In this document: piece by piece, positions 1-64,000 of the stretch
Layout of the letters: each line of letters begins with the position of its first letter
How positions within the stretch are numbered: position 1 is the first letter of the stretch
Assembly (NCBI GenBank): GCA_964567575.1
Contig: CAZMMZ010000002.1
Coordinates: forward strand, 14,254 to 78,253
DNA from: Candidatus Undinarchaeota archaeon
GTDB taxonomy: Archaea; Undinarchaeota; Undinarchaeia; Undinarchaeales; UBA543
Direction of reading: 5' to 3'
DNA: 64,000 nucleotides
The notes under the pieces: model-generated
What the model saw: the letters and a program-made list of their open reading frames with translations, nothing else
Database searches by the model: none
Told to the model about the DNA's origin: nothing
Translations under genes and position numbers: made by a program

Positions 1-696
1 ACCACGTGGAAACATTCCTTCTCCAGTTATGAGCAGACAATTAAGTTTCTTGTAAATCTTTTCTTGAATAAGACGGGACATCATAGCATCGTTCTCTATT
101 GCAAGAATGAAATCTGCTTTGAAATTATTAACTTCAACATCTTCAACAAAACCTGGGATAGCCCATCCACCGCGACCAAGTTTTGAACAATCAAAAGTGT
201 CGCCAGCTTGGCTTAGTGTAATATCTCCATAAATTGATCCGCGAGCTTTTGCTTCAATGTGCAATCTTTCTCTGAGCAATCCAAGTGAAGCTTCAATATC
301 ATTCAAAGTTGTTCCAGATTCTGTATCATCTTCAAAAGTATTTTCTTTAGACTTTGGTAAAGAGTGTTTCAAGTTGTAGTATAACTCACGTTTTCCTACT
401 GTTCGATTCATTCCTATGTATTCTTTACATGCTGCTGCAATAAGCATAGACTGCATGAATTTTCGAGTGTGAGCAACATTAAGGAAGCGCCTGCTTCCTC
501 TTTTACCACCTAAACGAAGAACACTTGCTTTCTCATCAAAAGAAATATTATTTCTTGCACGAATTGGCAATGTGAATTCTGGGGAATGTTCTTTTTTTAT
601 TACATCAGCCATATCTTTTCCAAAAGTTTCTATTGTTTTGATTGACTCTGCTGCATGCTTATCTTCTGCTTGTTTTGATTTTTTCTTTGCTGGTGC
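1..696 (-). CDS. top6A: DNA topoisomerase VI subunit A (Spo11-like), N-terminal part; the C-terminus runs off the window
   Basis: The minus-strand ORF starts at 696 (MAPAKKKSK...). Its translation contains a Spo11/Top6A-like ...LAIENDAMMSRL... region. It lies directly downstream of top6B, the usual archaeal B-A operon order. Confidence 0.7.
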
Positions 697-698
697 CA

Positions 699-2372
699 TT
701 ATTCTTCACCCCCCTCTTCAGGAGCTGGTTTTGTTGGTTCTTCTCCTATTGTTTCTTCCTCATCAGTTTCATCAAATTCTTCTCCGAATTTTTCAAGAAC
801 AATTTTGTGAAGTTTCTTTTCCAATTCTTCTTTCTTTTCTCCGCACATATCTGAAATAGCTTGTGCTGTTTCTGGAACATAACGTTCAAACATTTTCTTC
901 TTTGCATCACGTTCTGCAGCTTTGCGCTTTCCAGAAAGATATCTTTGCAAAATTCTACCAATTTGCATTAGTGCAAATCTTATTTCTGTTGTAATTTCTT
1001 CTTCATCTGCAACTGCTTGTTTTCCTGCAGATGTGTAAGGAACATGTGTTGAAACCAGATTAATGAAAATTGTAACAGATGAATTTTCAATATCTACAAA
1101 TTTGTAACGTTTCCAATCAATTGAATGCATTGATTTGCTTAGAGCACATGAACCTGCATCAAAAAGTAAAGGCGCGCGGTTTGCAAATCTCATAATTTCA
1201 AGGCGTTTTCCTTCTGGTGTTTGTCTACCTGCGTTTCCACCATAAGCAATTGCTGCTTCAACAAGGAAAGGAATTCCTCCTTTGTAAGTTGTTGGAGATC
1301 TTGTTAAAGATTCAAGTAATTCTGGATTAACAAGATTTTTCAAAGCTGCTTTGATGGTTTCTCCTCCAATTGGAATTAAACCAGTAGCCGGCGGAGCCAT
1401 GAATTTAACTTTTTTGAAAGATTTTCTAAGTTCTTCTGCTTCATTCCACTCTAATCGTTTTGGACTTCTTCGCATATCAAATTCAGGTAATCCTTCTTTT
1501 GTTCGCTCTTCATCAATTACTTTTTTAATTTCTGCAATTTTTTGTGAGCTTACACGAGAAAGATCTGTTGATAAAAATGAAGATAGTTGTCGAGCTTTTG
1601 ATTTGTGAGCCATATTCAAAATGTCGTGTGCTTCAAGACCTTCTGGGTGCGGTTTAATTTCTGTTGGTCTTTTTGGAATTTTATCACTAACTCTTTCAAA
1701 TAATACTTTAGATCCTTCTGGATCTTTGAAGAAAATTTGTGCGTGTGGATTTGAAGCGGCTGTCCATCTCAAATATTCAAATGGACCTTTCTGTCCTTTT
1801 GTATAATTAACTCCTTTGAATTGCGCTTCAACAATAGTTCCGCGCCAAGTGTCCGCATAAACTTCTTTGTCCATGATTTTTGGAGAATTAGTTTTAATGT
1901 CCATCTCAACTTTTGCAGTTATGACTTTTCCTTTGCCTGTTCCTGATTTTACTCGAGTTGGTTGACCAGTTGTAATTTGTGAGAACAAAACTGCTCCTGA
2001 AACACCAAGACCTTGCTGACCCCGAAGCTGAATGTTTCTGTGGAATTTTGTTCCTGTAAGTAGAGATCCGAAAACATGTTCTAAGTGCTTCTCTGGAATT
2101 CCTGGACCATTATCTTCAATTAGAACTTTGTAATGTTCATCACCGAGTTGCACAATTTCAACTTTGATGTCTGGAAGAATTCCTGATTCCTCACAAGCAT
2201 CAAGAGAGTTAGATACAAGTTCGTGTACAACTGTAGTAAGGGATTTTATTTTCCCAACATATCCAAGATACTGGCGGTTCTTACCGAAGAACTCGCTGAG
2301 TGGCACACTTCTAAATTCTTTGAAGAGTGATTCTGCGCTTACTGTTTTTTCTGGAGCCATATATGATTTCAC
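699..2372 (-). CDS. top6B: DNA topoisomerase VI subunit B (GHKL ATPase)
   Basis: 557 aa. Bergerat-fold motifs VHELVSNSLDACEE and EDNGPGIP are present, followed by a transducer-domain-like C-terminus. Confidence 0.9.
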   Translation of the reverse strand: MKSYMAPEKTVSAESLFKEFRSVPLSEFFGKNRQYLGYVGKIKSLTTVVHELVSNSLDACEESGILPDIKVEIVQLGDEHYKVLIEDNGPGIPEKHLEHVFGSLLTGTKFHRNIQLRGQQGLGVSGAVLFSQITTGQPTRVKSGTGKGKVITAKVEMDIKTNSPKIMDKEVYADTWRGTIVEAQFKGVNYTKGQKGPFEYLRWTAASNPHAQIFFKDPEGSKVLFERVSDKIPKRPTEIKPHPEGLEAHDILNMAHKSKARQLSSFLSTDLSRVSSQKIAEIKKVIDEERTKEGLPEFDMRRSPKRLEWNEAEELRKSFKKVKFMAPPATGLIPIGGETIKAALKNLVNPELLESLTRSPTTYKGGIPFLVEAAIAYGGNAGRQTPEGKRLEIMRFANRAPLLFDAGSCALSKSMHSIDWKRYKFVDIENSSVTIFINLVSTHVPYTSAGKQAVADEEEITTEIRFALMQIGRILQRYLSGKRKAAERDAKKKMFERYVPETAQAISDMCGEKKEELEKKLHKIVLEKFGEEFDETDEEETIGEEPTKPAPEEGGEE

Positions 2373-2905
2373 CTTTGATTATTTATTTTCCTGCATTCTT
2401 GTTCAAGCATTTTGTAAACTGATCCATGCATTGATCCATTTGCAAGCATATCTACTGCTCGAGCAGCTAAATGAACGCGATCTATTGATCCAATGATGCA
2501 AACTGTTTTTCCATATACTACCATATGAGTATCTGTTGTGTTTTCAATGATCTGTTTGCTTTTTCCTTCTCTTCCGATTATTCGTCCGCGAATTCCTATG
2601 AGGCGATTCTTTGATTTTCCTGCATATTCTGGTAACTCTATTATTTTCAGTTCCTTGTTTGGATCAAGAAGTTCCAATGCAGTTTCTGGCTCAAAACCAC
2701 GACCAATTGCTTTTACTACATCACGTGCGCGCCAAGTTGCTAATGGGTCATCGTTATCTTTTTTTTCAATTATTGCAACTTCACATATTTCTTTGTCAAT
2801 TTCGATTATTGTGTTTGTTGATTTTTCAATAATCTTTTTGATCTTTTCGTCTTCAGCCAGAATAAAATCCAACCTCTCTTCTGGAATTTTTACATATTCT
2901 GCCAT
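2369..2905 (-). CDS. KH-domain RNA-binding protein (archaeal Dim2/Pno1-like)
   Basis: 178 aa with two KH-like segments (IIGREGKSKQII..., GKTVCIIGSIDRVHLAARAV). Its position next to Rio1 and aIF1A matches the conserved archaeal ribosome-biogenesis cluster. Confidence 0.65.
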   Translation of the reverse strand: MAEYVKIPEERLDFILAEDEKIKKIIEKSTNTIIEIDKEICEVAIIEKKDNDDPLATWRARDVVKAIGRGFEPETALELLDPNKELKIIELPEYAGKSKNRLIGIRGRIIGREGKSKQIIENTTDTHMVVYGKTVCIIGSIDRVHLAARAVDMLANGSMHGSVYKMLEQECRKINNQR

Positions 2906-2971
2906 TTTATTTTAAGATAGTGTGAAATGAGGGTATAACTATTTAAAGTTTTTGTAACTCTCAAAGACCAA

Positions 2972-3688
2972 TTATGCTTCGCTTGTTATCGCTTTCTTCA
3001 GTTCTAGGTCTGTTGTCTCAACCCCATGTTTGCTAAAAAAGCGCGCTAAAACCTCACAATCTCGGTTCATTAGTTCCTCAGCTCTGATGTGGTGGGTCAA
3101 CACTCCTTGTCCAAAATCAATAAGAACCGGCTTGTTTTCATGCATTAAAATGTTAAATTCACTCATATCTCCATGAACTAATTCTGCTCCATGATAAAGT
3201 TTGTTTAGTGATTTTGTTATTTCTGAATAGACTTCTTCGATATTTTCTGGGATGTTATTTCGTATCTCTAGTGCAGGGGTTTCACCACCAATAAAACTCA
3301 TTACAAGTACATTTTTCAAAACAGCAATTGGTTTTGGGCAAGGAACTCCTGCTTTGTATGCGCGCTTTAAATTTTGAAATTCTTTTTTTGCCCAGGTTTG
3401 AATAATATCATATTTAGCTTGTTTCACATCAAATCTTGGATCGCCTTCAATATATGGGAGCATTTTGTGGAATGATGATGTTTCAATTCGATAAATTTTT
3501 ATAGCAAGTTTTTCTTCTCCTAAATAACCTCTATAAACATTTGCTTCTTTACCAACAGCAATCGATCCTCCTAATTTATCTAGATGTCCTTGTTTTATGA
3601 GTTTGTGTATAACTGCTAAAGTATTAACATCAAAAACTCCGTCTTCAAGTTTTCTTTCTATTTTGTGAGTTCGTTTATCAATTGCCAT
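2972..3688 (-). CDS. rio1: RIO-type serine/threonine protein kinase (Rio1-like)
   Basis: 238 aa. Motifs LAIKIYR, LVHGDMSEFNIL and IDFGQGV are present. There is no N-terminal wHTH, so it is Rio1-like rather than Rio2-like. Confidence 0.8.
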   Translation of the reverse strand: MAIDKRTHKIERKLEDGVFDVNTLAVIHKLIKQGHLDKLGGSIAVGKEANVYRGYLGEEKLAIKIYRIETSSFHKMLPYIEGDPRFDVKQAKYDIIQTWAKKEFQNLKRAYKAGVPCPKPIAVLKNVLVMSFIGGETPALEIRNNIPENIEEVYSEITKSLNKLYHGAELVHGDMSEFNILMHENKPVLIDFGQGVLTHHIRAEELMNRDCEVLARFFSKHGVETTDLELKKAITSEA

Positions 3689-3715
3689 TAAATCAAAAAT
3701 AAGTAGAAGTACTAT

Positions 3716-4213
3716 TTATATCATCAGGTCTTCTTCTGTAATCATTCCTTTTCTTAGAAGTTGACTTACTTGATTTCTTTTATACATGTACAAGTAGTCT
3801 CCTTTTTCATTTTCTTGAACAGTCCATTTTTGAACAAGAACAACGTCGCCAGCTCTGACTCTGAGTTTGTATCGTATTTTTCCTGGAATTCTGCAAATCC
3901 GTGTGTGACCATCTAAGCATTTTACTTGAAGTTTAGATCCGAAATGCTCGAGAATTACTCCAAGAATTTCGCGTTTGTATGGTTTTGGCATTCTAACACG
4001 GACAACATATTCTCCTTGTTGTGGTCCGCCTGGTCTTCTACCAAATCTTGGTGCAGTTGCAGTATTTGTTTTTGCTGGAGTAGTTGGTTTTGGTGTTGTA
4101 TCTTTTCCTTTTGGCACTTCTTTGTTGTCAGCTCCGCTACCAGTTGGCTTAGAGGACTCCTGTCCACGATCTTGTCCAACTTCTTTTTTTTCTCCAGGAA
4201 CTTTGTCTTGCAT
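3716..4213 (-). CDS. eif1a: Translation initiation factor 1A (aIF1A) with a ~65 aa low-complexity N-terminal extension
   Basis: The S1/OB core has the motif ICRIPGKIRYKLRVRAGDVVLV. The N-terminus is rich in K, P, T, G and Q. Confidence 0.8.
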   Translation of the reverse strand: MQDKVPGEKKEVGQDRGQESSKPTGSGADNKEVPKGKDTTPKPTTPAKTNTATAPRFGRRPGGPQQGEYVVRVRMPKPYKREILGVILEHFGSKLQVKCLDGHTRICRIPGKIRYKLRVRAGDVVLVQKWTVQENEKGDYLYMYKRNQVSQLLRKGMITEEDLMI

Positions 4214-4814
4214 AACGCTTTAGTTCTGTGAGCCGTATATTAAGCTTTTCCCTTGTCGATTTTGCAGCAAATGAATGTGGGTTTAGTAATAAGTAGTTCA
4301 GCACAGCTCCGAAATTATGAGACTTTCTTACAAAAGATCCTTTTTCAAAATCAATAAAATAAGGTTTTACATTTTTCCCAATTGTTCTAACAATAATGTG
4401 TTTATCTGCTCGAGATAATTCTCCATGATCAACACCTGCTTTGTCAAGATTTTCAGCTTGTTTTAGAACTTTTAACACAACAGCTCTTGCTTGCGCCTTT
4501 GTAGCACTTTCAATAAAATCAGGATAATTTTTCCCATAAATAAATTGCATTGCAACGCAATGTTTTGTTACTCCATAAATTTTTGGCCCAACTTTTTTTT
4601 CATTTGCTTTTTTTAGAACACTATTTTCTTTAAGAATTCTTTCTTGTGTGCTGATTTTTAATGCTGCAATTTTAGTTCCAAGTTTAATTTTGAAAACTTG
4701 TCCACGCCAACCTTTTGCAACAAAAGAAATTATTTTTGTAATTTTTAATTTTTTTAATTCTTGTTCAATTGGAAAATTAATTTTTTCTTTTATAATTTCA
4801 ATGTTTTCAATCAT
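4149..4814 (-). CDS. Atypical small protein kinase (Bud32/RIO-like fold)
   Basis: It has a glycine-rich loop AKGWRGQVFKI, an AALKIS lysine and a catalytic segment DHGELSRADKHIIV...IDFEKG. The track ORF is extended to 4952 by overlap with the transporter 3' end, so the real start is probably MIENIEII at 4814. Confidence 0.5.
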   Translation of the reverse strand: MIENIEIIKEKINFPIEQELKKLKITKIISFVAKGWRGQVFKIKLGTKIAALKISTQERILKENSVLKKANEKKVGPKIYGVTKHCVAMQFIYGKNYPDFIESATKAQARAVVLKVLKQAENLDKAGVDHGELSRADKHIIVRTIGKNVKPYFIDFEKGSFVRKSHNFGAVLNYLLLNPHSFAAKSTREKLNIRLTELKRYARQSSWRKKRSWTRSWTGVL

Positions 4815-6118
4815 GTTGCAATCCCAACAATAAATACAATGAATAGTATCAGTGGGATAAAGTATCGTATCAAATAAATTATCCAATGTGGCATATTCAG
4901 TTTTGTGTGTTTGTTTACAGCAGTAATGAATTTCTTTGAACTGAAGAACCAAGAAACTGTTATTGTGAATATTAGTGCGACAATTGGTAGTGTTAAAGTT
5001 CCAATTACATAATCAATTCCATCTAAGAATGGTTTTCCAAATAATGAAAGTTTCACAGCACTGTAACTCAAAGCTGATGGAAGACCAACAAGCAGTGCAA
5101 TACCATAAACAATTTTATTTGCGCGACGTCGTTTCATACCATATTCATCAATTAAAGAAGATACCCAAGTTTCTCCAATTGAAATTGCTGAAGTTATTCC
5201 AGCGAGAAGGAGAAGTAGGAAAAAGATTGCTCCGAAAACTCTACCAAAAGGAATCAGTGCAAAAACTTTTGGAAGCGTGATGAAAGCTAATTCCGGTCCT
5301 TGTCCAGGATTCATTCCAAATGCAAAAACAAGTGGGAAAATAATAAGACCTGCTAAAATTGAAATTAGAGTATCTGTTATAGTTATTGTAGCTGCAGCAA
5401 GTGGGATGTCTGTTTTTCTGTCTGTATAACTTGCATAAGTGAGAAGCAAACCAAATCCTACACCAACAGAGAAAAATGCTTGACTGCATGCGAAGATCCA
5501 AATCTTTGGATCAGCAAGAACAGAAAAGTTTGGAGTTAAGAAAAACTTCACACCTTCCATTGCTCCTGGAAGTGAGACTGCGCGAACTATCATAACAATG
5601 AAGAAAAGAAACATGAGCGGCATTGTGTATTTGCACAGTTTTTCAATTCCTCTTTTTATTCCTAAAGAATCAATAAAGAATAGTATTACAATTACTAGTA
5701 AAAAGAAAACCAGTGGAAGGTAAGAGCCACTAAAGCTTGCAAAACCTTGGTATCCTGTAAATGAAAATACAAAGTAAGCGAATATCCAACCAACAATTAC
5801 AATGTAATAACTGAGAATCGCCATCAAAATTATCAGGAAAAACCATCCAAGGTATTTTGTTCTTGCTCCAAGTTTTTTAAAGAATGATAAGATTGATGTT
5901 TGGAATGTCCATCCTGCAGATAATTCTAATAATACAATTGGAAATGCTAAGAGAATAATTGCAATAATATATGGAATCAGGAATGCTCCGCCACCATTTT
6001 TCCCAGCAATATATGGGAAACGCCAGATATTTCCAATCCCCACTGCAGAGCCAACTGCTGCAAGTATAAATCCGAGTTTTGACCAGTGCTCACGAGGTTT
6101 CTTCAGGAGCTTTTTCAT
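4811..6118 (-). CDS. Sodium:neurotransmitter symporter family (NSS/SNF) transporter
   Basis: 435 aa, polytopic. The NSS signature GNIWRFPYIAGKNGGGAFLIPY is near the N-terminus. Confidence 0.85.
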   Translation of the reverse strand: MKKLLKKPREHWSKLGFILAAVGSAVGIGNIWRFPYIAGKNGGGAFLIPYIIAIILLAFPIVLLELSAGWTFQTSILSFFKKLGARTKYLGWFFLIILMAILSYYIVIVGWIFAYFVFSFTGYQGFASFSGSYLPLVFFLLVIVILFFIDSLGIKRGIEKLCKYTMPLMFLFFIVMIVRAVSLPGAMEGVKFFLTPNFSVLADPKIWIFACSQAFFSVGVGFGLLLTYASYTDRKTDIPLAAATITITDTLISILAGLIIFPLVFAFGMNPGQGPELAFITLPKVFALIPFGRVFGAIFFLLLLLAGITSAISIGETWVSSLIDEYGMKRRRANKIVYGIALLVGLPSALSYSAVKLSLFGKPFLDGIDYVIGTLTLPIVALIFTITVSWFFSSKKFITAVNKHTKLNMPHWIIYLIRYFIPLILFIVFIVGIAT

Positions 6119-6160
6119 ACTACGCGCTAGTTGAATTGGCTATTAAAAGGTTTGCAGAAC

Positions 6161-6400
6161 TTAGAACAACATCTCTTCCAAATCAGTTTTGTTAATATCT
6201 ACAACAATTGGCGCTTTTCCAGGTGCGCGTCTAATTACAGTCATTGGAACAACACGTTTTTTGAATTCTGAAACTGCAATATCCGTTGGATCATTCAAAT
6301 CAGATTTGATTAGAATTGGTGCGCCCATTGCAAGTTGCAGAGCTCGTGCTCCTATAATTCGTGCGCGTTCAAAACGAGTGAGTTTGTTTGCTGTGTACAT
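6161..6400 (-). CDS. rpoK: DNA-directed RNA polymerase subunit K (Rpb6 homologue)
   Basis: 79 aa with [22 protein letters not shown]. Confidence 0.9.
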
Positions 6401-6497
6401 TTTGGTAAGTATATGGATTGTAAGGGGTTATATAAATGGTTCGGTAATTACGAAATTAAATAGATTTTTAAAGATATGATAACTACACTGAATTATT

Positions 6498-6848
6498 ATG
6501 AAAATTACTGGAAATATTGTAAAACACTTTATTTTTGAAATACTGATGATTTGCGGCGGATTAGCTGCAATATCACTTCTTCACACAAACACAATGGCAT
6601 TGACAATTGTAATGATTTTGATTGGAGCATTAATGCTCAAATTTTGGCATAAAAAATTAGACATATTATTTTTTGTTACAGCAGCGATAATCGGTCCTAT
6701 TGGCGAAATTGTATCTATTCAATCTGGAGTTTGGAATTATAGTATACAACATGTTTTGGGGATTCCACTTTGGCTACCACTTGTTTGGGGATTCTCATTT
6801 TTAATGATAAAAAGAGTTTCCAATACACTTTCAAGAATAGAATTATAA
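6498..6848 (+). CDS. Small integral membrane protein (3-4 TM), function unknown
   Basis: 116 aa, dominated by hydrophobic helices. Confidence 0.4.
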   Translation: MKITGNIVKHFIFEILMICGGLAAISLLHTNTMALTIVMILIGALMLKFWHKKLDILFFVTAAIIGPIGEIVSIQSGVWNYSIQHVLGIPLWLPLVWGFSFLMIKRVSNTLSRIEL

Positions 6849-7139
6849 ACTAAAAACTTGTGCGTGTGGAGTTCCTTGTATTGTTATGATATTCGCTTCT
6901 GAAACATATCCAAGTTCTTTTGCTTTGTTAACAACACGTTCTCCTACAAGATTTGCAATATGGCATTTCTCTAGTTTCTCTGCAAATTGCTCAATTGTAA
7001 TAATTTCTCCGCCATAATATATTTCACTAACGTTAATATTCAATTCACCTTCTTCAAAAGTTTGTCCAATCAGTTCTTTATCACAAGCAGCTAGCACAAT
7101 TGTTCCTTCCAAAGATGTTTGTGTATTACATGAAACCAT
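6843..7139 (-). CDS. Conserved-looking small cytosolic protein, function unknown
   Basis: 98 aa ORF tightly packed between neighbouring genes. No recognisable motif. Confidence 0.35.
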   Translation of the reverse strand: MVSCNTQTSLEGTIVLAACDKELIGQTFEEGELNINVSEIYYGGEIITIEQFAEKLEKCHIANLVGERVVNKAKELGYVSEANIITIQGTPHAQVFSL

Positions 7140-7140
7140 T

Positions 7141-7512
7141 TTATTTCCTCTTTTTCTTTACGCTGTTTTCCATTAAATAAGTTTCAATTTCTTGAACTTT
7201 CGGCATTAATGTTGCAAGAGTATCATTATCTGGTTTTGATTTGTATACCTTCCAATCATCAAGCAAAACATAAAGATGCGCATTTGTTCCAACACCAGTC
7301 ATCACAACTGCAAACCCGTTCTGCCTAATGCTTTTGTAAGCATTAATTGGAACTTTCGTTAAAGGATCGCCTTCAATATTAGACCATAAAAATCCAAGAG
7401 TCTCCTCTGAAACCTTTTCAAAATAATTTTTGTAAGGACTTTCCTCTATGATACTCTCAAATTTTTTTGTTTTCATAAAATCAGATTTTCCTAACTGGGT
7501 ATTTTGCTGCAC
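7141..7512 (-). CDS. Hypothetical protein
   Basis: 123 aa. The likely start is the internal MKTKKFES. No recognisable motif. Confidence 0.3.
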   Translation of the reverse strand: MQQNTQLGKSDFMKTKKFESIIEESPYKNYFEKVSEETLGFLWSNIEGDPLTKVPINAYKSIRQNGFAVVMTGVGTNAHLYVLLDDWKVYKSKPDNDTLATLMPKVQEIETYLMENSVKKKRK

Positions 7513-7903
7513 AAGCTTTGCATTTTATCCAAGGAACACCTTCAACCATTCTAATTTCTGTATCTGGTTTCTTACATTCCTTGCAAATTACAAACTCATT
7601 AACATAATTTTCTAGTTTCTGGTTTAAGAAAGCATTATTCTTTACAGTTTTGATTCTAAGACGATGGTTTTCAACTTCTCCTCTTGTCCCAGTTTCAAGA
7701 GCCAAGTATTTTTGCAAGTGAGCAGGTTCTCTTTCAAGTGTGCGAGCAACATCTGCAAAATTTTTAATAAGTGTGTTGTTCCCTTCAACAAAAGACTGAA
7801 ATTTAGGAATCTCAAATCTCTCTATTTCTTGTTCTTCAGTTTGTTTAGGAAGGCCTTCTCTTGCCCTGTTCAACATTTTTTGATATTCATCTTCTGTTGT
7901 CAT
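7481..7903 (-). CDS. eif2b: Translation initiation factor 2 beta subunit (aIF2 beta)
   Basis: 140 aa. It has the LQKYLALETGTRGEV... segment and a C-terminal zinc ribbon CKECKKPDT...CKAC. Confidence 0.85.
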   Translation of the reverse strand: MTTEDEYQKMLNRAREGLPKQTEEQEIERFEIPKFQSFVEGNNTLIKNFADVARTLEREPAHLQKYLALETGTRGEVENHRLRIKTVKNNAFLNQKLENYVNEFVICKECKKPDTEIRMVEGVPWIKCKACAAKYPVRKI

Positions 7904-7904
7904 T

Positions 7905-8507
7905 TTACACCAACTTCAGCAAATTTTTCTTTGGTTCAAAAACATCACCTTTGTGCATGAGATTTTGAACTGCTGATACTACCAAATTCTCATCAAGGTC
8001 CTTTAAATCCTTTATCAATTCGTCTAAATTCACTCCATCTCCTTTATCAAGTTCTTTTAATTTTTTGAATATGAGTTTTTCAAGATTTTCTGCCTGTTTT
8101 TCTGGGGTTGTTGCTATTGGTTTTGTCGAATTTAATTCAACTCTTCTTAAGAGTTCATGGTTAATATCTACTTTTTGCAATGCTTTTGATAAGATATTAA
8201 GTTCTCCTTCATACTCATTAATCTCTCCAAGCACATCAACAATATCTCCAACTTCTCTATCTTCAATTTCTGAGACACGATCTTTGAAAACTTTGATGTT
8301 TATTGTTTCTGTTGAATCATCAATTGTTGCGCTTGCAAATGATCTATTTTCTGCAACAAATTTTTCAACAATTGTTCCAAGAATTCTAACTCTTGAACTT
8401 TTTACTCCAGAAGGAGTTGTGATTGATCCGCCATATCCAGATTCTGCAGCTTCGTATGTTCCTTGAACAATATCTCTAATCCAAAGCTTAACTGCAGACT
8501 CTGCCAT
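7905..8507 (-). CDS. OB-fold plus C-terminal winged-helix protein (RPA32/Stn1-like ssDNA-binding candidate)
   Basis: An OB-like core (VRILGTIVEKF...INIKVF...DIVDVLGEINEYEGEL) is followed by an acidic linker and a wH-like C-terminus. The assignment is by gestalt only. Confidence 0.4.
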   Translation of the reverse strand: MAESAVKLWIRDIVQGTYEAAESGYGGSITTPSGVKSSRVRILGTIVEKFVAENRSFASATIDDSTETINIKVFKDRVSEIEDREVGDIVDVLGEINEYEGELNILSKALQKVDINHELLRRVELNSTKPIATTPEKQAENLEKLIFKKLKELDKGDGVNLDELIKDLKDLDENLVVSAVQNLMHKGDVFEPKKNLLKLV

Positions 8508-9406
8508 TAAAACAACACCGCCAAAAATTCAACCATTATCGATAGTATGAATGCAATTATTGTGCATGCTGCTATTGGTGGAAGAGCTGGTATTGCTCCT
8601 TTCTTGCTGTTAATCAAAATAGAATATACTGCAATTATTCCAAAGAACGCTCCGAATATCACAGCGATTCCTGAGAAAAGGGAATGTCTTGCTGCAGCTA
8701 CTGCAAAAATCACTGGGAATGCAATATCTCCAGTTCCAAGCATCATGAATTTTCTTTTTCCTTTTTTGTCTTTTCCTGGGCTTGCATCATCTACTTTTGC
8801 TTTCATTCCTTCTAATTTGGTTGGAACAATAAGTGACAGTGGAACATTTCTTGATATCAAATTCTTAAACATCTTTACCATGTGTTTTGTTTTGTAAACA
8901 GCAATGTAATCATAAATTGATAATACAATCAGGATAATTATCACAGCGTCCACCGGCAGAATTAATCCAATGCGTGCTCCAATTCCAGCAATTGCCAGAG
9001 TCATTACTGCATTTTGTAAAAAGACAGTCGGATGAACGAATCTTAATATAACAAGAGCAATTGCAAATGTTATCCCAAATATTTGAGGAATGAATGTAGT
9101 TAGAACCATTTCTGTTCCAATGAACATCATTGCCGCAAGCATTATTTTGAAAAGCCATTTCCCTTTTACAAATTTGATTAACGAAATCAAAATAACTGTT
9201 GCAATAAGGAATGCAATTAAGAAACTTCCTACAGAGGCACTAACCTCCATTGTTTCAGCAAATACTGGTAATTTTAAATTCAAAAATCCAACTAAAATTC
9301 CTATAATCTGAGCAAGCATAAACATGCCAGCACCAATTGCAAACATATTCATGTCAAATTCAATTGGGACTTCAGGACTTTTGGAGGAATCCGGGTTTTG
9401 GCTCAT
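8507..9406 (-). CDS. Presenilin/signal-peptide-peptidase family intramembrane aspartyl protease (A22)
   Basis: 299 aa, polytopic. The catalytic YD (SIYDYIAV), LGTGD (MLGTGDIAFP) and PAL (IPALPP) motifs appear in the canonical order. Confidence 0.7.
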   Translation of the reverse strand: MSQNPDSSKSPEVPIEFDMNMFAIGAGMFMLAQIIGILVGFLNLKLPVFAETMEVSASVGSFLIAFLIATVILISLIKFVKGKWLFKIMLAAMMFIGTEMVLTTFIPQIFGITFAIALVILRFVHPTVFLQNAVMTLAIAGIGARIGLILPVDAVIIILIVLSIYDYIAVYKTKHMVKMFKNLISRNVPLSLIVPTKLEGMKAKVDDASPGKDKKGKRKFMMLGTGDIAFPVIFAVAAARHSLFSGIAVIFGAFFGIIAVYSILINSKKGAIPALPPIAACTIIAFILSIMVEFLAVLF

Positions 9407-11402
9407 ATAAATCTCCTTTATTTTTTAATTTTTCAATTAGTTCAAGCGCTGCCAATTGGTCAATGCCTCTCTCCTTAGAATTATTAATTATATCTTCAAC
9501 AGGAACCGCTTTACCGACTTTCTGTGTCAGGTCATCTATTATTGTCAGCATAGTATATATTTTACTACGTTGTGCAGAACTTGTGCTTGCTTCTATTCTG
9601 TCAATATCAATTCTTCCAGTTTCTGGTTCTGTTCCAAGTTCTTTAAGTGAATATTCTAAAAGTCTAGTTGCCCGTTGTGCATCTTCTATAGTTACTTCTT
9701 CTGAAAGTCTGACGCGCGCGCTTGCTTCTGCAATTCTGACAAGAGCTTCAAGTTGTCTTGGTGTAAGAGGAACAGTTGTGTCTCCAGTTTCTCCAACATA
9801 TTTTGTACGCCAGCTAACATAAAATTCTTGAATAAGATCTCTTGCTTCTGGCATTAATTTTGGTTTCACATTTATCTTTGCATATGCAACATATTTCCTC
9901 ATCATTTCTTCACTAACTTCTGGAGTTATTTTTTGAGGTTCTTGAATAGCATTGAGAACGTGAGTTGATAATTTTTCATCACGTTCTCTTGAAGGAATAT
10001 CCTGAATTGGGAATTTTAAATCAAAACGACTTAGGATAACCGGAGACAAATTTATTTGTTCTGCTAAAAGTTTGTATCTGTCAAATCGTCCGTATTTTGG
10101 ATTTGCTGCAGCAAGAACAGATGTGTTTGCTTTAAGGGTTGTTACAATTCCTGCTTTAGCAATAGAAATTGTTCCTTGTTCCATAGCTTCCAGCATAGCA
10201 CTTCTATCATCATCACTCATTTTATCAAATTCATCAACAGAAGCAATTCCATTATTTGCAAGAATTAAAGCTCCAGCCTCAAGAATCCATCCGCCAGCAA
10301 ATTCATCACGAACAACAGCTGCTGTTAAACCAACCCCAGATGCTTTCTTACCTGAAACAAAACGTCCTTTTGGTGCAAGTCTTGAAACAAACCATAACAG
10401 CTGTGACTTTGCAACACCAGGATCTCCAACAAGGAAGATGTGGATATTCCCTCTTAATTTTGTTCCATCAGAATGTTCTTTATTTACTCCACCAAAAATT
10501 TGCAAAAGTATTGCTTCTTTGATGTCGCCATATCCATAAATCGACGGGGCAATTGAACCAATTAATTTTTTGTAAATGTCTTTACTTTCCGCAAGTTTTT
10601 TTATTTCTTCAATATCCTCTTCAGATATTTCAATTTCTTCAAATTCCTTTTCAGTTGCTATTACATAATTTGCATCTAAGTATAAATCAAACCGATTTGT
10701 TTGAGTTCCCATTTTTGTATGAACTGGGGCTTTTCGTAGTATTCCAAAAACTTTAACACGATTACCTGGTGTAGTTTTTTTCCTTTCAAGCGGTGTAACT
10801 AAATCATCTGTTAAGTGAATGTAAAGTTGAGATGGCTGTTCTCCTCCCCTAATTTCTTCTGGTGGTTCCTGAACTCCGATTCTTTGAGCATTAACAAGAT
10901 CAACTCTAAGGAGTTTGAATTTTCCACGTCGTCCACAAGTTGGATTATCACAAGCATATGGTAATTGCATATTCTTTCCAAATTGTGGGGTGATTATTTC
11001 TTTATTACAATCTGGGCATTGGAAAACTGCTCTTGTTGCTTCTGGTCTTACATCAGTTGCACTTTTAACAATACCATCAACTGAAATCATTTTATCAATA
11101 TGTTCTGATCTAAGATTTCTTATTGAAACATGATGAGTTTTTGGAATATTGTCAATACGAACATTGATATCATATTCTCCTTCCACCCCAAGATCAAGTT
11201 CTCCAATAGAATCTTTTGCTGCTTTCAGAGTTTCTTCTGGATCATTCAGAACTGAATCTGTAAGCTCTGTATCAAATTTATCTAAAACCGTATAATCAAT
11301 AACAATTGATTTTTTTTCAGGGTATTCACGAGCTACGCTAAGTAAATCATTGTAATAAGTTTCTCTAAAAAACTGAACGAATTTTTCGATTAGATCTTCC
11401 AT
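9372..11402 (-). CDS. mcm: MCM replicative helicase
   Basis: 676 aa. It has an N-terminal Zn finger (CPDCNK...CDNPTCG), a Walker A (GDPGVAKSQLL), a Walker B/arginine finger (SVDEFDKM...SRFDL) and a C-terminal wH. Confidence 0.9.
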   Translation of the reverse strand: MEDLIEKFVQFFRETYYNDLLSVAREYPEKKSIVIDYTVLDKFDTELTDSVLNDPEETLKAAKDSIGELDLGVEGEYDINVRIDNIPKTHHVSIRNLRSEHIDKMISVDGIVKSATDVRPEATRAVFQCPDCNKEIITPQFGKNMQLPYACDNPTCGRRGKFKLLRVDLVNAQRIGVQEPPEEIRGGEQPSQLYIHLTDDLVTPLERKKTTPGNRVKVFGILRKAPVHTKMGTQTNRFDLYLDANYVIATEKEFEEIEISEEDIEEIKKLAESKDIYKKLIGSIAPSIYGYGDIKEAILLQIFGGVNKEHSDGTKLRGNIHIFLVGDPGVAKSQLLWFVSRLAPKGRFVSGKKASGVGLTAAVVRDEFAGGWILEAGALILANNGIASVDEFDKMSDDDRSAMLEAMEQGTISIAKAGIVTTLKANTSVLAAANPKYGRFDRYKLLAEQINLSPVILSRFDLKFPIQDIPSRERDEKLSTHVLNAIQEPQKITPEVSEEMMRKYVAYAKINVKPKLMPEARDLIQEFYVSWRTKYVGETGDTTVPLTPRQLEALVRIAEASARVRLSEEVTIEDAQRATRLLEYSLKELGTEPETGRIDIDRIEASTSSAQRSKIYTMLTIIDDLTQKVGKAVPVEDIINNSKERGIDQLAALELIEKLKNKGDLYEPKPGFLQKS

Positions 11403-11438
11403 AGTGTCGCTTCTCCCTCTTTAGCTCAAAGAGCTAAA

Positions 11439-11462
11439 AGAACTCTGGGTCCCCAGAGTTCT
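11439..11462. terminator. Perfect 11-bp inverted repeat AGAACTCTGGG-TC-CCCAGAGTTCT overlapping the TBP stop codon; candidate terminator or regulatory hairpin
   Basis: Read directly from the sequence. A second 6-bp hairpin CTCTTT-AGCTC-AAAGAG lies at 11417-11433. Both sit between the TBP stop and the MCM start. Confidence 0.4.
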
Positions 11463-12099
11463 AAATAACTTTGATCCTTCTCAGTTCTGCAATCATTTTT
11501 TGCACACCGCGGTCAAGGTCAACGCGTTTCTTTGCGCCGGTGCAAACAATTTTACCTGAACGGAACAATAGGAATACTACTTTTGGATTTTCAACTCTGA
11601 ACACAAGTCCAGGGAACTGTTCCGGTTCAAATTCAGCATTCTGCAATGCAAAAGCAATTTTGTCCAAGTTTAACTCGACTGTCAAATCTGAGCTTGCCAC
11701 CATGTTCTGAATTGTTATTGTTGGCGGACCTCTGATTTTTTGTCCTGTGCCTCGAATAAGTTTGATTGTTTTATCAATTGCAATTTTAATGAACTTTGGA
11801 GCTTTTGCTCCTGTGCAAACCATCTTACCGGAGCTGAATACAAGTATAGCAGATTTTGGATCTTCTAGTCTTAGAACAAGTCCTGGGAATTGTTCTGGCT
11901 CATATTCTGCGCCTGGTAATGAAGCAGCGAGTTTGTCAAGGTCTATTTCTGCATCTACAGAAATAGAAGCCACGACATTTTCAATACGAATTTTCGGCTT
12001 AAAACCGCGAACAAGTTTCTTTGGTTTTGGTTTAGCTGATTTTTTTGACTTGCTTGTGGTTTTTGCTTTAGTTTTAGTTGTTTTCTTTTTTAGTGCCAT
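11461..12099 (-). CDS. tbp: TATA-box binding protein with a ~35 aa lysine-rich N-terminal tail
   Basis: 212 aa. It has two TBP repeats (IENVVASISVD..., IQNMVASSDL...) with the conserved ...KMVCTGAK... segment in each. Confidence 0.9.
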   Translation of the reverse strand: MALKKKTTKTKAKTTSKSKKSAKPKPKKLVRGFKPKIRIENVVASISVDAEIDLDKLAASLPGAEYEPEQFPGLVLRLEDPKSAILVFSSGKMVCTGAKAPKFIKIAIDKTIKLIRGTGQKIRGPPTITIQNMVASSDLTVELNLDKIAFALQNAEFEPEQFPGLVFRVENPKVVFLLFRSGKIVCTGAKKRVDLDRGVQKMIAELRRIKVI

Positions 12100-12124
12100 T
12101 TTCCCACCTCGAGAATATTATTCT

Positions 12125-12179
12125 CCTTTATAAATACCCTATAAAGGAAATTATTATTCATTGAAGCCCTTTATAAAGG
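12125..12179. promoter_or_regulatory. TBP promoter region containing palindromic TATA elements
   Basis: The upstream element is CCTTTATA(n7)TATAAAGG at 12125-12147. The downstream element is a perfect 12-bp palindrome CCTTTATAAAGG at 12168-12179. Both lie 26-80 nt upstream of the TBP ATG on the minus strand. Confidence 0.45.
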
Positions 12180-12215
12180 CTCCGGACATCCTACCTTTCC
12201 ACTGGAGTTATAATG

Positions 12216-13469
12216 TTACGTTCCAGCACTGTAATCAGTAGCGTACTTCTTCTGCTCTTCACTCAAAACATCAAGTCCCAATCCCATTGTGTTAAGTTTC
12301 AAATCAGCAATTTCCTGATCCTGCTCTTTTGCAATATCATAAACTCTGTTCTCCAGGTCCTTGCCTTTTTCTGCAATGTGGATCATTGTTTTGAATTGGT
12401 TAGCAAAGCTCATATCCATAACTTCACTAGGATGGCCTTCAGCTGCTGCCAGATTAACTAATCTTCCTTTAGCAAGCACATAAATTCGTCTTCCATCCGG
12501 CATCTTGTACTCTTCATTGTTTGGACGAATCTCCCGTTTGCTTTCAGAAAGTTCTTCCAATTCCGGAATCTTGATTTCGCAGTCGTAGTGACCAGTGTTG
12601 CAAACAATTGCTCCGTCTCGCATTGTTTCAAAATGTCTTTTAACAATAATATCTTTCATACCAGTTGCAGTAATGAAAATATCTCCAATTTTTGCAGCTT
12701 CATCCATTTTCATAACTCTGAAACCTTCAAGAGTTGCTTTCAAAGCCTGTATTGGATCAACTTCAGTAACAATAACATTTGCACCAAGTCCTTTTGCGCG
12801 CATTGCACATCCTTTTCCGCAGTGACCGTAACCAGCAACTACAAAATTCTTTCCAGCAATTAGTACAGAAGTTGCTCGAATAATACCGTCAATAGAACTC
12901 TGACCAGTTCCGTAAACATTATCAAAATCCCATTTTGTTTCAGCATCATTTACAGCAATAACTGGGTAGAGCATTTTTCCGTCATCAGCCATTGCTCTCA
13001 ATCTGTGAACGCCAGTTGTGGTTTCCTCAGAACCACCGAGAATTTCTTTAGCTAGTTCTGGGTGTTTGTTATGAACTGTGAAAATAAGATCAGCACCATC
13101 ATCAAGAGTGATTGTTGGTTTTGCAGCAATGCACTGTTCAATACTCCAATAAAATCCTTCAGTGTCTTGGCCGTACCATGCGAAAACATCAACATTTTCC
13201 TCTTCAGCAAGAGCTGCAGCAACATCATCCTGAGTGCTTAGTGGATTACAACCACTCCACACAATTTTAGCGCCAGCATCACGTAAGGTTTTTACAAGAA
13301 CAGCAGTCTCTTTAGTAACGTGGAGACAGCCAGCAATTGTTTGACCGGCTAGCGGTTTGGTCTCAGAATACTTTTTTCTGAGAGCCATCATGACAGGCAT
13401 TCTTGATTCTGCCCAGTCAATTTTTAATCTTCCTTGTTCTGCAAGTTTTGGGTCTGCTACTTTTGACAT
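12216..13469 (-). CDS. ahcY: S-adenosyl-L-homocysteine hydrolase
   Basis: 417 aa with an NAD-binding GYGHCGKGCA segment and an overall AhcY layout. Confidence 0.9.
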   Translation of the reverse strand: MSKVADPKLAEQGRLKIDWAESRMPVMMALRKKYSETKPLAGQTIAGCLHVTKETAVLVKTLRDAGAKIVWSGCNPLSTQDDVAAALAEEENVDVFAWYGQDTEGFYWSIEQCIAAKPTITLDDGADLIFTVHNKHPELAKEILGGSEETTTGVHRLRAMADDGKMLYPVIAVNDAETKWDFDNVYGTGQSSIDGIIRATSVLIAGKNFVVAGYGHCGKGCAMRAKGLGANVIVTEVDPIQALKATLEGFRVMKMDEAAKIGDIFITATGMKDIIVKRHFETMRDGAIVCNTGHYDCEIKIPELEELSESKREIRPNNEEYKMPDGRRIYVLAKGRLVNLAAAEGHPSEVMDMSFANQFKTMIHIAEKGKDLENRVYDIAKEQDQEIADLKLNTMGLGLDVLSEEQKKYATDYSAGT

Positions 13470-13582
13470 TCTAAATCACTCAAAAATAGGAATTCAAAGC
13501 TGTATAAGTAGTTTATGATAAAATATATTGTTTAGTAATATATTTAAAATACTGGCTTTACTTAATTCTTAAGGGGATTACA

Positions 13583-14368
13583 ATGGATTGGGGAATGAAA
13601 AACCGACTATCAAAAATAATCAAGCCAGATACTGGCAGGACAGTCATGCTCGCAATTGATCATGGCTATTTTATGGGTCCAACAACTGGTCTTGAAAAAC
13701 CATGGGAAACTATCAAGGATCTTGCACCATATGCTGATGTTTTGATGATGACACGTGGTGTTTTACGAAACTGTGTGCCACAAGATATTGACAAGCCAAT
13801 TGTGCTTCGAGTTTCTGGTGGAACCAGCATAATCGGTAAGGAACTTCTTCACGAAGGCAAGACAGTTGATATTGAAGATGTTATTCGATTGAATTGCGCA
13901 GGCATGGCTTATTCTATAATGGTTGGCAGTGATTTTGAGCGAGATACAATTCTTGATCTTGCTAATTACGCAGACCTTGCAGAGCGATACAACATACCGC
14001 TTTTAGCAGTAACAGCTGTTGGAAAAGGACTTGAACGCGATGCACGATATCTTGGCCTTGCTAGCAGAATTGCAGCAGAACACGGAGCTCATATTGTTAA
14101 GACTTATTATTGTGAGGACTTTGAAAAAGTTGTGAATGGATGTCCAGTACCAATTGTTATTGCTGGCGGAAAGAAAATCCCAGAAAAGGATGCACTTACA
14201 ATGGCTTACAATGCAATTCAAAAAGGTGCAATTGGTGTTGATATGGGAAGAAACATTTTCCAAAGCACTAATCCTGTTGCAATGATACAAGCAGTACGGG
14301 CTGTTGTTCATGACAATGCAACACCTGATGAAGCTTACAAGATTTTTGAAGAAAAATCTCAAAACTAA
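13583..14368 (+). CDS. Class I aldolase of the DhnA/FbaB family (fructose-bisphosphate aldolase or ADH synthase)
   Basis: 261 aa. Motifs MLAIDHG, VLRVSGG and KTYY (the Schiff-base lysine region) are present. Confidence 0.7.
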   Translation: MDWGMKNRLSKIIKPDTGRTVMLAIDHGYFMGPTTGLEKPWETIKDLAPYADVLMMTRGVLRNCVPQDIDKPIVLRVSGGTSIIGKELLHEGKTVDIEDVIRLNCAGMAYSIMVGSDFERDTILDLANYADLAERYNIPLLAVTAVGKGLERDARYLGLASRIAAEHGAHIVKTYYCEDFEKVVNGCPVPIVIAGGKKIPEKDALTMAYNAIQKGAIGVDMGRNIFQSTNPVAMIQAVRAVVHDNATPDEAYKIFEEKSQN

Positions 14369-14370
14369 AA

Positions 14371-15363
14371 ATGCGTGTAGCAATATATTACAACAATTCT
14401 GATGTTCGCATAGAAGAACGTGATATTCCTGAGATTGGTCCAGGCGAAATTCTTGTAAAAGCAAAAGCATGTGGCATATGCGGTTCTGATGTAATGGAAT
14501 GGTATCGCATAAAAAAAGCTCCACTTATTCTTGGTCATGAAATGACTGGTGTTGTAGAAAAAGTTGGAGAAGGTGTTACAAATTTCAAAGAAGGCGATAG
14601 AGTTTTTGTTTCACATCATGTTCCTTGTATGGATTGCAAATATTGCAAAGATGAAAATGAAACAGTTTGTGATTCTCTTAGAACAACAAATTTTGCACCC
14701 GGTGGGTTTTCAGAATATGTTAAAGTGCCTGAAATAAATGTTAAACACGGAACATTTTTACTTCCTACTGAAATCTCTTTTGAAGAAGGAACACTTATTG
14801 AACCGCTTGCTTGTGTTCTTCGCGGGCAGAGGAAAGCCAATCTAAAAAGTGGAAATAGTGTTCTTGTAATTGGAAGTGGCGTTGCAGGAATGTTGCATGT
14901 CCAAATGGCAAAAGCAAATGGTGCGAGGAAAATAGTTGCAACAGATCGTAATGATTACAAACTTGGACTTGTTCAAAAATTCGGAGCAGATGAAGCAAAA
15001 AATGCTAGTGAAGAATTAACAGAAAAATTTGATAGAGTTATAATTTGCGCTGCAGCGCTTCCTGCAATTGAACAAGGTTTCAAATCTGTTGACAAAGGTG
15101 GAAACGTACTTCTTTTCGCTCCAACAAAACCCGAAGTTAATGTTTCATTACCTGTGTGGGATTTGTGGAAAGATTGTGTAACTGTTACAACTTCTTATGC
15201 TGGAGCTCCACGAGATATCAAAGAAGCAATTGAATTAATACGAACAAAGAAAGTGAATGCATCGGATATGATAACTCACAAGCTTCCGCTTGAAAAAGCG
15301 CAAGAAGGATTTAATCTTGCTGCTGGCTCTGGTGAGTCAGTTAAAGTTGTTTTAGAAATCTAA
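14371..15363 (+). CDS. Zinc-dependent alcohol dehydrogenase of the MDR family (threonine/sorbitol dehydrogenase-like)
   Basis: 330 aa. It has GICGSDV, GHEMTGVV, a structural-zinc Cys cluster (CMDCKYCKDENETVC) and a Rossmann GSGVAG motif. Confidence 0.8.
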   Translation: MRVAIYYNNSDVRIEERDIPEIGPGEILVKAKACGICGSDVMEWYRIKKAPLILGHEMTGVVEKVGEGVTNFKEGDRVFVSHHVPCMDCKYCKDENETVCDSLRTTNFAPGGFSEYVKVPEINVKHGTFLLPTEISFEEGTLIEPLACVLRGQRKANLKSGNSVLVIGSGVAGMLHVQMAKANGARKIVATDRNDYKLGLVQKFGADEAKNASEELTEKFDRVIICAAALPAIEQGFKSVDKGGNVLLFAPTKPEVNVSLPVWDLWKDCVTVTTSYAGAPRDIKEAIELIRTKKVNASDMITHKLPLEKAQEGFNLAAGSGESVKVVLEI

Positions 15364-15409
15364 GTTCTTAGGGAAAAAGCATTAATACCAAAGATAAGAT
15401 AATTATTGT

Positions 15410-15781
15410 ATGGGTATATACAGAAAATTCAAAACATTTTTTTCAGCTACAGATAGACACATTAAAGATGAATTGAATAAGCTTCTTAGTCGTGGTGGAA
15501 ATATTTTAAGTGCGAATTTTAAATTAATTGATACTCATGGAGATGAACAAGAATTTTCTTGTAAAGATAATTTTGGGCATAAAATGACAATTACTCTTAA
15601 TGATGGTGGCTGGGTGCAGAGTGTTAGTGGAAAATTATCAGAAGAGTTTGTAGAAACCATTATGGAAGCAATGCAACCTCCTGACAATAAAAAATCTGCG
15701 CGTAAAGCTAAAGCAGCAGCAGAAAAATTATTTGGTACTCCAGTGTCTATGAGGCACAGTGGTCGCAACGCATATGCTTAA
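15410..15781 (+). CDS. Hypothetical protein
   Basis: 123 aa with no recognisable motif. Confidence 0.3.
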   Translation: MGIYRKFKTFFSATDRHIKDELNKLLSRGGNILSANFKLIDTHGDEQEFSCKDNFGHKMTITLNDGGWVQSVSGKLSEEFVETIMEAMQPPDNKKSARKAKAAAEKLFGTPVSMRHSGRNAYA

Positions 15782-16339
15782 TTATTCTTTCACATCTTCA
15801 TTATCGTAATGTTGCAGTGAAAGCAAATCATATTTTCCTAATTTTTCTCGTCCTTTCAAAAAGTCTAGTTCAACAACAAAGCACATTCCAGCAACTACCC
15901 CGCCAATCCTCTCAATAAGATTCGCAGTTGCTTTGATTGTCCCACCAGTAGCAAGAAGATCATCAACAAGCAAAACTTTTTGCCCTTGCTTTATTGTATC
16001 TTCATGCATCTCTATTTTGTCCGTTCCATATTCTAATTCGTATTCTTCGAAAACAGTTTTGCTTGGAAGTTTGCCTGGTTTTCTCACAATTGAAAGTGGC
16101 TTGCCAAGTGCATATGCAAGTGCAGCTCCAAAAATAAAACCACGAGCCTCCACACCAACAATAACATCAATTTCTTTATCTTTGTAATGCTCTGCAAAAG
16201 TGTCAATACAATACTTGAAAGCTTCTGGGTTTTCTAGGATAGTTGTAATATCATAAAACAAAATCCCTTCTTTTGGGAAGTTTGGTATTTTTCTAATATG
16301 GTCGTCAATGTTAAATTCCATAAAATGTTTAAAGAGCAT
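15782..16339 (-). CDS. apt: Adenine phosphoribosyltransferase
   Basis: It has a PRPP-binding VLLVDDLLATGGT motif and an N-terminus FPKEGILFYDIT. The start may be the internal MEFNIDD. Confidence 0.85.
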   Translation of the reverse strand: MLFKHFMEFNIDDHIRKIPNFPKEGILFYDITTILENPEAFKYCIDTFAEHYKDKEIDVIVGVEARGFIFGAALAYALGKPLSIVRKPGKLPSKTVFEEYELEYGTDKIEMHEDTIKQGQKVLLVDDLLATGGTIKATANLIERIGGVVAGMCFVVELDFLKGREKLGKYDLLSLQHYDNEDVKE

Positions 16340-16371
16340 GAACTATTTAATCTTAACGTGAGGGATTAAAA

Positions 16372-17169
16372 ATGGCAAGTGCAGAAATTGGAATTATTGG
16401 TGGAACTGGTGTTTATGATCAGTCTCTTCTAGAAAATGTTGAGCAAGTCAACATTGAAACTCCGTATGGGAAGCCATCGGATGTAGCAACAATTGGAGAA
16501 TTTAAAGGACAAAAAATTGCATTTATTCCACGTCACGGTCCAAAGCATACAATCCCTCCTCACATGATAAATTATCGAGCTAATATTCACGCATTCAAAG
16601 AGCTTGGTGTCAAGTGGATTCTTGCGCCGCAGGCTGTTGGTTCTCTACAAGAAAACTATCGACCAGGTGAAATTGTTTTTGCAGATCAATTTATTGACAG
16701 GACTTGGGGACGTCCAACAACTTTTTATGACGGTCCTGAAGTTTGTCATATTTCTGTTGCTGAGCCATTTTGTTCTGACTTGAGAAAACTTCTTGCAGAA
16801 AAAACTAGACAACTTGGTTATGGTATGCATGATTCCGGGACATATGTTTGCATTCAAGGTCCTCGGTTTTCAACTAAAGCAGAATCCAAAGCATTCCAGC
16901 AATGGAATGGTCATATTATTGGTATGACTGCAGTTCCTGAATGCGTTCTTGCACGAGAAGCTGAGATATGTTATGCATCAATCGGAATGGTTACAGATTA
17001 TGATGTTTGGAAAGAACATGTTGTAACAATTGAAGCAATTGTCAAAGTAATGAAAGAGAATAATGATAAAGTCAAAAATTTAATTGCTGAGATTACGCCA
17101 GAGGTTCCAAAACTTCTTGGGGATCGAAAGTGTGAGTGTGCAACTGCATTAAAAACTGGTTTAATGTAA
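16372..17169 (+). CDS. mtnP: S-methyl-5'-thioadenosine phosphorylase (PNP family 2)
   Basis: 265 aa with IGIIGGTG, FIPRHG and GMTAVPE motifs. Confidence 0.85.
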   Translation: MASAEIGIIGGTGVYDQSLLENVEQVNIETPYGKPSDVATIGEFKGQKIAFIPRHGPKHTIPPHMINYRANIHAFKELGVKWILAPQAVGSLQENYRPGEIVFADQFIDRTWGRPTTFYDGPEVCHISVAEPFCSDLRKLLAEKTRQLGYGMHDSGTYVCIQGPRFSTKAESKAFQQWNGHIIGMTAVPECVLAREAEICYASIGMVTDYDVWKEHVVTIEAIVKVMKENNDKVKNLIAEITPEVPKLLGDRKCECATALKTGLM

Positions 17170-17250
17170 TTATTTTTTAAAAGTGTGGGTACAGCAGGGA
17201 GCTATTGCCCCCTACTGCAAGACGGTAACCGATAAGACGGTTAATATGAA

Positions 17251-17487
17251 TCAAACTTGTGCTGAAATCAGCAAAGTTTGTGTTTTTGTGAAATCAGGTA
17301 ATTGTCGAATTTGTTCAAGGACTTCATTGCTCAAAGCAGTTTCTGTTTCTGCATGGACTTTAGCAATAATGTCATACTTTCCAAAAACAACATGAGCCTC
17401 TTCTACGCCTGTAATTGCTTTTAGTTTTTGGATCAAACCCTGTTCACTTTCAGGATTCACCTGACCGAGCAAATATGCACTGATCAT
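17251..17487 (-). CDS. Stand-alone Lrp/AsnC C-terminal (RAM) domain protein
   Basis: The C-terminal 78 aa (MISAYLLGQVNPESEQ...HVVFGKYDIIAKV...) fit a RAM-domain pattern. The track's upstream extension to 17646 is probably spurious. Confidence 0.5.
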   Translation of the reverse strand: MISAYLLGQVNPESEQGLIQKLKAITGVEEAHVVFGKYDIIAKVHAETETALSNEVLEQIRQLPDFTKTQTLLISAQV

Positions 17488-17522
17488 TTTGGTAATAAAA
17501 CAATAGTCTTGAGAGTATATAA

Positions 17523-17900
17523 ATATACGGTTCATTTGTAGAAGACGGTCAGAAAGGAACAACAAAAGAATGGACTGACGTAAATGCTGTATTTGTTTGT
17601 GCAGAAGAACATGATAAAAAAATCGAAAGAATAGCCGAGAAAACAACTACAATTATCAAAAACCATAGCAAGAAAGCAAGATATGACAAAATAGTTATAA
17701 TTCCTTTTGTTCATTTATCACAAAATGTTGCATCTTCAAAAATTGCATATAGTATTCTAAAAGAAATTGAACGAAGACTGCAAACAGAGGGTTTGGATTT
17801 TGAAAGATTTCGATTTGGGTGGCACAGGGTCTTAAGATTAAAAATCACTGGAAAAAACCCATTTCGTTATAAAGAAATAATCGAAATTGATGAAAAATAA
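17523..17900 (+). CDS. Free-standing archaeal ThrRS N-terminal editing-domain-like protein (D-aminoacyl-tRNA-deacylase fold)
   Basis: The frame is open from the stop at 17520-17522 to the TAA at 17898-17900 and has no in-frame ATG, GTG or early TTG. The translation ...AVFVCAEEHDKK...IVIIPFVHLSQNVASSKIAYSILKEIERRLQTEGLDFERFRFGWHRVLRLKITGKNPFRYKEII aligns with the archaeal ThrRS editing domain as I recall it. A possible N-terminus (NKTIVLRVYKY) lies in the -1 frame at 17494-17535. Confidence 0.5.
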   Translation: MYGSFVEDGQKGTTKEWTDVNAVFVCAEEHDKKIERIAEKTTTIIKNHSKKARYDKIVIIPFVHLSQNVASSKIAYSILKEIERRLQTEGLDFERFRFGWHRVLRLKITGKNPFRYKEIIEIDEK

Positions 17901-17954
17901 AAAATTATTACGGTTCCGAAAAGCATTAAAACCAAAAGATCTCCACTAACTATA

Positions 17955-18590
17955 ATGAAAACAGAAATTTCGCCGTCAATATTATCAGCTGATTTTAGCA
18001 AGCTTGGTGAAGAATTGAAAGCAATAGAAGCTAATGTCGATTCTTGGCATTATGATGTAATGGATGGTCATTTTGTTCCAAATATAAGTATAGGGATTCC
18101 AGTTTTGAAATCAATACGTAAAATTACAAAGAAACCGATTGTTGCACATTTAATGATAGAACATCCTGAAGATTATATAGAAAAATTTGCAGAAGCTGGA
18201 GCAGATGTTATTGAATTTCATATTGAAACAGCACCAGAACCTGACAAATTAATTCAGCAAATTCATGACCTTGGGAAAAAAGCAGGAATTGCATTAAACC
18301 CAGATACATCCATTGATATGATCTCTTCTTATTTAGACAAGGTTGATATTGTTTTAATAATGTCGGTGCATCCTGGTTTTGGTGGACAGGAATTCATTGA
18401 TGTAACTGAAAAAGTAAAAGAATTACGAGCTAAATATAAAGGTATTATTGAAATTGATGGTGGGATAAATAATGAAACAGCAAAGATAGTAAAAGATGCT
18501 GGGGCAAACAGCTTAGTTTCAGGATCTTATATTTTCCACTCAGAAAATCCTCTGAAAACAGTAGAGGAGCTACGAAAGCTCCTCAAATAA
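17955..18590 (+). CDS. rpe: Ribulose-phosphate 3-epimerase
   Basis: 211 aa with ISPSILSADF, HYDVMDGHFVPN and MSVHPGFGGQ motifs. Confidence 0.9.
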   Translation: MKTEISPSILSADFSKLGEELKAIEANVDSWHYDVMDGHFVPNISIGIPVLKSIRKITKKPIVAHLMIEHPEDYIEKFAEAGADVIEFHIETAPEPDKLIQQIHDLGKKAGIALNPDTSIDMISSYLDKVDIVLIMSVHPGFGGQEFIDVTEKVKELRAKYKGIIEIDGGINNETAKIVKDAGANSLVSGSYIFHSENPLKTVEELRKLLK

Positions 18591-18592
18591 AA

Positions 18593-19465
18593 TTATCTAA
18601 AAATTTTATCAAGTTTTATATCAAAGAAACAAATTTTCCCAGCGTTTGGATAATTATAATCAACAATAATATTTTCCTCATCTGCGTTTGTAACTACCCC
18701 GCCAATAATATTTCCATTCTCATTTTTTCTTATAGTTGCTCCAAGTTCTGGTTGATGTTTAATAATAATTCTAGATTCTGTGATGTTAAGAACTTTAATT
18801 GGCCACCAAACAAGCAACGGATTATAATAAAAGGAATCCAAAACAGGCAGTTGCTCTAACCGTGCTTCTCCAAAATCTCGATTAACATCTGTCACTTTGA
18901 AGAACCACATCTTATTTTTTATTGTGATTGTATTTCCTATTTGTATATTATCATCTGTTAAAGATTCTAATTCTTCTAAGTTCATGTCAATATATTTCTT
19001 AATATCATAAACAGCCGGCATTACTTCAAGTTTTTCAGTTAAATGTTCACCAAAACAATATCGTGATTCAACTTTTTCTCCTTTAAGTTCTGATCCTTCT
19101 TTCATACCATAAACATTACTTTCAAGACCTTTCATAACTTGATTTTCTCCCAAAACAAATTCAATTGTATCTGTACCAAAATTTTCCCCATCTTCAAATG
19201 AACCACTATATGTAACTCTAACTTTATCTCCTATTTCCGCTACTGGAGAACGTAGTAATGCAAATGCAAAAACAGCTCCTAAAAGAACAATAAAAATTAC
19301 TGTGATATAAAGATAAGGAAATTTTTTCTTTTTCTCTTGAATTTTTTTCTTTAAATTAGAACCTGCTATTTTTTCAATAACTTGGCTTATATCCTTCTCA
19401 ATTTTAATTGCAAGATCTTTGTTTTTTGTAGAGGATTTTTTCTCCGAAGATTTCTTCTTTGCCAT
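18593..19465 (-). CDS. Membrane-anchored FKBP-type peptidyl-prolyl isomerase-like protein
   Basis: A basic N-terminus is followed by one TM helix. The FKBP-like core is VRVTYSGSFEDGENFGTDTIEFVLGENQVMKGLESNVYGMKEGSEL. Confidence 0.55.
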   Translation of the reverse strand: MAKKKSSEKKSSTKNKDLAIKIEKDISQVIEKIAGSNLKKKIQEKKKKFPYLYITVIFIVLLGAVFAFALLRSPVAEIGDKVRVTYSGSFEDGENFGTDTIEFVLGENQVMKGLESNVYGMKEGSELKGEKVESRYCFGEHLTEKLEVMPAVYDIKKYIDMNLEELESLTDDNIQIGNTITIKNKMWFFKVTDVNRDFGEARLEQLPVLDSFYYNPLLVWWPIKVLNITESRIIIKHQPELGATIRKNENGNIIGGVVTNADEENIIVDYNYPNAGKICFFDIKLDKIFR

Positions 19466-19515
19466 AGTAGAATCGTTAAAACTAATTCGCTTTTAAATAT
19501 TGTGTATAACTAAAA

Positions 19516-20886
19516 TTACATGCCTGGAACTCGACCTTTGAGCATTTTCATCATTTTTCCCATTGATCGTTTATTTCCGCCAACTTGCTTCATCATTTTT
19601 TTGCTGAGTTTATATTGTTTCAAAAGCATTCTAACTTCTTCAACTGATGCTCCGGCACCGGCTGCAATTCTTTTGACACGAGAACCGCTAATAACATCTG
19701 GATTTTCCATTTCATCTTTTGTCATGGATTCCATAATCACAGTGAAGCGCTTAATCTTTTCTTCAGACATTTGCATCTGATCTTTTGGAATTGCTCCTCC
19801 GAGAGGAAGCATGTCAAAAATTTTGCTGAGAGATCCCATTTTTTTCATACTCTGCATTTGCTTATAGAGATCTTTTAATGTGAATTTTCCTTTTGCAAAC
19901 TCCTTTGCTTGTTGTTCCATTCCTTCTTGATCTTCATCTTCATAAATCTCTTTGATTTTTTTAGCAAGGGATTCAAGATCCCCCATTCCAAGAAGTTTTT
20001 CAATAAATTTTGTTGGATTGAATTCTTCAAACTCGCTGATGCTTTCTCCAGTACCAACAAATTTAATTGGAACGCCAAGAGTTGAACAAGCAGATAATGC
20101 TCCACCACCTTTTGCACTTGAATCAAGTTTTGTGAGAATAACACCTGTTACACCAACAGTTTCATTAAAAGCGCGAGCTTGCTGTGCAGCTTTTTGACCA
20201 ACATCAGCGGGCATTATCAAAAGTTTTTCATCTGGTTTAAAATAATCATTAATTTTCTTTAATTCTTCTGTTAATTCTTTGTCAATAACGCTTCTTCCTT
20301 CTTCATCTTGTGTTAGAGCATCACGACCAGCCGAATCAACAAGAACAACATCAGCGTCTTTCGTTTTGTCAATATTATCTTTTATAATTTGAACCGGATC
20401 TTTTCCACCACCAAAAACCGGGATTTGATTTTCTTCACCAAGTTGCTTTAACTGCTCATAAGCAGCAGGTCTCCAAGTATCTGTGGAAATCATTACAACT
20501 TTCAAACCTTTTTTCTTCAAATATTTACCAAGCTTTGCAGTTGTTGTAGTTTTACCAGAACCAAAAAGACCAACAAGCATAATTTTTCCTTTGTCCTTTA
20601 ATTCGAGTTTTCCTGCTTCGCCAGCAAGCGATGTCATAAGTTCTTCATATACAATATTTACAATATGTTCACGTTTTGAAAGTCCAGTTTTTGGTTTTTC
20701 TTCCGAAGATCTTTTTTTAATATTCTCCGAAAGTTGGAAAACAAGCTTAACATTTACATCAGCAGCTAAAAGTGCGCGTTGAATTTCTTTTACTGTAGTT
20801 TCAAGAGTTTCTTTGTCAATATACCCGGCTCTCGCTATTTTTCGCAAACTTTCCCGCAATGCACTACCTAGCTTATCAAGTACCAT
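19516..20886 (-). CDS. srp54: Signal recognition particle protein SRP54
   Basis: It has an NG domain (GLFGSGKTTTTAKL, DTWRPAA, DSAGR, TKLDSSAKGG) and a Met-rich M domain. The true start is MVLDKLGS at 20886, so the track ORF to 21018 is over-extended. Confidence 0.9.
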   Translation of the reverse strand: MVLDKLGSALRESLRKIARAGYIDKETLETTVKEIQRALLAADVNVKLVFQLSENIKKRSSEEKPKTGLSKREHIVNIVYEELMTSLAGEAGKLELKDKGKIMLVGLFGSGKTTTTAKLGKYLKKKGLKVVMISTDTWRPAAYEQLKQLGEENQIPVFGGGKDPVQIIKDNIDKTKDADVVLVDSAGRDALTQDEEGRSVIDKELTEELKKINDYFKPDEKLLIMPADVGQKAAQQARAFNETVGVTGVILTKLDSSAKGGGALSACSTLGVPIKFVGTGESISEFEEFNPTKFIEKLLGMGDLESLAKKIKEIYEDEDQEGMEQQAKEFAKGKFTLKDLYKQMQSMKKMGSLSKIFDMLPLGGAIPKDQMQMSEEKIKRFTVIMESMTKDEMENPDVISGSRVKRIAAGAGASVEEVRMLLKQYKLSKKMMKQVGGNKRSMGKMMKMLKGRVPGM

Positions 20887-21184
20887 GGTGTATCCTCTTA
20901 ATATTTCTATTAATATTTGTTGTGGTTGCTGATTTTGTAAGTGAAAATGTTTATAAGTACTTGCAACACTGAAAAGCTGAGGGGATAATGTTGGATGAGG
21001 AGAGAGAGTTAGGTCCAATTACAGGATTAAGAGCAGGCCTTGCAGGGGTTATGGTTCTTTTTTTAATTTTACTTATGATATACTATACATTTTGGCCAAT
21101 TGTTAAGATAGCTATCGGTTTTCTTCCAACATTATAATTTTAAAGTAACGAAAAGTATATAACGCATTTTTTGACAAAAACACT

Positions 21185-21739
21185 ATGCAATCTGGAAAAC
21201 ATATACTCATAAGTGCTGTAGCTGGAATCGCATTATTCTATTTACTCGGAATGCCAATTTTTTCAAAAGAGCTTGCAATAATTGTAGTCTTTGGATTTTT
21301 AATTGATTTAGATCATTTGTTTAATCAAATGTGGAAAGGTAATCTAAGAAATCCCCCAATAATGATACGCGAATGGGAAGCAACTGCTGAAGCTCATACT
21401 GGAGAACTTTATGTATTTCATTCTTACGAATTCATTGCAATAATTGGAGTTACAAGTATATTTTTCCCAATAATGCGTTTTGCACTTGTTGGATTAGTAT
21501 TACACTTTTTTTGTGATGCAATTGTAAATTACAAATCCACGCGTACGTTTGAATGGGTGGAAGATTATTCAGCAATATACACCTTTTACACAATGCGTCA
21601 CTACAATGTTGAAAAAAGACTTTTTAGATCATTCAAAAAAATGATTCACCCAAAAACAATTCCACATATTGTTATGATCTATCTTATCTATGTTTATACA
21701 CATCCAAATCAATTCTTGAAATGGTTTCTTTTTAAGTAA
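21185..21739 (+). CDS. Integral membrane protein, possibly a DUF457/YdjM-like metal-dependent membrane hydrolase
   Basis: 184 aa with 4-5 TM helices and a LIDLDHL motif. Confidence 0.35.
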   Translation: MQSGKHILISAVAGIALFYLLGMPIFSKELAIIVVFGFLIDLDHLFNQMWKGNLRNPPIMIREWEATAEAHTGELYVFHSYEFIAIIGVTSIFFPIMRFALVGLVLHFFCDAIVNYKSTRTFEWVEDYSAIYTFYTMRHYNVEKRLFRSFKKMIHPKTIPHIVMIYLIYVYTHPNQFLKWFLFK

Positions 21740-21750
21740 TTGAAAAGCTA

Positions 21751-21756
21751 TTTATA
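21751..21756 (+). promoter_or_regulatory. TATA box (TTTATA) 26-31 nt upstream of the tRNA-Val 5' end
   Basis: The spacing is classic for an archaeal tRNA promoter. Read directly from the sequence. Confidence 0.5.
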
Positions 21757-21781
21757 CAAAACATCCAATGGATTATTCCAC

Positions 21782-21854
21782 GGGCCCATGGTCTAGTGGC
21801 TATGTCGTCGCCTTCACATGGCGAAGGTCGTCGGTTCAATTCCGACTGGGCCCA
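21782..21854 (+). tRNA. tRNA-Val (anticodon CAC); no encoded CCA
   Basis: Manual fold: a 7-bp acceptor stem (GGGCCCA/TGGGCCC), a 5-bp anticodon stem (TCGCC/GGCGA), a loop TTCACAT, a T arm (GTCGG/CCGAC) with loop TTCAATT, and discriminator A. The D stem has one mismatch. Confidence 0.8.
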
Positions 21855-21862
21855 TTAATAAA

Positions 21863-22039
21863 ATGACAACTTGTACCAAATGTAAACTCGAAATATCACA
21901 AGCCGAGCTTGTGAACTGTTCAGAATGCAATACTGAGTTGCACAAAAAGTGCTCCCGCAAATACGGTGATAAACGATACTGCCGGAAATGCCGCAAACTA
22001 ATTGCTGAAGATAATCCAACCTGGATTGGAATGGAATGA
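21863..22039 (+). CDS. Small zinc-ribbon protein (58 aa)
   Basis: Cys pairs CTKC...CSEC...CRKC. The ATG lies 9 nt after the tRNA 3' end. The track ORF start at 21818 lies inside the tRNA and is rejected. Confidence 0.45.
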   Translation: MTTCTKCKLEISQAELVNCSECNTELHKKCSRKYGDKRYCRKCRKLIAEDNPTWIGME

Positions 22040-22341
22040 AAAACAAACCATCAAGGCAAAGTATTGTAGAACAGATTAAGAATTTATTTAAGCGTGCTGA
22101 GGATATTGCCGATAAGAAACCTGATGTATCAAAACGCACTGTTAAAAAAGCGCGTGCAGTCGGGATGAAACATCGCGTTCACATGCCAAAAGAAGTGAAG
22201 CACAAATATTGTAAGAAGTGCAATACTTTTTTGAAACCTGGAGTTAATTGCACTATTCGTTTAAATCAAAAAAAACAACCGCACCGTGTGATAACTTGCA
22301 AAGAGTGCGGGGCGATTATGAGAGTTCCATACAAAAAATAA
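22036..22341 (+). CDS. rnp4: RNase P protein component 4 (Rpp21/Rpr2 family)
   Basis: 101 aa. A basic N-terminus is followed by a zinc ribbon YCKKCNTFLKPGVNCTIRL...ITCKECG. Confidence 0.7.
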   Translation: MKNKPSRQSIVEQIKNLFKRAEDIADKKPDVSKRTVKKARAVGMKHRVHMPKEVKHKYCKKCNTFLKPGVNCTIRLNQKKQPHRVITCKECGAIMRVPYKK

Positions 22342-22695
22342 TTAATACATTAGTTCTTCAAAAGGTATGTTTATTTCATTATTCAATATGAACAAATGAA
22401 GTAAAAACAATAACACCGGCTGCAATAACACCTGTCAATCCCGTGAGCCACAGAGTTGATTCTGGTAGGAATTCAAGACTTATTACACCCATTGCGGAAA
22501 GTCCAAGAATTGCTATTATTGCTGCAATAACCAGTTGTATGATTATTACTACCTATTTAATTTCCATTGTATTCTCCAATTCTTTGTTTTTCTTTTTAAA
22601 CTTGTCTATCTCATAACAAACCTTATAAACACCTTATCCGATGAATTGTTCACCAATGGGGATTGGTTTTAACTCCGCAGCGGGAGAAATATAAT

Positions 22696-23289
22696 ATGGT
22701 AAATGCATATGACGTACCTGCATCAGATCTTATTGATGCAGTTGCAAAAGAACTAAAAAAGAATGACGCAATGAAACCACCAGAATGGATGGTTTATGCT
22801 AAGTCTGGTGCTCATGCAGAGCGACCACCACAAGATGATGACTTTTGGTATATTCGAGGAGCTTCAATTCTACGTAAGATTTACGTTAGAGGAACTCTTG
22901 GAACTGAAAGACTTCGAACAGAATATGGTGGAAAGAAAAATCGAGGATCAAAACCAGAACAACATAGAAAATCTAGTGGTTCTGTAATCAGAAAACTTCT
23001 TCAACAACTTGAAGCAGCTGGTTATTTAAAGAAAGAAAAAGTTGGACGCGTTATTTCGCCAACAGGACAAAAACTTCTTGACAATACAGCATATGCTGTG
23101 TTCAAAAAACCAAAGACAAAAGAAGAAGCAGTCGTTGCAGTTAAAGAAAAGGCAAAAGAAATCGCAGAAAAACTTCCTGAAGAAAAACAAGATAAGCCAA
23201 AAATAAAAGAAGAGAAACCAAAAAAAGAAAAGAAAGAAGAAAAGGAAGCAAAACCTGAGAAAAAAGAAAAGCCAAAGAAAAAAGAGTAA
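22696..23289 (+). CDS. rps19e: Ribosomal protein S19e with a KEKP-rich C-terminal extension
   Basis: MVNAYDVPASDLIDAVAKELKK...WYIRGASILRKIYVRG. The start is taken at the second Met. Confidence 0.85.
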   Translation: MVNAYDVPASDLIDAVAKELKKNDAMKPPEWMVYAKSGAHAERPPQDDDFWYIRGASILRKIYVRGTLGTERLRTEYGGKKNRGSKPEQHRKSSGSVIRKLLQQLEAAGYLKKEKVGRVISPTGQKLLDNTAYAVFKKPKTKEEAVVAVKEKAKEIAEKLPEEKQDKPKIKEEKPKKEKKEEKEAKPEKKEKPKKKE

Positions 23290-23299
23290 ACTTATTCTA

Positions 23300-23674
23300 A
23301 TGAACGAACAAGAACTTGAAGCAATTAGGCAGAAGAAGCTTGCAGAATTACAAGAGCAGCAAGCAGTAGCTCAACAACACGCTCAGCAAGAAGCTTCTGC
23401 TAAACATCAGGTTGAAACTGTTCTCAAACAAATTCTTACACCAGATGCGTGGGAACAATGGAATAATCTAAAATATCGAGATACAATCTCTAGAACTGGC
23501 AATGCGCATCGTGTAGCTATTCTTCTTATTCAAGCTGTCCAAACTGGACAAGTTCAAGGCAAAATTAACAAAGAGCAATTAAAGAAATTTTTAAGTATTG
23601 TTCAAGAAAAAACACATAGAGAAATTAATATCAAAGGTCTTTCAGATAAATTCCGCACTCCGAAAAAAGACTAA
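23300..23674 (+). CDS. PDCD5/TFAR19-like dsDNA-binding protein
   Basis: 124 aa with a pattern of helices matching the archaeal DNA-binding protein usually encoded next to S19e. Confidence 0.65.
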   Translation: MNEQELEAIRQKKLAELQEQQAVAQQHAQQEASAKHQVETVLKQILTPDAWEQWNNLKYRDTISRTGNAHRVAILLIQAVQTGQVQGKINKEQLKKFLSIVQEKTHREINIKGLSDKFRTPKKD

Positions 23675-23700
23675 GTAAATAATTTTTTACAATAATTCTT

Positions 23701-23868
23701 CTATTTCATATGTGGGATAAGTAAACCAATTACTACTCCAAGAACTATTCCAACTGGAATACAGGTATACAAACTTTTGTTTGCAATTATTCCAAATACA
23801 ATACCTGCAGCAGTTCCTAACGCAGCACCAATGGCAATCCCATAAGCAACTTTCTCATCCATATCCAT
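23701..23868 (-). CDS. Small hydrophobic protein (55 aa, 2 TM); unannotated in the track
   Basis: The minus-strand ORF encodes MDMDEKVAYGIAIGAALGTAAGIVFGIIANKSLYTCIPVGIVLGVVIGLLIPHMK. Confidence 0.3.
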   Translation of the reverse strand: MDMDEKVAYGIAIGAALGTAAGIVFGIIANKSLYTCIPVGIVLGVVIGLLIPHMK

Positions 23869-23901
23869 CAAAAAAGGTAGTTAATGTGGCTTTATAAGTC
23901 T

Positions 23902-24702
23902 TTATTTATGGCAATATCTTAAAATTGTTCTTTTTTGCTTAGCAGTAATGGATTCAAGAACACGCTTTACTGTACTTAATGATGATCTAAGTTTTTCAAT
24001 AACCATACTTTTAAAATTAATTAATTTTTGATTTCCAACAACATTAATTGCTTTTTCTAAATCCTGTTCTAATGCATTAAGGAGATTGTTTGCATATGGT
24101 AAATTATTATATATCTCAATATTGTTTTTCACTCCATTGAACATTGTTTCAATATTATTCAGGAAATCCTCAATTACAATTGAAAAAACGCGTCCTAGAA
24201 TCTTTTTTTCTCCTTGTAATTCTGCTTTAGCTTTAATGACATTATCTAAACAGGTTTCCATTATTGTAACGACTTTCGTATACTCTTCATTCTTAAATTC
24301 TGTTTTCGCTTCTTTAACGTCATCTAGAAAAACATCCAAAGATCTGAGAATTCTGCTTATGATTTCAGCTTTTTTCCGAGCTTTTTCATCTTTTGTCATA
24401 TCTTTGAAATCAATTTCTTTTTCTGTAGAAGTTGCGGATTTTGAATCTTCATCCCCACTAAAGAAGAAATCCCCTGCTTTCTTTAATTTTCCACCAGAAC
24501 CGCTAAACAAACTACCACTACTTCCGCCTGATGATGTTTTTGTACTGATTTTTTTATTTTTAACCAATTTAAACAATACAATAATAAGAATAATTGCTAC
24601 AACACCACCAATTGCCCATGGTGCATATGTTTTTGCTTGAGCTCCAGTTATTCCTAAATTTGGAAAACCTGCAGAACCGCCCCAGCGTGGATCAGTAGCC
24701 AT
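23902..24702 (-). CDS. N-terminally membrane-anchored protein with Gly/Ser-rich linker and coiled-coil-like C-terminal domain; unknown
   Basis: 266 aa. There is one TM helix (VVAIILIIVLF) followed by a GGSSGSLFSGSGG linker. Confidence 0.4.
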   Translation of the reverse strand: MATDPRWGGSAGFPNLGITGAQAKTYAPWAIGGVVAIILIIVLFKLVKNKKISTKTSSGGSSGSLFSGSGGKLKKAGDFFFSGDEDSKSATSTEKEIDFKDMTKDEKARKKAEIISRILRSLDVFLDDVKEAKTEFKNEEYTKVVTIMETCLDNVIKAKAELQGEKKILGRVFSIVIEDFLNNIETMFNGVKNNIEIYNNLPYANNLLNALEQDLEKAINVVGNQKLINFKSMVIEKLRSSLSTVKRVLESITAKQKRTILRYCHK

Positions 24703-24789
24703 GCTCTACTTGTGTATCTCCTTGTTTATAAATTCTGTTGAATGCAACCAAAATGCCTATATACCTCTGTAAAAACATTTCTTGCACTT

Positions 24790-25404
24790 ATGAAAGCAAT
24801 ATTGCTATACTCAGGAGGTAAGGACTCTTCACTTGTAGCTCATTTGCTAAAGCAGCTCGGTTATGAAATCACTTGCGTTACAGCGAATTTCGGAGCTGAT
24901 CCTGAATGTGTTAAAGTAGCAGGCAATGTTGCAAAAACATTTGGATACAAACACGAAGTTCTAGAAATGCCAAAAGAAATACTCGAAAAAGGAGTTGATA
25001 TGTGTCTTGAAGCTGGTTATGGTAGGCCAGGCATCAATTATATTCATCATGAAGTTCTTGAGAAAACTTGTGAGAAATATAGTAAAGATTATCTTGTAAT
25101 TGCTGATGGTTGCAGACGCGATGATAAGACTCCAAAAATAACATATCCAGAAACTCAAAGCTTAGAAGCACGTCATAAAATTCAATATTTTTGTCCGCTA
25201 AATGGCTTCCCGCACGCCACCATAAAGTATTTAACAGACAATCTCTTCGAAATAGAAGTAATTAAGGCAGGAGCTGTGCCGACTTCTGAATATGAAACTG
25301 AAATACGCGCTATACTAAGCGCTCGCGGCGAAGATCCTACAAAAATATTTCCAAATCATCATACTCATACAATAGTTAAAGGTTACAAAAATGGCAGCAC
25401 ATAA
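24790..25404 (+). CDS. PP-loop ATPase of the MJ0570/Dph6 (diphthine-ammonia ligase) family
   Basis: The N-terminus [20 protein letters not shown] carries the SGGxDS PP-loop. The protein is about 205 aa. Confidence 0.6.
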
Positions 25405-25546
25405 ACATCTAAGTTACAAGCTTCGGCTTGGGAAAAGAGAGAAACAAAACAGAATTGTTCCACTGTGGACTATAATGAAAACAAAGAGAAAAGTACGATC
25501 TCACCCACAACGAAGATATTGGAGAGCTTCAAAATTAAAGGTATAA
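25391..25546 (+). CDS. rpl39e: Ribosomal protein L39e (51 aa); unannotated in the track
   Basis: The translation is [51 protein letters not shown]. It overlaps the last 14 nt of the upstream PP-loop gene in another frame. Confidence 0.75.
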
Positions 25547-25550
25547 TCAA

Positions 25551-26027
25551 ATGGTAGATGAAGAAATAAAACCAAACAAGGAAGTTCAAGCAAAAGAACA
25601 GGACAAAAAGGCAGCTGAAGCTGTAGAGAAAAAGGAAAAGAAACAGGAAAAACCAGTTCCTAAAAAAGAAGAAAAGAAAGAAAAACCAAAAAAAGAATCA
25701 ATTCTTGCTCAAGCAAAGCAAATGGCTCAAGCAAAGAAAACTGGAAAAGCCCCTGCAAAAGAAGACCCAAAAAAAGAAGTTAAGAAAGGTCCAGCACGCG
25801 TTTATACAATCTCACTCAAAAAATGCAGACCCCGAACTAAAAAAGTAAGGAAAGCAGTTATACAAATTAAAAACTTTGTGCTTAAGCATACAAAACAAGA
25901 GCCAGTAATTGACCAAGAACTTAATGAGTTGCTTTGGTCACATGGCAAAGAAAAACCACCTGCACGAATTCGCGTTTCTGTTGAGACAACTGATGATGGA
26001 AAATCTTTTGTTAGTCTCAAAAAATAA
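25551..26027 (+). CDS. rpl31e: Ribosomal protein L31e with a ~65 aa K/E-rich N-terminal extension
   Basis: The core is RVYTISLKK...PRTKKVRKAVIQIKNFVLKH...ELNELLWSHGKEKPPARIRV. Confidence 0.8.
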   Translation: MVDEEIKPNKEVQAKEQDKKAAEAVEKKEKKQEKPVPKKEEKKEKPKKESILAQAKQMAQAKKTGKAPAKEDPKKEVKKGPARVYTISLKKCRPRTKKVRKAVIQIKNFVLKHTKQEPVIDQELNELLWSHGKEKPPARIRVSVETTDDGKSFVSLKK

Positions 26028-26037
26028 GGAGTAAAAA

Positions 26038-26343
26038 ATGAAAAATTTCAAAGTTACAGGCAATTACTTTTACAGACAAGACACATACCCTTTTACTAAA
26101 ACAGTTACATCTGAAAACGAGGATGCTGCTCGCGAAAAAGTTTACATGCTTATGGGATCAAATCATAAACTTAAACGAGGAGAAATGGAAATTACTGAAG
26201 TTGAATCTATTAAATCTGAATCAAAACCAGTAACAAAATCAAAAGAAGAAAAACCTCCTGAAAAAGTTGAAGAAAAAACAGAAGAGCCAGTTCCTGAAGA
26301 ACCAAAAGAAGAAGCCCCTGTTGAAACTCCAAAAGCTGAATAA
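26038..26343 (+). CDS. rplX: Ribosomal protein LX (L18Ae/L20A family) with an acidic P/E/K-rich C-terminal tail
   Basis: The N-terminus MKNFKVTGNYF...AREKVYMLMGSNHKLKRGEMEI matches the LX pattern. Its position between L31e and prefoldin alpha matches the conserved cluster. Confidence 0.6.
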   Translation: MKNFKVTGNYFYRQDTYPFTKTVTSENEDAAREKVYMLMGSNHKLKRGEMEITEVESIKSESKPVTKSKEEKPPEKVEEKTEEPVPEEPKEEAPVETPKAE

Positions 26344-26348
26344 TTACA

Positions 26349-26789
26349 ATGGATAAAAAAATCGACGAACAAAATTTCCAGCAAAAATATATGCAATATA
26401 ATCTTTACAAACAGCAAGCGCAGGGTTTGCTGAAAGAAATATCACTTCTTAATCAAACTATGCAGAATTTAACTATTGCACAAGAAGTTCTCACAAATTT
26501 AAATGGTGCAAAGAAAGATTCTGAAATTTTAGTTCCTGTTGGTGGAAACACATTTGTTAAAGCAAAAATAGCAGATGAAAAAAATGTTCTTTCAGGTGTC
26601 GGTGCTGATGTTATTTTGAAAAAACCAATTCCTGAAGCACTTAAAACAATTACTGAACAGCTTGAGAATTTGAAAAAGACCGGCGAAGAACTTGGAACCA
26701 AGATGAAAGAAATTGAAGATAATATGCGAGATCTTGAACCGGAAATTCAGAAGATGATGATGCAAGCTCAGAAAGAGCACAAGCATTAG
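26349..26789 (+). CDS. pfdA: Prefoldin alpha subunit
   Basis: 146 aa. Coiled coils flank a beta hairpin (ILVPVGGNTFVKAKI). Confidence 0.75.
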   Translation: MDKKIDEQNFQQKYMQYNLYKQQAQGLLKEISLLNQTMQNLTIAQEVLTNLNGAKKDSEILVPVGGNTFVKAKIADEKNVLSGVGADVILKKPIPEALKTITEQLENLKKTGEELGTKMKEIEDNMRDLEPEIQKMMMQAQKEHKH

Positions 26790-26835
26790 TTATTCCAAAA
26801 CCCTTATATGTTACTAGTTTTATCCAGCTATTACA

Positions 26836-28197
26836 ATGTTTAAGAATTTAAAGAACAAGCTCAAGAAAGCCATTTTTGGCGTCTCCAAGAAGATTGAGGA
26901 GCCCGAAGGTGAAGTAGAAGAGCAAGAAGAAGTTATTGAAGAAGAAATTCCTGAAGAACCTGAAGAAGAAAAAGTAGAAGAGGTTGTTGAAGAGCCAGCG
27001 GAGGAAGAAAAAGAAGAACCTGAGTCAGAACCAGAGCCTGAAGTTAAACCCGAACCAGAAGAAATCCCAGTTGAAGAACCAGAAGAAGTTATTGAAGAAG
27101 AAATTACTGATGAACCAGTAATTCAAGAAGAAATTCCTATTTCTGATGAAGATCAAAAATTAATTGAAGAAGCACAAAAAGAAGCTGAAGAAGAAATCAA
27201 AAAGCATAAAGAAGTTTTGAAAAAAGAAGGAGAAGGTTTTTTCAAGAAGCTTTTCAAAAAAGAGAAAAAAGAAGAGCCAAAAGAAGAACCCGCAGAAAAG
27301 CCAAAAGAAGATGCAAAACCCGAACCAAAGAAAGCAACTTTAATGGAGCGCTTGAGAAATAAGAAAATTTCTGAGAAAGATTTTGATGGGATTCTATGGG
27401 ATCTTGAACTTGCACTTGTTGAAAATGATGTTGCAAAAGAAGTTACTGAGAAAATAACAGGAGATATTAAAAAGGAGCTAATTGGTTCTGAAACATCACG
27501 TCAAAGTGTTGAGCAAATAATTACTGATGCTCTTAAAAAATCTGTTGAAGGTATTTTAGAAAAAGAATCAGTTGATGTTCTTAAATTAGTAAAAGAAAAA
27601 AGCGAGAAGCCGCATGTGATTTTGTTCTTTGGATTCAATGGCACTGGTAAAACAATGACTATTGGTAAATTCGCTAAGCTTTTGAAAGATAATGGATTGA
27701 GTTGTGTTATGGCTGCTGGTGATACTTTCAGAGCTGCAGCAATTGAACAACTTGAAGTTCATGCAAAGAATCTTGATGTTCCTATAATTAAACAAGAAAG
27801 AGGTTCTGATTCAGCTGCTGTTATTTTTGATGCAATTGCTCATGCAAAATCTAAAGGTATTGATGTTGTTCTTGCAGATACAGCAGGCCGATCTGATACT
27901 AATATTAATCTAATGGATGAGTTGAAGAAAGTTGTGCGAGTTAACAAACCTGATTTGAAGATTTTTGTTGCAGATTCACTTACTGGTAATGATGCAGCGG
28001 ATCAAGCAAAGGTTTTCCATGATGCAGTTGGTATTGATGCATCTGTGCTCACAAAAGTGGATTGTGATGCAAAAGGTGGAGCTTGTTTATCAGTATCTTA
28101 CATGACTGATGCACCTATTATTTACATTGGAACCGGGCAGGAGTACGGCGATATGGAGCCATTTAAACCTGAATGGTTCTTAGAAAAAGTTTTTTAG
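26836..28197 (+). CDS. ftsY: Signal recognition particle receptor FtsY with a ~150 aa acidic N-terminal A domain
   Basis: NG domain motifs [25 protein letters not shown] and [10 protein letters not shown] are present. Confidence 0.9.
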
Positions 28198-28211
28198 TAT
28201 AATATAGTACT

Positions 28212-28832
28212 TTGTCATCTCTTTTTCAAAGAGAATTTAGCTACTTGTGTACTTCTATTTCTTCTCTCTTTTGCGCTGTTTTTTTCCTTTACGTGAGCGT
28301 GGTTTGGGCGTTCCCCCTCCTACAAACCACGTCTCATTCTTTTCCAGTTATAGATTCTCAAGAATCCACTGCAAATGAGGATTTCATTGTAGTTTTCGTA
28401 GATTTTCAAAATAAAAAATCATCAACTGAATTTGCGGATATTCAAAAAATTTTCTCAAGTCAAGAGCCAGGATTTCCCAGCGTCTATAATTATTATAAGG
28501 AATCATCTGAAGGAAAATTCCTTCCCAGATTCCATTTCATTGATGGATGGTACACATCTGAACAAGATATGGAATATTATGGCAATGACGCAAAGAAATC
28601 CAAATCCAATTGCGGAACAGAAACAATAGATTCTGCAAACACTTGCACAGCTGAACTTGTAAAAGAAATTCTTGAACTTCTCTCAATTGTTTGGCTTGCA
28701 AAAATAGTTGCAATTGGTGTATTCGCGTATTTTTTCATTAAACATTTTAAGCTGTTTATGATAGCTGGCGCAGTTATGCTAATAACTTTCCTATTTTTCT
28801 CAGTTCTTTCAGTTGCATTACCAATGTTCTGA
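28212..28832 (+). CDS. Hypothetical membrane protein (N-terminal TM, two C-terminal TM helices)
   Basis: 206 aa. The 5' end of the ORF covers a 9-bp inverted repeat CGTGGTTTG/CAAACCACG at 28299-28333, so the start is uncertain. Confidence 0.3.
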   Translation: MSSLFQREFSYLCTSISSLFCAVFFLYVSVVWAFPLLQTTSHSFPVIDSQESTANEDFIVVFVDFQNKKSSTEFADIQKIFSSQEPGFPSVYNYYKESSEGKFLPRFHFIDGWYTSEQDMEYYGNDAKKSKSNCGTETIDSANTCTAELVKEILELLSIVWLAKIVAIGVFAYFFIKHFKLFMIAGAVMLITFLFFSVLSVALPMF

Positions 28833-28977
28833 GATAAAAAATGCGAGTAGGTTCTTTCTATGTTTTGCATAGTTTGCCATTCTCCTCCTCTCCTGCTCGC
28901 ACTCATTTTTACTACTGGATAAACTCATTCGAGTTAAAAAAACTTTAAAACCCTTCAGCGAGAGCACTATTTTTGTA

Positions 28978-29223
28978 ATGGAAAACAATGCGTTTCTCTT
29001 CGCGAGAATCAATATAAAAAATGAGCAGGAGGTTCTTGAAAAAGTGCAGAAGATAAATGGCGTAGATTACGCCGTTCTCCTCTTTGGTAAGGAAGACCTG
29101 CTCGCCAAACTTTCTGCAAAAAATGTAGATGTTATTTACAAAGAAACTTTGTCAAAGCTCAGAGAAATTCCTGGGCTTGAAGCAACAAAGATATTTCTTT
29201 GCAAAGGAGTAGAAGATGAATAA
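28978..29223 (+). CDS. Stand-alone Lrp/AsnC C-terminal (RAM) domain protein; first gene of the 28978-31800 operon
   Basis: 81 aa. NAFLFARINIK...VDYAVLLFGKEDLLAKL...IPGLEATKIFL fits the RAM beta-alpha-beta-beta-alpha-beta pattern. Confidence 0.5.
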   Translation: MENNAFLFARINIKNEQEVLEKVQKINGVDYAVLLFGKEDLLAKLSAKNVDVIYKETLSKLREIPGLEATKIFLCKGVEDE

Positions 29224-29536
29224 AAAAATTGTAATTGCAATTGTGTTTGCTTGTGTTTTTTTGCTTGTCCAAATCGGAAGTGTTCATGCAATTAAAAAAG
29301 ATCAAAAAGAAGCAGTTGAAGGAATAGAGGATACTATTGGAAATGTAGTAGATCTTATTCAATTAATTGCAGGTTCTATTGGTGCTCTTGTTTTAACAGC
29401 CGGTGGAATTATGTTCATGGTTTCTGGAGAGAGTCCGGAAAAGAAAGATCAAGCAAAACAAATCCTAACAATGGGTGTTATTGGAATGGTGATTATTTTC
29501 GCTGGGCCCTGGATTGCACAATTTATTGTAAGTTAA
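29216..29536 (+). CDS. Small secreted protein with a Sec signal peptide and two hydrophobic helices (VirB2/TrbC/CedA1-like pilin topology)
   Basis: The signal peptide is MNKKIVIAIVFACVFLLVQIGSVHA. The mature protein is about 81 aa, with hydrophobic segments IQLIAGSIGALVLTAGGIMFMV and ILTMGVIGMVIIFAGPWIAQFIV separated by a charged loop. It overlaps the upstream gene by 8 nt. Confidence 0.4.
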   Translation: MNKKIVIAIVFACVFLLVQIGSVHAIKKDQKEAVEGIEDTIGNVVDLIQLIAGSIGALVLTAGGIMFMVSGESPEKKDQAKQILTMGVIGMVIIFAGPWIAQFIVS

Positions 29537-29537
29537 A

Positions 29538-30221
29538 ATGAAGTTGAAAAAGTTTGTAGTAATAGTATTAGCTTTAGTGCTTCTGCAATTACCAATTGTA
29601 TATAGTGCAGAAACAGTTGCAATGCCAGTTGTTTCTGTTGGTGGTGGAGGTGGTGGTTGCAATTGTCCTGATGCAGAAGAAATTGCAGATAAGGTAGTTG
29701 TAAAACTTGAAGAAAAAGATGAAACAAAAAGTCAGGGAAAAGAAAAAATTAAAATTTCTGGAAAAGAGGAAGCGGATTCTGCAACAGAAATAGATAACCT
29801 TGTAAAAAAGGTAGAAACAAAAATATTCAATATTTCTGAATTCACAGGAGATGCGCGTGAGATTATTGCACTCACGCGAGATAAAATGGATACTCCCTTG
29901 GCTGAAGTATACACTAGCGGAGGATTGAGTGTTGCAATGAAACTTCTCAGTCTTATTGGAATAGATACAGATGTGTTAGCGATTAGAGATGTTCCCAAAA
30001 TAATATCTTGTGGTGCGGTTGCAACAGGAGGATTATGGAACTATTTCGCAGAATTACATAATTGCATTTCTAATGTAATTAATACTAAGCTTGAGAAATT
30101 AGAGCCTCAAACTATTGAAGAAAAGAAAAGAGAAATTGCAATAGAATCCGCATTTGAAACATCAAAAATAATTTCAACTGAGCTTGTATCAACTAAAGCA
30201 TCAGAGGCATTTGGGTGGTGA
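29538..30221 (+). CDS. Secreted protein (Sec signal peptide, poly-Gly plus CxC near the N-terminus); unknown
   Basis: The signal peptide is MKLKKFVVIVLALVLLQLPIVYSA. It is followed by GGGGGGCNCP. The protein is 227 aa. Confidence 0.4.
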   Translation: MKLKKFVVIVLALVLLQLPIVYSAETVAMPVVSVGGGGGGCNCPDAEEIADKVVVKLEEKDETKSQGKEKIKISGKEEADSATEIDNLVKKVETKIFNISEFTGDAREIIALTRDKMDTPLAEVYTSGGLSVAMKLLSLIGIDTDVLAIRDVPKIISCGAVATGGLWNYFAELHNCISNVINTKLEKLEPQTIEEKKREIAIESAFETSKIISTELVSTKASEAFGW

Positions 30222-30934
30222 TGATGAACAACACAATACTCGAGTTTTATAAAATGTCACTTTCGCTTGTTTTTATGTTCTTAACTCCAATGTTACTAAT
30301 TTTCGGGATTAGATTGCTGTTATCAAAATGGGGAACACCTGAAAAAAGAACACAGATAAAGGAAACAGTTTCTGGCTTCATTTCATTTCTCATAGCAACA
30401 CCAATTGGAATTTTGATGTATGGATTTCTAATAAAAATTTCTGAAAGCATTTCATTATATTTTGTTGGAGAAAATTTTTCAGTTAATGGGTTAACAAATT
30501 TTTCAAATGCGTTTGCAAAAGTTTTGCAAAGTAAAACAATGATAGCAATTTATAATAAAGCTTCTATTTTTTCAACAATAACCATTTCAATGCAGCGCAT
30601 ATTACTTGTTTTGGGTGCTTTACTGATTCCAGTAACTTTTGCTCTAATTTTTCTTTCAACTTCAAATCAAATTAAAAACTTTGGACAGAGTATGATGATG
30701 TTTTTTGGATTAGTTATTTTTCTTCCAGTTCTTGATTCATTAATTTTTCAATGTGCTGAAATTGCAATCACTCTAAGTACAAGTGCAGAATATATTGTAA
30801 TTGGATCCTATTGGTTAGTTGGTTTCATGAATGTCTTTTTGCTTATCGCAGCTTTCCTAATTTCAAAATCAGGAGCAAATACAATAGTGCAAACAGTTGT
30901 TCAAAAAGTTAAGGAGGTTCGAATTAAAAAATAA
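30215..30934 (+). CDS. Polytopic membrane protein (about 6 TM; VirB6/CedA-like by topology only)
   Basis: 239 aa with repeated long hydrophobic helices. It overlaps the upstream gene by 7 nt. Confidence 0.35.
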   Translation: MVMMNNTILEFYKMSLSLVFMFLTPMLLIFGIRLLLSKWGTPEKRTQIKETVSGFISFLIATPIGILMYGFLIKISESISLYFVGENFSVNGLTNFSNAFAKVLQSKTMIAIYNKASIFSTITISMQRILLVLGALLIPVTFALIFLSTSNQIKNFGQSMMMFFGLVIFLPVLDSLIFQCAEIAITLSTSAEYIVIGSYWLVGFMNVFLLIAAFLISKSGANTIVQTVVQKVKEVRIKK

Positions 30935-31800
30935 TGGCTTATGAAATTCCACAATCCTTGAAATATGAAGAGAAAATAATTTTTGGATTAACAACTCGTC
31001 AATTAGCATATCTCAGCATTTCCTGTTTACCAATTGCAATACTTTTCAAAACAGGACTTCCGTTTGCATTGAAAATTATTTTTTCAGTAATGTGTGTTTC
31101 TATTGGTGGTAGCTTTGCATTTTTGAAACTCGATAAAAAGTTTTTTGAAATCTTTCAATTTTACAAGTCAAATAATCAGCTTGGATTTTTTGATAAAAAA
31201 ATCTCAGAGATAATTGGTGTTAAAAAAGTTGAATGCGATTTGATAATTCTAAATGATAATAGTATTGTTGGGATTTTGCAAGTCATACCAATTAATTTTG
31301 AAACAAAAGCTGAAACTGATCAAAAAGCTATAATAAAAAATTATCAGGAATTTTTGAATTCACTTGATTTTCCAATTCAATTACTTGTGAAAACAGTTAA
31401 TGTAGATATTGATGATTATCTTAAACACCTTCGTACCGAAATTCAAAGAAAAATCAATAGCAAGCGAAGTAAGATGCAAAAGCTGTTTGAGAGCTATGTA
31501 GAGTTTATTGAGGATTACTTGAAAAATAATTCAGTAAAAAACAAATTGTTTTATGTTATTATTCGTGGTGGGCGAATTTCTCGAAATAAAACTGAAAATG
31601 AAAAAATTCTTACAGAAATTGAAAATCGTTTATTAGTTTGCAAAGAAGGTTTATCAAAATGCGGATTGAAAACAAATCGAATAAAAAGCGAAGCACTTGT
31701 TCCATTAATGTTAAGCTTTTTTGGATTTTCAGTAAATATTAAACAAAACTATTCTTCACCATTAACTTTCTCTAGTAACAATAAAACCCACAATCTTTAG
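30934..31800 (+). CDS. Membrane protein with an N-terminal 2-TM VirB3-like segment and a VirB4/TrbE/CagE N-terminal-domain-like region; no P-loop ATPase domain present
   Basis: FGLTTRQLAYLSISCLPIAILF plus a second TM helix, then ECDLIILNDNSIVGILQVIPINFETKAETDQKAIIKNYQEFLNSL resembling the VirB4 N-domain pattern. The ORF ends at 31800, overlapping the convergent idsA. Confidence 0.35.
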   Translation: MAYEIPQSLKYEEKIIFGLTTRQLAYLSISCLPIAILFKTGLPFALKIIFSVMCVSIGGSFAFLKLDKKFFEIFQFYKSNNQLGFFDKKISEIIGVKKVECDLIILNDNSIVGILQVIPINFETKAETDQKAIIKNYQEFLNSLDFPIQLLVKTVNVDIDDYLKHLRTEIQRKINSKRSKMQKLFESYVEFIEDYLKNNSVKNKLFYVIIRGGRISRNKTENEKILTEIENRLLVCKEGLSKCGLKTNRIKSEALVPLMLSFFGFSVNIKQNYSSPLTFSSNNKTHNL

Positions 31801-32730
31801 AATTTCGTTTTTGGCTTCTGAGTCTGGAAGTATATCTAATTCTTTTTTTGATTCTTCTATTAATCTTGTAGCTTCTGTTTTTGCAAATTCAATTGATCCG
31901 GTTTTATCTAAAAGTTGAATTGCATTGTTTATCATTTCCTCTGTTGTTTCTTCTACAGATGTTTCTAAAATTTTCACAAGTTCTGCTTTATCAGTTTCTT
32001 CTAAATGTTGCAGTGCATGGCAAACAATACTTGTCTTTTTCCCTTTCTTTATGTCAGAGCCGCGAGTCTTTCCGGTTTTGTTTGATGCAAAGTCAATATA
32101 ATCATCCCAAATCTGATATGCTAATCCTAGTTTTATTCCTGCAGAATAAATCTTTTCTTGAGTTTGTTTATCTGCATTAGCTATCATTGCTCCTAGTTTC
32201 AAAGATGTTGCAATATGCACTCCAGTTTTTAGTATTGACATTTGATTATAATCTTCAATTGTTAGCGAATCTTTTTTCTCAAATAATACATCCCACGCTT
32301 GCCCTTCACACATATTTATAATTCCATTTGAAAAAACTTTAAAAACTTCTTGGTAATTTTCTCCAGTATATCTTAAAAGTGCTTCTATACTCTTTGCAAA
32401 AATTCCATCTCCAACATCTATTGCAAGTGCTTCACCTTGAGTTTTCCATAACGTTGGTTTGCCTCTTCGTAATTCATCTTGATCCATTATATCGTCGTGT
32501 ACTAAACTCATTGCTTGTATAAGTTCAACTGCTGCTGCTACTGGAACTGCGGTTTCTACATTTCCTCCTAGTGCTTCGCACACAAGTAAACAAAAAATAG
32601 GACGTATTCTTTTTCCTCCTGTTAAAACTTGTTCATTCATTGAATTGTAAAACTCAGAAGGATCTTTTTTTGGTAGAAGTTTTTCTAGTTCAATATCTAC
32701 AAGTTGTTTGCATTGTTCTGTTGTTGTCAT
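31762..32730 (-). CDS. idsA: Polyprenyl (geranylgeranyl) diphosphate synthase
   Basis: 322 aa with an FARM (LVHDDIMDQDELRRGKPT) and a SARM (IWDDYIDF). Confidence 0.85.
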   Translation of the reverse strand: MTTTEQCKQLVDIELEKLLPKKDPSEFYNSMNEQVLTGGKRIRPIFCLLVCEALGGNVETAVPVAAAVELIQAMSLVHDDIMDQDELRRGKPTLWKTQGEALAIDVGDGIFAKSIEALLRYTGENYQEVFKVFSNGIINMCEGQAWDVLFEKKDSLTIEDYNQMSILKTGVHIATSLKLGAMIANADKQTQEKIYSAGIKLGLAYQIWDDYIDFASNKTGKTRGSDIKKGKKTSIVCHALQHLEETDKAELVKILETSVEETTEEMINNAIQLLDKTGSIEFAKTEATRLIEESKKELDILPDSEAKNEILKIVGFIVTRES

Positions 32731-32766
32731 TGCTATTCTGTATGGTGTTCTTGTTCAAATAATTTC

Positions 32767-34563
32767 CTAATCAACAGTCAAAGTCTTGCTTAAGTTTCTT
32801 GGAAAATCAGGATTCAAATCAAGATTCTTGCTTGCATAATAAGAAACCAATTGCGCTGAAACAGTTGCTAAAATAGGAAATATTGTTTGTGAGGTTTTTG
32901 GAATTTTTACATAGCTTTCTGCATACTTCTGCAGAACATCATTATCTTCTGCAATCAGTAATACTTTCCCGTGCCTGCATGCAACTTCATTAATGTGGCT
33001 AATCATCATGTCAACATTATCTGGTGCAGTAATGAATGCAACTGGATAATCTTTCTCAACTGCACTAAGTGGGCCGTGTTTGAATTCCGAACTGAAAATT
33101 CCTTCGCAGTGCATGTATGTGATTTCCTTGAGTTTGAGTGCACCTTCTTTTGCAATTGGGTGTGTGATTCCATACCCAAGATAATAAAGTTCTTTCCAAC
33201 CTTTGATATGCCCTGCTAATTCTTTGCATTGCTCATCTGTTTCATCAATTGTTTTTTGAATAAGGTCAGGAAGTTCTGAAAGCCCTGCAGTGTCTTTTCC
33301 ACCTTCGCGCATTGCAAGATAAAGGAACATTATTGCTTGATTCAAAAAAGTTTTTGTTGCAGGAACTGAAATTTCATATCCACATGCAATTGGTAAATAA
33401 ACATCTGCGATGTTCATTAAAGTTGATCCAAGAACATTCATCATTCCTAAAACTTTGCATCCTTTTTCCTTTGCAAATTTCAAAGCATCTAGGACATCTT
33501 TTGTTTCTCCGCTCTGACTTACAAAAACAATTACATCTTCAGGTGTTAATGTGTTTCCGTATTCTTCAGTGAATTGCTGAGGCAATGATGGGATAGCACG
33601 ACGCTTTGCGATTTTATTAAAATAATATGATCCTAAAATACAAGCGTGATGACTTGTTCCACATCCAACAAAATAAAGTTCTCTTGCATTTTTTATTTCT
33701 TCAACAAATGGTTCAACAAATTTTGAATCATTAAGTAAATCAATTAAATCCCGAGCTGCATTTGGTTGCTCGTGGATTTCTTTTAACATAAAATGTTCAT
33801 ATCCTCCTTTCTGCGCAGATTCCATACTTTCTGTATGCTCAACAGTTTCTCGCTCAACTTTTGATCCATCCTCTACTCTGTAAAATTCTGCTTTTCCTGG
33901 TTCAATAACTGCAATGTCTCCATCTTCCATATGGATTATTTTATTTGTAAGTGGTAATATTGATGGAACATCTGAAGAGCAGTATGATTCTTTTTCAGTA
34001 ACTGCAACAACAAGTCCGGATCCTTTCTTAATTGCATAAAGTTTGTTCTCAGTTTTGTTCAAAAAAATAAGTGCATAATCTCCTTTGAATTCTTTGTAAG
34101 CAAGTTGTATGCTTTTCAGCATATCATTTCCTTGTCTCATATATTTTGCAACAACATGCACACAAACTTCCCCGTCATTTGTACTTTCAATTGTGTGTCC
34201 TTCTTTTTCAAGAAGTTCTTGTAATTGTATTGTATTTACAACGTTTCCATTCTCTGCACCAACAATTTCTTTTTTGCAATCCATAAATGGTTGCGCATTT
34301 ACTTGTGCAGGAGCTCCAAAAGTAGCCCATCGCAATTGAATTATGCCTCGCTTGCCTGTTAATTCAGAAAGATTTAGCTTATCATCAACTTCTTCAACTT
34401 TTCCAATATCTTTTCTAAGATCAATAGTTTCTCCAGAAATTGTAGCAGCCCCAACTGAATCATAACCTCGATAAGAAAGTCTTTTTCCTCCCTCAACAAG
34501 CATTGAGCCAAGTTGCTTCTCTTCTTCTGAAACTATTCCAAATATGCCACACATATTATTCAA
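32767..34563 (-). CDS. glmS: Glutamine--fructose-6-phosphate aminotransferase
   Basis: 598 aa. The N-terminal MCGIFGIV marks the Ntn amidotransferase domain. Two SIS domains and a ...TLTVD-like C-terminus follow. Confidence 0.9.
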   Translation of the reverse strand: MNNMCGIFGIVSEEEKQLGSMLVEGGKRLSYRGYDSVGAATISGETIDLRKDIGKVEEVDDKLNLSELTGKRGIIQLRWATFGAPAQVNAQPFMDCKKEIVGAENGNVVNTIQLQELLEKEGHTIESTNDGEVCVHVVAKYMRQGNDMLKSIQLAYKEFKGDYALIFLNKTENKLYAIKKGSGLVVAVTEKESYCSSDVPSILPLTNKIIHMEDGDIAVIEPGKAEFYRVEDGSKVERETVEHTESMESAQKGGYEHFMLKEIHEQPNAARDLIDLLNDSKFVEPFVEEIKNARELYFVGCGTSHHACILGSYYFNKIAKRRAIPSLPQQFTEEYGNTLTPEDVIVFVSQSGETKDVLDALKFAKEKGCKVLGMMNVLGSTLMNIADVYLPIACGYEISVPATKTFLNQAIMFLYLAMREGGKDTAGLSELPDLIQKTIDETDEQCKELAGHIKGWKELYYLGYGITHPIAKEGALKLKEITYMHCEGIFSSEFKHGPLSAVEKDYPVAFITAPDNVDMMISHINEVACRHGKVLLIAEDNDVLQKYAESYVKIPKTSQTIFPILATVSAQLVSYYASKNLDLNPDFPRNLSKTLTVD

Positions 34564-34637
34564 GTTCCAGTATAACGTATATAATCTTTACTAAAATATT
34601 TATACTACTACTTTAAACTTATTTTTAGTGGTATACT

Positions 34638-35549
34638 ATGCAAATTGTAATTAGAGAAGGAAAAAAAGTAAAATCTGTTTCTGCAAAAGAGATAGGCGGC
34701 GCCCAAATTAAGAGTCTTAGCTCTGACTTGGCCCAACAGGTATTAAAAATTCTTTCAAAGGGGGAGAGTTATCCAAAGGAGATTGCAAAGAATTTGAAAA
34801 TGCATGAGCAAAAAGTGTATTATCATATTCGTAATTTGGAAAAAGCTGGCATCATTAAAGTTATTCGCGAGGAAACTCGACAAGGTGCAACTGCAAAATA
34901 CTATGCTCTTTGTGATTCAGCCTTTGTAATGCGTTATCAAGATTTCCAAGATGCTAAAAAAATTGCTGAAGATACTATAGATTTGCAACCATTTGTTTCA
35001 AATGGTGAGCTTCACTCTACAATCGTTATCGGTAGCCCGTTTTCGCACGGGCCAGAACGCTCGCAATCAAGAGATGGTTATTACGGAGTTGATCTTGCGC
35101 TTTTCTTAGGAACTTTCTTAACACATTTACCAGATTCAAAAGTTCGAATGGATACTGAAATGAAGGCAGAAGACCTAAAAGAAAATTTAATTTTGCTGGG
35201 TGGACCTGCTGTTAACAAAATTTTGGAAAGAGTGAACAGTAAATTGCCAATACGTTTTGTAAAAGATAAGAAATGGTACATTTATTCAAGGTATTCAAAA
35301 AAGAAATACACAGCTGATGAATGCGGAATGATTGTTGAAGCCGAGAATCCGTTTGCAAAAGGAAAACGATTGCTTATAATTGCTGGAATTCGATATTCTG
35401 GGACAAAAGCTGCGGTTCTTGCTCTAATAAAAGGCTTTGACAAATTTGTTAAGGGAAATAAATATAATAAAAAAGCAAAAGCTAGTGTTGTTGAAGGTTT
35501 TGATGCGGATTCAGATGGAATTTTAGATACTGTGGAGTTTTCAGAGTAA
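34638..35549 (+). CDS. wHTH (ArsR-like) regulator fused to an uncharacterised ~200 aa domain, ending in a canonical EF-hand loop
   Basis: The HTH is LAQQVLKILSKGESYPKEIAKNLKMHEQKVYYHIRNLEKAGIIKV. The C-terminal DADSDGILDTVE matches the 12-residue EF-hand consensus (D1, D3, D5, G6, I8, E12). Confidence 0.5.
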   Translation: MQIVIREGKKVKSVSAKEIGGAQIKSLSSDLAQQVLKILSKGESYPKEIAKNLKMHEQKVYYHIRNLEKAGIIKVIREETRQGATAKYYALCDSAFVMRYQDFQDAKKIAEDTIDLQPFVSNGELHSTIVIGSPFSHGPERSQSRDGYYGVDLALFLGTFLTHLPDSKVRMDTEMKAEDLKENLILLGGPAVNKILERVNSKLPIRFVKDKKWYIYSRYSKKKYTADECGMIVEAENPFAKGKRLLIIAGIRYSGTKAAVLALIKGFDKFVKGNKYNKKAKASVVEGFDADSDGILDTVEFSE

Positions 35550-36301
35550 TGGAATTAATTGATGTACATTCACACATCTCTGCAAGACAATTTGACAATG
35601 ATAGAGAGGGTGTAGTGCAACACTCGCTTGATAGCGGTTTATTAATGATTCTTGATTCTGGAGAAACTTTAAAAGAAAATGAAAAGTCTTTGGATATTTC
35701 AGAGAAATTTGCAGGTGTGAAATCCTGCGCAGGGTTCAGTCCTAAGAATATCAAAGCATTAGATGCAAAACTTGTTCTATCTTATATTCGTGCAAATGCA
35801 GATAAGTTTGTTGCAATCGGAGAAGTTGGTTTAGATTACTGGTACATTAAAGAACATGCTGATCGCGAAAAGCAAAAGAAAATATTTGTTGATTTTATTG
35901 AACTTGCAGTTGAATTAGATAAGCCGCTTGTTATTCATTCTCGTTCTGCTGGGAAATATGCAATTGATTTGTTAATTGCAAATAATGCAACGCGTGTTTG
36001 CATGCATGCATTCGATGGTTCTACAAAAAGCGCGCAAGCAGGAGTTGATGCAGGATTTTTCTTTTCAATTCCACCTAGTGTAACTCATTCTGAACAAAAA
36101 AGAAAACTTGTTGAGAAGCTTCCAATTGAGAATATACTACTTGAAAGTGATGCGCCTGCTCTTGGTCCTGAGAAAGGAAAGAAAAACACACCTAAAAACA
36201 TTGTTATTTCTCTTGAGGAAATTGCAAAAATTAAACAATTGGATAAATCCGAAGTTGCAAGAGTAACAACTGAGAATGCACGAAATTTGTTCAAATTGTA
36301 G
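35549..36301 (+). CDS. tatD: TatD-family metal-dependent deoxyribonuclease
   Basis: 250 aa. It has the N-terminal IDVHSHI, the GEVGLDY and IHSR motifs, and an ESDAP motif. Confidence 0.85.
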   Translation: MELIDVHSHISARQFDNDREGVVQHSLDSGLLMILDSGETLKENEKSLDISEKFAGVKSCAGFSPKNIKALDAKLVLSYIRANADKFVAIGEVGLDYWYIKEHADREKQKKIFVDFIELAVELDKPLVIHSRSAGKYAIDLLIANNATRVCMHAFDGSTKSAQAGVDAGFFFSIPPSVTHSEQKRKLVEKLPIENILLESDAPALGPEKGKKNTPKNIVISLEEIAKIKQLDKSEVARVTTENARNLFKL

Positions 36302-36363
36302 TACTGACATATGTCAGTAAAGCTTAAATACTGGTTTATTCACGTTTCTGTTGAAGTGAAGCT

Positions 36364-37038
36364 ATGAAGAAACAAAATCTAATAATCATTGTTTTGATGA
36401 TAGTTATACCTCTGACTCTGTTCTTTTTGTCAGACTCGATATTAGCTGATGGTTTTGAATCTGAATCACCAACAGGTTTTGTTACATTTGAAACTGTAGA
36501 ATCTGAATGGGATTCATATGAGTACGGTTTTTTTGATACAAAAGCAGGTGCATGTAATCCTGAATATTTTTCATCTTCACCGAGAATGAATTCTTTTGAA
36601 TTAACTCCAGATATTGCAGAACTTTCAAATTATCTAACAGCTGATGTAACTACAGATCTTGACAAAGCTTACAAGCTTTTCGAATATACATCGCTTGATA
36701 TCCTTTATGTTACTTATTCAAATGATTGGAGAACTCCAACTGAAGTTCTTGAAACAATGGATGGAGATTGCACAGACAAATCAATTGTTCTTGTTTCTCT
36801 TTTAGAAGAAGCAGGAATTGAAGCGTATGTTGTTTATGGTGGAGAAAACGAACTTTCTTATCAGCATGCTTGGGTTGTTGCAAACATCAATGGCGAATGG
36901 TTTGAAATGGATGCAACTTCAGAAGACTTTTATTCTGTTTACAAGTGCAAGCAGAATAAAGATTGTATTCATGAGAAATATTACAATGAAGTGCTTGGTG
37001 TTTTTGGTCCAGACATTGCTTTGAAATGTGCAAATTAG
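36364..37038 (+). CDS. Secreted or membrane-anchored transglutaminase-like cysteine protease-fold protein
   Basis: The N-terminus has a signal or anchor. The core GDCTDKSIVLVSLLEEAGIEAYVV...HAWV...EMDAT gives the Cys-His-Asp layout. Confidence 0.6.
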   Translation: MKKQNLIIIVLMIVIPLTLFFLSDSILADGFESESPTGFVTFETVESEWDSYEYGFFDTKAGACNPEYFSSSPRMNSFELTPDIAELSNYLTADVTTDLDKAYKLFEYTSLDILYVTYSNDWRTPTEVLETMDGDCTDKSIVLVSLLEEAGIEAYVVYGGENELSYQHAWVVANINGEWFEMDATSEDFYSVYKCKQNKDCIHEKYYNEVLGVFGPDIALKCAN

Positions 37039-38904
37039 TTATTTCAAAACTTCTTTCCGTAATAATTCCATAACTTGTTTACCATCAGCTTTACCACGAA
37101 CTTCTTTCATAACTAATCCCATTAGCGGTTGTATCGCTCGCTCACCCTTTTCCTTAATTAATTTCTGATGTTTCTTAATAATATCACTAATAACTTTTTC
37201 AAGAGCATTTGATTTAATACTTCCAGCACCCGCTTTCTTTATAATTTCTTCAAGTTTTAATTCAGGTTTCTTGAACCAAGCTTCCAGAATTTGTGGAATT
37301 GCTTCTTTACTGAATTTTCCAGAAACAAGTGCGTTGAATAATGTGCGCAAATGTTCTTCAGAAAGTTCAATTTCATTTTCTTTTCCAATGTTTTTCAAAG
37401 TCGCTGTTAAAGTTGTTGCAATTAAAGTTGGATCTGCTTTTGTATTTACAAGTTCATTAAACAAATCAAAGAATTTTGAACGATAAATTGTTTCTGCTAA
37501 TTCATGAGACATCTTGTGTTTTTTACTTAGGTTCTCAATTTGTTTCCAAGGCAATTCAGGAAGTTTTTTATTTAATTCAGAAAGATATTTTTTTGTAGCT
37601 TGTATTGGTGGCAAATCAGTTTCTGGATACATTCTTGATTTCCCAGGAAGCGGTCGTAAATAAGTTGAGGTTCCATCTAATTGCGCTTTTCTCGTTTCTT
37701 CAGGAACACCATCAAATGTCATATTAACTCGGTTCAAAGCTGCATTAATACATTTCTCACAGCGTTCTTTTGTTTCTGCAATAAGAATGAATGCATCTTT
37801 TTCTTTGCATTTTAATGTTGATTTTAAATTTTTAACTTCCTCTTCTGTAATTCCATAATTTGGAAGTTCATCACTGTGGAATAATCCTTTTGCCCCTAGC
37901 GATTTTGCATAATCTGATATCTCAGAACCAAGTCGACGTCCTGGCTGAACGTCTTTTCCCAGTAATCCGGAAAATCCTGGAAGCTTGATAGCCATTATTT
38001 GCCCTTTTTTCTCATGAGCGCGTTTGATAACTTTTGATTTACTTTTTTTAAGAAGATCTGTTACATCTTTTGGTTTCTCATTTACTTTTGTTACTTTTCT
38101 TTTCTTTAATTCATCCCGAATTTCAAGAAGTTTTACTTGTCGTAAAACTTCATTTTCAACTTGCTTGCCGAGCATGTTCAGATCCTGCACACCTTTCAAT
38201 TCAACACGTGCCCCTTCTTTAATTGAAATATTCAAATCCTGTCGGATTGTTCCAATACCACGTTTTACTTTTCTTGTAGCTCGTAGAATATCTCCAAGTG
38301 CGCGAGCAACTTTTTTTGCTTCTTCAGGAGTGTGAATGCAAGGATCGGTGGCGATTTCAACAAGTGGAATCCCTAAACGATCTAAGTTGTAAATTGTTTT
38401 GCCTTCTTCCTCGCCAATTTTTCGCGCAGCATCTTCTTCAATACAAACACTTAGAATTTTGCAGTTGGTTCCTTGAATATCAAGTTCTCCATTATCTGCA
38501 AGCAAAGAGGTTCGCTGGAATCCTGAAACATTTGAACCATCAATAACAGTTTTTCGCATGATAAAGGTTTCATCAAGAATATCACAATTCAACATTAAAC
38601 AAACTAAGTGAGAAATTTCAAGTGCTTCTTGATTTATTTGATTCGGTGGTTGCTCATCTGTTTCAATCATGCAATTGCAATCTGTCCAACCATGATAAAC
38701 ATAAGAATGTCCGCGAAGAAATGCTTGAAGCGCTGCTGGATCAATAACTCCAGTTTCTCCAGCTACAGGACGCAAGCTTCTGTTTATTTTAAAATTTGGA
38801 GTTCCATCTTTAAGCATTGATGGACAATTACAAAAAAGTTTTTTAGTATCTAATTGCTGGTGTATTTCCAGTCCTGCTTTTAGTCCCAGTTTCTTATAAT
38901 CCAT
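37039..38904 (-). CDS. gatE: Glutamyl-tRNA(Gln) amidotransferase subunit E
   Basis: 621 aa with a GatB/E-type N-terminus (GLKAGLEIHQQLDTKKLFCNC). Its length and the adjacent gatD support the call. Confidence 0.85.
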   Translation of the reverse strand: MDYKKLGLKAGLEIHQQLDTKKLFCNCPSMLKDGTPNFKINRSLRPVAGETGVIDPAALQAFLRGHSYVYHGWTDCNCMIETDEQPPNQINQEALEISHLVCLMLNCDILDETFIMRKTVIDGSNVSGFQRTSLLADNGELDIQGTNCKILSVCIEEDAARKIGEEEGKTIYNLDRLGIPLVEIATDPCIHTPEEAKKVARALGDILRATRKVKRGIGTIRQDLNISIKEGARVELKGVQDLNMLGKQVENEVLRQVKLLEIRDELKKRKVTKVNEKPKDVTDLLKKSKSKVIKRAHEKKGQIMAIKLPGFSGLLGKDVQPGRRLGSEISDYAKSLGAKGLFHSDELPNYGITEEEVKNLKSTLKCKEKDAFILIAETKERCEKCINAALNRVNMTFDGVPEETRKAQLDGTSTYLRPLPGKSRMYPETDLPPIQATKKYLSELNKKLPELPWKQIENLSKKHKMSHELAETIYRSKFFDLFNELVNTKADPTLIATTLTATLKNIGKENEIELSEEHLRTLFNALVSGKFSKEAIPQILEAWFKKPELKLEEIIKKAGAGSIKSNALEKVISDIIKKHQKLIKEKGERAIQPLMGLVMKEVRGKADGKQVMELLRKEVLK

Positions 38905-38976
38905 TAGAAGTGTGTTTAATGTGTAGGTTTTTAATGTTTTCCTGTTATAACTTAATTTAGCAAAAGTTCAAAAATA

Positions 38977-39258
38977 TCACATTTGTGTAATGCCGTGCTG
39001 ATCAAGGACTGTTTTAAAACTTTTTACAACGGTTTCAACATTTGTTCCTTTTACTCTCCAACCAATCTTCATTTCTACTGATTTCATCTTCGTATCTACC
39101 TTATTTACTTTTATTTTCTTAGTAGTTATTTTTATAGACATTACTTTAATTCCATTAAAGGCCCGATTTGTTCTTTTTATTTCTTTTATTTTATCTATAA
39201 TTTCCCTGTCTGTTCCCAGTCCAGGATAAAGATCAAATTTAACGTTTACTATAATAAT
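38977..39258 (-). CDS. 93-codon ORF without a canonical start, in the gatE-gatD gap (possible non-ATG-initiated gene or pseudogene)
   Basis: The frame is open from the stop at 39259-39261 to the TGA at 38977-38979. The first in-frame ATG is at codon 40. The translation ...VNVKFDLYPGLGTDREIIDKIKEIKR...IKVMSIKITTKKIKV... has an alternating beta/alpha character. Confidence 0.25.
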   Translation of the reverse strand: MIIVNVKFDLYPGLGTDREIIDKIKEIKRTNRAFNGIKVMSIKITTKKIKVNKVDTKMKSVEMKIGWRVKGTNVETVVKSFKTVLDQHGITQM

Positions 39259-39291
39259 TTAGATATAGTATTCTTCATATTTAAACCTTTT

Positions 39292-40572
39292 TCAGTTCAA
39301 AAACGCTTTAGGATCAATTCGCTCATTAAATTCCCCTGCAATATTTTCTAACATCTTTTCTTTTACATCCCAATTTTTATGAGCAAGAACCCAGCTGAGT
39401 TTTACATAAGCAGTTTCAGGAAGCATATCTTTTAGGAATACGCATCCAGCGTCTTTTAATAATCTTCCTGCTGAGTAAACATAAGGATCTGTAGTTCCAT
39501 AAAATGCTTGGCTTGTTATTCCAATGAAAACTCCTTTCTTTATTGCTTTTTTTATAACTGGGAGCCAATTATATTTTTCATCAGTAGGTTGTGTTGCAAT
39601 ATGTCCAAATCCAGTTCCAGCAAGTATTACTCCTTTGAAACCTTTCTCAAGAAGGAAGTCAAGTCTTTCTGGTTTTGAACTTGGATAAGAATACATAAGT
39701 CCTACTGCTCGTTCGAATTTATTATCAAGTTCTACTTTTCCCGTGCTTCTTGTTTTATGGTCTGTATTACCAATTATGATATTTCCATCTGGGAATATTT
39801 GTGCAAGTGGAGAATCATTAATTGGTCTGAAAGCATCTCGTCTTGATGTGTGCATTTTTCTTACTTTAGTTCCGCGGTTTGCAATACAATGATCATCATT
39901 ACTTGTTCCATGCATTACAATTGCAACTTCAGCAATATCTGAAATACAATATTGTGCAGCACACATTAAATTCTGAGCACCATCAAATGAACCTCTATCT
40001 GTAGAACGCTGTGCACCAACAACAGCAACTGGCTTGTTTAAGTTGCGAAGCATGAATGCTAAAGCAGCAGAGGTGTAATGCAGAGTATCGGTTCCATGGG
40101 TTACAATAACTCCTTCTGCTCCTGAATTTAATTCCTTTGCAACAGATTCAGCAATCTTTCCCCATTCTGTTATTGTCATGTCCTCGCTTAGCATCTGAAA
40201 AGGACTTACCATATTCTTAATACTAACATGTTCGGCAAGTTCTGGTATTTTTGAAAGTAATTCTTCTGGAGATTCCGTTGGAAAAACTCCACCTGTTTTG
40301 TAATCAACTGTAGAAGTGATTGTTCCTCCTGTTGATACAATAGAAATTTGTGATTTTGTTTTGTCAAATTTTGTTGTTTTCTTTTTTGGACGTGCCCCAG
40401 CTTTTGTAATAATTTGAGAAGAAACAATACTGTCTTTTGGAAGTCCGATGTTATATCCATTATCCAGTTTCAGAACTAAGTGTGTATCATCTGCAAGTCC
40501 TGTACGCGGTAGCAAAATTCCTTGGTACTCACGCGTTTTCGTTTTGATTTTGACAAGGTCACCTGTGTTCAT
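39292..40572 (-). CDS. gatD: Glutamyl-tRNA(Gln) amidotransferase subunit D (asparaginase-like)
   Basis: It has an N-terminal AIM-like domain and an asparaginase fold (ISIVSTGGTITS, HGTDTL). The start is probably MNTGDLV at 40572; the track extends it to 40620. Confidence 0.85.
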   Translation of the reverse strand: MNTGDLVKIKTKTREYQGILLPRTGLADDTHLVLKLDNGYNIGLPKDSIVSSQIITKAGARPKKKTTKFDKTKSQISIVSTGGTITSTVDYKTGGVFPTESPEELLSKIPELAEHVSIKNMVSPFQMLSEDMTITEWGKIAESVAKELNSGAEGVIVTHGTDTLHYTSAALAFMLRNLNKPVAVVGAQRSTDRGSFDGAQNLMCAAQYCISDIAEVAIVMHGTSNDDHCIANRGTKVRKMHTSRRDAFRPINDSPLAQIFPDGNIIIGNTDHKTRSTGKVELDNKFERAVGLMYSYPSSKPERLDFLLEKGFKGVILAGTGFGHIATQPTDEKYNWLPVIKKAIKKGVFIGITSQAFYGTTDPYVYSAGRLLKDAGCVFLKDMLPETAYVKLSWVLAHKNWDVKEKMLENIAGEFNERIDPKAFLN

Positions 40573-40606
40573 GGTCGGTATAAAGTGTAATGGCTTATAA
40601 GGTTTT

Positions 40607-40759
40607 TCAGAAAACCCCAATTAGCTTTAGAAGAAAAAAGATAAACCCAATCACAACTAAAATACTAACAACTATAGGAGCGAATGTCATAAATAAAAAA
40701 ACTTTCTCCCGCTTCTTCGGGTCTTTCATTATGCGTTTTAACCAGGAATTTCTACTCAT
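40607..40759 (-). CDS. 50-aa single-TM protein (basic N-terminus, C-terminal TM); unannotated in the track
   Basis: The translation is MSRNSWLKRIMKDPKKREKVFLFMTFAPIVVSILVVIGFIFFLLKLIGVF. The topology resembles a tail-anchored protein; a SecG/Sec61-beta-like topology is possible. Confidence 0.25.
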   Translation of the reverse strand: MSRNSWLKRIMKDPKKREKVFLFMTFAPIVVSILVVIGFIFFLLKLIGVF

Positions 40760-41123
40760 TCAATATTGTTCTTTCAAGTGGTAGTAATACCACAAAACCA
40801 AGGAAGTCGCCTTTGGATACGTTTCCATCTATAATAGATGTGAATCGAGCGTATTCTATCTTCCGGTCCATGTCTAATGGTTTTGGTTCTGTTTCACTTA
40901 CTCCAGATACATTTCCATTTTTGTTCATCCTATATAGGGATGTAAAAACCATATGGTTTGCAGGGATGTGTATGTTTTTCACTTTTATGGATTGGCATAT
41001 CCCTTTCTTAATGATATGATCTTCATCTGCTATTAGATGTTCGACCTTGCCATGGTCTTGTTTAATACCCACAGCTTGTCTTTTACTTTTAAAATCCTGC
41101 CAAAATTTATCAATTGTTGTCAT
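40752..41123 (-). CDS. Hypothetical protein (possible PUA/ASCH-like small beta-barrel)
   Basis: 123 aa. It overlaps the end of atpD by 14 nt. Confidence 0.3.
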   Translation of the reverse strand: MTTIDKFWQDFKSKRQAVGIKQDHGKVEHLIADEDHIIKKGICQSIKVKNIHIPANHMVFTSLYRMNKNGNVSGVSETEPKPLDMDRKIEYARFTSIIDGNVSKGDFLGFVVLLPLERTILNE

Positions 41124-41775
41124 TTAATGATACCTCTTTTTTCTTTGCCAATTTTCCCTTGATTTTCTTTAATCGTGAAAAGTCTTCTCGTTCCATTTCA
41201 TCTAAACGCATTCTAATGAATTTGCTAGTATTTTTCATTCGCGGAATCACAATATATTCAAGAGCATTAACACGGCGTTTTGTTTTTTCAACTTCACTTG
41301 CAAGAAGTTCAATTGTTTTTTCAATTTCTGCCATTTGCACAACTAACTTGAGTGCGTTTTCAAATTTGCCAGCTGCTTCATCCAAACTAGCTGAAGTTGT
41401 TATTGGGCTGTATCCTCGGTTTGAAAGATTTCTATCTTCTTCATCTAATTTGATTTCCGGAACCTTAATCCCAATAATGTTTCTTGTTTGGAATTCAGCA
41501 TTTGCAATTTCACGAACAGCCATTGCTGCGCTTGTAACTTCCATTGGTCCCATTATTGATTTTGCTTTAACAAGATCGCCGTAAGCATTTTTGAAATATT
41601 TTTCAGCATCATCACGGAGCGTAGCACCTTTTTTAATAATATCAAGAAATTTCATGATAAGCGCATCTCGCTTTTCTTTCAGAAGCTTGTATCCTTTCTC
41701 CGCTAGCTTCGTCTTTTTCTTGAGCTGTATCAGCTCCATTCTTGTCGGGTTTATCCCCGCAATGAGGTCTGCCAT
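41110..41775 (-). CDS. atpD: A-type ATP synthase subunit D
   Basis: 221 aa coiled-coil protein. It is the last gene of the H-I-K-E-C-F-A-B-D operon. Confidence 0.85.
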   Translation of the reverse strand: MADLIAGINPTRMELIQLKKKTKLAEKGYKLLKEKRDALIMKFLDIIKKGATLRDDAEKYFKNAYGDLVKAKSIMGPMEVTSAAMAVREIANAEFQTRNIIGIKVPEIKLDEEDRNLSNRGYSPITTSASLDEAAGKFENALKLVVQMAEIEKTIELLASEVEKTKRRVNALEYIVIPRMKNTSKFIRMRLDEMEREDFSRLKKIKGKLAKKKEVSLNDNN

Positions 41776-41783
41776 TTATTATT

Positions 41784-43166
41784 TTACTCCGGTTTCAAAT
41801 ATTTCTCAATGTGTTCTGGTTTGAGACGTTTCAATTCTTCTCTTGGTAAGATGTTAAACATGTCCCAACACAAGTCGAGTGTTTGTTCAATTGTCCTGTT
41901 CTCATCTTTACCTTGAGTAACGAATCTCTTTTCAAACTCTTGAGCGAATTTCAAGAAAGATTTATCACGTTCTGAAAGTGCTTCTTCTCCAATAACAGCA
42001 ACAAGATCCTGCAAACTTCTTCCTTCTGCATATGCAGAATAAGCCTGGTTTGAAACACTAGAATGATCCTCTCTTGTTTTGCCTGGTCCAATACCCTTGT
42101 TCATCAAACGAGACAAACAAGGAAGTACATCAACAGGTGGGAATACGCCTTTCTTATGCAATTCTCTTGAAAGAACAATCTGTCCCTCTGTAATGTATCC
42201 AGTTAAATCAGGAATTGGGTGTGTTATATCATCCTGAGGCATGGAAAGAATTGGGAGCTGAGTGATTGAACCTTTTTGTCCCTCAATTTTTCCAGCACGT
42301 TCATACAAACATGCCAAATCAGTGTACATGTATCCTGGATAACCACGTCTTCCTGGAACTTCTTCCCGAGCTGCTGAAATTTCACGAAGAGCTTCACAAT
42401 AGTTTGTCATGTCAGTTAGAATAACAAGAACATGCATTCCTTTTTCAAACGCAAGATACTCAGCTGCTGTAAGTGCCGCTCTTGGAGTAATAATACGTTC
42501 AATTGTTGGATCGTTTGCCAAGTTGACAAACATAACTACATTTTCAAGAGCTCCTGATTTCTCAAAATCCTCTTTGAAAAATGCTGCTTCTTCGAAAGTA
42601 ATTCCCATAGCTGCGAAAATAACAGCGAAGTTTTCCTTTGATCCAAGAACTTTTGCTTGTCGCGCAATCTGAGCAGCAAGCTCGTTGTGCGGCAAACCAG
42701 ATCCTGAGAAAATAGGAAGTTTCTGTCCTCGAACCAATGTGTTCATTCCATCAATTGTTGAAACACCAGTTTGAATGAAATCCTCTGGGTATTCTCGAGA
42801 TGTTGGATTAATTGGCGCACCGTTAATGTCAATGAATTTCTCAGCAACAAGTTTTGGGCCATTGTCTAGTGGTTCTCCTCGAGAGTTGAACACACGACCA
42901 AGCATGTCTTCAGCTACTGGGAGCATAACTCCTTTTCCAGTGAATCGAGTGCTTGTTTTGTCAGTGTCAAGACTTCGTGTTCCTTCAAAAACCTGAACAA
43001 TTGCAGTTGAACCTGCAACTTCAAGAACCTGTCCAAAACGCTTTTCCTTTTCAGGTGATTTAATTTCAACAAGTTCATTGTAAGTTACTCCTTCAACGCC
43101 TTCAACAACAATTAAAGGTCCACTAACTTCTTTTACTGTAGTATATTCTTTGTTTTTGTCTGTCAT
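41784..43166 (-). CDS. atpB: A-type ATP synthase subunit B (regulatory)
   Basis: 460 aa with A/V-type B-subunit sequence features. Confidence 0.9.
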
Positions 43167-44980
43167 TATTCTTGCACCCCCGTTACAATTTTTTCACGCG
43201 TCATCAAGTTGTTAATACCTTCTTCAAACTTGTGTTTGATGTCTCTGATTTTTGCGCTAACTTTTGATTCTTCAAGATATTTAACAGCTGCAATAGCTTC
43301 AATAACAGGGATTTTTGAAATACCTGTATTAGCAATTCCTGCTTCTACTGCTTCCTGTGCTTTATGATGTTTCCAAAGAATAAGTTCAAGTAAATCAAAT
43401 TGTTTCTTTGGTGAAGTGTAGGTATCAACCTCATCATACGCATTTTGCTGCAAGAAATCCTCTCTCAAGGATCTTGCGGTTTCAAGAAGAAGTTTGTCTT
43501 TTTCTGGTAATGCATCTGGTCCAACCAGTCTGACAATTTCTTGAAGTTCAGCTTCTCTTTGCAAAATAGTCATTGCTTCTGTTTTTGCTTCGAGCCAGTT
43601 TCCAACTTCTTTATTCCACCAGCTAGCTACATTGTCATTATACAAGGAATATGATGTAAGCCAGTTGATACTTGGGAAGTGACGTTTGTTTGCAAGATCT
43701 GCATCAAGCGCCCAGAAAACTTTACAAATACGTAGTGTATTTTGTGTAACTGGTTCTGAGAAATCCCCTCCAGGAGGACTGACAGCTCCAATAACAGAAA
43801 CTGAGCCTTTCTTTTCTTCTGTACCAAGTGTTTGAACAACACCAGCACGTTCATAGAATTGAGCAATTCTTGGTGCGAGGTAGGCTGGATAACCTTCCTC
43901 ACCAGGCATCTCTTCAAGACGTGAACTGATTTCTCTCATAGCTTCTGCCCAACGGGATGTTGAGTCAGCCATGAGCGCAACATTGTAACCCATGTCTCGG
44001 TAATACTCAGCAATTGTAATACCTGTGTAAATTGAAGCTTCACGAGCTGCTACAGGCATGTTTGAAGTGTTTGCAATAAGTACAGTTCTTTCAAGAAGTG
44101 CTTTTCCAGTTCTTGGATCTTTCAAGTGTGGGAATTCTTTTAATACATCAGTCATTTCATTTCCACGCTCACCACATCCAATGTAGATAATAATATCTGC
44201 ATCAGACCACTTTGCAAGTTGTTGCTGCATGACAGTTTTTCCAGCACCGAAAGGTCCTGGGATTGAACTTGCTCCGCCTTTAGCAACTGGGAAGAAAGTG
44301 TCAACAATTCTTTGTCCAGTAATCAATGGGATTGTTGGTTTGAATTTTTCAGTATATGGTCTTGGAATACGAACTGGCCATTTCTGTGCCATCTGAACTG
44401 CTTTTCCACCAATCTCAGCAATAGTTGTATGAACTGTGTATTTTCCTTCGCTAACAATTGAAGTAATTTCTCCTTTCATTTTTGGAGGTACCATAACTTT
44501 GTGTTCAACAACTTCAGATTCTTTGACAATACCAAGAACGTCTCCACCAACTACTTTTGCACCTTTCTTAGCTACTGGTTTAAAATCCCAAGTCTTTTTT
44601 GTATCAAGAGTTGGAACGTCAATACCACGTGTGATGAAAGTACCAGCTTTCTTTTTGATATTCTCTAAAGGTCTGGCTATCCCATCATAGGTAGTTCCCA
44701 TTAAACCTGGTCCAAGTTCGACAGAGAGAGGCATGCCTGTGTTTTCTACAGGTTGCCCTGGTCCGATTCCTGCAGTCTCCTCATAAACCTGAATTGTGGC
44801 TGTGTCACCATTGAGCTGAATGACCTCTCCTAGAAGGCCTTCTTCTCCGACTTTGACAACGTCGTACATCTTAGAACCTTTCATGTTGTCTGCAACAATG
44901 ACTGGTCCCGCTATTCGTGTAATCTTTCCTTTTATCACTTTACTGTTCCTCCGTTTTCTTTGAAGTAATATCAATGCCAA
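43166..44980 (-). CDS. atpA: A-type ATP synthase subunit A (catalytic)
   Basis: 604 aa with a P-loop GPFGAGKT, the non-homologous region and a DSTSRWAEA segment. Confidence 0.9.
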
Positions 44981-45269
44981 CCGCCTTGCGTATCATTTCT
45001 TGGATTTCTTTTTTTGCATGTCCTGTAGTGCCTGTTTTATCAGGGACTTCTATCACCACTGGGTGCGGTTTGCTTCTGAGTTTTCGAATCTGTTCATCTG
45101 CATAACTTGCATGATTCTCTGAAATTATAATAATGTCATATTCTTTCTGAAGTAGTTCTTCCAAAACTTGAGGAGTATCATTGATTTTATCAACACGAGC
45201 AACTGCTGTAACTCCAGCAAGTCTGAAACCAGTTGTCATATCTTTATCGCCTATCACACAAATGTTCAT
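44940..45269 (-). CDS. atpF: A-type ATP synthase subunit F
   Basis: 109 aa. The translation is [20 protein letters not shown]... Confidence 0.8.
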
Positions 45270-46420
45270 GCTGAAACACCTCCAGTTTCTGGATCTATTT
45301 TATTGGTACTGAAATTTGCAGCAATTCTGATTTTCTTTGCATCTCTTTCTTTTCCTGTAATCATATTCAAAGCAGGTCCAATTCCTAATCCATATTTTAT
45401 TGATAATTGTTTGACAGTTTTCTCATAATATTCATCAATTGCTTTTTCTATTTGATAAAGAGATCCTGTTTCTTTGAAGCTTGTTGAAACTTCTGATAAA
45501 ACGTCTGAGTAAGGTGTTCCCTCAAGTTGTGATAAAATTTCGTCGACTGTTTCTGCTTTTGCAATTGCTTTAAGTTTTTCTTGTGTAAATCCATAAGAAG
45601 CATCAATAAGGAAGTTGTCTATGTTGTCAATTTTTCCTCCACTGCTTCTAAGTCTGAGCATTGTTTTCAAATTGAGAATATCTATTTTTGTTCCAAACAT
45701 AATTGTTACTGCAACCATGTTCTTGTCTTTTGAAATTGCTATTTTTTTATGAGCTTTTTCATAAACATATTTGTCAATTGCCATTTCTAAAGGAATTAAA
45801 TTCTTTTGTTCCTGAACTTTTGGCATAGCTGCGGATACGATTTTTCCATACTCTGTTGTTTCTAATTCAGAAGTTGCTTCTTCAATTGTTTTTGATTCAA
45901 CTAATGTTTTCAAAACATGTTCTTTTAATGTTCCAATTTGATGTATTAATTCAGCACGTTTTTCTATTGGAGTTCCATTTTGTATGGATCTGAATACCAT
46001 TTTTATATTTTTAGCATCGTAAATCTTCAGAAGATCTTTTATTACATCCTTCATTTCTCCTGGTACAGTTCTTGTAACTTTTCCATAAATTTCAGCGGTG
46101 TGTTGATTAAGTGCTTTTTCAAGATCTTCTTCTGAATTTGGATTTTCCATCTTTGTTAAATAAGGACCATAATCTGTGTTTTCAAGAGTGCTAATGCAAT
46201 CGATTTGTGTTTTGCTATTTTTTAATTCTTCAATTTTTTGTTTTTTTAGAAGGCCAGCTTCCATTGCACGTATTTTTGCATTTGTATACATGTATGGAGC
46301 AAGGTCTACAATATTCATAATAACTGGAAGTATTAGCACTAAGAATCCTGCAACAGCTATAGCGACAATGATTGCCACAACCGGTGCGGATAAGACTAAT
46401 GTCTCCAGTGAAAAGTTCAT
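45266..46420 (-). CDS. atpC: A-type ATP synthase subunit C
   Basis: 384 aa helical protein in the expected operon position. Confidence 0.8.
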   Translation of the reverse strand: MNFSLETLVLSAPVVAIIVAIAVAGFLVLILPVIMNIVDLAPYMYTNAKIRAMEAGLLKKQKIEELKNSKTQIDCISTLENTDYGPYLTKMENPNSEEDLEKALNQHTAEIYGKVTRTVPGEMKDVIKDLLKIYDAKNIKMVFRSIQNGTPIEKRAELIHQIGTLKEHVLKTLVESKTIEEATSELETTEYGKIVSAAMPKVQEQKNLIPLEMAIDKYVYEKAHKKIAISKDKNMVAVTIMFGTKIDILNLKTMLRLRSSGGKIDNIDNFLIDASYGFTQEKLKAIAKAETVDEILSQLEGTPYSDVLSEVSTSFKETGSLYQIEKAIDEYYEKTVKQLSIKYGLGIGPALNMITGKERDAKKIRIAANFSTNKIDPETGGVSA

Positions 46421-47034
46421 TATTTATTTTTGAACAGAATTGCTGCTACGTCCCCCCTTATTTTTTCAGAATCTCTTTCCATGATTCTCTCAATACTATT
46501 ATCAATTTTCAAATTTCCATCTGCACTTTCAATTATAACTCCGCCTGCAATTTCTACTGTTTTCCCAAGTTTTGATTTAAGTTCTTGTGCTAATTCTTTT
46601 CCATACGCTTCATTTTCTTGATTAAAACATAGTTTGCTGTTTTCTCCTATTGCATCTATACCTTCTTTTGCTAGAATTTTTAGCGCGGTTTTATATCTGC
46701 CTGTTCCTTGTTTTGCCATTCTATCCAATTGTGTTTCAGCTTTTTCAATTGCTGAAGTTATTGTATTGTCTCTGCTTCTGAGGTGAATGTTGTGTGCTTC
46801 AAGATTTGTTGAAGAAAGTATTCTTTGCTGTTCTCGGTCTGCATTCTTTTTTCCAGTTTCTTTTATTACAGATTTTTCAGCATTGATTTTTTCTTTTTCA
46901 GTTTTTCTAAGCTCAGTTGTTTTCTCTTTTGCATCGCTAATAATTTTATTAGCTTCTGTTATTGCTTCTTTCATTATTTTCTGATTAATTTTTGTTATTC
47001 CTTCCATTTTATTCACCTCAACCGAATAGGCCAA
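46420..47034 (-). CDS. atpE: A-type ATP synthase subunit E
   Basis: 204 aa, with coiled coils and a globular C-terminus, in the expected position. Confidence 0.75.
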   Translation of the reverse strand: MAYSVEVNKMEGITKINQKIMKEAITEANKIISDAKEKTTELRKTEKEKINAEKSVIKETGKKNADREQQRILSSTNLEAHNIHLRSRDNTITSAIEKAETQLDRMAKQGTGRYKTALKILAKEGIDAIGENSKLCFNQENEAYGKELAQELKSKLGKTVEIAGGVIIESADGNLKIDNSIERIMERDSEKIRGDVAAILFKNK

Positions 47035-48478
47035 CTCCTAACATGATTAATATTGCTATAAGCAAACCAAAGATAGCATATGTTTCTGGAATAACTGAAA
47101 GCACAAGGCCTTTTCCAGTTGCTTCTTTGTTTTTCACTGTTGCTCCAATTGCTCCACCAGCAACTATTCCTTGTCCAATAGCTGATAATCCAGCAAATCC
47201 TACTGCACATCCTGCTGCTATTGATGCTAATCCTGCTACGCTTGTTAGTGATCCTGCTTTTCCAGCTCCAACAAGACCTACTGCTGCAAGTACGAGAATT
47301 GCGACAATGAATCCGTAAAGTGCTTGTGTTTCTGGGAGTACAGAGAAAACCATACTCTTACCAAACACTTCAGGCTTTTCAGAAACTGCTCCAACACCTG
47401 CTGCTGCTGCGATTCCTTGTCCAATAGCTGATAGTCCTGCTACTCCGACTGCGATACCTGCACCAACACCTGCTAGTCCAATTGTTTCTGTTATTCCTTG
47501 ACCACCACCTGATCCAAGTATTCCTGCACCAAGTAATATTAAAATAGCAATAAGCATTCCGTAAATTGCTTGTGTTTCTGGTAGTACTGAGAAAACCATT
47601 CCTTTTCCCATCATCTTATCGTCTTCAGCAACTGTACTAACTGCAGCTCCAGCTGCAATTCCTTGTCCAATAGCTGATAATCCTGCTACACCAACTGCAA
47701 GACCTGCTCCAACAGCTGCTATTCCTGCACCCATTTTTAATGATCCTACAATTGTTCCTCCAATCATTCCTGTTGAAACAAGAATTAGGATTGCGACAAT
47801 GAATCCGTAAAGTGCCTGTGTTTCTGGAAGTACTGAGAAAACCATTCCTTTTCCAAACATGTCTTCTTTTTCAGAAACTGCTCCAATAGCTGAACTTGCT
47901 GCGATTCCCTGTCCAAGACCTGAAAGTCCTGCTACACCAACTGCGATTCCAGCACCAAGTGCTGCGAGTCCAATTGGTAATGGGAGTTTTGCAGATGTTG
48001 TTCCAATAATTCCTGCACCAAGTAAAATTAAAACAGAAATAAGCATTCCATAAATTGCTTGTGTTTCTGGTAATACTGAGAAAACCATTCCTTTTCCCAT
48101 CATCTTATCATTTTCAGCAACTGCGCCGATTGCAGATCCAGAAGTTATTCCTTGTCCAATAGCTGAAAGTCCTGCGAAACCAACAGCAATACCTGCTCCA
48201 AGACATGCAATTGCAGTACCGATTGAAATATCGGCTGTGGCAGTTCCTACAATTCCTGTGCCCATTAAAATAAGTATAGCAATAAGGAAGCCGTAAATTC
48301 CCTGAGTTTGTGGAAGCGCTTGGAAAATAAGTGCTGTTGAGAATTTTTCTGGATCTTCTGTAATAGCTCCAGCTCCAGCAGCTCCTGCGATACCTGCTCC
48401 AATTCCACTAGCTAGTCCTGCTACTCCGACTGCAATTCCAGCTCCTATTGCAGCAATTGCAATTTCTGCAGTTGCCAT
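47018..48478 (-). CDS. atpK: A-type ATP synthase proteolipid (K/c subunit) with six fused hairpins (about 12 TM)
   Basis: 486 aa made of six ~81-aa repeats, each GAGIAVG...GQGIAA...hairpin. The helix-2 ion-site motif is PQTQ in repeat 1, PETQ in repeats 2-5 and PETY in repeat 6. Confidence 0.85.
   Translation of the reverse strand: MATAEIAIAAIGAGIAVGVAGLASGIGAGIAGAAGAGAITEDPEKFSTALIFQALPQTQGIYGFLIAILILMGTGIVGTATADISIGTAIACLGAGIAVGFAGLSAIGQGITSGSAIGAVAENDKMMGKGMVFSVLPETQAIYGMLISVLILLGAGIIGTTSAKLPLPIGLAALGAGIAVGVAGLSGLGQGIAASSAIGAVSEKEDMFGKGMVFSVLPETQALYGFIVAILILVSTGMIGGTIVGSLKMGAGIAAVGAGLAVGVAGLSAIGQGIAAGAAVSTVAEDDKMMGKGMVFSVLPETQAIYGMLIAILILLGAGILGSGGGQGITETIGLAGVGAGIAVGVAGLSAIGQGIAAAAGVGAVSEKPEVFGKSMVFSVLPETQALYGFIVAILVLAAVGLVGAGKAGSLTSVAGLASIAAGCAVGFAGLSAIGQGIVAGGAIGATVKNKEATGKGLVLSVIPETYAIFGLLIAILIMLGVGLFG
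47018..48478. repeat. Intragenic tandem repeat of six ~243-bp units within atpK; copies 486 bp apart are near-identical
   Basis: The anchor gtttctgg recurs near 47089, 47332, 47575, 47822 and 48062. The 47575 and 48062 blocks match over about 50 nt with 2-3 mismatches. Confidence 0.8.
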
Positions 48479-48531
48479 TTTAGTTGCCCCCCTTTAGGGT
48501 TTTCTTTTCAATTGATTCATGATTTCTCATT

Positions 48532-50493
48532 TTATTTTTCCTCTATTGTAGTATAATCTCGACTTACTGAAAACGGTGAATATTTTCTTCCACCGCCACT
48601 GTAGAATTTACTAAAGAATTCTACATATTGTAAACGAAGTCCGTGAACAAAAGCACCGAGTGCATTCATAGCAAAACTGAATGCATGACCTACTGAAAAT
48701 ATGATTATTGCAAGAAGTATTCCAAGGAATGGAACTCCTGAGACCATTCCTGCAAGTAAATTCATTGTCATTGCAATACCACCTGTTGCAAGACATAAAG
48801 CAAGAAGACGTGTGAAAGACATAACATCTCCAAAGAATCCTGTTACATCGAATAATCCTATAACTCCTTTAAATCTGATAAGTATTACTAATGAAAGTCC
48901 TGCAAGTACGTATGCTACATATTTGAGTCCACCTGCTAATTCTATTCCTAGCATTGGACCAAGAAGAATGAATGCTGCAGCTTGTAGGGAGAACCAAATT
49001 ATCTGTCCGTGTAACATTTCAAGTTTCTTTCCCTGTTTCCAATTATTAATTGCTCCAAGAATAAGTCCAAGATTCAAATGAGCAATTCCAACAAATAATG
49101 AAACTTTTAGAATAACAAGTGGGTTTGTTAATGGATCAACCCATGGGGCAAGGTTTGCAGGTTCTAATCCCCAAATATATTTTGGAAGATCTCCCAGATA
49201 ACTTCCTGTAAGAACCCCAAAGAACATTGTTGAAAGACCAACTGCAGAAACAATTGTTCCAACTTCTTTCATACTTGCATTGTGTTTTCCAAGTTTTACT
49301 AGTAGGAAAGCCCCTCCTATAAATAAAAGAAGTCCATAAACAAAATCAGTAAGCATCAACCCTGCGTAAAGAATCAAAAGTGGTGTTATAAGTGTTGTTG
49401 GATCAATTTCATTATATTTTGGAAGAGAATACATCTCTGTCATCATTTCGAATGGCTTTGCAATCCATTTATTTTTCAAAAGTACTGGCACATCATCGTC
49501 TTCAGTTGGTTCTTCTATTTTTATATGGCAACAATTATGTGAGGATTTTTGAATAGATTCTGTGATTTTTTTTGCATCTTTTTTTGGAACCCATCCATGC
49601 ATTATGAATGTTTTTTTAGTTCCTGCCATTTTTCCCAGAGCATCTATTCGTTCTTTCTCAATAACAAGTTGTTCTCGTATTGTGCTAAGATTTAAACTCC
49701 ATTTAGTGTTGAGTTTTTTCAGTTTCTCTTTTTTATTTTTAATATCCTCTTCTAATTCTTTTATTTTATCTTCAATACTTGTTTTTGTTTCTTTAACAGA
49801 AGGAATATCAAATTCTTCAAAGCCATAAGTTCTTAGAACAAGATTTGTTTTATCTTTATCATCAAGCATTACAGTTATTGTAGCAATACTTGTTTCTTGA
49901 TCTAATTCTTCAATAATTATATGAGCGTCAGGTGTTTCGTGTGTAACATCTTTTACAAATTCTTCCTTTTTTTCATTTTGAATTTTTCCAGCAAAAGTAT
50001 AAACACGACTTGAATAACCAACGTTGTGATAATCAACATTTATTTTTTCTAACAGTTCTTTTATATTTTTTAAATTTTTGTGTTGCTGGATATCGTTTTC
50101 TAAGCTTTCAATTTTTGAACTAATTGCTCCAACTTTAATATCAAGTTCTTTTATGATTTCACTATTTTCTTTAATAACTGCGTTTGGATCATTGTTTATG
50201 ACTTTTGTTTTCTTTTCAATAGCTTCACTTCCAAACATTCCGCTTTTCTGTTCTTCTGAACTTTTAAGAATATCATTAATCCTGTCTAATTTTATTAAAA
50301 GTGGTGCTAATTCTGTTATTTCTGATGTGTGTGCAGTTCCTTCAAGAAAACTTTTCCACTCTGGATGTTCAAGAAATTCGCTTGCATCTTCAAGTTGCAT
50401 TGCACTAGTTTCATGAAGTGCCCTAATAACATCGTCTCTGTACTTGTTCAAGGCGATGAACTTGAACTTTTGCATGCGTGCTGGTATAAACAT
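48532..50493 (-). CDS. atpI: A-type ATP synthase subunit I (a-subunit homologue)
   Basis: 653 aa with a hydrophilic coiled-coil N-terminal half and a polytopic C-terminal half. Confidence 0.85.
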   Translation of the reverse strand: MFIPARMQKFKFIALNKYRDDVIRALHETSAMQLEDASEFLEHPEWKSFLEGTAHTSEITELAPLLIKLDRINDILKSSEEQKSGMFGSEAIEKKTKVINNDPNAVIKENSEIIKELDIKVGAISSKIESLENDIQQHKNLKNIKELLEKINVDYHNVGYSSRVYTFAGKIQNEKKEEFVKDVTHETPDAHIIIEELDQETSIATITVMLDDKDKTNLVLRTYGFEEFDIPSVKETKTSIEDKIKELEEDIKNKKEKLKKLNTKWSLNLSTIREQLVIEKERIDALGKMAGTKKTFIMHGWVPKKDAKKITESIQKSSHNCCHIKIEEPTEDDDVPVLLKNKWIAKPFEMMTEMYSLPKYNEIDPTTLITPLLILYAGLMLTDFVYGLLLFIGGAFLLVKLGKHNASMKEVGTIVSAVGLSTMFFGVLTGSYLGDLPKYIWGLEPANLAPWVDPLTNPLVILKVSLFVGIAHLNLGLILGAINNWKQGKKLEMLHGQIIWFSLQAAAFILLGPMLGIELAGGLKYVAYVLAGLSLVILIRFKGVIGLFDVTGFFGDVMSFTRLLALCLATGGIAMTMNLLAGMVSGVPFLGILLAIIIFSVGHAFSFAMNALGAFVHGLRLQYVEFFSKFYSGGGRKYSPFSVSRDYTTIEEK

Positions 50494-50500
50494 TTTACAG

Positions 50501-50818
50501 TTACTTCTCTTGTAATATGTGTTTTATCACAGTTTCAACAGCTTTTTCAATATGTGCTTCTGATTTTTTCTCATCACTTTCAATATCTTTTTTTATTTTT
50601 TGAAGTGAGTGTGAAGATTCTTTTTCAGTACTATCTTTAGTTGTAGCTAATAATTCTTCTGCTTCATCTTGTGCTTTTTTCAAAATTAGTTCTTTTTCTT
50701 TCTGAACATCTTTGGATGCATTGTCCAAGATCTTCTCAGCCTCTTTATGGGCTTTTTCCACAAGTGCTTCCGCCTTGTGTTCTGCTTCTTTTATTTCAAC
50801 AAGTGCTTGTTTTGGCAT
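50501..50818 (-). CDS. atpH: A-type ATP synthase subunit H
   Basis: 105 aa charged helical protein. It is the first gene of the operon. Confidence 0.7.
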   Translation of the reverse strand: MPKQALVEIKEAEHKAEALVEKAHKEAEKILDNASKDVQKEKELILKKAQDEAEELLATTKDSTEKESSHSLQKIKKDIESDEKKSEAHIEKAVETVIKHILQEK

Positions 50819-50989
50819 TAGACTCCAACCTCATTAAATTGATAATGATACTATGCGCTATCTCCCCCTCATATGATTATAACTAAGCGCATCTGATATG
50901 GAGGGTGTAGATGTATATAAATGTTATTTTTTTTTATTCTTTCTTTCCAAAACTTTTTATATTTGGAATTTGAGTATTTATTGATAAAA

Positions 50990-51910
50990 ATGGCCAACTA
51001 TGTAGTTACAGGGGGCGCTGGTTTTATTGGCTCTAACATTGTTGAAGAGCTTGTGAAGCGCGGCGAAACTGTTAAAGTTATTGACGATTTGAGCACTGGG
51101 AGTCGCTCAAACTTAAAGAATGTTTTAAAAGACATTGAATTTGTTAAAGGAAGCATTACTAATTATGCTCTTTTGAAAAAAGAATTTGCAGGATATGATT
51201 ATGTGTTACATCAAGCTGCAGAAGTTTCTGTTCAAAAATCAATTAAGCATCCAGTAAACACAGCTAAAATTAATGTTCTTGGTACAATTAATGTATTGAA
51301 AGCTGCTAAAGATACTGGTATCAATCGTGTTGTTATTGCATCTTCTTGTGCTGTTTATGGTGAAAGCCCAACTGCAGTTTCCGAGAATTCAATTGTAAAA
51401 CCACTTTCTCCATATGCTGCATCAAAACTTTCTGCTGAAACATTTTCTCGATTATATTCTGATCTATATGGTCTTGAAACAGTTTGCTTACGTTATTTCA
51501 ATGTATTCGGACCTCGACAAAATCCTAAATCCGAATATGCTGCTGTAATTCCAAAATTTTTGAAAATAGTTAAAGCACGAAGAAAACCAGTAATTTATGG
51601 TGATGGTTTCCAAACTCGTGATTTTGTTTATGTTTCTAATGTTGTTGAGGCAAATATTTTAGCTGCAACCAAACCTGGTGTTGGTGGAAATACTTACAAT
51701 ATTGGAACTGGTATTAGTACAGATATTAACACTCTTGTTAAACATGTTAACAAAGTTTTAGAGAAGAATGTCACTCCAAAATATGAAGCTGCGCGTGATG
51801 GCGATATTAAACAATCTAAAGCTCATATTAGTGCAGCAAAACAGGGTTTGAATTATTTCCCTAAAGTTGATTTAATAGCTGGTTTAAGAAAAACTGTTGA
51901 GGCACTATGA
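50990..51910 (+). CDS. NAD-dependent UDP-sugar 4-epimerase (WbpP/GalE-like SDR)
   Basis: It has TGGAGFIGSN and a YAASK catalytic dyad region. The start is MANYVV at 50990, so the track extension from 50921 is rejected. Confidence 0.8.
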   Translation: MANYVVTGGAGFIGSNIVEELVKRGETVKVIDDLSTGSRSNLKNVLKDIEFVKGSITNYALLKKEFAGYDYVLHQAAEVSVQKSIKHPVNTAKINVLGTINVLKAAKDTGINRVVIASSCAVYGESPTAVSENSIVKPLSPYAASKLSAETFSRLYSDLYGLETVCLRYFNVFGPRQNPKSEYAAVIPKFLKIVKARRKPVIYGDGFQTRDFVYVSNVVEANILAATKPGVGGNTYNIGTGISTDINTLVKHVNKVLEKNVTPKYEAARDGDIKQSKAHISAAKQGLNYFPKVDLIAGLRKTVEAL

Positions 51911-53112
51911 GTAAGGTTTGTGTTATAGGTCTTGGTTATGTTGGTTTACCTCTAGCACGATTATGTTCTGAAAAAGGTCATGAAGTTTCTGGATTTGATA
52001 TTGATCCTGACAAGATTGAAAAATTAAAATCAGAATTAAAAGTAAGTTCAGATCCTAGTATTATTAAAGATTCTGAAATTATTTTGGTTTGTGTTCCAAC
52101 TCCAGTTCATGAAGATAAAACTCCTAATCTTGATCCATTAAAAAGTGCTGTCAAATTTGTTTCTGAAAATTTGTCAAAAGATTCTATTGTTATTATTGAA
52201 TCTACAATCTTTCCTGGAACAACTGAAGAAGTTGTTAAACCAATTCTTGAAGAATCTGGTTTGAAAGCAGGTTCTGATTTTTATTTGATTCATTGTCCTG
52301 AGCGAATTGATCCTGGAAATAAAGAATGGACTCTCTCAAATATTCCTCGTGTGGTTGGTGCATTAACTCCTGTTGGTGCGCGAAAAGCAAGAGAGTTTTA
52401 CAGTTCTATTATTGATGCACCAGTTTCTGTTTTATCTTCATTAAAATCAGCTGAAGCTGTGAAAGTTGTTGAGAATACTTTCCGCGACATAAACATTGCT
52501 TACGTTAATGAACTTGCAATGAGTTTTGATAAAGCTGGAATTGATTTACTTGAAGTAATAAAAGGCGCAAGCACCAAACCATTTGGTTTCATGCCACATT
52601 ATCCTGGTTGTGGGGTTGGTGGTCATTGTATCCCAGTTGATCCATATTATTTAATTGATAAAGCTGAGCAAAATGGTTTCAAACATACTTTTTTGAAAAT
52701 GGCCCGGGATATTAATCGAAACATGCCAAGTTATACAGTTTCTTTGTTAGAAAATATTGTTGAGGATATTTCAAATGCAAAAGTTGGTGTTCTTGGAATT
52801 TCTTACAAAGGAAATGTTAATGATGTTCGAGGAAGCCCAGGGTTGAAAATGAAAAAAGTTCTTGAAGAAAAAAAGGCAAGTGTTGAAATTTTTGATCCAT
52901 TTGTTCCTGAGCAAAGCACTGTTTCAAAACTTGATGAACTTCTTGAAAAATCTGATTACATTATTTTAGCAACAGCGCATGATGAGTTTCTTAAAATTAA
53001 TGGAGAGCAATTGAAAAAGAATGGGGTTAAGGCAATTGTTGATGGTAGGAATTGTTTAGATCCGAAATCAATTGTAGGTGCGGATGTAAAGTATAAGGGG
53101 ATTGGACTGTAA
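51907..53112 (+). CDS. UDP-sugar 6-dehydrogenase (WbpA/WecC-like; UDP-GlcNAc or UDP-ManNAc dehydrogenase)
   Basis: 401 aa with an N-terminal Rossmann (VIGLGYVGLPLA), a catalytic Cys segment (GFMPHYPGCGVGGHCIPVDP) and a C-terminal UDP-binding domain. Confidence 0.85.
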   Translation: MSKVCVIGLGYVGLPLARLCSEKGHEVSGFDIDPDKIEKLKSELKVSSDPSIIKDSEIILVCVPTPVHEDKTPNLDPLKSAVKFVSENLSKDSIVIIESTIFPGTTEEVVKPILEESGLKAGSDFYLIHCPERIDPGNKEWTLSNIPRVVGALTPVGARKAREFYSSIIDAPVSVLSSLKSAEAVKVVENTFRDINIAYVNELAMSFDKAGIDLLEVIKGASTKPFGFMPHYPGCGVGGHCIPVDPYYLIDKAEQNGFKHTFLKMARDINRNMPSYTVSLLENIVEDISNAKVGVLGISYKGNVNDVRGSPGLKMKKVLEEKKASVEIFDPFVPEQSTVSKLDELLEKSDYIILATAHDEFLKINGEQLKKNGVKAIVDGRNCLDPKSIVGADVKYKGIGL

Positions 53113-53169
53113 ATTTTTATTCTCTGACTTTCCACAACCTTTATATACAACAAATGAATCCTTATTCAT

Positions 53170-53469
53170 ATGAATTGCAATTCATATGAAACATTCTTTC
53201 AGAACTTTGCCAATAAGGCAAAACTAAGTATTATAATGTGCCTGCGAGACGGTCCTAAAAATGTCACACAATTATGTGGATGTGAGTGCGGTGAACAAAG
53301 TGCAGTATCTCATAATTTGCGCAAGCTGTGTGACTGTAATATTATTAGTGTAGAACAAAAAGGTAGAGAGCATGTTTATTCTTTAAACAAAAAAACAACT
53401 CTCCCTCTTCTTACTCTTGTGCAAAAACATGTTGAAGCAAATTGCACTGTGAGGTGTTGCAAAAAATGA
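53170..53469 (+). CDS. ArsR/SmtB-family wHTH regulator, unusually cysteine-rich
   Basis: 99 aa. It has an ArsR-family wHTH core. Cys clusters CGCECGEQ, CDCN and CTVRCC are present. Confidence 0.55.
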   Translation: MNCNSYETFFQNFANKAKLSIIMCLRDGPKNVTQLCGCECGEQSAVSHNLRKLCDCNIISVEQKGREHVYSLNKKTTLPLLTLVQKHVEANCTVRCCKK

Positions 53470-54650
53470 GCAAAGAAGTTTACTTAGATTCAGGAGCATC
53501 CACAATGGTGGATCCAAAAGTAGTGGAAAAAATGCTTCCATACTTTAATACTAAATTTGGGAATGCAAGTTCTCTTCATTCTCTTGGTATTGAAGCTAAA
53601 GAAGCACTTGAAAGTGCAAGACGACAAATTGCTAGTTTAATTGGAGCAAAACCAAAAGAAATTGTTTTTACAAGTGGCGGAACTGAATCAAATAATTTTG
53701 CTCTCAAAAGTGTTGCATTTACTAATCGAGATAAAGGCAATCATATAATCACAACAAAAGTTGAACACAAATGTATTATGAAAACTTGTGAATGGCTTGA
53801 GAAGCAAGATTTCAAAATAACTTATTTAGATGTTGATGAAGAAGGTTTTGTAAAACCAGAAGCCCTTGAAGCAGCAATTACAGACAAAACTCTTATTGTT
53901 TCTATTATTCATGGAAATAATGAACTTGGGACAATTCAAGATCTTGAAACTCTTGGAAAAATTTGCAAAGAAAAAGGAGTTTTATTTCATACTGATGCAT
54001 GTCAAAGTTTTACAAAAACTTTGTTAGATGTTGATAAACAAAATCTTGATTTAATTACTTTGAATTCTCATAAAATTCACGGGCCAAAAGGTGCTGGTGT
54101 TCTTTACATCCGAGCTGGTACAAAAATTGAACAATGGCAACACGGCGGATCACATGAAAATGATATGCGAGCCGGCACTGAAAATATTCACGGTATTGTT
54201 GGATTTGCAGAAGCTGCAAGAATTGCATCTGATAAAAAACATGTTGATCACATGACAAAACTTCGAGACAAATTAATCAAAGGAATTCTTGAAATTCCAG
54301 ATAGTAGATTGAATGGCCCGCAAGGGGATAAGAGATTATGTAATAATACAAATTTCTCTTTTGCTCAAGTTGAAGGTGAAGCAATTGGTGGTTACTTAGA
54401 TCAAAAAGGAATTTCAAGTTCAACCGGTTCAGCATGTTCAGCTAAAATCTTGGAGCCAAGTTATGTTCTTCAAGCAATTGGTTTAACCGATGAAGAAGCA
54501 AATGGAAGTCTTCGTTTAACACTTAGCCGATTCACAAAAGAAGAAGATGTTGATTATGTTTTAGAAGAGCTTCCAAAAATAATTAAAAAATTAAGAGGAT
54601 TTTCGCCACTAGCGAAAGTAGCAAACTATGTACTCAAAAAAAACACTTGA
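53466..54650 (+). CDS. iscS: Cysteine desulfurase (IscS/NifS class)
   Basis: It has TSGGTESNN, the PLP lysine in SHKIHGPKG and the active-site loop SSTGSACS. Confidence 0.85.
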   Translation: MSKEVYLDSGASTMVDPKVVEKMLPYFNTKFGNASSLHSLGIEAKEALESARRQIASLIGAKPKEIVFTSGGTESNNFALKSVAFTNRDKGNHIITTKVEHKCIMKTCEWLEKQDFKITYLDVDEEGFVKPEALEAAITDKTLIVSIIHGNNELGTIQDLETLGKICKEKGVLFHTDACQSFTKTLLDVDKQNLDLITLNSHKIHGPKGAGVLYIRAGTKIEQWQHGGSHENDMRAGTENIHGIVGFAEAARIASDKKHVDHMTKLRDKLIKGILEIPDSRLNGPQGDKRLCNNTNFSFAQVEGEAIGGYLDQKGISSSTGSACSAKILEPSYVLQAIGLTDEEANGSLRLTLSRFTKEEDVDYVLEELPKIIKKLRGFSPLAKVANYVLKKNT

Positions 54651-55068
54651 ACGATTTCAAAATCCAAAGCACTTGCATGATATGGAAGATGCAACAGTTA
54701 CTGGACAAGTTGGAAATGTAAAATGTGGAGATGTTATGAAACTCTTCCTAAAAATCGAACAGGATAAAATTGTTGATGCTAGTGTGCAAACGTATGGTTG
54801 CGTGGCTGCAATTTCCGCATCAGATGCACTATGCGAAATTTTAATTGGAAAAACAGTTGCAGAAGCAAAAGCATTAACTTTTAATGATGTTATGGTTAAG
54901 CTTGGTGATGTTCCTCAAGTTAAAGTTCATTGTTCCCAACTTGGTATTGAATCTCTAAAGAAAGCACTTGAAAATTATGATTCTGGGAAAAACACTGGGC
55001 GCGCAGATGTTCATAATTGTGAAGTCTGTGGTAGTTGTTCAAGAAAGAAGGGGGTAAAACATGACTGA
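54628..55068 (+). CDS. iscU: Fe-S cluster scaffold IscU/NifU-like
   Basis: 146 aa with three conserved Cys (GNVKCGD, YGCVAA, VHCSQL). Confidence 0.8.
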   Translation: MYSKKTLERFQNPKHLHDMEDATVTGQVGNVKCGDVMKLFLKIEQDKIVDASVQTYGCVAAISASDALCEILIGKTVAEAKALTFNDVMVKLGDVPQVKVHCSQLGIESLKKALENYDSGKNTGRADVHNCEVCGSCSRKKGVKHD

Positions 55069-55152
55069 TAAAAAGAAAAAAAGTCTTTACAAAAAAGTTG
55101 ATGATTGGCTAAAAGAAAAGACTAAACCTAAAAAAGGATGTAAATGCTATAA

Positions 55153-56118
55153 TTGTTAATAATAAAAATGTTACAAGAAATTATTGATTGGATCTTGCAG
55201 GGACTTTTTGGTTTAAATCCAACTTCACATTTAACGCAGAGTCTTAATTTTTTTCTTTATGATACAGTTAAAATTCTTTTTCTTTTGTTTGTAATGATTA
55301 CATTTGTAGGATTTTTAAGAACTTATATTTCTCCTAAAAAAATTCGCAAGTGGCTTAGTAAAAAATATGGTTTGAGTAATCTTGCAGCTTCAACTTTCGG
55401 AGCAATTACTCCATTCTGTTCATGTTCTTCAATTCCAATTTTCTTGAGTTTTATTAAATCAGGAGTTCCTCTTGGTGTAACCTTTTCTTTCTTAATTACT
55501 TCTCCACTTGTAAATGAATATCTAGTAGTCCTTATGCTCGGTTTCTTTGGATGGAAAATAACTGCGCTTTATGTCTTAAGTGGAATGTTGCTAGGGATGA
55601 TTCTTGGAATAATTCTTGGAAAGCTTGGATTAGAAAAATACTTGGAAAAAGATATTGTTCAATCAACTGAAATGAAAGAACAAAATTATTCTAATTTGAA
55701 AGAACGAATTTCTTTTGGATTTGCTGAAGCAATTTCAATTATCAAAAAACTTTGGCTTTGGATAATTGTTGGTGTTGCTGCTGGCGCTATTATTCACAAT
55801 TATATTCCATCAGAAGTTATTCAATCAGTAATTAGTAAAGGTGGAATTTTCACAGTTCCACTTGCCACGTTCCTTGGAGTTCCAATGTATGGAAGCTGTG
55901 CAGCAATTGTCCCAATTGCAGTTGTGCTCTTTAACAAAGGAGTACCTCTTGGAACTGCTCTTGCATTTATGATGGCCACTGCAGCATTGAGTTTCCCCGA
56001 AGCAATTATTTTGAGAAGGGCTATGAAACTTAAACTGATTTTAATTTTCTTTGGAATAGTTACTCTTGGAATAATTTTTACTGGCTATTTGTTTAATGTG
56101 TTGCAATTTTTAATTTAG
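55153..56118 (+). CDS. Predicted permease (COG0701/DUF318 family with CSC motif)
   Basis: 321 aa, two-repeat polytopic. The [10 protein letters not shown] motif is typical of this family. Confidence 0.6.
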
Positions 56119-56155
56119 GTAAACTTTAAATAAACATACTCATATCTCGAAGAGC

Positions 56156-56551
56156 ATGAAAAAATTACTAAATGCACTTTGTATTTTAATAATCGTAATT
56201 TCTTTTATTATTCCTGTTTATGCCATTGAGGATGATGTCATAATCAATGAACGCGAGGAGCTTCCTGTTGTTGATATTGAAACAACAGATCTTGTAATTG
56301 CTCCTGCTCTAGAAAAGGAAGGTGAAATCATTACTGAATCTCCATTAGATGACGACGCAAACATGGAACCGAAAGATTTTGTTGAAAATCCAGAAGGAAC
56401 AATTGGTATTGAAGATCCAGAACCTATAATGATGGAAACTACAACTCAAGCACCGCCAAAACCAGTAGTTAATTACCGATTTGTAATGTTCCCAGCCATA
56501 CTAGTTTTTATTAGTTTGATTGTGTTCTTGATACTTGTATCAAAAAAATAG
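56156..56551 (+). CDS. Secreted acidic protein with a C-terminal TM anchor and KK tail
   Basis: It has a signal peptide, an acidic body rich in E, D and P, and a C-terminus FVMFPAILVFISLIVFLILVSKK. Confidence 0.4.
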   Translation: MKKLLNALCILIIVISFIIPVYAIEDDVIINEREELPVVDIETTDLVIAPALEKEGEIITESPLDDDANMEPKDFVENPEGTIGIEDPEPIMMETTTQAPPKPVVNYRFVMFPAILVFISLIVFLILVSKK

Positions 56552-56688
56552 AGTTAGAAAAATCTCAAAATTAAGAATTCAAAAATAATTTTTATTGTAT
56601 TACATAATAAAATAATAATATCCAGCAGCTGCAAGTGCAAGCAGGATGATTACAATGATAATCCATTTAGCTTCCATTAATTTACCTC

Positions 56689-57777
56689 CTACATATGATT
56701 GACAATTTGTTCTATTTGTTCTTTTGTCAATTCTGGATACATCGGAAGGCTTATTATTTCTTTCGATACCCGCTCAGTGATCGGAAAATTCCCTTCTTTG
56801 TAACCTAGGTCGCTATATGCCGGTTGCAGGTGTAATGGAATAGGGTAGTGAATCCCTGCTCCAATCCCCTTTTCATTTAATTTTGCTAAAATTTCATTTC
56901 TATTTTTTGTTCTAATAACATACAAATGATAAACGTGTTTTGAAATCGGTTCGCCATTGTATGGGATAATAACATCTTTTCCTGCTAAAAGTTCGTCATA
57001 AATTTTTGCATTCTCTCTTCGCTTTTCTGTCCAATATTCAATATGTTTCATTTTCACATTTAATATTGCACATTGAAGAGCATCGATTCGTTCATTGGTT
57101 CCAAAGTGACTGTGTTCGTATTTGCTCTTTCTGCCATGGTTTCGCATAAGCATAACTTTTTCAGCAATTTTATCATTATTAGTAACAACTGCTCCGGCAT
57201 CTCCATAAGCTCCAAGATTCTTTCCTGGGTAGAAACTAAATGCTGCTGCATCGCCATAAGATCCAGCGCGTTTTCCATTCCATTCTGCGCCATGTGCCTG
57301 CGCACAATCTTCAATAACTTTTAAATTATGTTTCTTTGCGATTTCCATAATATGTTCCATATCGCACATTTTTCCATACAAATGAACTGGTAATATTGCT
57401 TTCGTTTTTTCAGTAATTAATGGTTCAATATTTTCATAAGCTAAATTGTAAGTCTTTTCAAAAATTTCTCCAAAAACTGGTTTTGCTCCGCAAGTAATAA
57501 TTGCTTCAATTGTTGCAGCAAAAGTGTGTGGAGTTGTAATAACTTCATCACCTGCTCCAATACCGCAAGCAGCTAAAGCAAGTTTTAATGCTGTGGTTCC
57601 ATTTGAAACTCCAATTGCATGTTTTGTTTGGCAAAATTCTGCAAAGTTTTTCTCAAAATCTTTAACATGTTTTCCCAGTATGAAAGCAGTATTATCAAGA
57701 ACATCATGAATCGCTGTATCAATTTCTGTTTTAATTGTTTGATACTGCGCTTTCAAATCAACCAGTGGGATATCCAT
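56689..57777 (-). CDS. DegT/DnrJ/EryC1-family PLP-dependent sugar aminotransferase (WbpE-like)
   Basis: 362 aa with the family-typical layout. Confidence 0.85.
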   Translation of the reverse strand: MDIPLVDLKAQYQTIKTEIDTAIHDVLDNTAFILGKHVKDFEKNFAEFCQTKHAIGVSNGTTALKLALAACGIGAGDEVITTPHTFAATIEAIITCGAKPVFGEIFEKTYNLAYENIEPLITEKTKAILPVHLYGKMCDMEHIMEIAKKHNLKVIEDCAQAHGAEWNGKRAGSYGDAAAFSFYPGKNLGAYGDAGAVVTNNDKIAEKVMLMRNHGRKSKYEHSHFGTNERIDALQCAILNVKMKHIEYWTEKRRENAKIYDELLAGKDVIIPYNGEPISKHVYHLYVIRTKNRNEILAKLNEKGIGAGIHYPIPLHLQPAYSDLGYKEGNFPITERVSKEIISLPMYPELTKEQIEQIVNHM

Positions 57778-58394
57778 TAGTATGGTTTCACTCCATCAGA
57801 ATAAGAAAGTTCATTAATTTTTTTAATGACTTTTGCCGGGCTTCCAACAACAACACTATTGTCTGGCACATCTTCTGTAACAACACTTCCTGCACCGACC
57901 ATTGCATTTTCTCCAATTGTTACTCCTGGTAAAATTGTTGCATTAGCTCCAATTTTTGCGTTCTTTTTTATTGTAACTCCTTCAAGGCGTTTTTTGATTT
58001 CTTTGCCTTTTGGGAATCGTGCATTTGTGATTGTAACTTTTGGACCAAGCCATACTCCATCTTCAATAACTGTAAACTCTGGAACAAAAACTCCAGTGTG
58101 CATTCGTACTCCGTTTCCGATTTTCACATGATGTTCAACAACTGAATTTGTTCCAATACTTACATCATCTCCAATTTCATTTTCTTCGCGAACCATAACA
58201 TGATGTCCTGTTTGAAAATTATTTCCAATAATATTTCCCGCGTAAATTACAGTTCCAGATCGGATAGTAGCGCCAGTTCCAATTGTTGTTTTCAGTTCAC
58301 CATCTTCTTTTCCGCGAGGCGGAACACCAATATCATTGCTACCACCAAGTTCACAATTTTCTGGTATTGTTACATTATTGAAAATTTTATTCAT
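57777..58394 (-). CDS. Hexapeptide-repeat (left-handed beta-helix) sugar N-acetyltransferase (WbpD-like)
   Basis: 205 aa with repeated [LIV]G hexapeptides. Confidence 0.8.
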   Translation of the reverse strand: MNKIFNNVTIPENCELGGSNDIGVPPRGKEDGELKTTIGTGATIRSGTVIYAGNIIGNNFQTGHHVMVREENEIGDDVSIGTNSVVEHHVKIGNGVRMHTGVFVPEFTVIEDGVWLGPKVTITNARFPKGKEIKKRLEGVTIKKNAKIGANATILPGVTIGENAMVGAGSVVTEDVPDNSVVVGSPAKVIKKINELSYSDGVKPY

Positions 58395-59343
58395 TTTTTA
58401 TTTCACATCCTTCTTCTGCAGATTTCAAACAGAGTTCACAAAGTTTTGTAGTATTATAAGAATCACTTGAAGCAAAATCTTTGCTTTCAACTTTTTCAAC
58501 AAATGCAATTAGCTCATCCTTTAGTGGTTCGTTTTTGTGGATTTCTAATTCCTGTGCGGATTCAATTTTATTTCCATCATAACTAACTTCAATTGGATAA
58601 ATTGTAATTATTTGCTCAAGCAAATCAACATATGCTTTTTTCTTTGAACCAATTATCCACATGTCTCGTTTCTTTAATGGATGTAACCAGCTCATTTCAA
58701 GTTCTGCCATGAAGTTTCCATAATCGAACACAGCAATAGCAGCGTCGTCGCGCTCATCTGAAAGAAACTTTTTAGTTTTGCAGAAAATCTTTTCTGGTTG
58801 TTTTTCAAAAACAAAACTTAGAATATCAATCAAATGAACTCCGAAATTGAAAACAACTCCCATATCTTTGCGTGGAGGTTTGTTTGAGTGCATGTATCGA
58901 GCTGTAACATATTGAATATCTCCAAGTTCTGGCAAGCGTTTTTTCAATTCTTGAACAGCAGCATTGAATCTGAATAAATAACCAACTGTTAGGTAAACTC
59001 CTTTTTCTTGTGCAAGTGCCCGAAGTTCTGCAGATCTTTCAGATTTTTGTGTAAGTGGCTTTTCAACAAGAACGTGTTTTCCTGCATTCAAACATTCTTT
59101 AACAATATCATAATGAAGTGTTGTTGGAACTACAACAGAAACAGCATCGCATTTCTCAAGCATCTGTTTATAGTCTGTAAAAAATCCTGTTTTGAATTCA
59201 TCAGCAAGTGCTTTAGTATCTGGATTAATATCTGCAATTCCAACTAGTTCGCAGCTTTCCAGTTCTGAATAAACGCGGACATGGTTCTTTCCCCATTTGC
59301 CAGCACCTATCACACCTACTCTAATCATAGTTTTTGAAATCAA
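58387..59343 (-). CDS. Gfo/Idh/MocA-family oxidoreductase (WbpB-like UDP-sugar 3-dehydrogenase)
   Basis: 318 aa with an N-terminal Rossmann (IRVGVIGAGKWG) and an EKP motif. Confidence 0.8.
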   Translation of the reverse strand: MISKTMIRVGVIGAGKWGKNHVRVYSELESCELVGIADINPDTKALADEFKTGFFTDYKQMLEKCDAVSVVVPTTLHYDIVKECLNAGKHVLVEKPLTQKSERSAELRALAQEKGVYLTVGYLFRFNAAVQELKKRLPELGDIQYVTARYMHSNKPPRKDMGVVFNFGVHLIDILSFVFEKQPEKIFCKTKKFLSDERDDAAIAVFDYGNFMAELEMSWLHPLKKRDMWIIGSKKKAYVDLLEQIITIYPIEVSYDGNKIESAQELEIHKNEPLKDELIAFVEKVESKDFASSDSYNTTKLCELCLKSAEEGCEIKNE

Positions 59344-59425
59344 AATTGAGTATTTAATAGTTTATGTATTAAAAATCGGAGTGAGAATCACAGATTTTTT
59401 ATAGTCTCGGTGCTTCAATATTTTA

Positions 59426-60499
59426 ATGAAAATTCTTTCAATCGTTGGAGCACGTCCAAATTTCATGAAAATCGCTCCAATTGCAGATGCGCTCAAAAAG
59501 CACGAGAATATTGAGCACTTTATTGTACATACTGGACAGCATTACGATGAGAACATGTCCAAACTTTTTTTTGATGAACTTGGTATTCCAGAACCAAATA
59601 TGAATTTAGGGGTAGGTACTGGTTCACAAGCTCAGCAAACAGCTGAAATGATGGTGAAGCTTGAGAAAGTTATGATTGACCAGAAACCAGATTTAGTTTT
59701 AGTTGTTGGTGATTGTAATTCTGCACTTGCTGGTGCAATTGTTGCAGCAAAATTAAAAATTAAAATTGCACATATTGAAGCTGGACTTCGTAGTTTCAAT
59801 TGGGAAATGCCTGAAGAAATAAATCGAATTGTTGTTGACAAAGTATCTTCTTATCTTTTCACAACTGAACAAAGTGCAAATGAAAATTTAAAAAAAGAAG
59901 GAATTGAGAATAATGTTTTCTTTGTTGGAAATGTAATGATTGACACTCTTTTGAAATCTCTTGAAAAATCAAAGACATCAAAAGTTTTAGATGTTTTGAA
60001 TTTGCAATCAAAAGAATATGCTGTTTTAACAATGCACCGACCTGGTAATGTTGATAAGAAAGAAGTGCTTGAAAGTTTATTGAATACTCTATCAGAAATT
60101 TCTGAAAAAATTAAAATTGTTTTCCCAATTCATCCGCGCACAAAAAAAATGATTGAGGAATTTGGATTGCAAGATAAATTAAATTCTTTCCAAATTATTG
60201 AACCTCTTGGTTATCTTGATTTCTTGAATTTGAATTCAAATGCAAAAATAATACTCACTGATTCTGGTGGAATTCAAGAGGAAGCGACCATATTGAAAGT
60301 TCCTTGTGTAACACTACGCGGAGAAACAGAACGTCCTGTGACTGTTGAAGTTGGTGGAAGTGTAGTTGTTGGTCAAGATCATGATAAAATTCTCTCTGCA
60401 GTTAATAATATATTAGGAGAAATTATAACTGAACCTAGAGTTCCTGAACTCTGGGATGGTAAAGCTGCTGAAAGAATTGTTGAGAAACTTCTGCTTTAA
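59426..60499 (+). CDS. UDP-N-acetylglucosamine 2-epimerase (non-hydrolysing; WecB/WbpI-like)
   Basis: 357 aa with MKILSIVGARPNFMKIAPI, DSGGIQEE and HRPG motifs. Confidence 0.85.
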   Translation: MKILSIVGARPNFMKIAPIADALKKHENIEHFIVHTGQHYDENMSKLFFDELGIPEPNMNLGVGTGSQAQQTAEMMVKLEKVMIDQKPDLVLVVGDCNSALAGAIVAAKLKIKIAHIEAGLRSFNWEMPEEINRIVVDKVSSYLFTTEQSANENLKKEGIENNVFFVGNVMIDTLLKSLEKSKTSKVLDVLNLQSKEYAVLTMHRPGNVDKKEVLESLLNTLSEISEKIKIVFPIHPRTKKMIEEFGLQDKLNSFQIIEPLGYLDFLNLNSNAKIILTDSGGIQEEATILKVPCVTLRGETERPVTVEVGGSVVVGQDHDKILSAVNNILGEIITEPRVPELWDGKAAERIVEKLLL

Positions 60500-60586
60500 T
60501 CATTATTACTCATCAATTGAGCCCAAGTGTTATTTCCCCCCAATCCGCCAAGATTCATATAATAAAATTTAATCCATTTATATTTT

Positions 60587-61245
60587 TTAAACAGTTTTTC
60601 TTCTTCTTTTGTATATGTGTGTTTTAATAATTGCTTTAATAAATTTTGGAGGTATGCGTATTAATGGTTGTAATATTTTTTTATGAACAAAATATGCTCT
60701 AACACCAAAAACTGGGTGAACTCCAATAAGATTCTCAAGAACTGCTAAAGTGTAAAGATATTCGCCAAGATAGTGTATTTCACTCTTTGTAATGTCATCT
60801 CTTACTAATTTCACTTTTTCTATTCCATACTCTTTAAATTTTTCAATAATACTATCCCAAGAACCAAGTTTCCATTCAAACATAGATTCAAAAATCTTAT
60901 GTTCTGGCTCGTGTGTTGTATCAACAAGTTCTTCTATCTCTTTTTTTTTAAGAGATCCTCTAATTAGTTTTGTAAATTTTTCATTCAAGATTATTCCCCA
61001 GTTTTTGTGTGTTGCTGACCAATTGAGTGCCCATGGTATCCCTGGTTTGAATAAAGCAGACCCCCTCTACGTTCTGCCAAGTGAAATGAAAGAGCTGCTT
61101 CATCATCTTCTGGACTGTGTTTTAATAAAATTCCTTCTTTTAAAAAATCTTCGAGCTTTTTATCATACAAATCTACTATTTTTGAAAAAGTTCCTGGTTT
61201 ATTTGCTAATTCCGTTATTTCATCAATTTCTTCTTTGACATCCAT
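60587..61245 (-). pseudogene. Two consecutive same-strand ORFs (84 aa, then a 133 aa TTG-started ORF) separated by 2 nt in different frames; possible frameshifted gene of unknown function
   Basis: The upstream ORF stop is at 60991-60993. The downstream ORF is open from 60988. The combined length would be about 217 aa. No motif recognised. Confidence 0.3.
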
Positions 61246-61317
61246 ATCCTCCTCTTGTTTCTTTGATTATTTTAATCTACCGCACACTTTTTATACAAAC
61301 TTTTCATATCCAATTTT

Positions 61318-62340
61318 ATGCAAAAAGGTTTTGACACAAAAAAGTATGTAGAACTCCAGTCAAAGGAAATTCTCAAAAGATTAACAGGTTCCATTTCTAG
61401 ATCTTATTTCGAAATTGGAGGAAAGCTTGGTGCAGATATGCATGCGTCGCGAGTTCTTCCAGGATACGAACCAGATGCAAAGCTTCAAGTTCTTGCAAAA
61501 ATTTCCAAGAAAATGGAATTGGTTTATTGTATAAGTGCTATTGATCTTGAACGCCAGAAACATTATCCAGATACGGGCCTTACGTATAATAAACAACTTT
61601 TCAAGGATTTGGAACTGTTAGAAAAACGAGGTCTTGACATTCGGTGTGTTGCAATTACAATTTACAATAAGGAGAAAAAAGCAGATGAATTAATGATAGA
61701 GTTGAAAAAAAGAGGTATTGATTATTATGTTTTTAATCGCATTGAAAATTATCCAAATGATTTGAAATTAATTCTCAGTGACAAAGGTTTTGGAAAAGAA
61801 CCTGAAATTGAATTTGACGAACATCTTATTGGAATAACTGGTCCTGGGGGAGGTTCTGGAAAATTTGGTATTTGCATGACTCAACTTTATCATGATTACA
61901 AAAAAGGAAACTATACTCGTTATGCAAAAAATGAAACTTTCCCTGTTTGGGATTTACCAATTGACCATGCTGTGAATTTGTCTTATGAGGCAGCAACTGC
62001 AGATTTGGGAGATGAGAATATGATTGATCTTTATTACAAGAAAAAATATGGGAAAGATTCTGTAAATTATAATCGTGATATTGAAAACTTTGCAATAATG
62101 AAAGAACTCCTTTCAAAACTTGCCCCAAAAGCTGTGAAGTGGTGCAGTTCTCCAACTGAAATGGGGATAAATATGGTTGCAAAAGCAATAACAAGCGATG
62201 CACTTGTTTCAAGTGCTGCAGAACAAGAAATTATTCGTCGCTACAAAGAATATCAAAAAGAGCACAAAGAAGGAATGGCTTCTCCAGAAACTGTGGCGCG
62301 AGCAAAACAAATTATGGAAAAAGCAGGATTGTCTTCCTAA
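61318..62340 (+). CDS. Conserved-looking soluble protein with a glycine-rich GITGPGGGSGKFG loop (not a canonical Walker A); function unknown
   Basis: 340 aa, a single ORF with balanced composition. Confidence 0.4.
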   Translation: MQKGFDTKKYVELQSKEILKRLTGSISRSYFEIGGKLGADMHASRVLPGYEPDAKLQVLAKISKKMELVYCISAIDLERQKHYPDTGLTYNKQLFKDLELLEKRGLDIRCVAITIYNKEKKADELMIELKKRGIDYYVFNRIENYPNDLKLILSDKGFGKEPEIEFDEHLIGITGPGGGSGKFGICMTQLYHDYKKGNYTRYAKNETFPVWDLPIDHAVNLSYEAATADLGDENMIDLYYKKKYGKDSVNYNRDIENFAIMKELLSKLAPKAVKWCSSPTEMGINMVAKAITSDALVSSAAEQEIIRRYKEYQKEHKEGMASPETVARAKQIMEKAGLSS

Positions 62341-62378
62341 TCCATTACGTTTAAATAAGAAGTTTCTAATTTAATTTT

Positions 62379-62870
62379 ATGGAAAATCGTCAAACAGGGT
62401 TTATTGTAATTGGATTGTCTGCAGGTATGGGTATAATTATTTTTCTTTTTAATCGAGCTCTTACAAGTATTGTAAACACTTCATGTTCACATGGTCCTTC
62501 TTGTCCAATGTGGCAGTCAATAAAATATCAAACCAATATTAGTATTGGTCTTATGGTTTTTGTAATCCTAATTGGATTATATCTTGTTTTTTCTGAACAA
62601 TTAGATCGCGTATTATTCAAACCAAAAAAAGAGAAAAAGAAAATAACAAAAAAAAGTTTCAAGACAGACATGTCTAAACTTTCTGCTAATGAAAAAACAG
62701 TTTTTGAAAAAATCATAGAATCGCAAGGTGCATTGTTTCAATCAGAGCTTGTTGAAAAATCTGGATTCAATAAAGTTAAAGTAACACGCATTTTAGATAA
62801 GCTTGAAGGAAAAGATTTAATAGATCGAAAGCGCCGAGGCATGTCAAATATTGTTATTCTAAAACACTAA
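62379..62870 (+). CDS. Membrane-anchored wHTH protein (two N-terminal TM helices with a Cys-containing extracytoplasmic loop, cytoplasmic MarR/TrmB-like wHTH)
   Basis: The two TM helices are GFIVIGLSAGMGIIIFLF and ISIGLMVFVILIGLYLVF, flanking CSHGPSCPMW. The C-terminus is LSANEKTVFEKIIESQGALFQSELVEKSGFNKVKVTRILDKLEGKDLIDR. Confidence 0.5.
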   Translation: MENRQTGFIVIGLSAGMGIIIFLFNRALTSIVNTSCSHGPSCPMWQSIKYQTNISIGLMVFVILIGLYLVFSEQLDRVLFKPKKEKKKITKKSFKTDMSKLSANEKTVFEKIIESQGALFQSELVEKSGFNKVKVTRILDKLEGKDLIDRKRRGMSNIVILKH

Positions 62871-62871
62871 A

Positions 62872-63720
62872 ATGGATTTTATGAAAGATATTGAAAACAA
62901 AGTGAGAAGCACGATTAAAGATTATAAATTAGCTACTAAAAAAGATAAAATTATTGTTGCTTGCTCTGGTGGAAAAGATTCTACTGTAATACTTTATCTT
63001 CTCAAAAAACTTGGTTATAATGTTGAAGGTTTAATGATTGATCTTGTAATTGGCAAATGGTCTGATGATAATTTAGCGAACACAATTAAATTTTGCAAGG
63101 AACAAAATATCAAACTTAATGTTGTGGATATTCGTAAAGAATTTGGTTGTTCAATTTGTCACATTCGAATGGGAATACAATCAAGAAAAAAATTAAACAA
63201 TTGTATGATTTGTGGTGTAATAAAACGGTGGTTAATTAACAAGCATGCCAGAGAGCTTGGTGGAACAAAACTTGTAACTGGTCACAATCTTGATGATGAA
63301 GCAGAAACATTGATGATGAATTTGTTTACTGGAAATCAAGAGCTTCTGCTTGGTTTTGGTCCTAAACGAAATTGTCCTGATAAGAAATTTGTCAATAGAG
63401 TTAAACCACTTTTCTTCTGCACTAATGACGAAATTCGAAAATATTCTAAAGCAAAAAAATTCCAAGTTCTTTATGAGCCATGTCCGTGTTCTCATGGGGC
63501 GTTCAGAAGCGATGTTCGCGAGTTCATTGCAGAAATAGAAAACAAAGAATCAGGAACTAAAGAAAAAATGGTTAGGAACTTTTTGAAAATTTTCCCAGTT
63601 CTTAACCAAAAAATAATTCCTAGTAAAAAGCTAACTTATTGTGCAGTTTGCAAAGAACCAAGCAGAAACGAACTATGCAAACGGTGTGAACTTGTTAAAA
63701 TTCTTGGAATAAAGAAGTGA
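62872..63720 (+). CDS. tRNA thiolation PP-loop ATPase of the TtcA/TtuA/NcsA family
   Basis: It has the PP-loop CSGGKDS, a GHNLDD motif, Cys clusters (CSICH...CMICG, PCPCSHG) and a C-terminal CAVCK...CKRC zinc finger. Confidence 0.75.
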   Translation: MDFMKDIENKVRSTIKDYKLATKKDKIIVACSGGKDSTVILYLLKKLGYNVEGLMIDLVIGKWSDDNLANTIKFCKEQNIKLNVVDIRKEFGCSICHIRMGIQSRKKLNNCMICGVIKRWLINKHARELGGTKLVTGHNLDDEAETLMMNLFTGNQELLLGFGPKRNCPDKKFVNRVKPLFFCTNDEIRKYSKAKKFQVLYEPCPCSHGAFRSDVREFIAEIENKESGTKEKMVRNFLKIFPVLNQKIIPSKKLTYCAVCKEPSRNELCKRCELVKILGIKK

Positions 63721-63769
63721 AACTAGTTTCACATCTTAACTTATATGCTGTTTCATCTAGTAGTATTCT

Positions 63770-64000
63770 ATGAAAACAAAAAAAGATTTTAAAATAAGTG
63801 GAATGCACTGTGGGAGTTGTGAAACTTTAATAACAAATCTTGTTAAAGATATTGATGGTGTAATCAGTACTAAAATCGATTATGAAATAGAAGAAGGAAA
63901 AGTAACCTTTAATTCTCGAAAAACATCAATTAAGAAAATTTTCAATGCAATTGAAAAACATGGTTATGAATGTTCTTTGAAAGATTATGAAAAAGAAGAA
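63770..64000 (+). CDS. Heavy-metal-associated (HMA) domain protein, 5' part (copper chaperone or N-terminus of a P1B-type ATPase); runs off the window
   Basis: The metal-binding motif GMHCGSCE sits in a beta-alpha-beta-beta-alpha-beta context. There is no stop before 64000. Confidence 0.7.
   Translation, partial: MKTKKDFKISGMHCGSCETLITNLVKDIDGVISTKIDYEIEEGKVTFNSRKTSIKKIFNAIEKHGYECSLKDYEKEE

Follow-up and report, generated by a model that had tools for sequence, protein, structure and literature searches.

The window, a stretch of 64,000 nucleotides from a Candidatus Undinarchaeota archaeon, contains an open frame of 125 codons plus TAA (17523–17900, plus strand) that is likely a non-functional, recently 5′-truncated pseudogene. 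Its ancestor would have been a stand-alone homolog of the editing domain of threonyl-tRNA synthetase (ThrRS; PF08915) and would have belonged to a subfamily here called FGWHR after its defining motif. The ancestral gene may be pictured as encoding a protein of about 140 amino acids, as the second member of a tandem pair (ED1 → ED2) and as divergently oriented from an Lrp/AsnC gene. What would have been lost here is the partner gene together with promoter, start codon and the ~25 codons at the 5′ end, which encode the β1-β2 hairpin; the 3′ portion that survives would now border on the promoter of a RAM-domain gene that is stand-alone and unrelated to it. The relic is presumably not translated. 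It should be annotated as a PF08915 pseudogene fragment, neither as a recoded gene nor as a functional trans-editing factor.

An editing domain without a start codon

The stop-free stretch extends from 17523 to 17897 on the plus strand. It is closed by the TAA at 17898–17900 and directly preceded by an in-frame TAA at 17520–17522. The Pfam profile PF08915 (tRNA-Thr_ED) matches the translation with an E value of 2e-20 and 73.7 bits, the cut-off being 30.2 bits. The frame also matches solved editing domains (4rrf with 8.9e-09, 1y2q with 2.6e-07), the sources of the solved domains being the ThrRS of M. jannaschii, P. abyssi and A. pernix. The similarity to ThrRS editing domains is thus significant, and the editing-domain-like frame of 125 codons that a preliminary description had placed at 17523–17900 is real. 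That description had seen the resemblance in the C-terminal half. The homology holds, but it comprises most of the domain: the match covers profile positions 26–128 of 137, and it is the first ~25 residues that are missing.

The only ATG, GTG or TTG in frame is a TTG at 17793; the earlier statement that an in-frame ATG, GTG or early TTG is lacking was right. When the segment was shuffled by mononucleotides, 1 of 100,000 shuffles remained open. Taken together, the PF08915 match, the single late TTG and the shuffling result mean that open frame, homology and lack of a start codon are all real. The preliminary description was, therefore, correct in seeing here a stand-alone gene akin to the ThrRS editing domain that lacks a canonical start.

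A word-indexed protein search with the frame yielded no match, and an exhaustive HMMER search was required to detect it. Among 1.84 billion representatives, the top phmmer match was P0001 with 49% identity, residues 4–118 of the query being aligned to residues 26–141 of this protein. A scan of genome contigs returned DPANN relatives only, at 30–39% identity, and a metagenome scan contained no close ortholog, its best match being 41% identical. Within the window, an HMM search of all six frames without filters found the frame as the sole PF08915-like fragment (E = 3.6e-36); neither a ThrRS nor a second PF08915 sequence is present in the window. The next gene 3′ of the frame encodes ribulose-phosphate 3-epimerase (RPE; 17955–18590), and there is no fusion to a synthetase body.

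The obvious system for comparison is the N-terminal editing domain of archaeal ThrRS (PF08915; P. abyssi 1Y2Q, M. jannaschii 4RRF), a Ser-tRNA(Thr) deacylase of DTD-like fold, to which the frame is homologous. In P. abyssi the pocket residues are Pro80-Phe81-Ala82-His83 and Tyr120-Lys121 (PMC4491819). The first group corresponds to P-F-V-H at 17703–17714 (plus strand). The P-F-x-H pocket motif is, thus, conserved in the frame, and no variation is seen in the P, F and H columns of the family alignments A2–A4. The second group falls into the motif F-G-W-H-R at 17814–17828 (plus strand), which defines the subfamily in a census of the 150 best representatives and is invariant in alignment A3. Canonical ThrRS domains here read FG(W/Y)YK, whereas His replaces Tyr120 and Arg replaces Lys121 throughout the FGWHR subfamily; nor is the position of the cross-subunit Glu134 conserved. 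The side chains of Tyr120 and Glu134 are reported to be dispensable, and Lys121 to position a water molecule (PMC4491819). Also unlike the ThrRS editing domain, the frame is unfused and lacks the first ~25 residues as well as a start codon.

The missing amino terminus

Family homology begins at residue 4 of the ORF, which equals residue 26 of the intact relatives. P0005, an intact member of the subfamily, was modelled by AlphaFold2 with a pLDDT of 93.6 and a pTM of 0.88. The whole model superimposes on ThrRS editing domains with TM values of 0.88–0.90 over about 142 columns, and less well on D-Tyr-tRNA deacylases. Its residues 2–18 are modelled as a β-hairpin (pLDDT 94–97). Since this hairpin lies within the residues that precede the start of homology, the window copy would, as judged from the model, be devoid of two core strands (the β1-β2 hairpin) of the DTD-like fold. 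A complete PF08915 domain, including profile positions 1–25, is not encoded by the frame. Nor does the frame encode a protein of ~140 amino acids that starts with Met and shows the pattern M(K/R)-hydrophobic at its N-terminus; there are 125 codons and no start codon. By HMM search and fusion test, the missing ~25 residues are encoded in no upstream frame.

The preliminary description had sought the N-terminus in the −1 frame and had noted an apparent −1 frameshift at the 5′ end. Its candidate, NKTIVLRVYKY, is part of the peptide FGNKTIVLRVYKYTVHL (17488–17541, plus strand), which ends at a TAG. This stop had been placed at 17536–38; it is actually found at 17539–17541, three bases off. The peptide is at chance level and has to be excluded from the gene, since it failed in a position matrix, an HMM search and a random-fusion control alike. 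Scored against the position matrix built from 117 N-termini of the family, it reached p = 0.05–0.25 among all peptides of the window in six frames. It was not reported by hmmsearch --max even at E ≤ 10; the fragment of frame A alone was found. Fusion of the peptide to the core added 0.4 bits with a broad model and 2.1 bits with a subfamily model. That gain was matched by 290 of 400 random 15-mers of the window with the broad model and by 152 of 400 with the subfamily model; true N-termini of the family added 13–20 and 31–38 bits, respectively. The ORF by itself, its first five codons included, scored 129.3 bits versus 128.1 for the −1-frame fusion. It is therefore frame A, the frame of the 125 codons, that carries the homology all the way to its own 5′ end. 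An alignment by eye of NKTIVLRVYKYTVHL with DPANN and FGWHR N-termini (MKSLILHVDKFATKL) had looked convincing at first; position matrix, HMM and random fusion rejected it.

By these comparisons the gene has been truncated rather than frameshifted. Of the explanations that had been offered together, i.e., pseudogene, sequencing indel, and recoding or non-canonical initiation, the pseudogene is favoured, but the damage consists in the loss of the 5′ end and not in a −1 shift of the frame.

Recoding would demand that translation begin in the −1 frame, at the TTG at 17509 or at a point before it, and that the ribosome be brought into the editing-domain frame by a programmed −1 shift at CAT-TTG-TAG (17533–17541). 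The −1 frame indeed contains this TTG and ends at its TAG beside a U-run, where a tRNA-Leu in the P site could slip back by one base. Moreover, the frame downstream is uninterrupted as well as conserved, and the sequence is reproducible across assemblies. The upstream peptide, however, has no detectable homology to the N-termini of the family, the homology over 17523–17538 is carried by frame A and not by the −1 frame, and the product would still be short of ~12–15 residues of the β-hairpin. A slippery heptamer of the type X XXY YYZ is absent from the junction GTT CAT TTG TAG (17530–17541), and no intact family member has a frameshift at this position. The putative upstream part would further overlap the promoter and the start codon of the neighbouring gene, and the region is deleted in one contig of the same population (L009, see below). 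We consider recoding very unlikely.

Stand-alone editing domains and an undescribed cassette

Free-standing editing domains had been said to be known only from a few archaeal lineages. This view proved too narrow for single-domain PF08915 proteins: the exhaustive HMMER search yielded 178 cluster representatives at E ≤ 1e-3, many of them 135–150 amino acids long, some of which may be fragments of longer genes. The crenarchaeal ThrRS-ed, a Ser-tRNA(Thr) hydrolase (Sulfolobus, Aeropyrum ThrRS2; NF011500; PDB 4RR6), provides a PF08915 domain in trans, on a protein distinct from the catalytic ThrRS. It is a protein of ~390 amino acids with an anticodon-binding domain (PMC11295145). Against the corresponding model of 387 positions (NF011500) the window ORF scores weakly (E = 7.5e-10, far below the cut-off). 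Unlike ThrRS-ed, the FGWHR family is a single domain of ~140 amino acids, of which the window copy retains a fragment.

Of similar size is the single-domain PF08915 protein of DPANN archaea (138–145 amino acids; L001, L003, L004, L012), which is likewise free-standing and shares 28–39% identity with the frame. It differs by an FGYHK motif and a GHPGS tail in place of FGWHR, and usually occurs as a single gene with an ATG start.

The closest relatives of the window ORF are P0001–P0007, P0011 and P0020. They share 35–49% identity with it, have the FGWHR motif without exception and are 139–143 amino acids long, except for P0007 with 110. The ORF groups with these proteins and with P0151 and P0152; over aligned columns its identity to the subfamily is 32–47% (49% to P0001 by phmmer). 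All of the 17 subfamily-invariant residues are retained. The FGWHR subfamily is rare and consists of stand-alone proteins of ~140 amino acids.

Intact FGWHR loci could be read for four members (L010, L035 and L036–38, the latter counted as one protein). In these the FGWHR gene, designated ED2, directly follows ED1, a more divergent PF08915 paralog of 118–124 amino acids, and a full-length Lrp/AsnC regulator is encoded next to the ED1 → ED2 pair in divergent orientation. In L035 the two editing-domain genes lie at 9645–10423. What flanks this Lrp/AsnC-ED1-ED2 cassette varies between loci. By sequence the window ORF is an ED2, yet it is without ED1, Lrp/AsnC neighbour, start codon and N-terminal hairpin; neither the ED1 partner nor a full-length Lrp/AsnC neighbour is found in the window.

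In the literature on PF08915 and on stand-alone DTD-like/ThrRS editing paralogs, as incompletely as it was covered, we found no description of the ED1-ED2 cassette. The window ORF might be the last remnant of such an undescribed two-gene system, composed of the divergent DTD-fold paralogs ED1 and FGWHR-type ED2, which would act as a heterodimeric aminoacyl-tRNA deacylase with an altered amino-acid pocket (His-Arg for Tyr-Lys), would be controlled by an amino-acid-sensing Lrp/AsnC regulator and would be mobile between uncultured archaeal lineages. This is a tentative and rather doubtful proposal. Within it, ED1 and ED2 would probably form the heterodimeric deacylase; a version in which the window copy is still translated, be it from a non-AUG start or by frameshifting, is less likely. 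Whatever the fate of the window copy, the intact Lrp/AsnC ED1 → ED2 cassette in several uncultured archaea is the more useful by-product of the analysis, and it could represent a new trans-editing activity.

The neighbourhood of the relic

A gap of 35 nt separates the frame from a divergent gene, which encodes a stand-alone RAM (Lrp/AsnC ligand-binding) domain of 78 amino acids (17251–17487, minus strand; PF01037, E = 1.6e-11). This gene is intact and lies outside the relic. Residues 1–73 of its product match residues 1–73 of the 75-residue P. horikoshii proteins 2e1a and 2cvi end to end. Some 30–35 nt upstream of its ATG there is a TATA-like element at 17516–17527 (minus strand), which reads TATATAAATATA on the plus strand and TTTATATA on the minus strand. 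In L039, L045 and L042, the orthologs of the RAM gene are likewise preceded by TATA-like elements at a similar distance. Most likely, the element belongs to the putative promoter of the RAM gene. The relic frame starts inside this element, and its editing-domain homology begins ~5 nt past it. No separate promoter-like or Shine-Dalgarno-like element could be read from the sequence before the frame. A scan for bacterial-type promoters and terminators was uninformative, the source being archaeal.

Could a single deletion have removed the helix-turn-helix part of a cassette Lrp/AsnC regulator together with ED1 and the 5′ end of ED2, leaving the RAM gene and the relic behind? This idea was abandoned, since the RAM protein can be aligned over its whole length with proteins that are themselves stand-alone RAM domains. 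It is further disfavoured by an identity of only 27% between the RAM neighbour and the Lrp/AsnC regulators of the cassettes, and by an apparent RAM ortholog in relatives that have no editing-domain gene. This ortholog, as recognized by eye, is a gene of 77 amino acids at 3738–3971 of L039; the shared 5′ coding DNA can be aligned. A match of the ED1 HMM at 17165–17392 (plus strand; E = 0.29) is antisense to the RAM gene and was treated as chance.

On the other side of the relic, the motif ccgaaaagcattaaaacc is found at 17916–17933 (plus strand) upstream of RPE (ATG at 17955); it equals positions 4956–4973 of L039. The only Rfam match in the window is a tRNA-Val.

Loci of relatives were collected as contigs with an RPE of 60–76% identity; Tara Oceans and other ENA assemblies as well as JGI metagenomes contributed to them. 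Where the RPE is 74–76% identical (L039–L046), the order RPE-FKBP-SRP54 is retained; in the loci at 60–64% (L047–L050) transketolase genes are found downstream instead. In the 74–76% set, RPE is directly preceded, at a distance of ~95–110 bp, by a gene for either a RAM domain (85–95 amino acids) or a full-length AsnC protein. A PF08915-like sequence was not found in any frame at the loci L039–L050. Since these loci are free of PF08915 and since the RAM gene and ccgaaaagcattaaaacc have their counterparts in L039, the editing-domain segment is a lineage-specific insert between conserved landmarks, and the motif marks its downstream limit. The gene itself, being absent from the syntenic loci of the relatives, seems to be specific to this lineage. 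The insert may have been acquired by transfer here or lost elsewhere.

Identical copies and a deletion allele

An exact-sequence look-up of the downstream RPE returned contigs from five other samples that contain the population (JGI 3300036767, JGI 3300048645, SRR10556728, SRR25584961 and ERZ27245241). Two of these contigs, L005 (JGI 3300036767) and L008 (JGI 3300048645), extend across the entire region and agree with the window at 100% identity over 17440–17960. Two contigs from SRA runs reach only into the frame, with equally perfect identity: L006 covers its 3′ 220 nt and L007 its last 53 nt. No gene had been called in the relic interval of L005 or L008.

These contigs bear on the possibility that the gene is in truth ordinary and intact, its reading frame being obscured by a sequencing or assembly artefact, i.e., by an indel within an A/T run. 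The preliminary description had mentioned such an indel, and the region is in fact AT-rich (31% GC), with short homopolymers near 17535–17537. With two contigs from other JGI samples, L005 and L008, spanning the 5′ end of the frame at 100% identity, a sequencing indel is unlikely. Also, no single indel could restore a full-length gene, since no upstream frame encodes the missing ~25 residues, and just 35 nt are left between the frame and the ATG of its neighbour. An artefact is the least credible of the explanations considered.

The fifth contig, L009 (ENA ERZ27245241), is different. Here 330 bp (17527–17856) are replaced by TTC. According to blastn, positions 1–440 of L009 equal 17087–17526 of the window and positions 444–1941 equal 17857–19354, both with 100% identity. 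The last 44 nt of the frame are retained, and L009 therefore derives from a relic-bearing state. The deletion allele, known from this single MEGAHIT contig, points to a deletion polymorphism in the population that removes nearly the entire relic; some cells appear to have already lost it.

Decay or residual function

The case for a pseudogene can be summarized as follows. The frame is truncated in comparison with its intact homologs, it has no start codon and, as read from the sequence, apparently no promoter of its own. It is also dispensable, as evident from the deletion allele of L009 and from its absence in the syntenic loci L039–L050. Signs of decay inside the frame, however, are not seen, neither internal stops nor frameshifts nor relaxed constraint. 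Against a pseudogene it may be held that the 125 codons are fully open, although 5.9% of the possible substitutions would create a stop. The mean identity to family members is 36%, versus 35–41% among intact members, and the ORF departs from 5 strongly conserved columns, versus 1–6 in intact members (the column of the start Met excluded). With the frame open, the invariant residues kept and the divergence within the family range, there is no internal sign of decay. This fits a recent truncation and leaves room for residual function; for a pseudogene, it can be reconciled with a recent inactivation only. The loss was probably recent, since the 125 codons are still open and the family-conserved residues are kept.

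The room left would be filled by an N-terminally shortened yet functional protein. Its translation might begin at a near-cognate codon, e.g., ATA at 17523, and its role might be that of a free-standing deacylase of aminoacyl-tRNAs or of a regulatory subunit. The open frame, the conserved pocket motifs PFVH and FGWHR and the lack of excess divergence would be in line with such a protein, and the ATA directly follows the upstream stop codon. Initiation at AUA, however, is very inefficient in archaea. Furthermore, the missing residues form a confidently modelled core β-hairpin of the intact fold, the gene of the ED1 partner is absent, and there is neither a Shine-Dalgarno-like sequence nor a promoter of its own, the sole TATA element being spaced for the opposite gene. 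The segment is also dispensable in L009 and was not called as a gene on the other contigs. A shortened functional protein is, in our view, improbable.

As a pseudogene, the relic is a clean case of gene loss in progress, deletion-polymorphic within one uncultured marine archaeal population.

Tandem and probably decaying editing-domain genes

At the loci that could be read, intact FGWHR members of PF08915, the family of threonyl-tRNA synthetase editing domain-like proteins, occur in uncultured archaea within a conserved three-gene cassette (L010 1808-3106; L035 9130-10423; L036 3021-4379, and likewise on L037 and L038). One strand carries a full-length Lrp/AsnC regulator; on the other, pointing away from it, two PF08915 paralogs, ED1 and ED2, stand in tandem. 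ED1 comprises 118-124 amino acids and is a very divergent paralog; ED2 comprises 140-142 amino acids and carries the FGWHR motif. The flanks of the cassette vary from locus to locus, with PIN/VapB genes nearby at two of them. The product may be a heteromeric deacylase of the DTD fold. A description of this ED1-ED2 cassette was not found in the literature searched.

Two stand-alone editing-domain genes of the FGYHK type also stand in tandem on L001 (3-767), a contig of Candidatus Undinarchaeota, one being truncated at the contig end and the other encoding 138 amino acids. DPANN archaea, therefore, also show tandem duplication of the editing domain.

The relic, the 5'-truncated FGWHR-type frame of the window, has a deletion variant in its own population. 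In L009, a contig of another sample, TTC (441-443) replaces 330 bp of the relic (window 17527-17856); the flanks are 100% identical to the window. No obvious microhomology is seen at the deletion junction. The divergent RAM gene next to the relic is lengthened on L009 to 94 amino acids by the gene caller.

A PF08915 gene with the FGSNK motif is split into two overlapping frames of 99 and 52 amino acids, in the same way in two independent JGI contigs (L031 267-688; L032 484-905). This may be another case, in an unrelated lineage, of an editing-domain gene that is frameshifted or in decay.

Other features of the window

The motif ccgaaaagcattaaaacc (window 17916-17933) lies 20-40 nt 5' of the start codon of ribulose-phosphate 3-epimerase and recurs at the syntenic locus of a relative (L039 4956-4973). 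Kept between the two lineages despite a protein identity of just 76%, it is probably a promoter element.

The SRP54 reading frame (19516-21018, minus strand) is listed with 500 amino acids and a TTG start, whereas the orthologs of relatives have 452; the real start is probably an internal ATG (MVLDKLG...). The A/V-type ATPase proteolipid (K/c subunit; 47018-48478, minus strand, 486 amino acids) combines six PF00137 repeats in a single polypeptide; hairpin fusion to this extent is unusual.

Follow-up and report, generated by a model that had tools for sequence, protein, structure and literature searches.

Five overlapping genes in a marine Undinarchaeota genome resemble part of a type IV secretion system (T4SS) without its ATPase, which raises the question whether they are debris of a mobile element, a device that works without VirB4, or one half of an apparatus whose other half has been lost or lies elsewhere. 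The genes are located on the + strand of the 64-kb stretch of DNA analysed here (the window), where the ORF listing confirmed a tightly packed, overlapping set at 28978-31800. The features of the locus are as follows.

28944..28950, + strand: candidate archaeal TATA element, TTTAAAA, read by eye ~30 nt upstream of the RAM start codon
28978-29223, + strand: RAM-domain gene, 81 aa
29216-29536, + strand: VirB2/TrbC-type pilin gene, 106 aa
29538-30221, + strand: p227 gene for a secreted protein, 227 aa
30215-30934, + strand: polytopic membrane protein gene, 239 aa with a GTG start
30934-31800, + strand: VirB3 (PrgI) + VirB4-N gene for a putative anchor, 288 aa
31762..31800, no strand: deletion/rearrangement junction placed by alignment with the relative L007; the VirB4 ATPase gene starts here in relatives
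31762-32730, minus strand: idsA, convergent with the 288-aa gene

The coordinates from the ORF list agree with the original prediction of five same-strand genes that overlap or abut. The junction sizes given there were 8, 2, 7 and 1 nt; the 8-nt overlap of the RAM and pilin genes, the 7-nt overlap of the p227 and 239-aa genes and the 1-nt overlap of the 239-aa and 288-aa genes stand, but the pilin and p227 genes are separated by a 1-nt spacer. Public gene calls assign ATG starts to the 30215-30934 gene, which give 237-238 aa and an overlap of 1-4 nt with the p227 gene. The 288-aa gene overlaps idsA by 39 nt. The TTTAAAA box is a candidate promoter element of the operon. Topologies were derived from a Kyte-Doolittle scan, and those originally predicted, including a 6-TM protein and a secreted protein with a poly-Gly/CxC N-terminus, agree with it. 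The domain assignments of the original prediction, namely a stand-alone RAM protein, a pilin of the VirB2/TrbC/CedA1 topology encoded at 29216, and a 288-aa protein with a VirB3-like 2-TM N-terminus followed by a VirB4/TrbE N-domain pattern, are likewise borne out by the profile matches described below.

The 106-aa product matches Pfam T4SS_pilin (PF18895; E 1.4e-12, 47.9 bits against a curated cutoff of 26.6), TrbC (PF04956; E 9.7e-9, 35.8 bits against 27.9) and the NCBIfam Mbov_0395 pilin-like model (E 3e-4). A signal-like segment at residues 1-27, with likely cleavage after VHA as judged by eye, is followed by hydrophobic helices at 41-71 and 82-106 that are joined by a charged loop. With a signal peptide, two TM helices and profile matches, the product has the features of a VirB2/TrbC-type pilin, and orthologues occur in the relatives L007, L008, L019 and L009. 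No PDB chain was matched by sequence at E below 0.4.

Residues 5-64 of the 288-aa protein match Pfam PrgI/VirB3 (PF12666; E 2.1e-7, 31.8 bits against a cutoff of 27), and two hydrophobic helices within residues 24-66 correspond to the 2-TM arrangement of VirB3/PrgI. The protein further matches positions 3-280 of the 894 in NF045975 (VirB4_plasma; E 2e-11), as well as NF041427 (TrsD/TraD; E 8.7e-11) and TIGR00929 (E 0.0025); these VirB4 matches cover part of each model and stay under the whole-protein cutoffs, as a single domain would. A precomputed PF26593 (TraC-like) assignment is also present, and the VirB4 N-terminal (TrsD/TraC-like) domain spans residues ~96-270. A sequence-profile search of the PDB gave no match. 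BLASTP aligns the protein with residues 1-214 of a fused 946-aa DPANN VirB4, P0065 (E 6e-30), and the ATPase of L007 aligns with residues 225-787 of the same protein, complementing the first match. These alignments show VirB4 to be naturally split in this clade, into a predicted membrane-anchored N-domain protein and a separate motor. Among ~50 DPANN homologues the complete ones have ~280-330 aa, and by this comparison the 288-aa protein is full length for its family, a predicted fusion of VirB3 (PrgI) to VirB4-N that probably acts as membrane anchor or adaptor for the VirB4 ATPase. The original prediction had the protein stopping before any ATPase domain; there is indeed no ATPase at this point, but the protein is not truncated, as the stand-alone form is conserved in the clade. 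Since complete homologues have this length and are followed by a separate ATPase gene, the part lacking here is a complete gene module rather than the end of a gene.

The 239-aa protein contains 5-6 hydrophobic segments and is 36-51% identical to orthologues at the equivalent position in L007, L008 and L019. A precomputed Pfam PF19590 (TrbL_3) assignment is attached to three independent gene calls of the identical gene, and hmmscan against Pfam gave no match and did not reproduce it; the orthologues give weak hmmscan matches to T4SS_pilin (0.002) and TraG_N (0.0015). Topology and gene position are consistent with VirB6/TrbL, which makes the protein a candidate VirB6/TrbL-like channel or platform.

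p227 has a single N-terminal hydrophobic segment followed by GGGGGGCNC. A signal peptide and a Gly run with CxC precede a charged helical linker, and the C-terminal region is conserved and contains two invariant cysteines, C158 and C176. It matches nothing in Pfam, NCBIfam or PADLOC, has 6 relatives among 1.84 billion representative proteins, and is conserved at the equivalent position in L007, L008 and L019. The AF2 model is unusable (pLDDT 39.5). This fast-evolving, lineage-specific protein is possibly a minor pilus or tip subunit.

Residues 16-74 of the 81-aa protein match Pfam AsnC_trans_reg (PF01037; E 1.1e-6, 28.8 bits against a cutoff of 25) with no accompanying HTH match, as in a stand-alone RAM protein consisting of the Lrp/AsnC ligand-binding domain only. 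It is presumably a small-molecule sensor or the partner of a regulator. The L007 orthologue is 61% identical and occupies the equivalent position. The RAM gene heads the operon, as the suggestion of a RAM-controlled surface structure would have it; nevertheless, it comes first only in the window genome and its closest relative, so that RAM control is a local rather than a defining feature.

Complete clusters in relatives consist, in order, of genes for a small protein, a VirB2-like pilin, a secreted protein of ~230-280 aa, a VirB6/TrbL-like polytopic protein, the VirB3 + VirB4-N fusion, a separate VirB4 ATPase and often a partner of 96-109 aa; in other DPANN, VirB4 is a single protein of 880-1020 aa. 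In L007, L008, L009, L019, L016 and L030 the orthologous anchor gene is followed immediately by the ATPase gene (570-750 aa), which overlaps its 3' end, usually start codon on stop codon. The T4SS-like reading of the original prediction is therefore upheld, as the 29216 and 30934 products match T4SS profiles and the orthologous operons of relatives are T4SS-like with a VirB4-type ATPase.

In the window genome, the ATPase and the conserved 96-aa partner (p96) are absent from the locus, and idsA abuts the anchor gene directly. Homology with L007 runs up to ...YSSPL, whose Leu codon complements the idsA stop codon, and the 288-aa ORF ends with ~10 codons that read antisense through the 3' end of idsA. 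Between the corresponding points L007 carries a 586-aa ATPase, a 109-aa partner, a Doc-like gene and a 71-aa gene, so that ~2.6 kb is absent here relative to this syntenic locus. The only Walker A ORFs in the 64-kb window are FtsY, SRP54 and the A-ATPase A subunit, and tblastn with the VirB4-type ATPases of three relatives found nothing in the 64 kb (best E 1.2); both searches agree with the claim that the operon lacks an ATPase. Neither a VirB4-family ATPase, the universal signature of T4SS, nor any remnant of it or of p96 is present in the window or the 9.7 kb beyond. The arrangement is not an assembly artefact, since 10 independent metagenome contigs from different samples are 99.9-100% identical across it, with an identical anchor-idsA junction.

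A decaying remnant of an integrated conjugative element or plasmid, one of the options originally proposed, might look like this: T4SS parts without ATPase, relaxase or coupling protein resemble debris, the region has the lowest GC of the window, and the corresponding region of L007 contains a Doc/Fic toxin-antitoxin-like pair. The chromosomal context largely refutes this idea, which we regard as hardly credible. L007 carries the full cluster at a site that is syntenic on both sides (S19e, L31e, prefoldin and FtsY upstream; idsA, GlmS, a TrmB-like gene and TatD downstream), and the relative that shares this core position, between FtsY and idsA-GlmS, is only 53-61% identical in protein. As predicted, no relaxase, coupling protein (T4CP) or integrase was found among the window ORFs of at least 150 aa, all of which are housekeeping genes or without a match. 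The sole tRNA of the window lies 7 kb from the cluster rather than flanking it. Compared with flanking genes, the third-position GC (GC3) of the five genes is native, at 0.20-0.22 against 0.21 for ftsY. Homologous chromosomal clusters with no relaxase or integrase nearby also occur in MAGs labelled Diapherotrites, Nanoarchaeota, Woesearchaeota, Micrarchaeota and Pacearchaeota. Given the core-chromosome site and the lack of integrase, relaxase and coupling protein, the operon is most probably not the remnant of such an element.

We consider it somewhat probable that the operon encodes the membrane and pilus half of a T4SS-like apparatus of VirB type (monoderm MPF-FATA-like), chromosomal and widespread in DPANN, and that here this half has recently been orphaned while staying intact. 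The sequence data establish the component identities, with the VirB6/TrbL-like protein as a candidate, the natural split of VirB4, the lack of an ATPase at this site and the chromosomal setting; the mechanism, the ligand control and the present functional state are inferred. None of the five ORFs is disrupted, the translational coupling between them persists, the anchor retains 34 of the 35 positions conserved in its family, as do its ATPase-linked relatives, and Tajima relative-rate tests against L007 show no consistent acceleration; therefore, either the loss happened very recently or the genes remain in use. The TrbL-like and anchor genes form the lowest-GC kilobases of the window, and compared with the L007 orthologues their amino-acid composition has moved towards AT-rich codons, to a greater extent than in flanking genes, which possibly reflects relaxation. 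On the steps established for VirB systems, we infer that the Sec-exported pilin would be held in the membrane, that a VirB4 hexamer would dock on the VirB3/VirB4-N anchor and the VirB6 platform, and that the docked VirB4 would extract the pilin and polymerise a pilus or conduit serving contact between cells and the transfer of macromolecules with a host or partner. Expression may be tied by the RAM protein to a small ligand, for instance an amino acid. The ATPase and partner module would have been excised from the locus, leaving idsA tail-to-tail with the anchor gene, and no pilus would be assembled unless an unlinked VirB4-type ATPase exists.

Such an ATPase is the essence of another explanation, in which the module is fully functional and the system is split into two loci, with VirB4 and the 96-aa partner encoded elsewhere and acting in trans. 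We take this to be a serious possibility that falls short of probable. The intact ORFs, the retained residues and the unaccelerated rates fit it equally, the deletion spared both the anchor ORF and idsA, and the junction has become fixed in a streamlined population that was sampled globally. Related Undinarchaeota with partial or dispersed sets offer precedents: another species (L024) has a stand-alone ATPase and p96 locus beside RAM and Lrp genes, and a UBA543-type genome has a p227 homologue on a 75.8-kb scaffold with an anchor-ATPase pair more than 10 kb away. The ATPase and p96, the very unit absent here, move as a block elsewhere. Against this, the protein database holds no orthologous ATPase attributable to the window population, whose genome is itself covered by 64 kb plus ~10 kb, though other cluster proteins appear on 5-13 contigs from 4-5 sources; in a database of 5.8 billion clusters, all ATPases at least 58% identical to that of L007 belong to other lineages. 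VirB4 relatives in the 45-48% identity class are very numerous, and a divergent paralogue in the genome is possible. The sole orphan candidate, the L024 locus, differs in GC3, at 0.293 as against the window's 0.217 (p 9e-6); the same-genome control shows no such difference. Wherever a relative yielded both genes on one locus, the ATPase also adjoins the anchor, and its start, usually overlapping the anchor stop, suggests that coupled synthesis matters. The five genes could also constitute a VirB4-independent, RAM-regulated pilus, adhesion device or channel, as the ORFs persist without an ATPase, translation of the RAM and pilin genes is coupled, and p227 evolves fast and is restricted to the lineage, which is frequent among surface proteins. 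We find this very improbable. VirB4 is established as the only component common to every known T4SS, needed both to extract pilin and to assemble the pilus (see also PMC12102498). A VirB4-N anchor has no known role when the ATPase is absent, and every related anchor-bearing locus, complete or partial, has one.

Among known systems, the chromosomal T4SS of Patescibacteria and archaeal Ced/Ted come closest to this apparatus. Patescibacteria (CPR) possess relaxase-free chromosomal T4SS with pilins that are essential for the epibiotic lifestyle, e.g., SEML1_0006-0019 of Southlakia epibionticum (survey, PMC12102498; Tn-seq, PMC10633639). Like the DPANN cluster, these comprise VirB4, a TrsD-like VirB4-N protein, PrgI/VirB3, VirB6 (a candidate in the DPANN cluster) and VirB2-like pilins, are usually without a linked coupling protein, and are monoderm MPF-FATA-like but with pilins; like DPANN, the organisms are ultrasmall, genome-reduced and host-dependent. 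The host here is archaeal, and the function in DPANN is a predicted one. The locus also differs in its lineage-specific secreted Cys protein, in the absence of the VirB4 ATPase, and in the fusion of PrgI to the TrsD-like domain in the 288-aa protein, whereas the survey reported no VirB3-VirB4 fusions (PMC12102498).

Ced (Sulfolobales) and Ted (Thermoproteales) are likewise domesticated, relaxase-free chromosomal T4SS derivatives of archaea, and the likeness is one of architecture: a pilin resembling VirB2, a polytopic protein resembling VirB6 and an ATPase resembling VirB4; TedC, like the window pilin, has a cleavable signal peptide (PMC9905601). Similarity between the VirB6 N-terminus and the pilin is common to both. 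Unlike in the DPANN cluster, neither a VirB3/PrgI nor a separate VirB4-N protein is recognised in Ced/Ted, whose components had to be identified by structures or profile-profile searches where the DPANN proteins match bacterial Pfam/NCBIfam T4SS models directly. Ced/Ted import DNA, a role that would be hypothetical for the DPANN cluster. The best profile matches are to Gram-positive conjugative T4SS (pCF10 PrgI/PrgJ/PrgH; pGO1/pSK41 TrsC/TrsD/TrsE; Mycoplasma ICE Mbov_0395/0397), namely to the PrgI, TrsD/TraD, Mbov_0397 VirB4 and Mbov_0395 pilin-like families, and pGO1 also encodes a VirB4-N-like domain (TrsD) as a separate gene. In contrast to these, the locus has an archaeal host, a VirB2-type pilin and no mobile element, relaxase, coupling protein, VirB1-like hydrolase or VirB8-like protein. 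In the SPEARE loci of Nanohaloarchaeota, also DPANN, VirB4-family ATPases are proposed to act in host interaction rather than conjugation; there giant Ig-repeat surface proteins carry a fused VirB4/TraG-like ATPase domain and no pilin, PrgI and TrbL set is described (PMC10266531), whereas the ATPase is precisely the part missing from the window cluster.

A compact VirB2/VirB6/VirB3-VirB4 apparatus is conserved across several DPANN groups and may bear on how these archaea attach to their hosts and exchange material with them. Lineages of pelagic Undinarchaeota disperse or dismantle the system in differing ways, and this series allows one to ask which parts are needed and supplies gene targets for cryo-ET and expression studies; as the window copy is incomplete, its own value is mainly comparative. 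More speculatively, and rather doubtful in our view, DPANN may own a domesticated relaxase-free T4SS that marine Undinarchaeota have broken into a trans-acting, RAM-headed pilus/channel module and an ATPase/p96 module beside RAM/Lrp, switched by amino-acid or metabolite sensing. If so, the window operon would be a working, ligand-controlled host-contact module and not debris, and would represent an archaeal counterpart of the T4SS essential for the epibiotic growth of Patescibacteria.

All five genes of the operon were recovered exactly at the positions of the original prediction, on a single strand.

Genes of the operon
28978-29223, + strand: RAM-domain protein, 81 aa (ORF call, Pfam RAM match)
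29216-29536, + strand: VirB2/TrbC-type pilin, 106 aa (ORF call, Pfam T4SS_pilin and TrbC matches)
29538-30221, + strand: secreted protein p227, 227 aa (ORF call, no family match)
30215-30934, + strand: polytopic TrbL-like protein, 239 aa (ORF call, precomputed TrbL_3 match)
30934-31800, + strand: anchor, a PrgI (VirB3)/VirB4-N fusion protein, 288 aa (ORF call, PrgI and VirB4-model matches)

Successive genes overlap by 8, 7 and 1 nt at the first, third and fourth junctions, as predicted; the second junction, given as 2 nt, is corrected to a 1-nt spacer. The anchor ORF and the convergent idsA gene share 39 nt. Hydropathy scans reproduced the predicted membrane topologies, with a signal-like segment and two helices in the pilin, one N-terminal hydrophobic segment followed by GGGGGGCNC in p227, five to six hydrophobic segments in the 239-aa protein, and two helices close to the N-terminus of the 288-aa protein. 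Across the region, including the idsA junction, ten independent metagenome contigs from JGI, ENA and Logan show 99.9-100% identity, which indicates that the arrangement is genuine and has become fixed in an essentially clonal population sampled widely. Its variation comprises one SNP and one 9-nt indel, both outside the operon. These only variants over ~30 kb of overlapping contigs are GlmS V573I (window position 32847, three contigs) and an in-frame deletion in idsA (32326-32334, one contig). A sigma-70 promoter and terminator scan of the operon was uninformative, the host being archaeal, and PADLOC returned nothing informative on the operon.

The 81-aa product scores above the Pfam cutoff for the Lrp/AsnC ligand-binding (RAM) domain, and the Pfam scan found no HTH domain in it, as expected of the stand-alone RAM protein proposed to head the operon. 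Immediately 5' of the operon lies a 206-aa ORF (28212-28832, + strand) with a signal-like N-terminus, a C-terminal TM pair and a partial M6 metalloprotease domain (TIGR03296 positions 1-83 of 286, E 7e-11), in which no HExxH motif is found. By eye, its C-terminal segment resembles a 130-aa ORF at the equivalent position (7161-7553) of L007, the syntenic locus of the closest relative; tblastn between the two gave no match at E 1e-3. This ORF may encode a truncated protease or a cluster-linked membrane protein.

The pilin scores above the Pfam cutoffs for T4SS_pilin (E 1.4e-12) and for TrbC/VirB2, which bears out the VirB2/TrbC likeness proposed for the 29216 product; PDB sequence searches with the pilin and with the anchor profile returned nothing informative. 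A precomputed Pfam TrbL_3 (VirB6-like) match is recorded for the 239-aa protein on three separate gene calls. It was not reproduced in our own Pfam profile search, and relatives of the protein give only weak Pfam matches to T4SS_pilin and TraG_N, so its membership of VirB6, judged from sequence, is probable, not proven. The TrbL-like protein profile also picks up the pilin (E 1.4e-4), and Pfam T4SS_pilin matches two TrbL-like relatives (E 0.002). This similarity echoes the homology between VirB2 and the N-terminus of VirB6 that has been reported for CedA and CedA1 (PMC9905601). p227 matches no family in Pfam, NCBIfam or PADLOC; a search of 1.84 billion representative proteins gave it just six relatives, and a word-indexed homologue search returned the query alone. 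Its C-terminal region is conserved, including two invariant cysteines, and an AF2 model built from 6 sequences was unusable (pLDDT 39.5).

The predicted VirB3-like N-terminus and VirB4/TrbE N-domain of the anchor are both borne out. Residues 5-64 pass the Pfam cutoff of PrgI (VirB3), and the protein aligns with the initial ~280 positions of VirB4 models (NF045975, E 2e-11) and with the stand-alone TrsD/TraD family (NF041427, E 8.7e-11). Plasmids of the pGO1 type encode TrsD, a protein resembling the VirB4 N-terminus (PMC12102498). Some 50 homologues of the anchor turned up, in MAGs labelled Diapherotrites, Nanoarchaeota, Woesearchaeota or plain archaeon, and several bear the NCBI name "PrgI family protein". 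The apparently complete ones measure ~280-330 aa, and the shorter ones come mostly from 0.5-2 kb contigs. The idea that the 288-aa protein is cut short before an ATPase domain is therefore contradicted, since its complete homologues have the same size and the ATPase is a separate gene. Against P0065, a fused DPANN VirB4 of 946 aa, the anchor aligns to residues 1-214 (E 6e-30) and the L007 ATPase to residues 225-787 (47% identity). These consecutive alignments show that VirB3-VirB4 is naturally split in this clade into a membrane-anchored N-domain protein and a motor protein.

The whole cluster is found at four loci of relatives (L007, L008, L009 and L019) in the order small protein, pilin, secreted protein, polytopic protein and PrgI/VirB4-N. 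At all four, a separate ATPase of 570-750 aa follows the anchor, its start overlapping the anchor stop codon; it matches DUF87, AAA_10 and P-loop_TraG. DPANN have a very large family of these ATPases, with forms of ~580 aa, ~750 aa and 880-1020 aa, the longest holding PrgI and TraC-like domains within one polypeptide. A conserved protein of 96-109 aa, without a Pfam family, adjoins the ATPase at L007, L016 and L024 and lies elsewhere in the cluster at L008, which it heads, and L019; it seems to be a part of the DPANN system that had gone unrecognised.

Positions of the 96-109 aa partner in the loci of relatives
L007, 12541-12870
L016, 8671-8961
L024, 7173-7463
L008, 7899-8207
L019, 15579-15872

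Pelagic relatives keep differing subsets of the cluster genes. Loci of the UBA543 and L030 types hold only anchor and ATPase, with the 96-aa partner in the UBA543 type, and these sets stand beside idsA or elsewhere; the MAG UBA543 has the syntenic idsA-GlmS neighbourhood and, with a related locus in an Undinarchaeota MAG, places the present organism among the marine Undinarchaeota (DPANN). The protein MDP7282016.1, from the lineage of the latter MAG, bears the label Undinarchaeales. Upstream of the T4SS-like cluster at L008 (1640-6920, GCA_043814055.1) are six tandem TrmB-family regulator paralogues of 284-315 aa.

L007 (anchor 53% and idsA 61% identical) is syntenic with the window on both sides, through S19e, L31e, prefoldin, FtsY, the cluster, idsA, GlmS, a TrmB-like gene and TatD. 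Between anchor and idsA it carries a 586-aa ATPase, the 109-aa partner, a Fic/Doc-like gene and a 71-aa gene, all absent from the window, a difference of ~2.6 kb. The Fic/Doc-family gene (E 4.7e-5) and its 71-aa partner (12889-13447) form a toxin-antitoxin-like pair between the ATPase module and idsA, within the missing segment. Anchor homology to L007 extends to ...YSSPL, where the Leu codon is complementary to the stop codon of idsA; the final ~10 anchor codons are idsA antisense. Neither tblastn with three relatives' ATPases nor profile HMMs of the 96-aa partner gave a match in the window or the 9.7 kb past its right end. ORFs with Walker A motifs in the window are limited to FtsY, SRP54 and the A-ATPase A subunit, in keeping with the predicted lack of an ATPase in the operon. 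We are highly confident, jointly, that the operon constitutes the pilus-and-channel half of a chromosomal, VirB-type T4SS-like system of DPANN whose VirB4 is naturally split, and that the motor module was excised from this locus.

The window is core chromosome throughout, including Topo VI-B, RIO kinases, eIF1A, MCM, TBP, SAH hydrolase, SRP54, ribosomal proteins, FtsY, idsA, GlmS, GatD/E, the A-type ATP synthase operon, NifS/U and sugar-nucleotide enzymes. As predicted, no integrase, relaxase or coupling protein was found in its 64 kb. The proposed comparison with flanking genes gave the operon a third-codon-position GC (GC3) of 0.20-0.22, the same as that of ftsY. Native GC3 together with the L007 synteny rules out a recently integrated conjugative element, and the suggestion that the operon is a remnant of one is not supported. 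The A-type ATP synthase c (proteolipid) subunit in this window (47018-48478, - strand) has 486 aa and six ATP-synt_C matches, hence a multi-hairpin fused c subunit; the L019 version has 404 aa.

A related population (L020, L022, L024; Undinarchaeota MAG contig CAZWSR010000013.1) has a stand-alone locus of ATPase and 96-aa partner (L024 4163-7576), bordered by a RAM protein of 83 aa, a double-HTH Lrp/AsnC regulator of 317 aa, an intron-containing tRNA (113 nt, Rfam 49.8 bits) and IleRS; these flanks suggest a module relocated at a tRNA and associated with RAM and Lrp regulators. Three points favoured it as the missing module: its ATPase lies at a plausible phylogenetic distance, 72-73% identical to those of L007 and L016, it shares no gene with the window, and the tetranucleotide correlation is 0.98. 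Against it, GC3 is 0.293 in its 12 genes versus 0.217 in the window's 56 (Mann-Whitney p 9e-6), and the same-genome control, the window's own extension L026, does not differ from the window (p 0.27). L024 thus belongs to another species and is rejected as the relocated ATPase of this genome; it is kept as a precedent. Every database ATPase at least 58% identical to that of L007 comes from another lineage.

ATPases at least 58% identical to that of L007
L007 itself
P0056, P0057: UBA543 type
P0058, P0181: L024 type
L008
L019
P0061/P0180: shares a 46,789-bp longest contig with anchor cluster P0006/P0183, the two probably lying together
P0062: L008/P0061 type by sequence motifs, assigned by eye

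The window's own cluster proteins were recovered from 5-13 contigs belonging to four or five sources. Such frequent sampling, with all close ATPases foreign, points to a genuine loss of the cognate ATPase, in an analysis that covered ~74 kb of this genome; a more divergent paralogue may be encoded elsewhere in it. A chimeric anchor-ATPase query of species-representative genomes did not return the contig of the window.

Our preferred reading, held with modest conviction, is that the five genes are a recently orphaned remnant. That the remaining genes work with an unlinked ATPase is a tentative alternative of appreciable but lower probability, for which the L024-type locus is the precedent. Dispersal without loss would also occur if the UBA543-type p227 homologue shares a scaffold with its anchor and ATPase: its longest contig, at 75,837 bp, has the length of the scaffold that bears them, and the 21.7 kb analysed did not contain the homologue. 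All five ORFs are intact with translational coupling kept, and of 35 positions that 26 relatives conserve at 90% or more, the anchor retains 34, as do its ATPase-linked relatives. Relative-rate tests against L007 show no consistent acceleration and differ between outgroups (L008 or L019), so no conclusion on acceleration is drawn. Within the window, GC per kilobase reaches its minimum in the TrbL and anchor genes (0.279-0.295; mean 0.349, sd 0.027). At codon positions 1 and 2, GC in these two genes is lower by 0.06-0.07 than in their L007 orthologues, against an average difference of ~0.01 for flanking housekeeping genes; together these may be a faint sign of relaxation.

The individual families are already recognised by Pfam, NCBI and JGI annotations. 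In the literature searched, the cluster in DPANN or Undinarchaeota is not described beyond passing mentions. By analogy with VirB biology and the Patescibacteria and Ced/Ted precedents (PMC10633639, PMC12102498, PMC9905601), the pilin would be exported via Sec, a VirB6 platform would sit in the membrane, and the VirB3/VirB4-N anchor would dock a VirB4 hexamer that extracts and polymerises the pilin. The resulting conduit would serve contact or transfer with the host.

Follow-up and report, generated by a model that had tools for sequence, protein, structure and literature searches.

The stretch of DNA that we analysed (the window, 64,000 nt) comes from a marine Undinarchaeales (DPANN) archaeon, sampled in TARA and other marine metagenomes, and holds a single gene for the rotor (proteolipid) subunit K of an A-type ATP synthase (atpK/ahaK, positions 47018–48478, minus strand). 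The explanation that we prefer, with somewhat more confidence than doubt, is that this gene encodes a Na+-type K subunit of six fused hairpins and five ion sites, that its one ion-free ('blind') interface falls between chains, that its inner hairpins stem from duplication of a two-hairpin (a-b) module and that two copies are likely to make up the rotor ring.

The K gene and its operon

The open reading frame has an ATG start, encodes 486 aa and closes with the stop codon at 47018–47020. Pfam domain PF00137 (ATP-synt_C) covers it in six stretches (E = 1.6e-96), and its best NCBIfam matches are models of V-type ATP synthase subunit K, with scores over their cut-offs; the top one, NF004913, has 220 positions, close to the length expected of a three-hairpin K. 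An AlphaFold2 model of the protein (pLDDT 91.5, pTM 0.91) has 12 predicted transmembrane helices, some of them kinked, and 22 DSSP segments. The helical-hairpin fold is recovered in this model, with 2BL2_A as the top Foldseek match in a comparison of single chains, which is silent on ring size. These data uphold what an earlier note on this DNA had described, i.e. a fused six-hairpin K with 12 helices and five carboxylates, and also its corollary that either the ion/ATP ratio or the number of K copies must be affected.

The gene lies between those for subunits I and E in an operon with the order H-I-K-E-C-F-A-B-D, all on the minus strand, and relatives have the same order; the A-type ATPase operon around K is thus complete. 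The first gene, atpH (50501–50818), for the peripheral-stalk subunit H, is recognized by weak matches to NCBIfam NF006256 and TIGR02926 and by a position that matches related operons, and it is followed by atpI (48532–50493; NCBIfam V-type subunit I, E = 8.5e-181; Pfam PF01496), encoding the stator a-type subunit that is the partner of the K ring. On the other side of K are atpE (46420–47034; NCBIfam subunit E), atpC (45266–46420; TIGR02923 AhaC, score over cut-off), which encodes the cap subunit of the K ring, atpF (44940–45269; NCBIfam subunit F), atpA for the catalytic subunit (43166–44980; TIGR01043, score over cut-off), atpB (41784–43166; Pfam ATP-synt_ab and related domains) and atpD for the central stalk (41110–41775; Pfam PF01813). 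The listed TTG start of atpA is probably too far out, because the proteins of relatives are 590–594 aa long.

Ion sites and the blind interface

The six hairpins are 81, 81, 82, 82, 82 and 78 aa long, and we took the ligand residues of each from hmmalign columns, replacing regex motif counts that had mis-assigned motifs. Hairpin 1 (aa 1–81, 48236–48478, minus strand as for all the hairpins) is 'donor-only': it keeps T58, Q59 and Y62, and the other ligands are replaced by Q57 at the carboxylate position (codon 48308–48310) and, a point additional to the earlier description, by A28 at the helix-1 position (codon 48395–48397) where the other five hairpins have Gln. The internal hairpins are all complete (QETQY) and of two types, namely 'a' for hairpin 2 (aa 82–162, 47993–48235; Q109, E138, T139, Q140, Y143) and its paralogue hairpin 4 (aa 245–326, 47501–47746; Q272, E301, T302, Q303, Y306), and 'b' for hairpin 3 (aa 163–244, 47747–47992; Q190, E219, T220, Q221, Y224) and its paralogue hairpin 5 (aa 327–408, 47255–47500; Q354, E383, T384, Q385, Y388). 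Hairpin 6 (aa 409–486, 47021–47254) is 'acceptor-only', keeping Q436 and E465 but having T466, Y467 and F470 at the donor positions, of which F470, standing where Tyr is conserved, is likewise new. The helix-2 motifs are as first reported, PQTQ (Q57), PETQ (E138, E219, E301 and E383) and PETY (E465, Y467), so that five of the six hairpins carry a carboxylate. The donor set T-Q-x-x-Y is intact in hairpins 1–5 and the acceptor set Q...E in hairpins 2–6.

The Na+ rule as worded in ProAD (PMC11738941) combines [Q/E]..E in one hairpin with [ST][STQ]xxY in the preceding one, and this motif (ProAD/Mulkidjanian 2008) is satisfied at five sites, with hairpins 2–6 as acceptors. In the scheme that we propose, hairpin i would supply Gln from helix 1 and Glu from helix 2, and hairpin i-1 would supply Thr, Gln and Tyr from its helix 2. 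The residue pattern directly supports five complete predicted Na+-type sites per chain, each between consecutive hairpins and all intramolecular, and it makes the sole predicted blind interface the one between chains, where hairpin 6 would meet hairpin 1 of the next chain with Y467 and F470 on one side and A28 and Q57 on the other, and no ion.

The best solved relative is NtpK of the Enterococcus hirae V-type Na+-ATPase (PDB 2BL2), with two hairpins and one Na+ site, which matches window K both in sequence (E = 2e-19) and in fold (TM 0.88, rmsd 2.5 Å, 37% identity). Hairpin 1 of NtpK (P-G-T64-Q65-G-L-Y68) resembles hairpin 1 of the window protein in lacking the carboxylate and keeping T-Q..Y, and its last hairpin (E139-T-Y-A-I-L) resembles hairpin 6 (ETYAIF), with Q and E kept; T58, Q59 and Y62 align with T64, Q65 and Y68, and Q109 and E138 with Q110 and E139. 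E139, Q110 and T64 are among the Na+ ligands of NtpK, within one four-helix bundle (PMC2359735, which also mentions the triplicated proteolipid of Methanocaldococcus jannaschii), and we assigned Q65 and Y68 as ligand positions by the ProAD motif rule and the alignment. The Na+ site of NtpK, too, lies within a single chain, between one hairpin and the next. The differences are that window K has four complete hairpins inserted, giving five sites per six hairpins instead of one per two, that NtpK has Gly at the position of Gln57 and that its ring is K10, with 20 hairpins.

The M. jannaschii proteolipid has a blind hairpin, and it is said to have been described by Ruppert et al. in 1999 as having three hairpins and two carboxylates. 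As so described it follows the same plan of n hairpins and n-1 carboxylates as window K with its six hairpins and five sites, and a three-hairpin representative in our survey (P0130) reads VQTQY QETQY QETFF, i.e. a blind first hairpin and a last one lacking the donor set. Window K has all the features of such an n-1 arrangement (first hairpin donor-only, last acceptor-only, internal ones complete), and the scheme would thus be the NtpK and M. jannaschii plan extended to n = 6. For subunit K of Methanopyrus kandleri, with 13 hairpins, Lolkema and Boekema (2003) deduced a monomeric rotor. This subunit shares with window K the covalent fusion of many hairpins and complete Na+ ligand sets, but in proteins of the M. 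kandleri type (L080, L083 and L087) all 13 hairpins are active and the ends are not specialized, whereas window K could make up no more than half a ring and contains one blind interface. With six hairpins, it falls outside what would count as a monomeric rotor, namely at least 12 hairpins with every site active. Nearer to it are the 12-hairpin K proteins, which share its end hairpins and its a and b internal modules, in double the length and with 9–11 sites per chain; L017 is 65% identical with window K, and L019 and L022 each consist of a head-to-tail fusion of two six-hairpin units in which neither blind interface has been lost.

The first ion site had been called degenerate, and a site in decay is one half of the reading in which the whole arrangement is young. 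The comparison with orthologues that the earlier note had called for speaks against this, since six hairpins and Q57 are kept in relatives: the ligand residues, Q57 included, are invariant in 35 six-hairpin homologues that are 50–91% identical with window K (Q57, T58, Q59 and Y62 of hairpin 1 are unchanged in 35/35), and from Undinarchaeales to Methanomicrobiales no change is seen in Q57 or elsewhere in the blind interface. Q57 is therefore, as judged from this invariance, a feature of conserved design and not of decay, and it is matched by a co-ordinated loss of partner residues in hairpin 6. Across 120 homologues, which are not phylogenetically independent, so that shared ancestry inflates the statistics, both sides were intact in 574 internal hairpin pairs and both lost in 28, the donor side alone was lost in four and the acceptor side alone in none, and in the last-to-first pairs both sides were lost in 106 of 113. 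The alignments thus indicate that donor and acceptor residues of an interface are lost together.

Origin and number of the hairpins

Hairpin copies are spaced by 243–246 nt in the DNA, and Tandem Repeats Finder reports periods of 246 (69–72% matches, 3.6–4.1 copies) and 489 (82% matches, 1.8 copies). The periodicity of the earlier note therefore stands, as does a block of 93% identity (47513–47606 compared with 48002–48095, 94 nt), but the spacing is 489 nt and not 486, as measured between the copies of a 36 nt exact repeat, the longest within the gene (48074–48109 in hairpin 2 and 47585–47620 in hairpin 4, minus strand), and whole hairpins are similar rather than near-identical (80–81% nucleotide identity for hairpins 2 and 4, 75–76% for hairpins 3 and 5). 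Four-fold sites are identical at 34 of 35 positions (97%) between hairpins 2 and 4 compared with 72% in other pairs of middle hairpins (P = 8e-4). This difference shows that codon bias cannot alone account for the synonymous similarity, although it probably lifts the baseline.

Together with the 36 nt repeat and the 93% block, these identities are what would favour a recent two-hairpin duplication, which along with the decaying site we regard as very improbable. In the variable segments (codons 1–12 and 31–42), hairpin 2 of the window is 82–89% identical with its orthologue in the relative L002 and only 55–69% identical with hairpin 4 of its own chain; the variable segments of both hairpins have clear positional orthologues in this relative, whose four-fold sites are 47–64% identical with those of the window. 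The high similarity of hairpins 2 and 4 does not extend beyond the loop and helix-2 segment (codons 43–76), where paralogues are 94% identical and orthologues 77–86%, and the pattern recurs inside L002, with hairpins 2 and 4 reaching 87%. Paralogues closer than orthologues in this segment are a signature of gene conversion, and the similar blocks, including the second copy of the 36 nt repeat, which lies inside the converted loop and helix-2 block, reflect local conversion. Duplication of a two-hairpin unit (hairpins 2 and 3 to hairpins 4 and 5) is retained from the first description, but 'recent' is not: on these comparisons the duplication is older than the split from relatives with saturated synonymous sites. 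A four-hairpin relative has the form H1-a-b-H4 and the 12-hairpin Undinarchaeota gene L017 the form H1-(ab)x5-H12. The sequences directly support a history in which an internal a-b module was duplicated in tandem, from H1-(ab)-H6 to H1-(ab)(ab)-H6, with partial homogenization of the two modules by gene conversion since then.

The locus had been called prone to recombination or assembly collapse, and for this type of gene that is correct. In a sister lineage, L001 has six hairpins and L004 five, owing to a clean 246 nt deletion at a 32 nt exact repeat flanked by 6 kb of 100%-identical sequence; P0003 (eight hairpins) corresponds to P0121 (12 hairpins) with 324 aa removed; and several contigs end inside K genes. 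Short-read metagenome assemblies thus often collapse or break K genes, and hairpin counts from such genomes need checking. Collapse of an H1-(ab)n-H6 gene would yield exactly the six-hairpin form, so the true window gene might have 12 hairpins, or else four that were spuriously expanded, yet such an artefact is most improbable here: seven independent assemblies (metaSPAdes-type and MEGAHIT k141, all short-read) of different samples contain the 1461 nt gene without a single difference, the longest exact repeat in it is short, three relatives with diverged DNA (91, 88 and 75% identity) likewise have six hairpins, with residues specific to each position, and six-hairpin K genes stand on long contigs of cultured Methanomicrobiales, for example of 2.38 and 2.17 Mb. 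The identical assemblies and the diverged orthologues directly support a real count of six.

We counted hairpins in complete K ORFs among the best 80 of 448 GTDB loci, 79 of which were scored. Four hairpins were found at one locus, five at two, six at 57 (of 71 complete loci, cultured Methanomicrobiales included), 12 at eight and 13 at three, and among these best 80 loci there was no complete K ORF of 7–11 hairpins. The 12-hairpin K subunits include L017 from Undinarchaeota, L019, L022, L025 and L040 from Thermoplasmata, L048, and P0121 from the protein survey. The 12-hairpin genes of the GTDB loci were reached by different routes (1+11, 6+6 and 6+3+3), all stand in an I-K-E/C context, and in six of the eight no exact repeat exceeds 71 nt. 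In the protein survey, based on 1.84 billion 50%-identity representatives, those of the 150 best-scoring listed proteins that belong to this K family have two, three, four, six or 12 hairpins, besides two that appear truncated, and no fused protein of more than 15 hairpins was found in the representatives. Several apparent exceptions to the 3/4/6/12 pattern were set aside: P0008 and P0016 are truncated at contig edges, L004 and P0003 are the deletions from a longer gene described above, and L082, L084, L094, L015 and L016 contain long exact repeats that make their copy number unreliable. A seven-hairpin (4+3) gene present in two assemblies stays ambiguous, as exact repeats of 83–101 nt make its count unreliable. 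The contig check covered the five- and eight-hairpin cases and two of those with ten or fewer hairpins, and showed them to be truncated, collapsed or of uncertain copy number; nine-hairpin proteins and the seven-hairpin P0018 lie outside this check. The reliable counts of 3, 4, 6 and 12 suggest a ring of 12 hairpins.

Ring size, coupling ion and gear ratio

Two K copies would close such a ring, with 12 hairpins, 24 helices, ten sites and two blind positions, and we lean slightly towards this K2 ring on the strength of the hairpin counts. Ten ions per 3 ATP would then be needed, from which we infer 3.33 ions per ATP. Solved rings of the Thermus thermophilus type of V/A-ATPase have 12 K chains per entry. 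Rings of the V/A type do not always have 12 hairpins, since the E. hirae ring has 20 (ten chains per entry) and the c10 ring of Pyrococcus furiosus is made of two-hairpin subunits. The best matches to window K in the PDB are two-hairpin chains only.

The same subunit in a larger ring is unlikely in our view, but it is the alternative to be weighed here. With three copies the ring would have 18 hairpins and 15 sites and need 5 ions per ATP; with four it would have 24 hairpins and 20 sites, at 6.7 ions per ATP. A 24-hairpin ring (K4) shows the same divisibility by 3, 4, 6 and 12, and the E. hirae ring demonstrates that large V/A-type rings exist. Against this, an 18-hairpin ring could not be tiled by the closely related 12- or four-hairpin Undinarchaeota proteins (65–79% identity, same hairpin types), a 24-hairpin ring would exceed every known rotor ring, fused proteins stop at 15 hairpins or fewer in all the representatives surveyed, and the 6+6 and 6+3+3 fusions end at exactly 12.

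Na+ is the likely coupling ion, judging by the motif. A Na+ motif is a prediction of specificity and not proof. It is rather unlikely, but well worth considering, that the sites bind protons, or both ions, and that the enzyme may be mainly an ATP-driven pump in a reduced symbiont: there are archaeal enzymes that carry Na+ motifs yet use both ions, motif-based ion predictions are imperfect and the energy metabolism of DPANN archaea is uncertain. What argues against this is that all five sites have the full Na+ ligand set of the published rule and that the organism is marine.

For the K2 ring with Na+ sites, a broader proposal, to which we give even chances, is that archaeal Na+-type A-ATPases keep a constant 12-hairpin ring and tile it with 3-, 4-, 6- or 12-hairpin chains. 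One blind interface per chain would then leave 8, 9, 10 or 11 sites, at 2.67, 3.0, 3.33 or 3.67 ions per ATP respectively. Lineages would shift the ratio by duplication or fusion of hairpin modules, and the window enzyme would be the K2, ten-site member; Undinarchaeota alone have 4-, 6- and 12-hairpin forms built from one a-b module.

In reviews by the leading laboratory (PMC9171764), the archaeal c/K subunits listed have only 1, 2, 3 or 13 hairpins, the account of motifs in ProAD (PMC11738941) groups subunits by hairpin number with logos for one and two hairpins only, and our full-text search found no paper describing six- or twelve-hairpin K subunits in the library covered. The six-hairpin, five-site K is real, widespread and dominant in many lineages, alongside 4- and 12-hairpin forms. 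The ions spent per ATP are set by how many ion sites there are per turn of the rotor, and so, therefore, is the lowest membrane potential at which ATP can be synthesized. This ion cost is central for anaerobes short of energy and for reduced symbionts like the DPANN archaea, and the long-standing idea of a fixed ring size with varied numbers of active sites is now testable in cultured organisms, the cultivable Methanomicrobiales among them.

The K gene, its operon and its ion sites

The K subunit ORF (47018-48478, minus strand) encodes 486 aa and is the only K gene within the 64-kb window, where it lies in a complete A-type operon of the order H-I-K-E-C-F-A-B-D. The protein contains six ATP-synt_C (PF00137) stretches according to Pfam (E = 1.6e-96), scores far over the cut-offs of the NCBIfam K-subunit models and, when divided by anchoring on the helix-2 motif, consists of hairpins of 81, 81, 82, 82, 82 and 78 aa. 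Among solved structures, NtpK of the E. hirae Na+-ATPase (2BL2) is the best relative (E = 2e-19), and Foldseek matched it to an AlphaFold2 model of the window protein (pLDDT 91.5, pTM 0.91) with a TM of 0.88 and an rmsd of 2.5 Å. This is a bona fide K/c proteolipid, and an identical protein is recorded in the 'Candidatus Undinarchaeales archaeon' MAG GCA_030751255.1, the Undinarchaeales being DPANN archaea of the kingdom Nanobdellati.

A DUF22 gene (PF01629; 40752-41123, minus strand) directly follows atpD and also adjoins it in the related Undinarchaeales operons L002, L003 and L012, making it a conserved neighbour with no known role. The atpA ORF as mechanically listed (43166-44980, minus strand) has a TTG start and a 41-nt overlap with atpF; translation probably begins further inside the ORF, since the gene is called at 575-594 aa in relatives. 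In the window, the subunit I gene 5' of K encodes 653 aa (48532-50493); where the same strain was assembled elsewhere with an identical K gene (L005 1111-2868, L006 1004-2947), subunit I is called at 585 aa, or as two pieces of 122 + 445 aa. The stator subunit may carry a frameshift or vary in sequence.

To read the ligands, each hairpin from 120 homologues was aligned to a hairpin HMM and five columns were taken, namely Gln in helix 1 and Glu, Thr, Gln and Tyr in helix 2. The first two form the acceptor half of a site, and the last three, in the preceding hairpin, the donor half. Hairpin 1 of the window protein reads A-Q-T-Q-Y, hairpins 2-5 Q-E-T-Q-Y and hairpin 6 Q-E-T-Y-F, and the helix-2 motifs picked out in the earlier note were confirmed: PQTQ (Q57), four of PETQ (E138, E219, E301 and E383) and PETY (E465). 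In hairpin 1 both own-site residues are gone and T-Q..Y is retained; in hairpin 6, which the last hairpin of NtpK (E-T-Y-A-I-L) resembles, the own Q and E are retained and the Gln and Tyr are gone. The M. jannaschii proteolipid has three hairpins and two sites (also mentioned in PMC2359735), and the window K shares this logic of n hairpins and n-1 sites both with it and with NtpK (two and one).

Window residues T58, Q59 and Y62 align with NtpK T64, Q65 and Y68, and Q109 and E138 with Q110 and E139. The Na+ ligands of NtpK include E139, Q110 and T64, and the ion lies within one chain, inside a four-helix bundle (PMC2359735). By the ProAD rule for a multi-hairpin Na+ site ([Q/E]..E in one hairpin and [S/T][S/T/Q]xxY in the preceding one), the window protein has five complete predicted sites of the Na+ type, all intramolecular, and at the chain-to-chain interface, between the last hairpin and the next chain's first, the residues are missing on both sides. 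We regard this architecture and ligand pattern as virtually certain, and Na+ as a reasonably probable coupling ion.

The earlier note had considered the hairpin 1 site degenerate. When 35 six-hairpin proteins spanning Undinarchaeales to Methanomicrobiales (50-91% identity) were aligned, all ligands proved invariant, Q57 included. Among the 120 homologues, which are not phylogenetically independent for the purpose of such co-loss counts, both halves were intact in 574/606 internal hairpin pairs and both were lost in 28/606, with one-sided loss of the donor in 4/606 and of the acceptor in 0/606; in the last-to-first pair both halves were lost in 106/113 proteins. The internal co-losses differ by lineage (QETQM/QQTQY, QETHS/QQTQY, QETQN/LETQY and QETPT/LETQY), and positional orthologues in all lineages are clear for the first and last hairpins and not for internal ones. 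The invariant Q57 and the blind interface, where donor and acceptor are lost together, therefore represent a conserved design and not decay.

Repeat number and age of the duplication

Seven contigs, assembled with different programs from seven samples, carry the 1461-nt K gene with zero differences, and relatives whose protein identity is 91%, 88% and 75% have six hairpins each; we are confident that six hairpins are real in the window organism. An earlier warning of assembly collapse does not apply to the window copy, given these seven identical contigs, but is pertinent to the K family. Loci L001 (six hairpins) and L004 (five), with the K gene at 6001, have 6-kb flanks 100% identical on both sides and differ solely by the clean loss of 246 nt at an exact repeat of 32 nt, and the proteins P0003/L096 (eight hairpins; contig coverage 2.9x) and P0121 (twelve) are 100% identical except for a 324-aa, four-hairpin deletion. 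Both the 6 vs 5 and the 12 vs 8 pair come from one and the same strain, and such clean deletions at exact repeats reflect collapse during assembly or else genuine unequal recombination. In addition, contig ends cut several K genes, and two 'complete' five-hairpin genes have exact repeats of 101 and 310 nt.

Tandem Repeats Finder gave repeat periods of 246 and 489 nt in the K gene. The top DNA block (47513-47606 vs 48002-48095) is 93% identical over 94 nt, and exact repeats reach at most 36 nt (47585-47620 and 48074-48109); the block spacing measures 489 nt and not 486 bp as first noted. H2 is paralogous to H4 ('a' type) and H3 to H5 ('b' type), and four-hairpin relatives have the order H1-a-b-H4. 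Between the window and L002, the 91% relative, four-fold sites are nearly saturated (47-64% identical). Over the variable segments (codons 1-12 and 31-42), window H2 nevertheless shares 82-89% identity with L002 H2 and just 55-69% with window H4; the duplication therefore predates the window/L002 split, contrary to the recent two-hairpin duplication proposed earlier. Codons 43-76, the segment of the loop and helix 2, reverse the pattern: window H2/H4 show 94% identity vs 77-86% for orthologues, and L002 H2/H4 are likewise 87% identical there. Fisher tests gave p = 0.003 and 0.002 for the two regions. At four-fold sites, H2/H4 agree in 34/35 and the remaining internal pairs in 74/103 (p = 8e-4). 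Gene conversion best explains the 'near-identical blocks', with codon bias probably adding to the baseline similarity, and an old duplication with gene conversion is the likely history.

Hairpin numbers across the family

GTDB species representatives contain 448 loci encoding relatives of the window K, and hairpins were counted in the best 79 of these, with 71 complete K ORFs. Six hairpins were found at 57 loci, 12 at eight, 13 at three (Methanopyri type, every site active), five at two (long exact repeats, unreliable count) and four at one, with 7-11 hairpins at none among the 71 complete ORFs. The six-hairpin form is present in cultured Methanocalculus, Methanogenium, Methanoculleus, Methanofollis and Methanolinea, as well as in Thermoplasmata, DHVE2, Hydrothermarchaeota and Undinarchaeota; the window K is ordinary for its family. 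A recent paper from a leading laboratory lists archaeal hairpin numbers of only 1, 2, 3 or 13 (PMC9171764). In the full-text library that we searched, no paper was found to describe K subunits with six or twelve hairpins; the sequences are public, annotated simply as subunit K. A locus labelled 'Halanaerobiaceae bacterium' MAG (L021, PWFW01000126.1) carries a Thermoplasmata-type K gene of at least 10 hairpins at a contig edge, probably by binning contamination.

A hairpin-profile search covered 1.84 billion 50%-identity representatives. Among the 150 best-scoring proteins listed, the window K family has 2, 3, 4, 6 or 12 hairpins, besides P0127 and P0132, which look truncated, and no protein of any family has more than 15. 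A 7-hairpin gene occurs in two assemblies, its count ambiguous because of exact repeats of 83-101 nt; P0002, P0006, P0012 (9 hairpins), P0007 (10) and P0018 (7) were judged on motif patterns alone. Other proteolipid lineages include P0125 (1139 aa), with 15 fused hairpins, all Glu, and an LAEAL-type motif without Na+ ligands, and P0183 (968 aa), with 13 fused, Trp-rich hairpins and an [IV]ES motif. Some proteolipids, 316-435 aa long and with four to five hairpins (P0194, P0204, P0243, P0252 and P0268), have Glu in the first hairpin only and Gln elsewhere (e.g. EETSF AQTPF GQTPF NQTPF NQSTY); with one carboxylate per 8-10 helices, they are the opposite extreme of site dilution.

The 12-hairpin K genes lie in an I-K-E/C operon context and follow several routes: H1-(ab)x5-H12 (L017 1739-4672, from a MAG of Undinarchaeota), two fused six-hairpin units with both blind interfaces retained (L019, L022), 6+3+3 (L016, L040) and 1+11 (L015, L025). 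The L019/L022 fusion is old, since the halves are 66-77% identical in nucleotides, and 6/8 12-hairpin genes have no exact repeat >71 nt. Each of the complete ones (L017, L019, L022, L025, L040, L048 and P0121) encodes a presumed single-chain rotor of 966-1190 aa that has between one and three blind interfaces.

In Thermoplasmata, K subunits with six or twelve hairpins (L018-L050, e.g. L019 1064-4450 and L022 821-4180; also P0009, P0010, P0025 and P0036-P0064) carry an N-terminal extension of ~100-310 aa with a signal-peptide-like start and Pfam PKD domains (PF18911, PF00801 and PF22352), which would be an extracellular domain covalently joined to the rotating ring.

Ring size and rotor gearing

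The counts of 3, 4, 6 and 12, together with fusions stopping at 12, point to a 12-hairpin ring, which is also the size of the solved V/A rings of the T. thermophilus type, with 12 K chains per entry. We slightly favour such a ring for the window K, closed by two six-hairpin chains (K2); the enzyme would then have two K copies, 10 sites and two blind positions, giving 3.33 ions per ATP. A 24-hairpin ring, which satisfies the same divisibility arithmetic, may form instead of one of 12, whereas in an 18-hairpin ring closely related hairpins would have to pack differently. A monomeric rotor of the M. kandleri type was rejected for the window K. The hairpin pattern of the K family makes rotor gearing directly testable, and this gives the window K a moderate interest.
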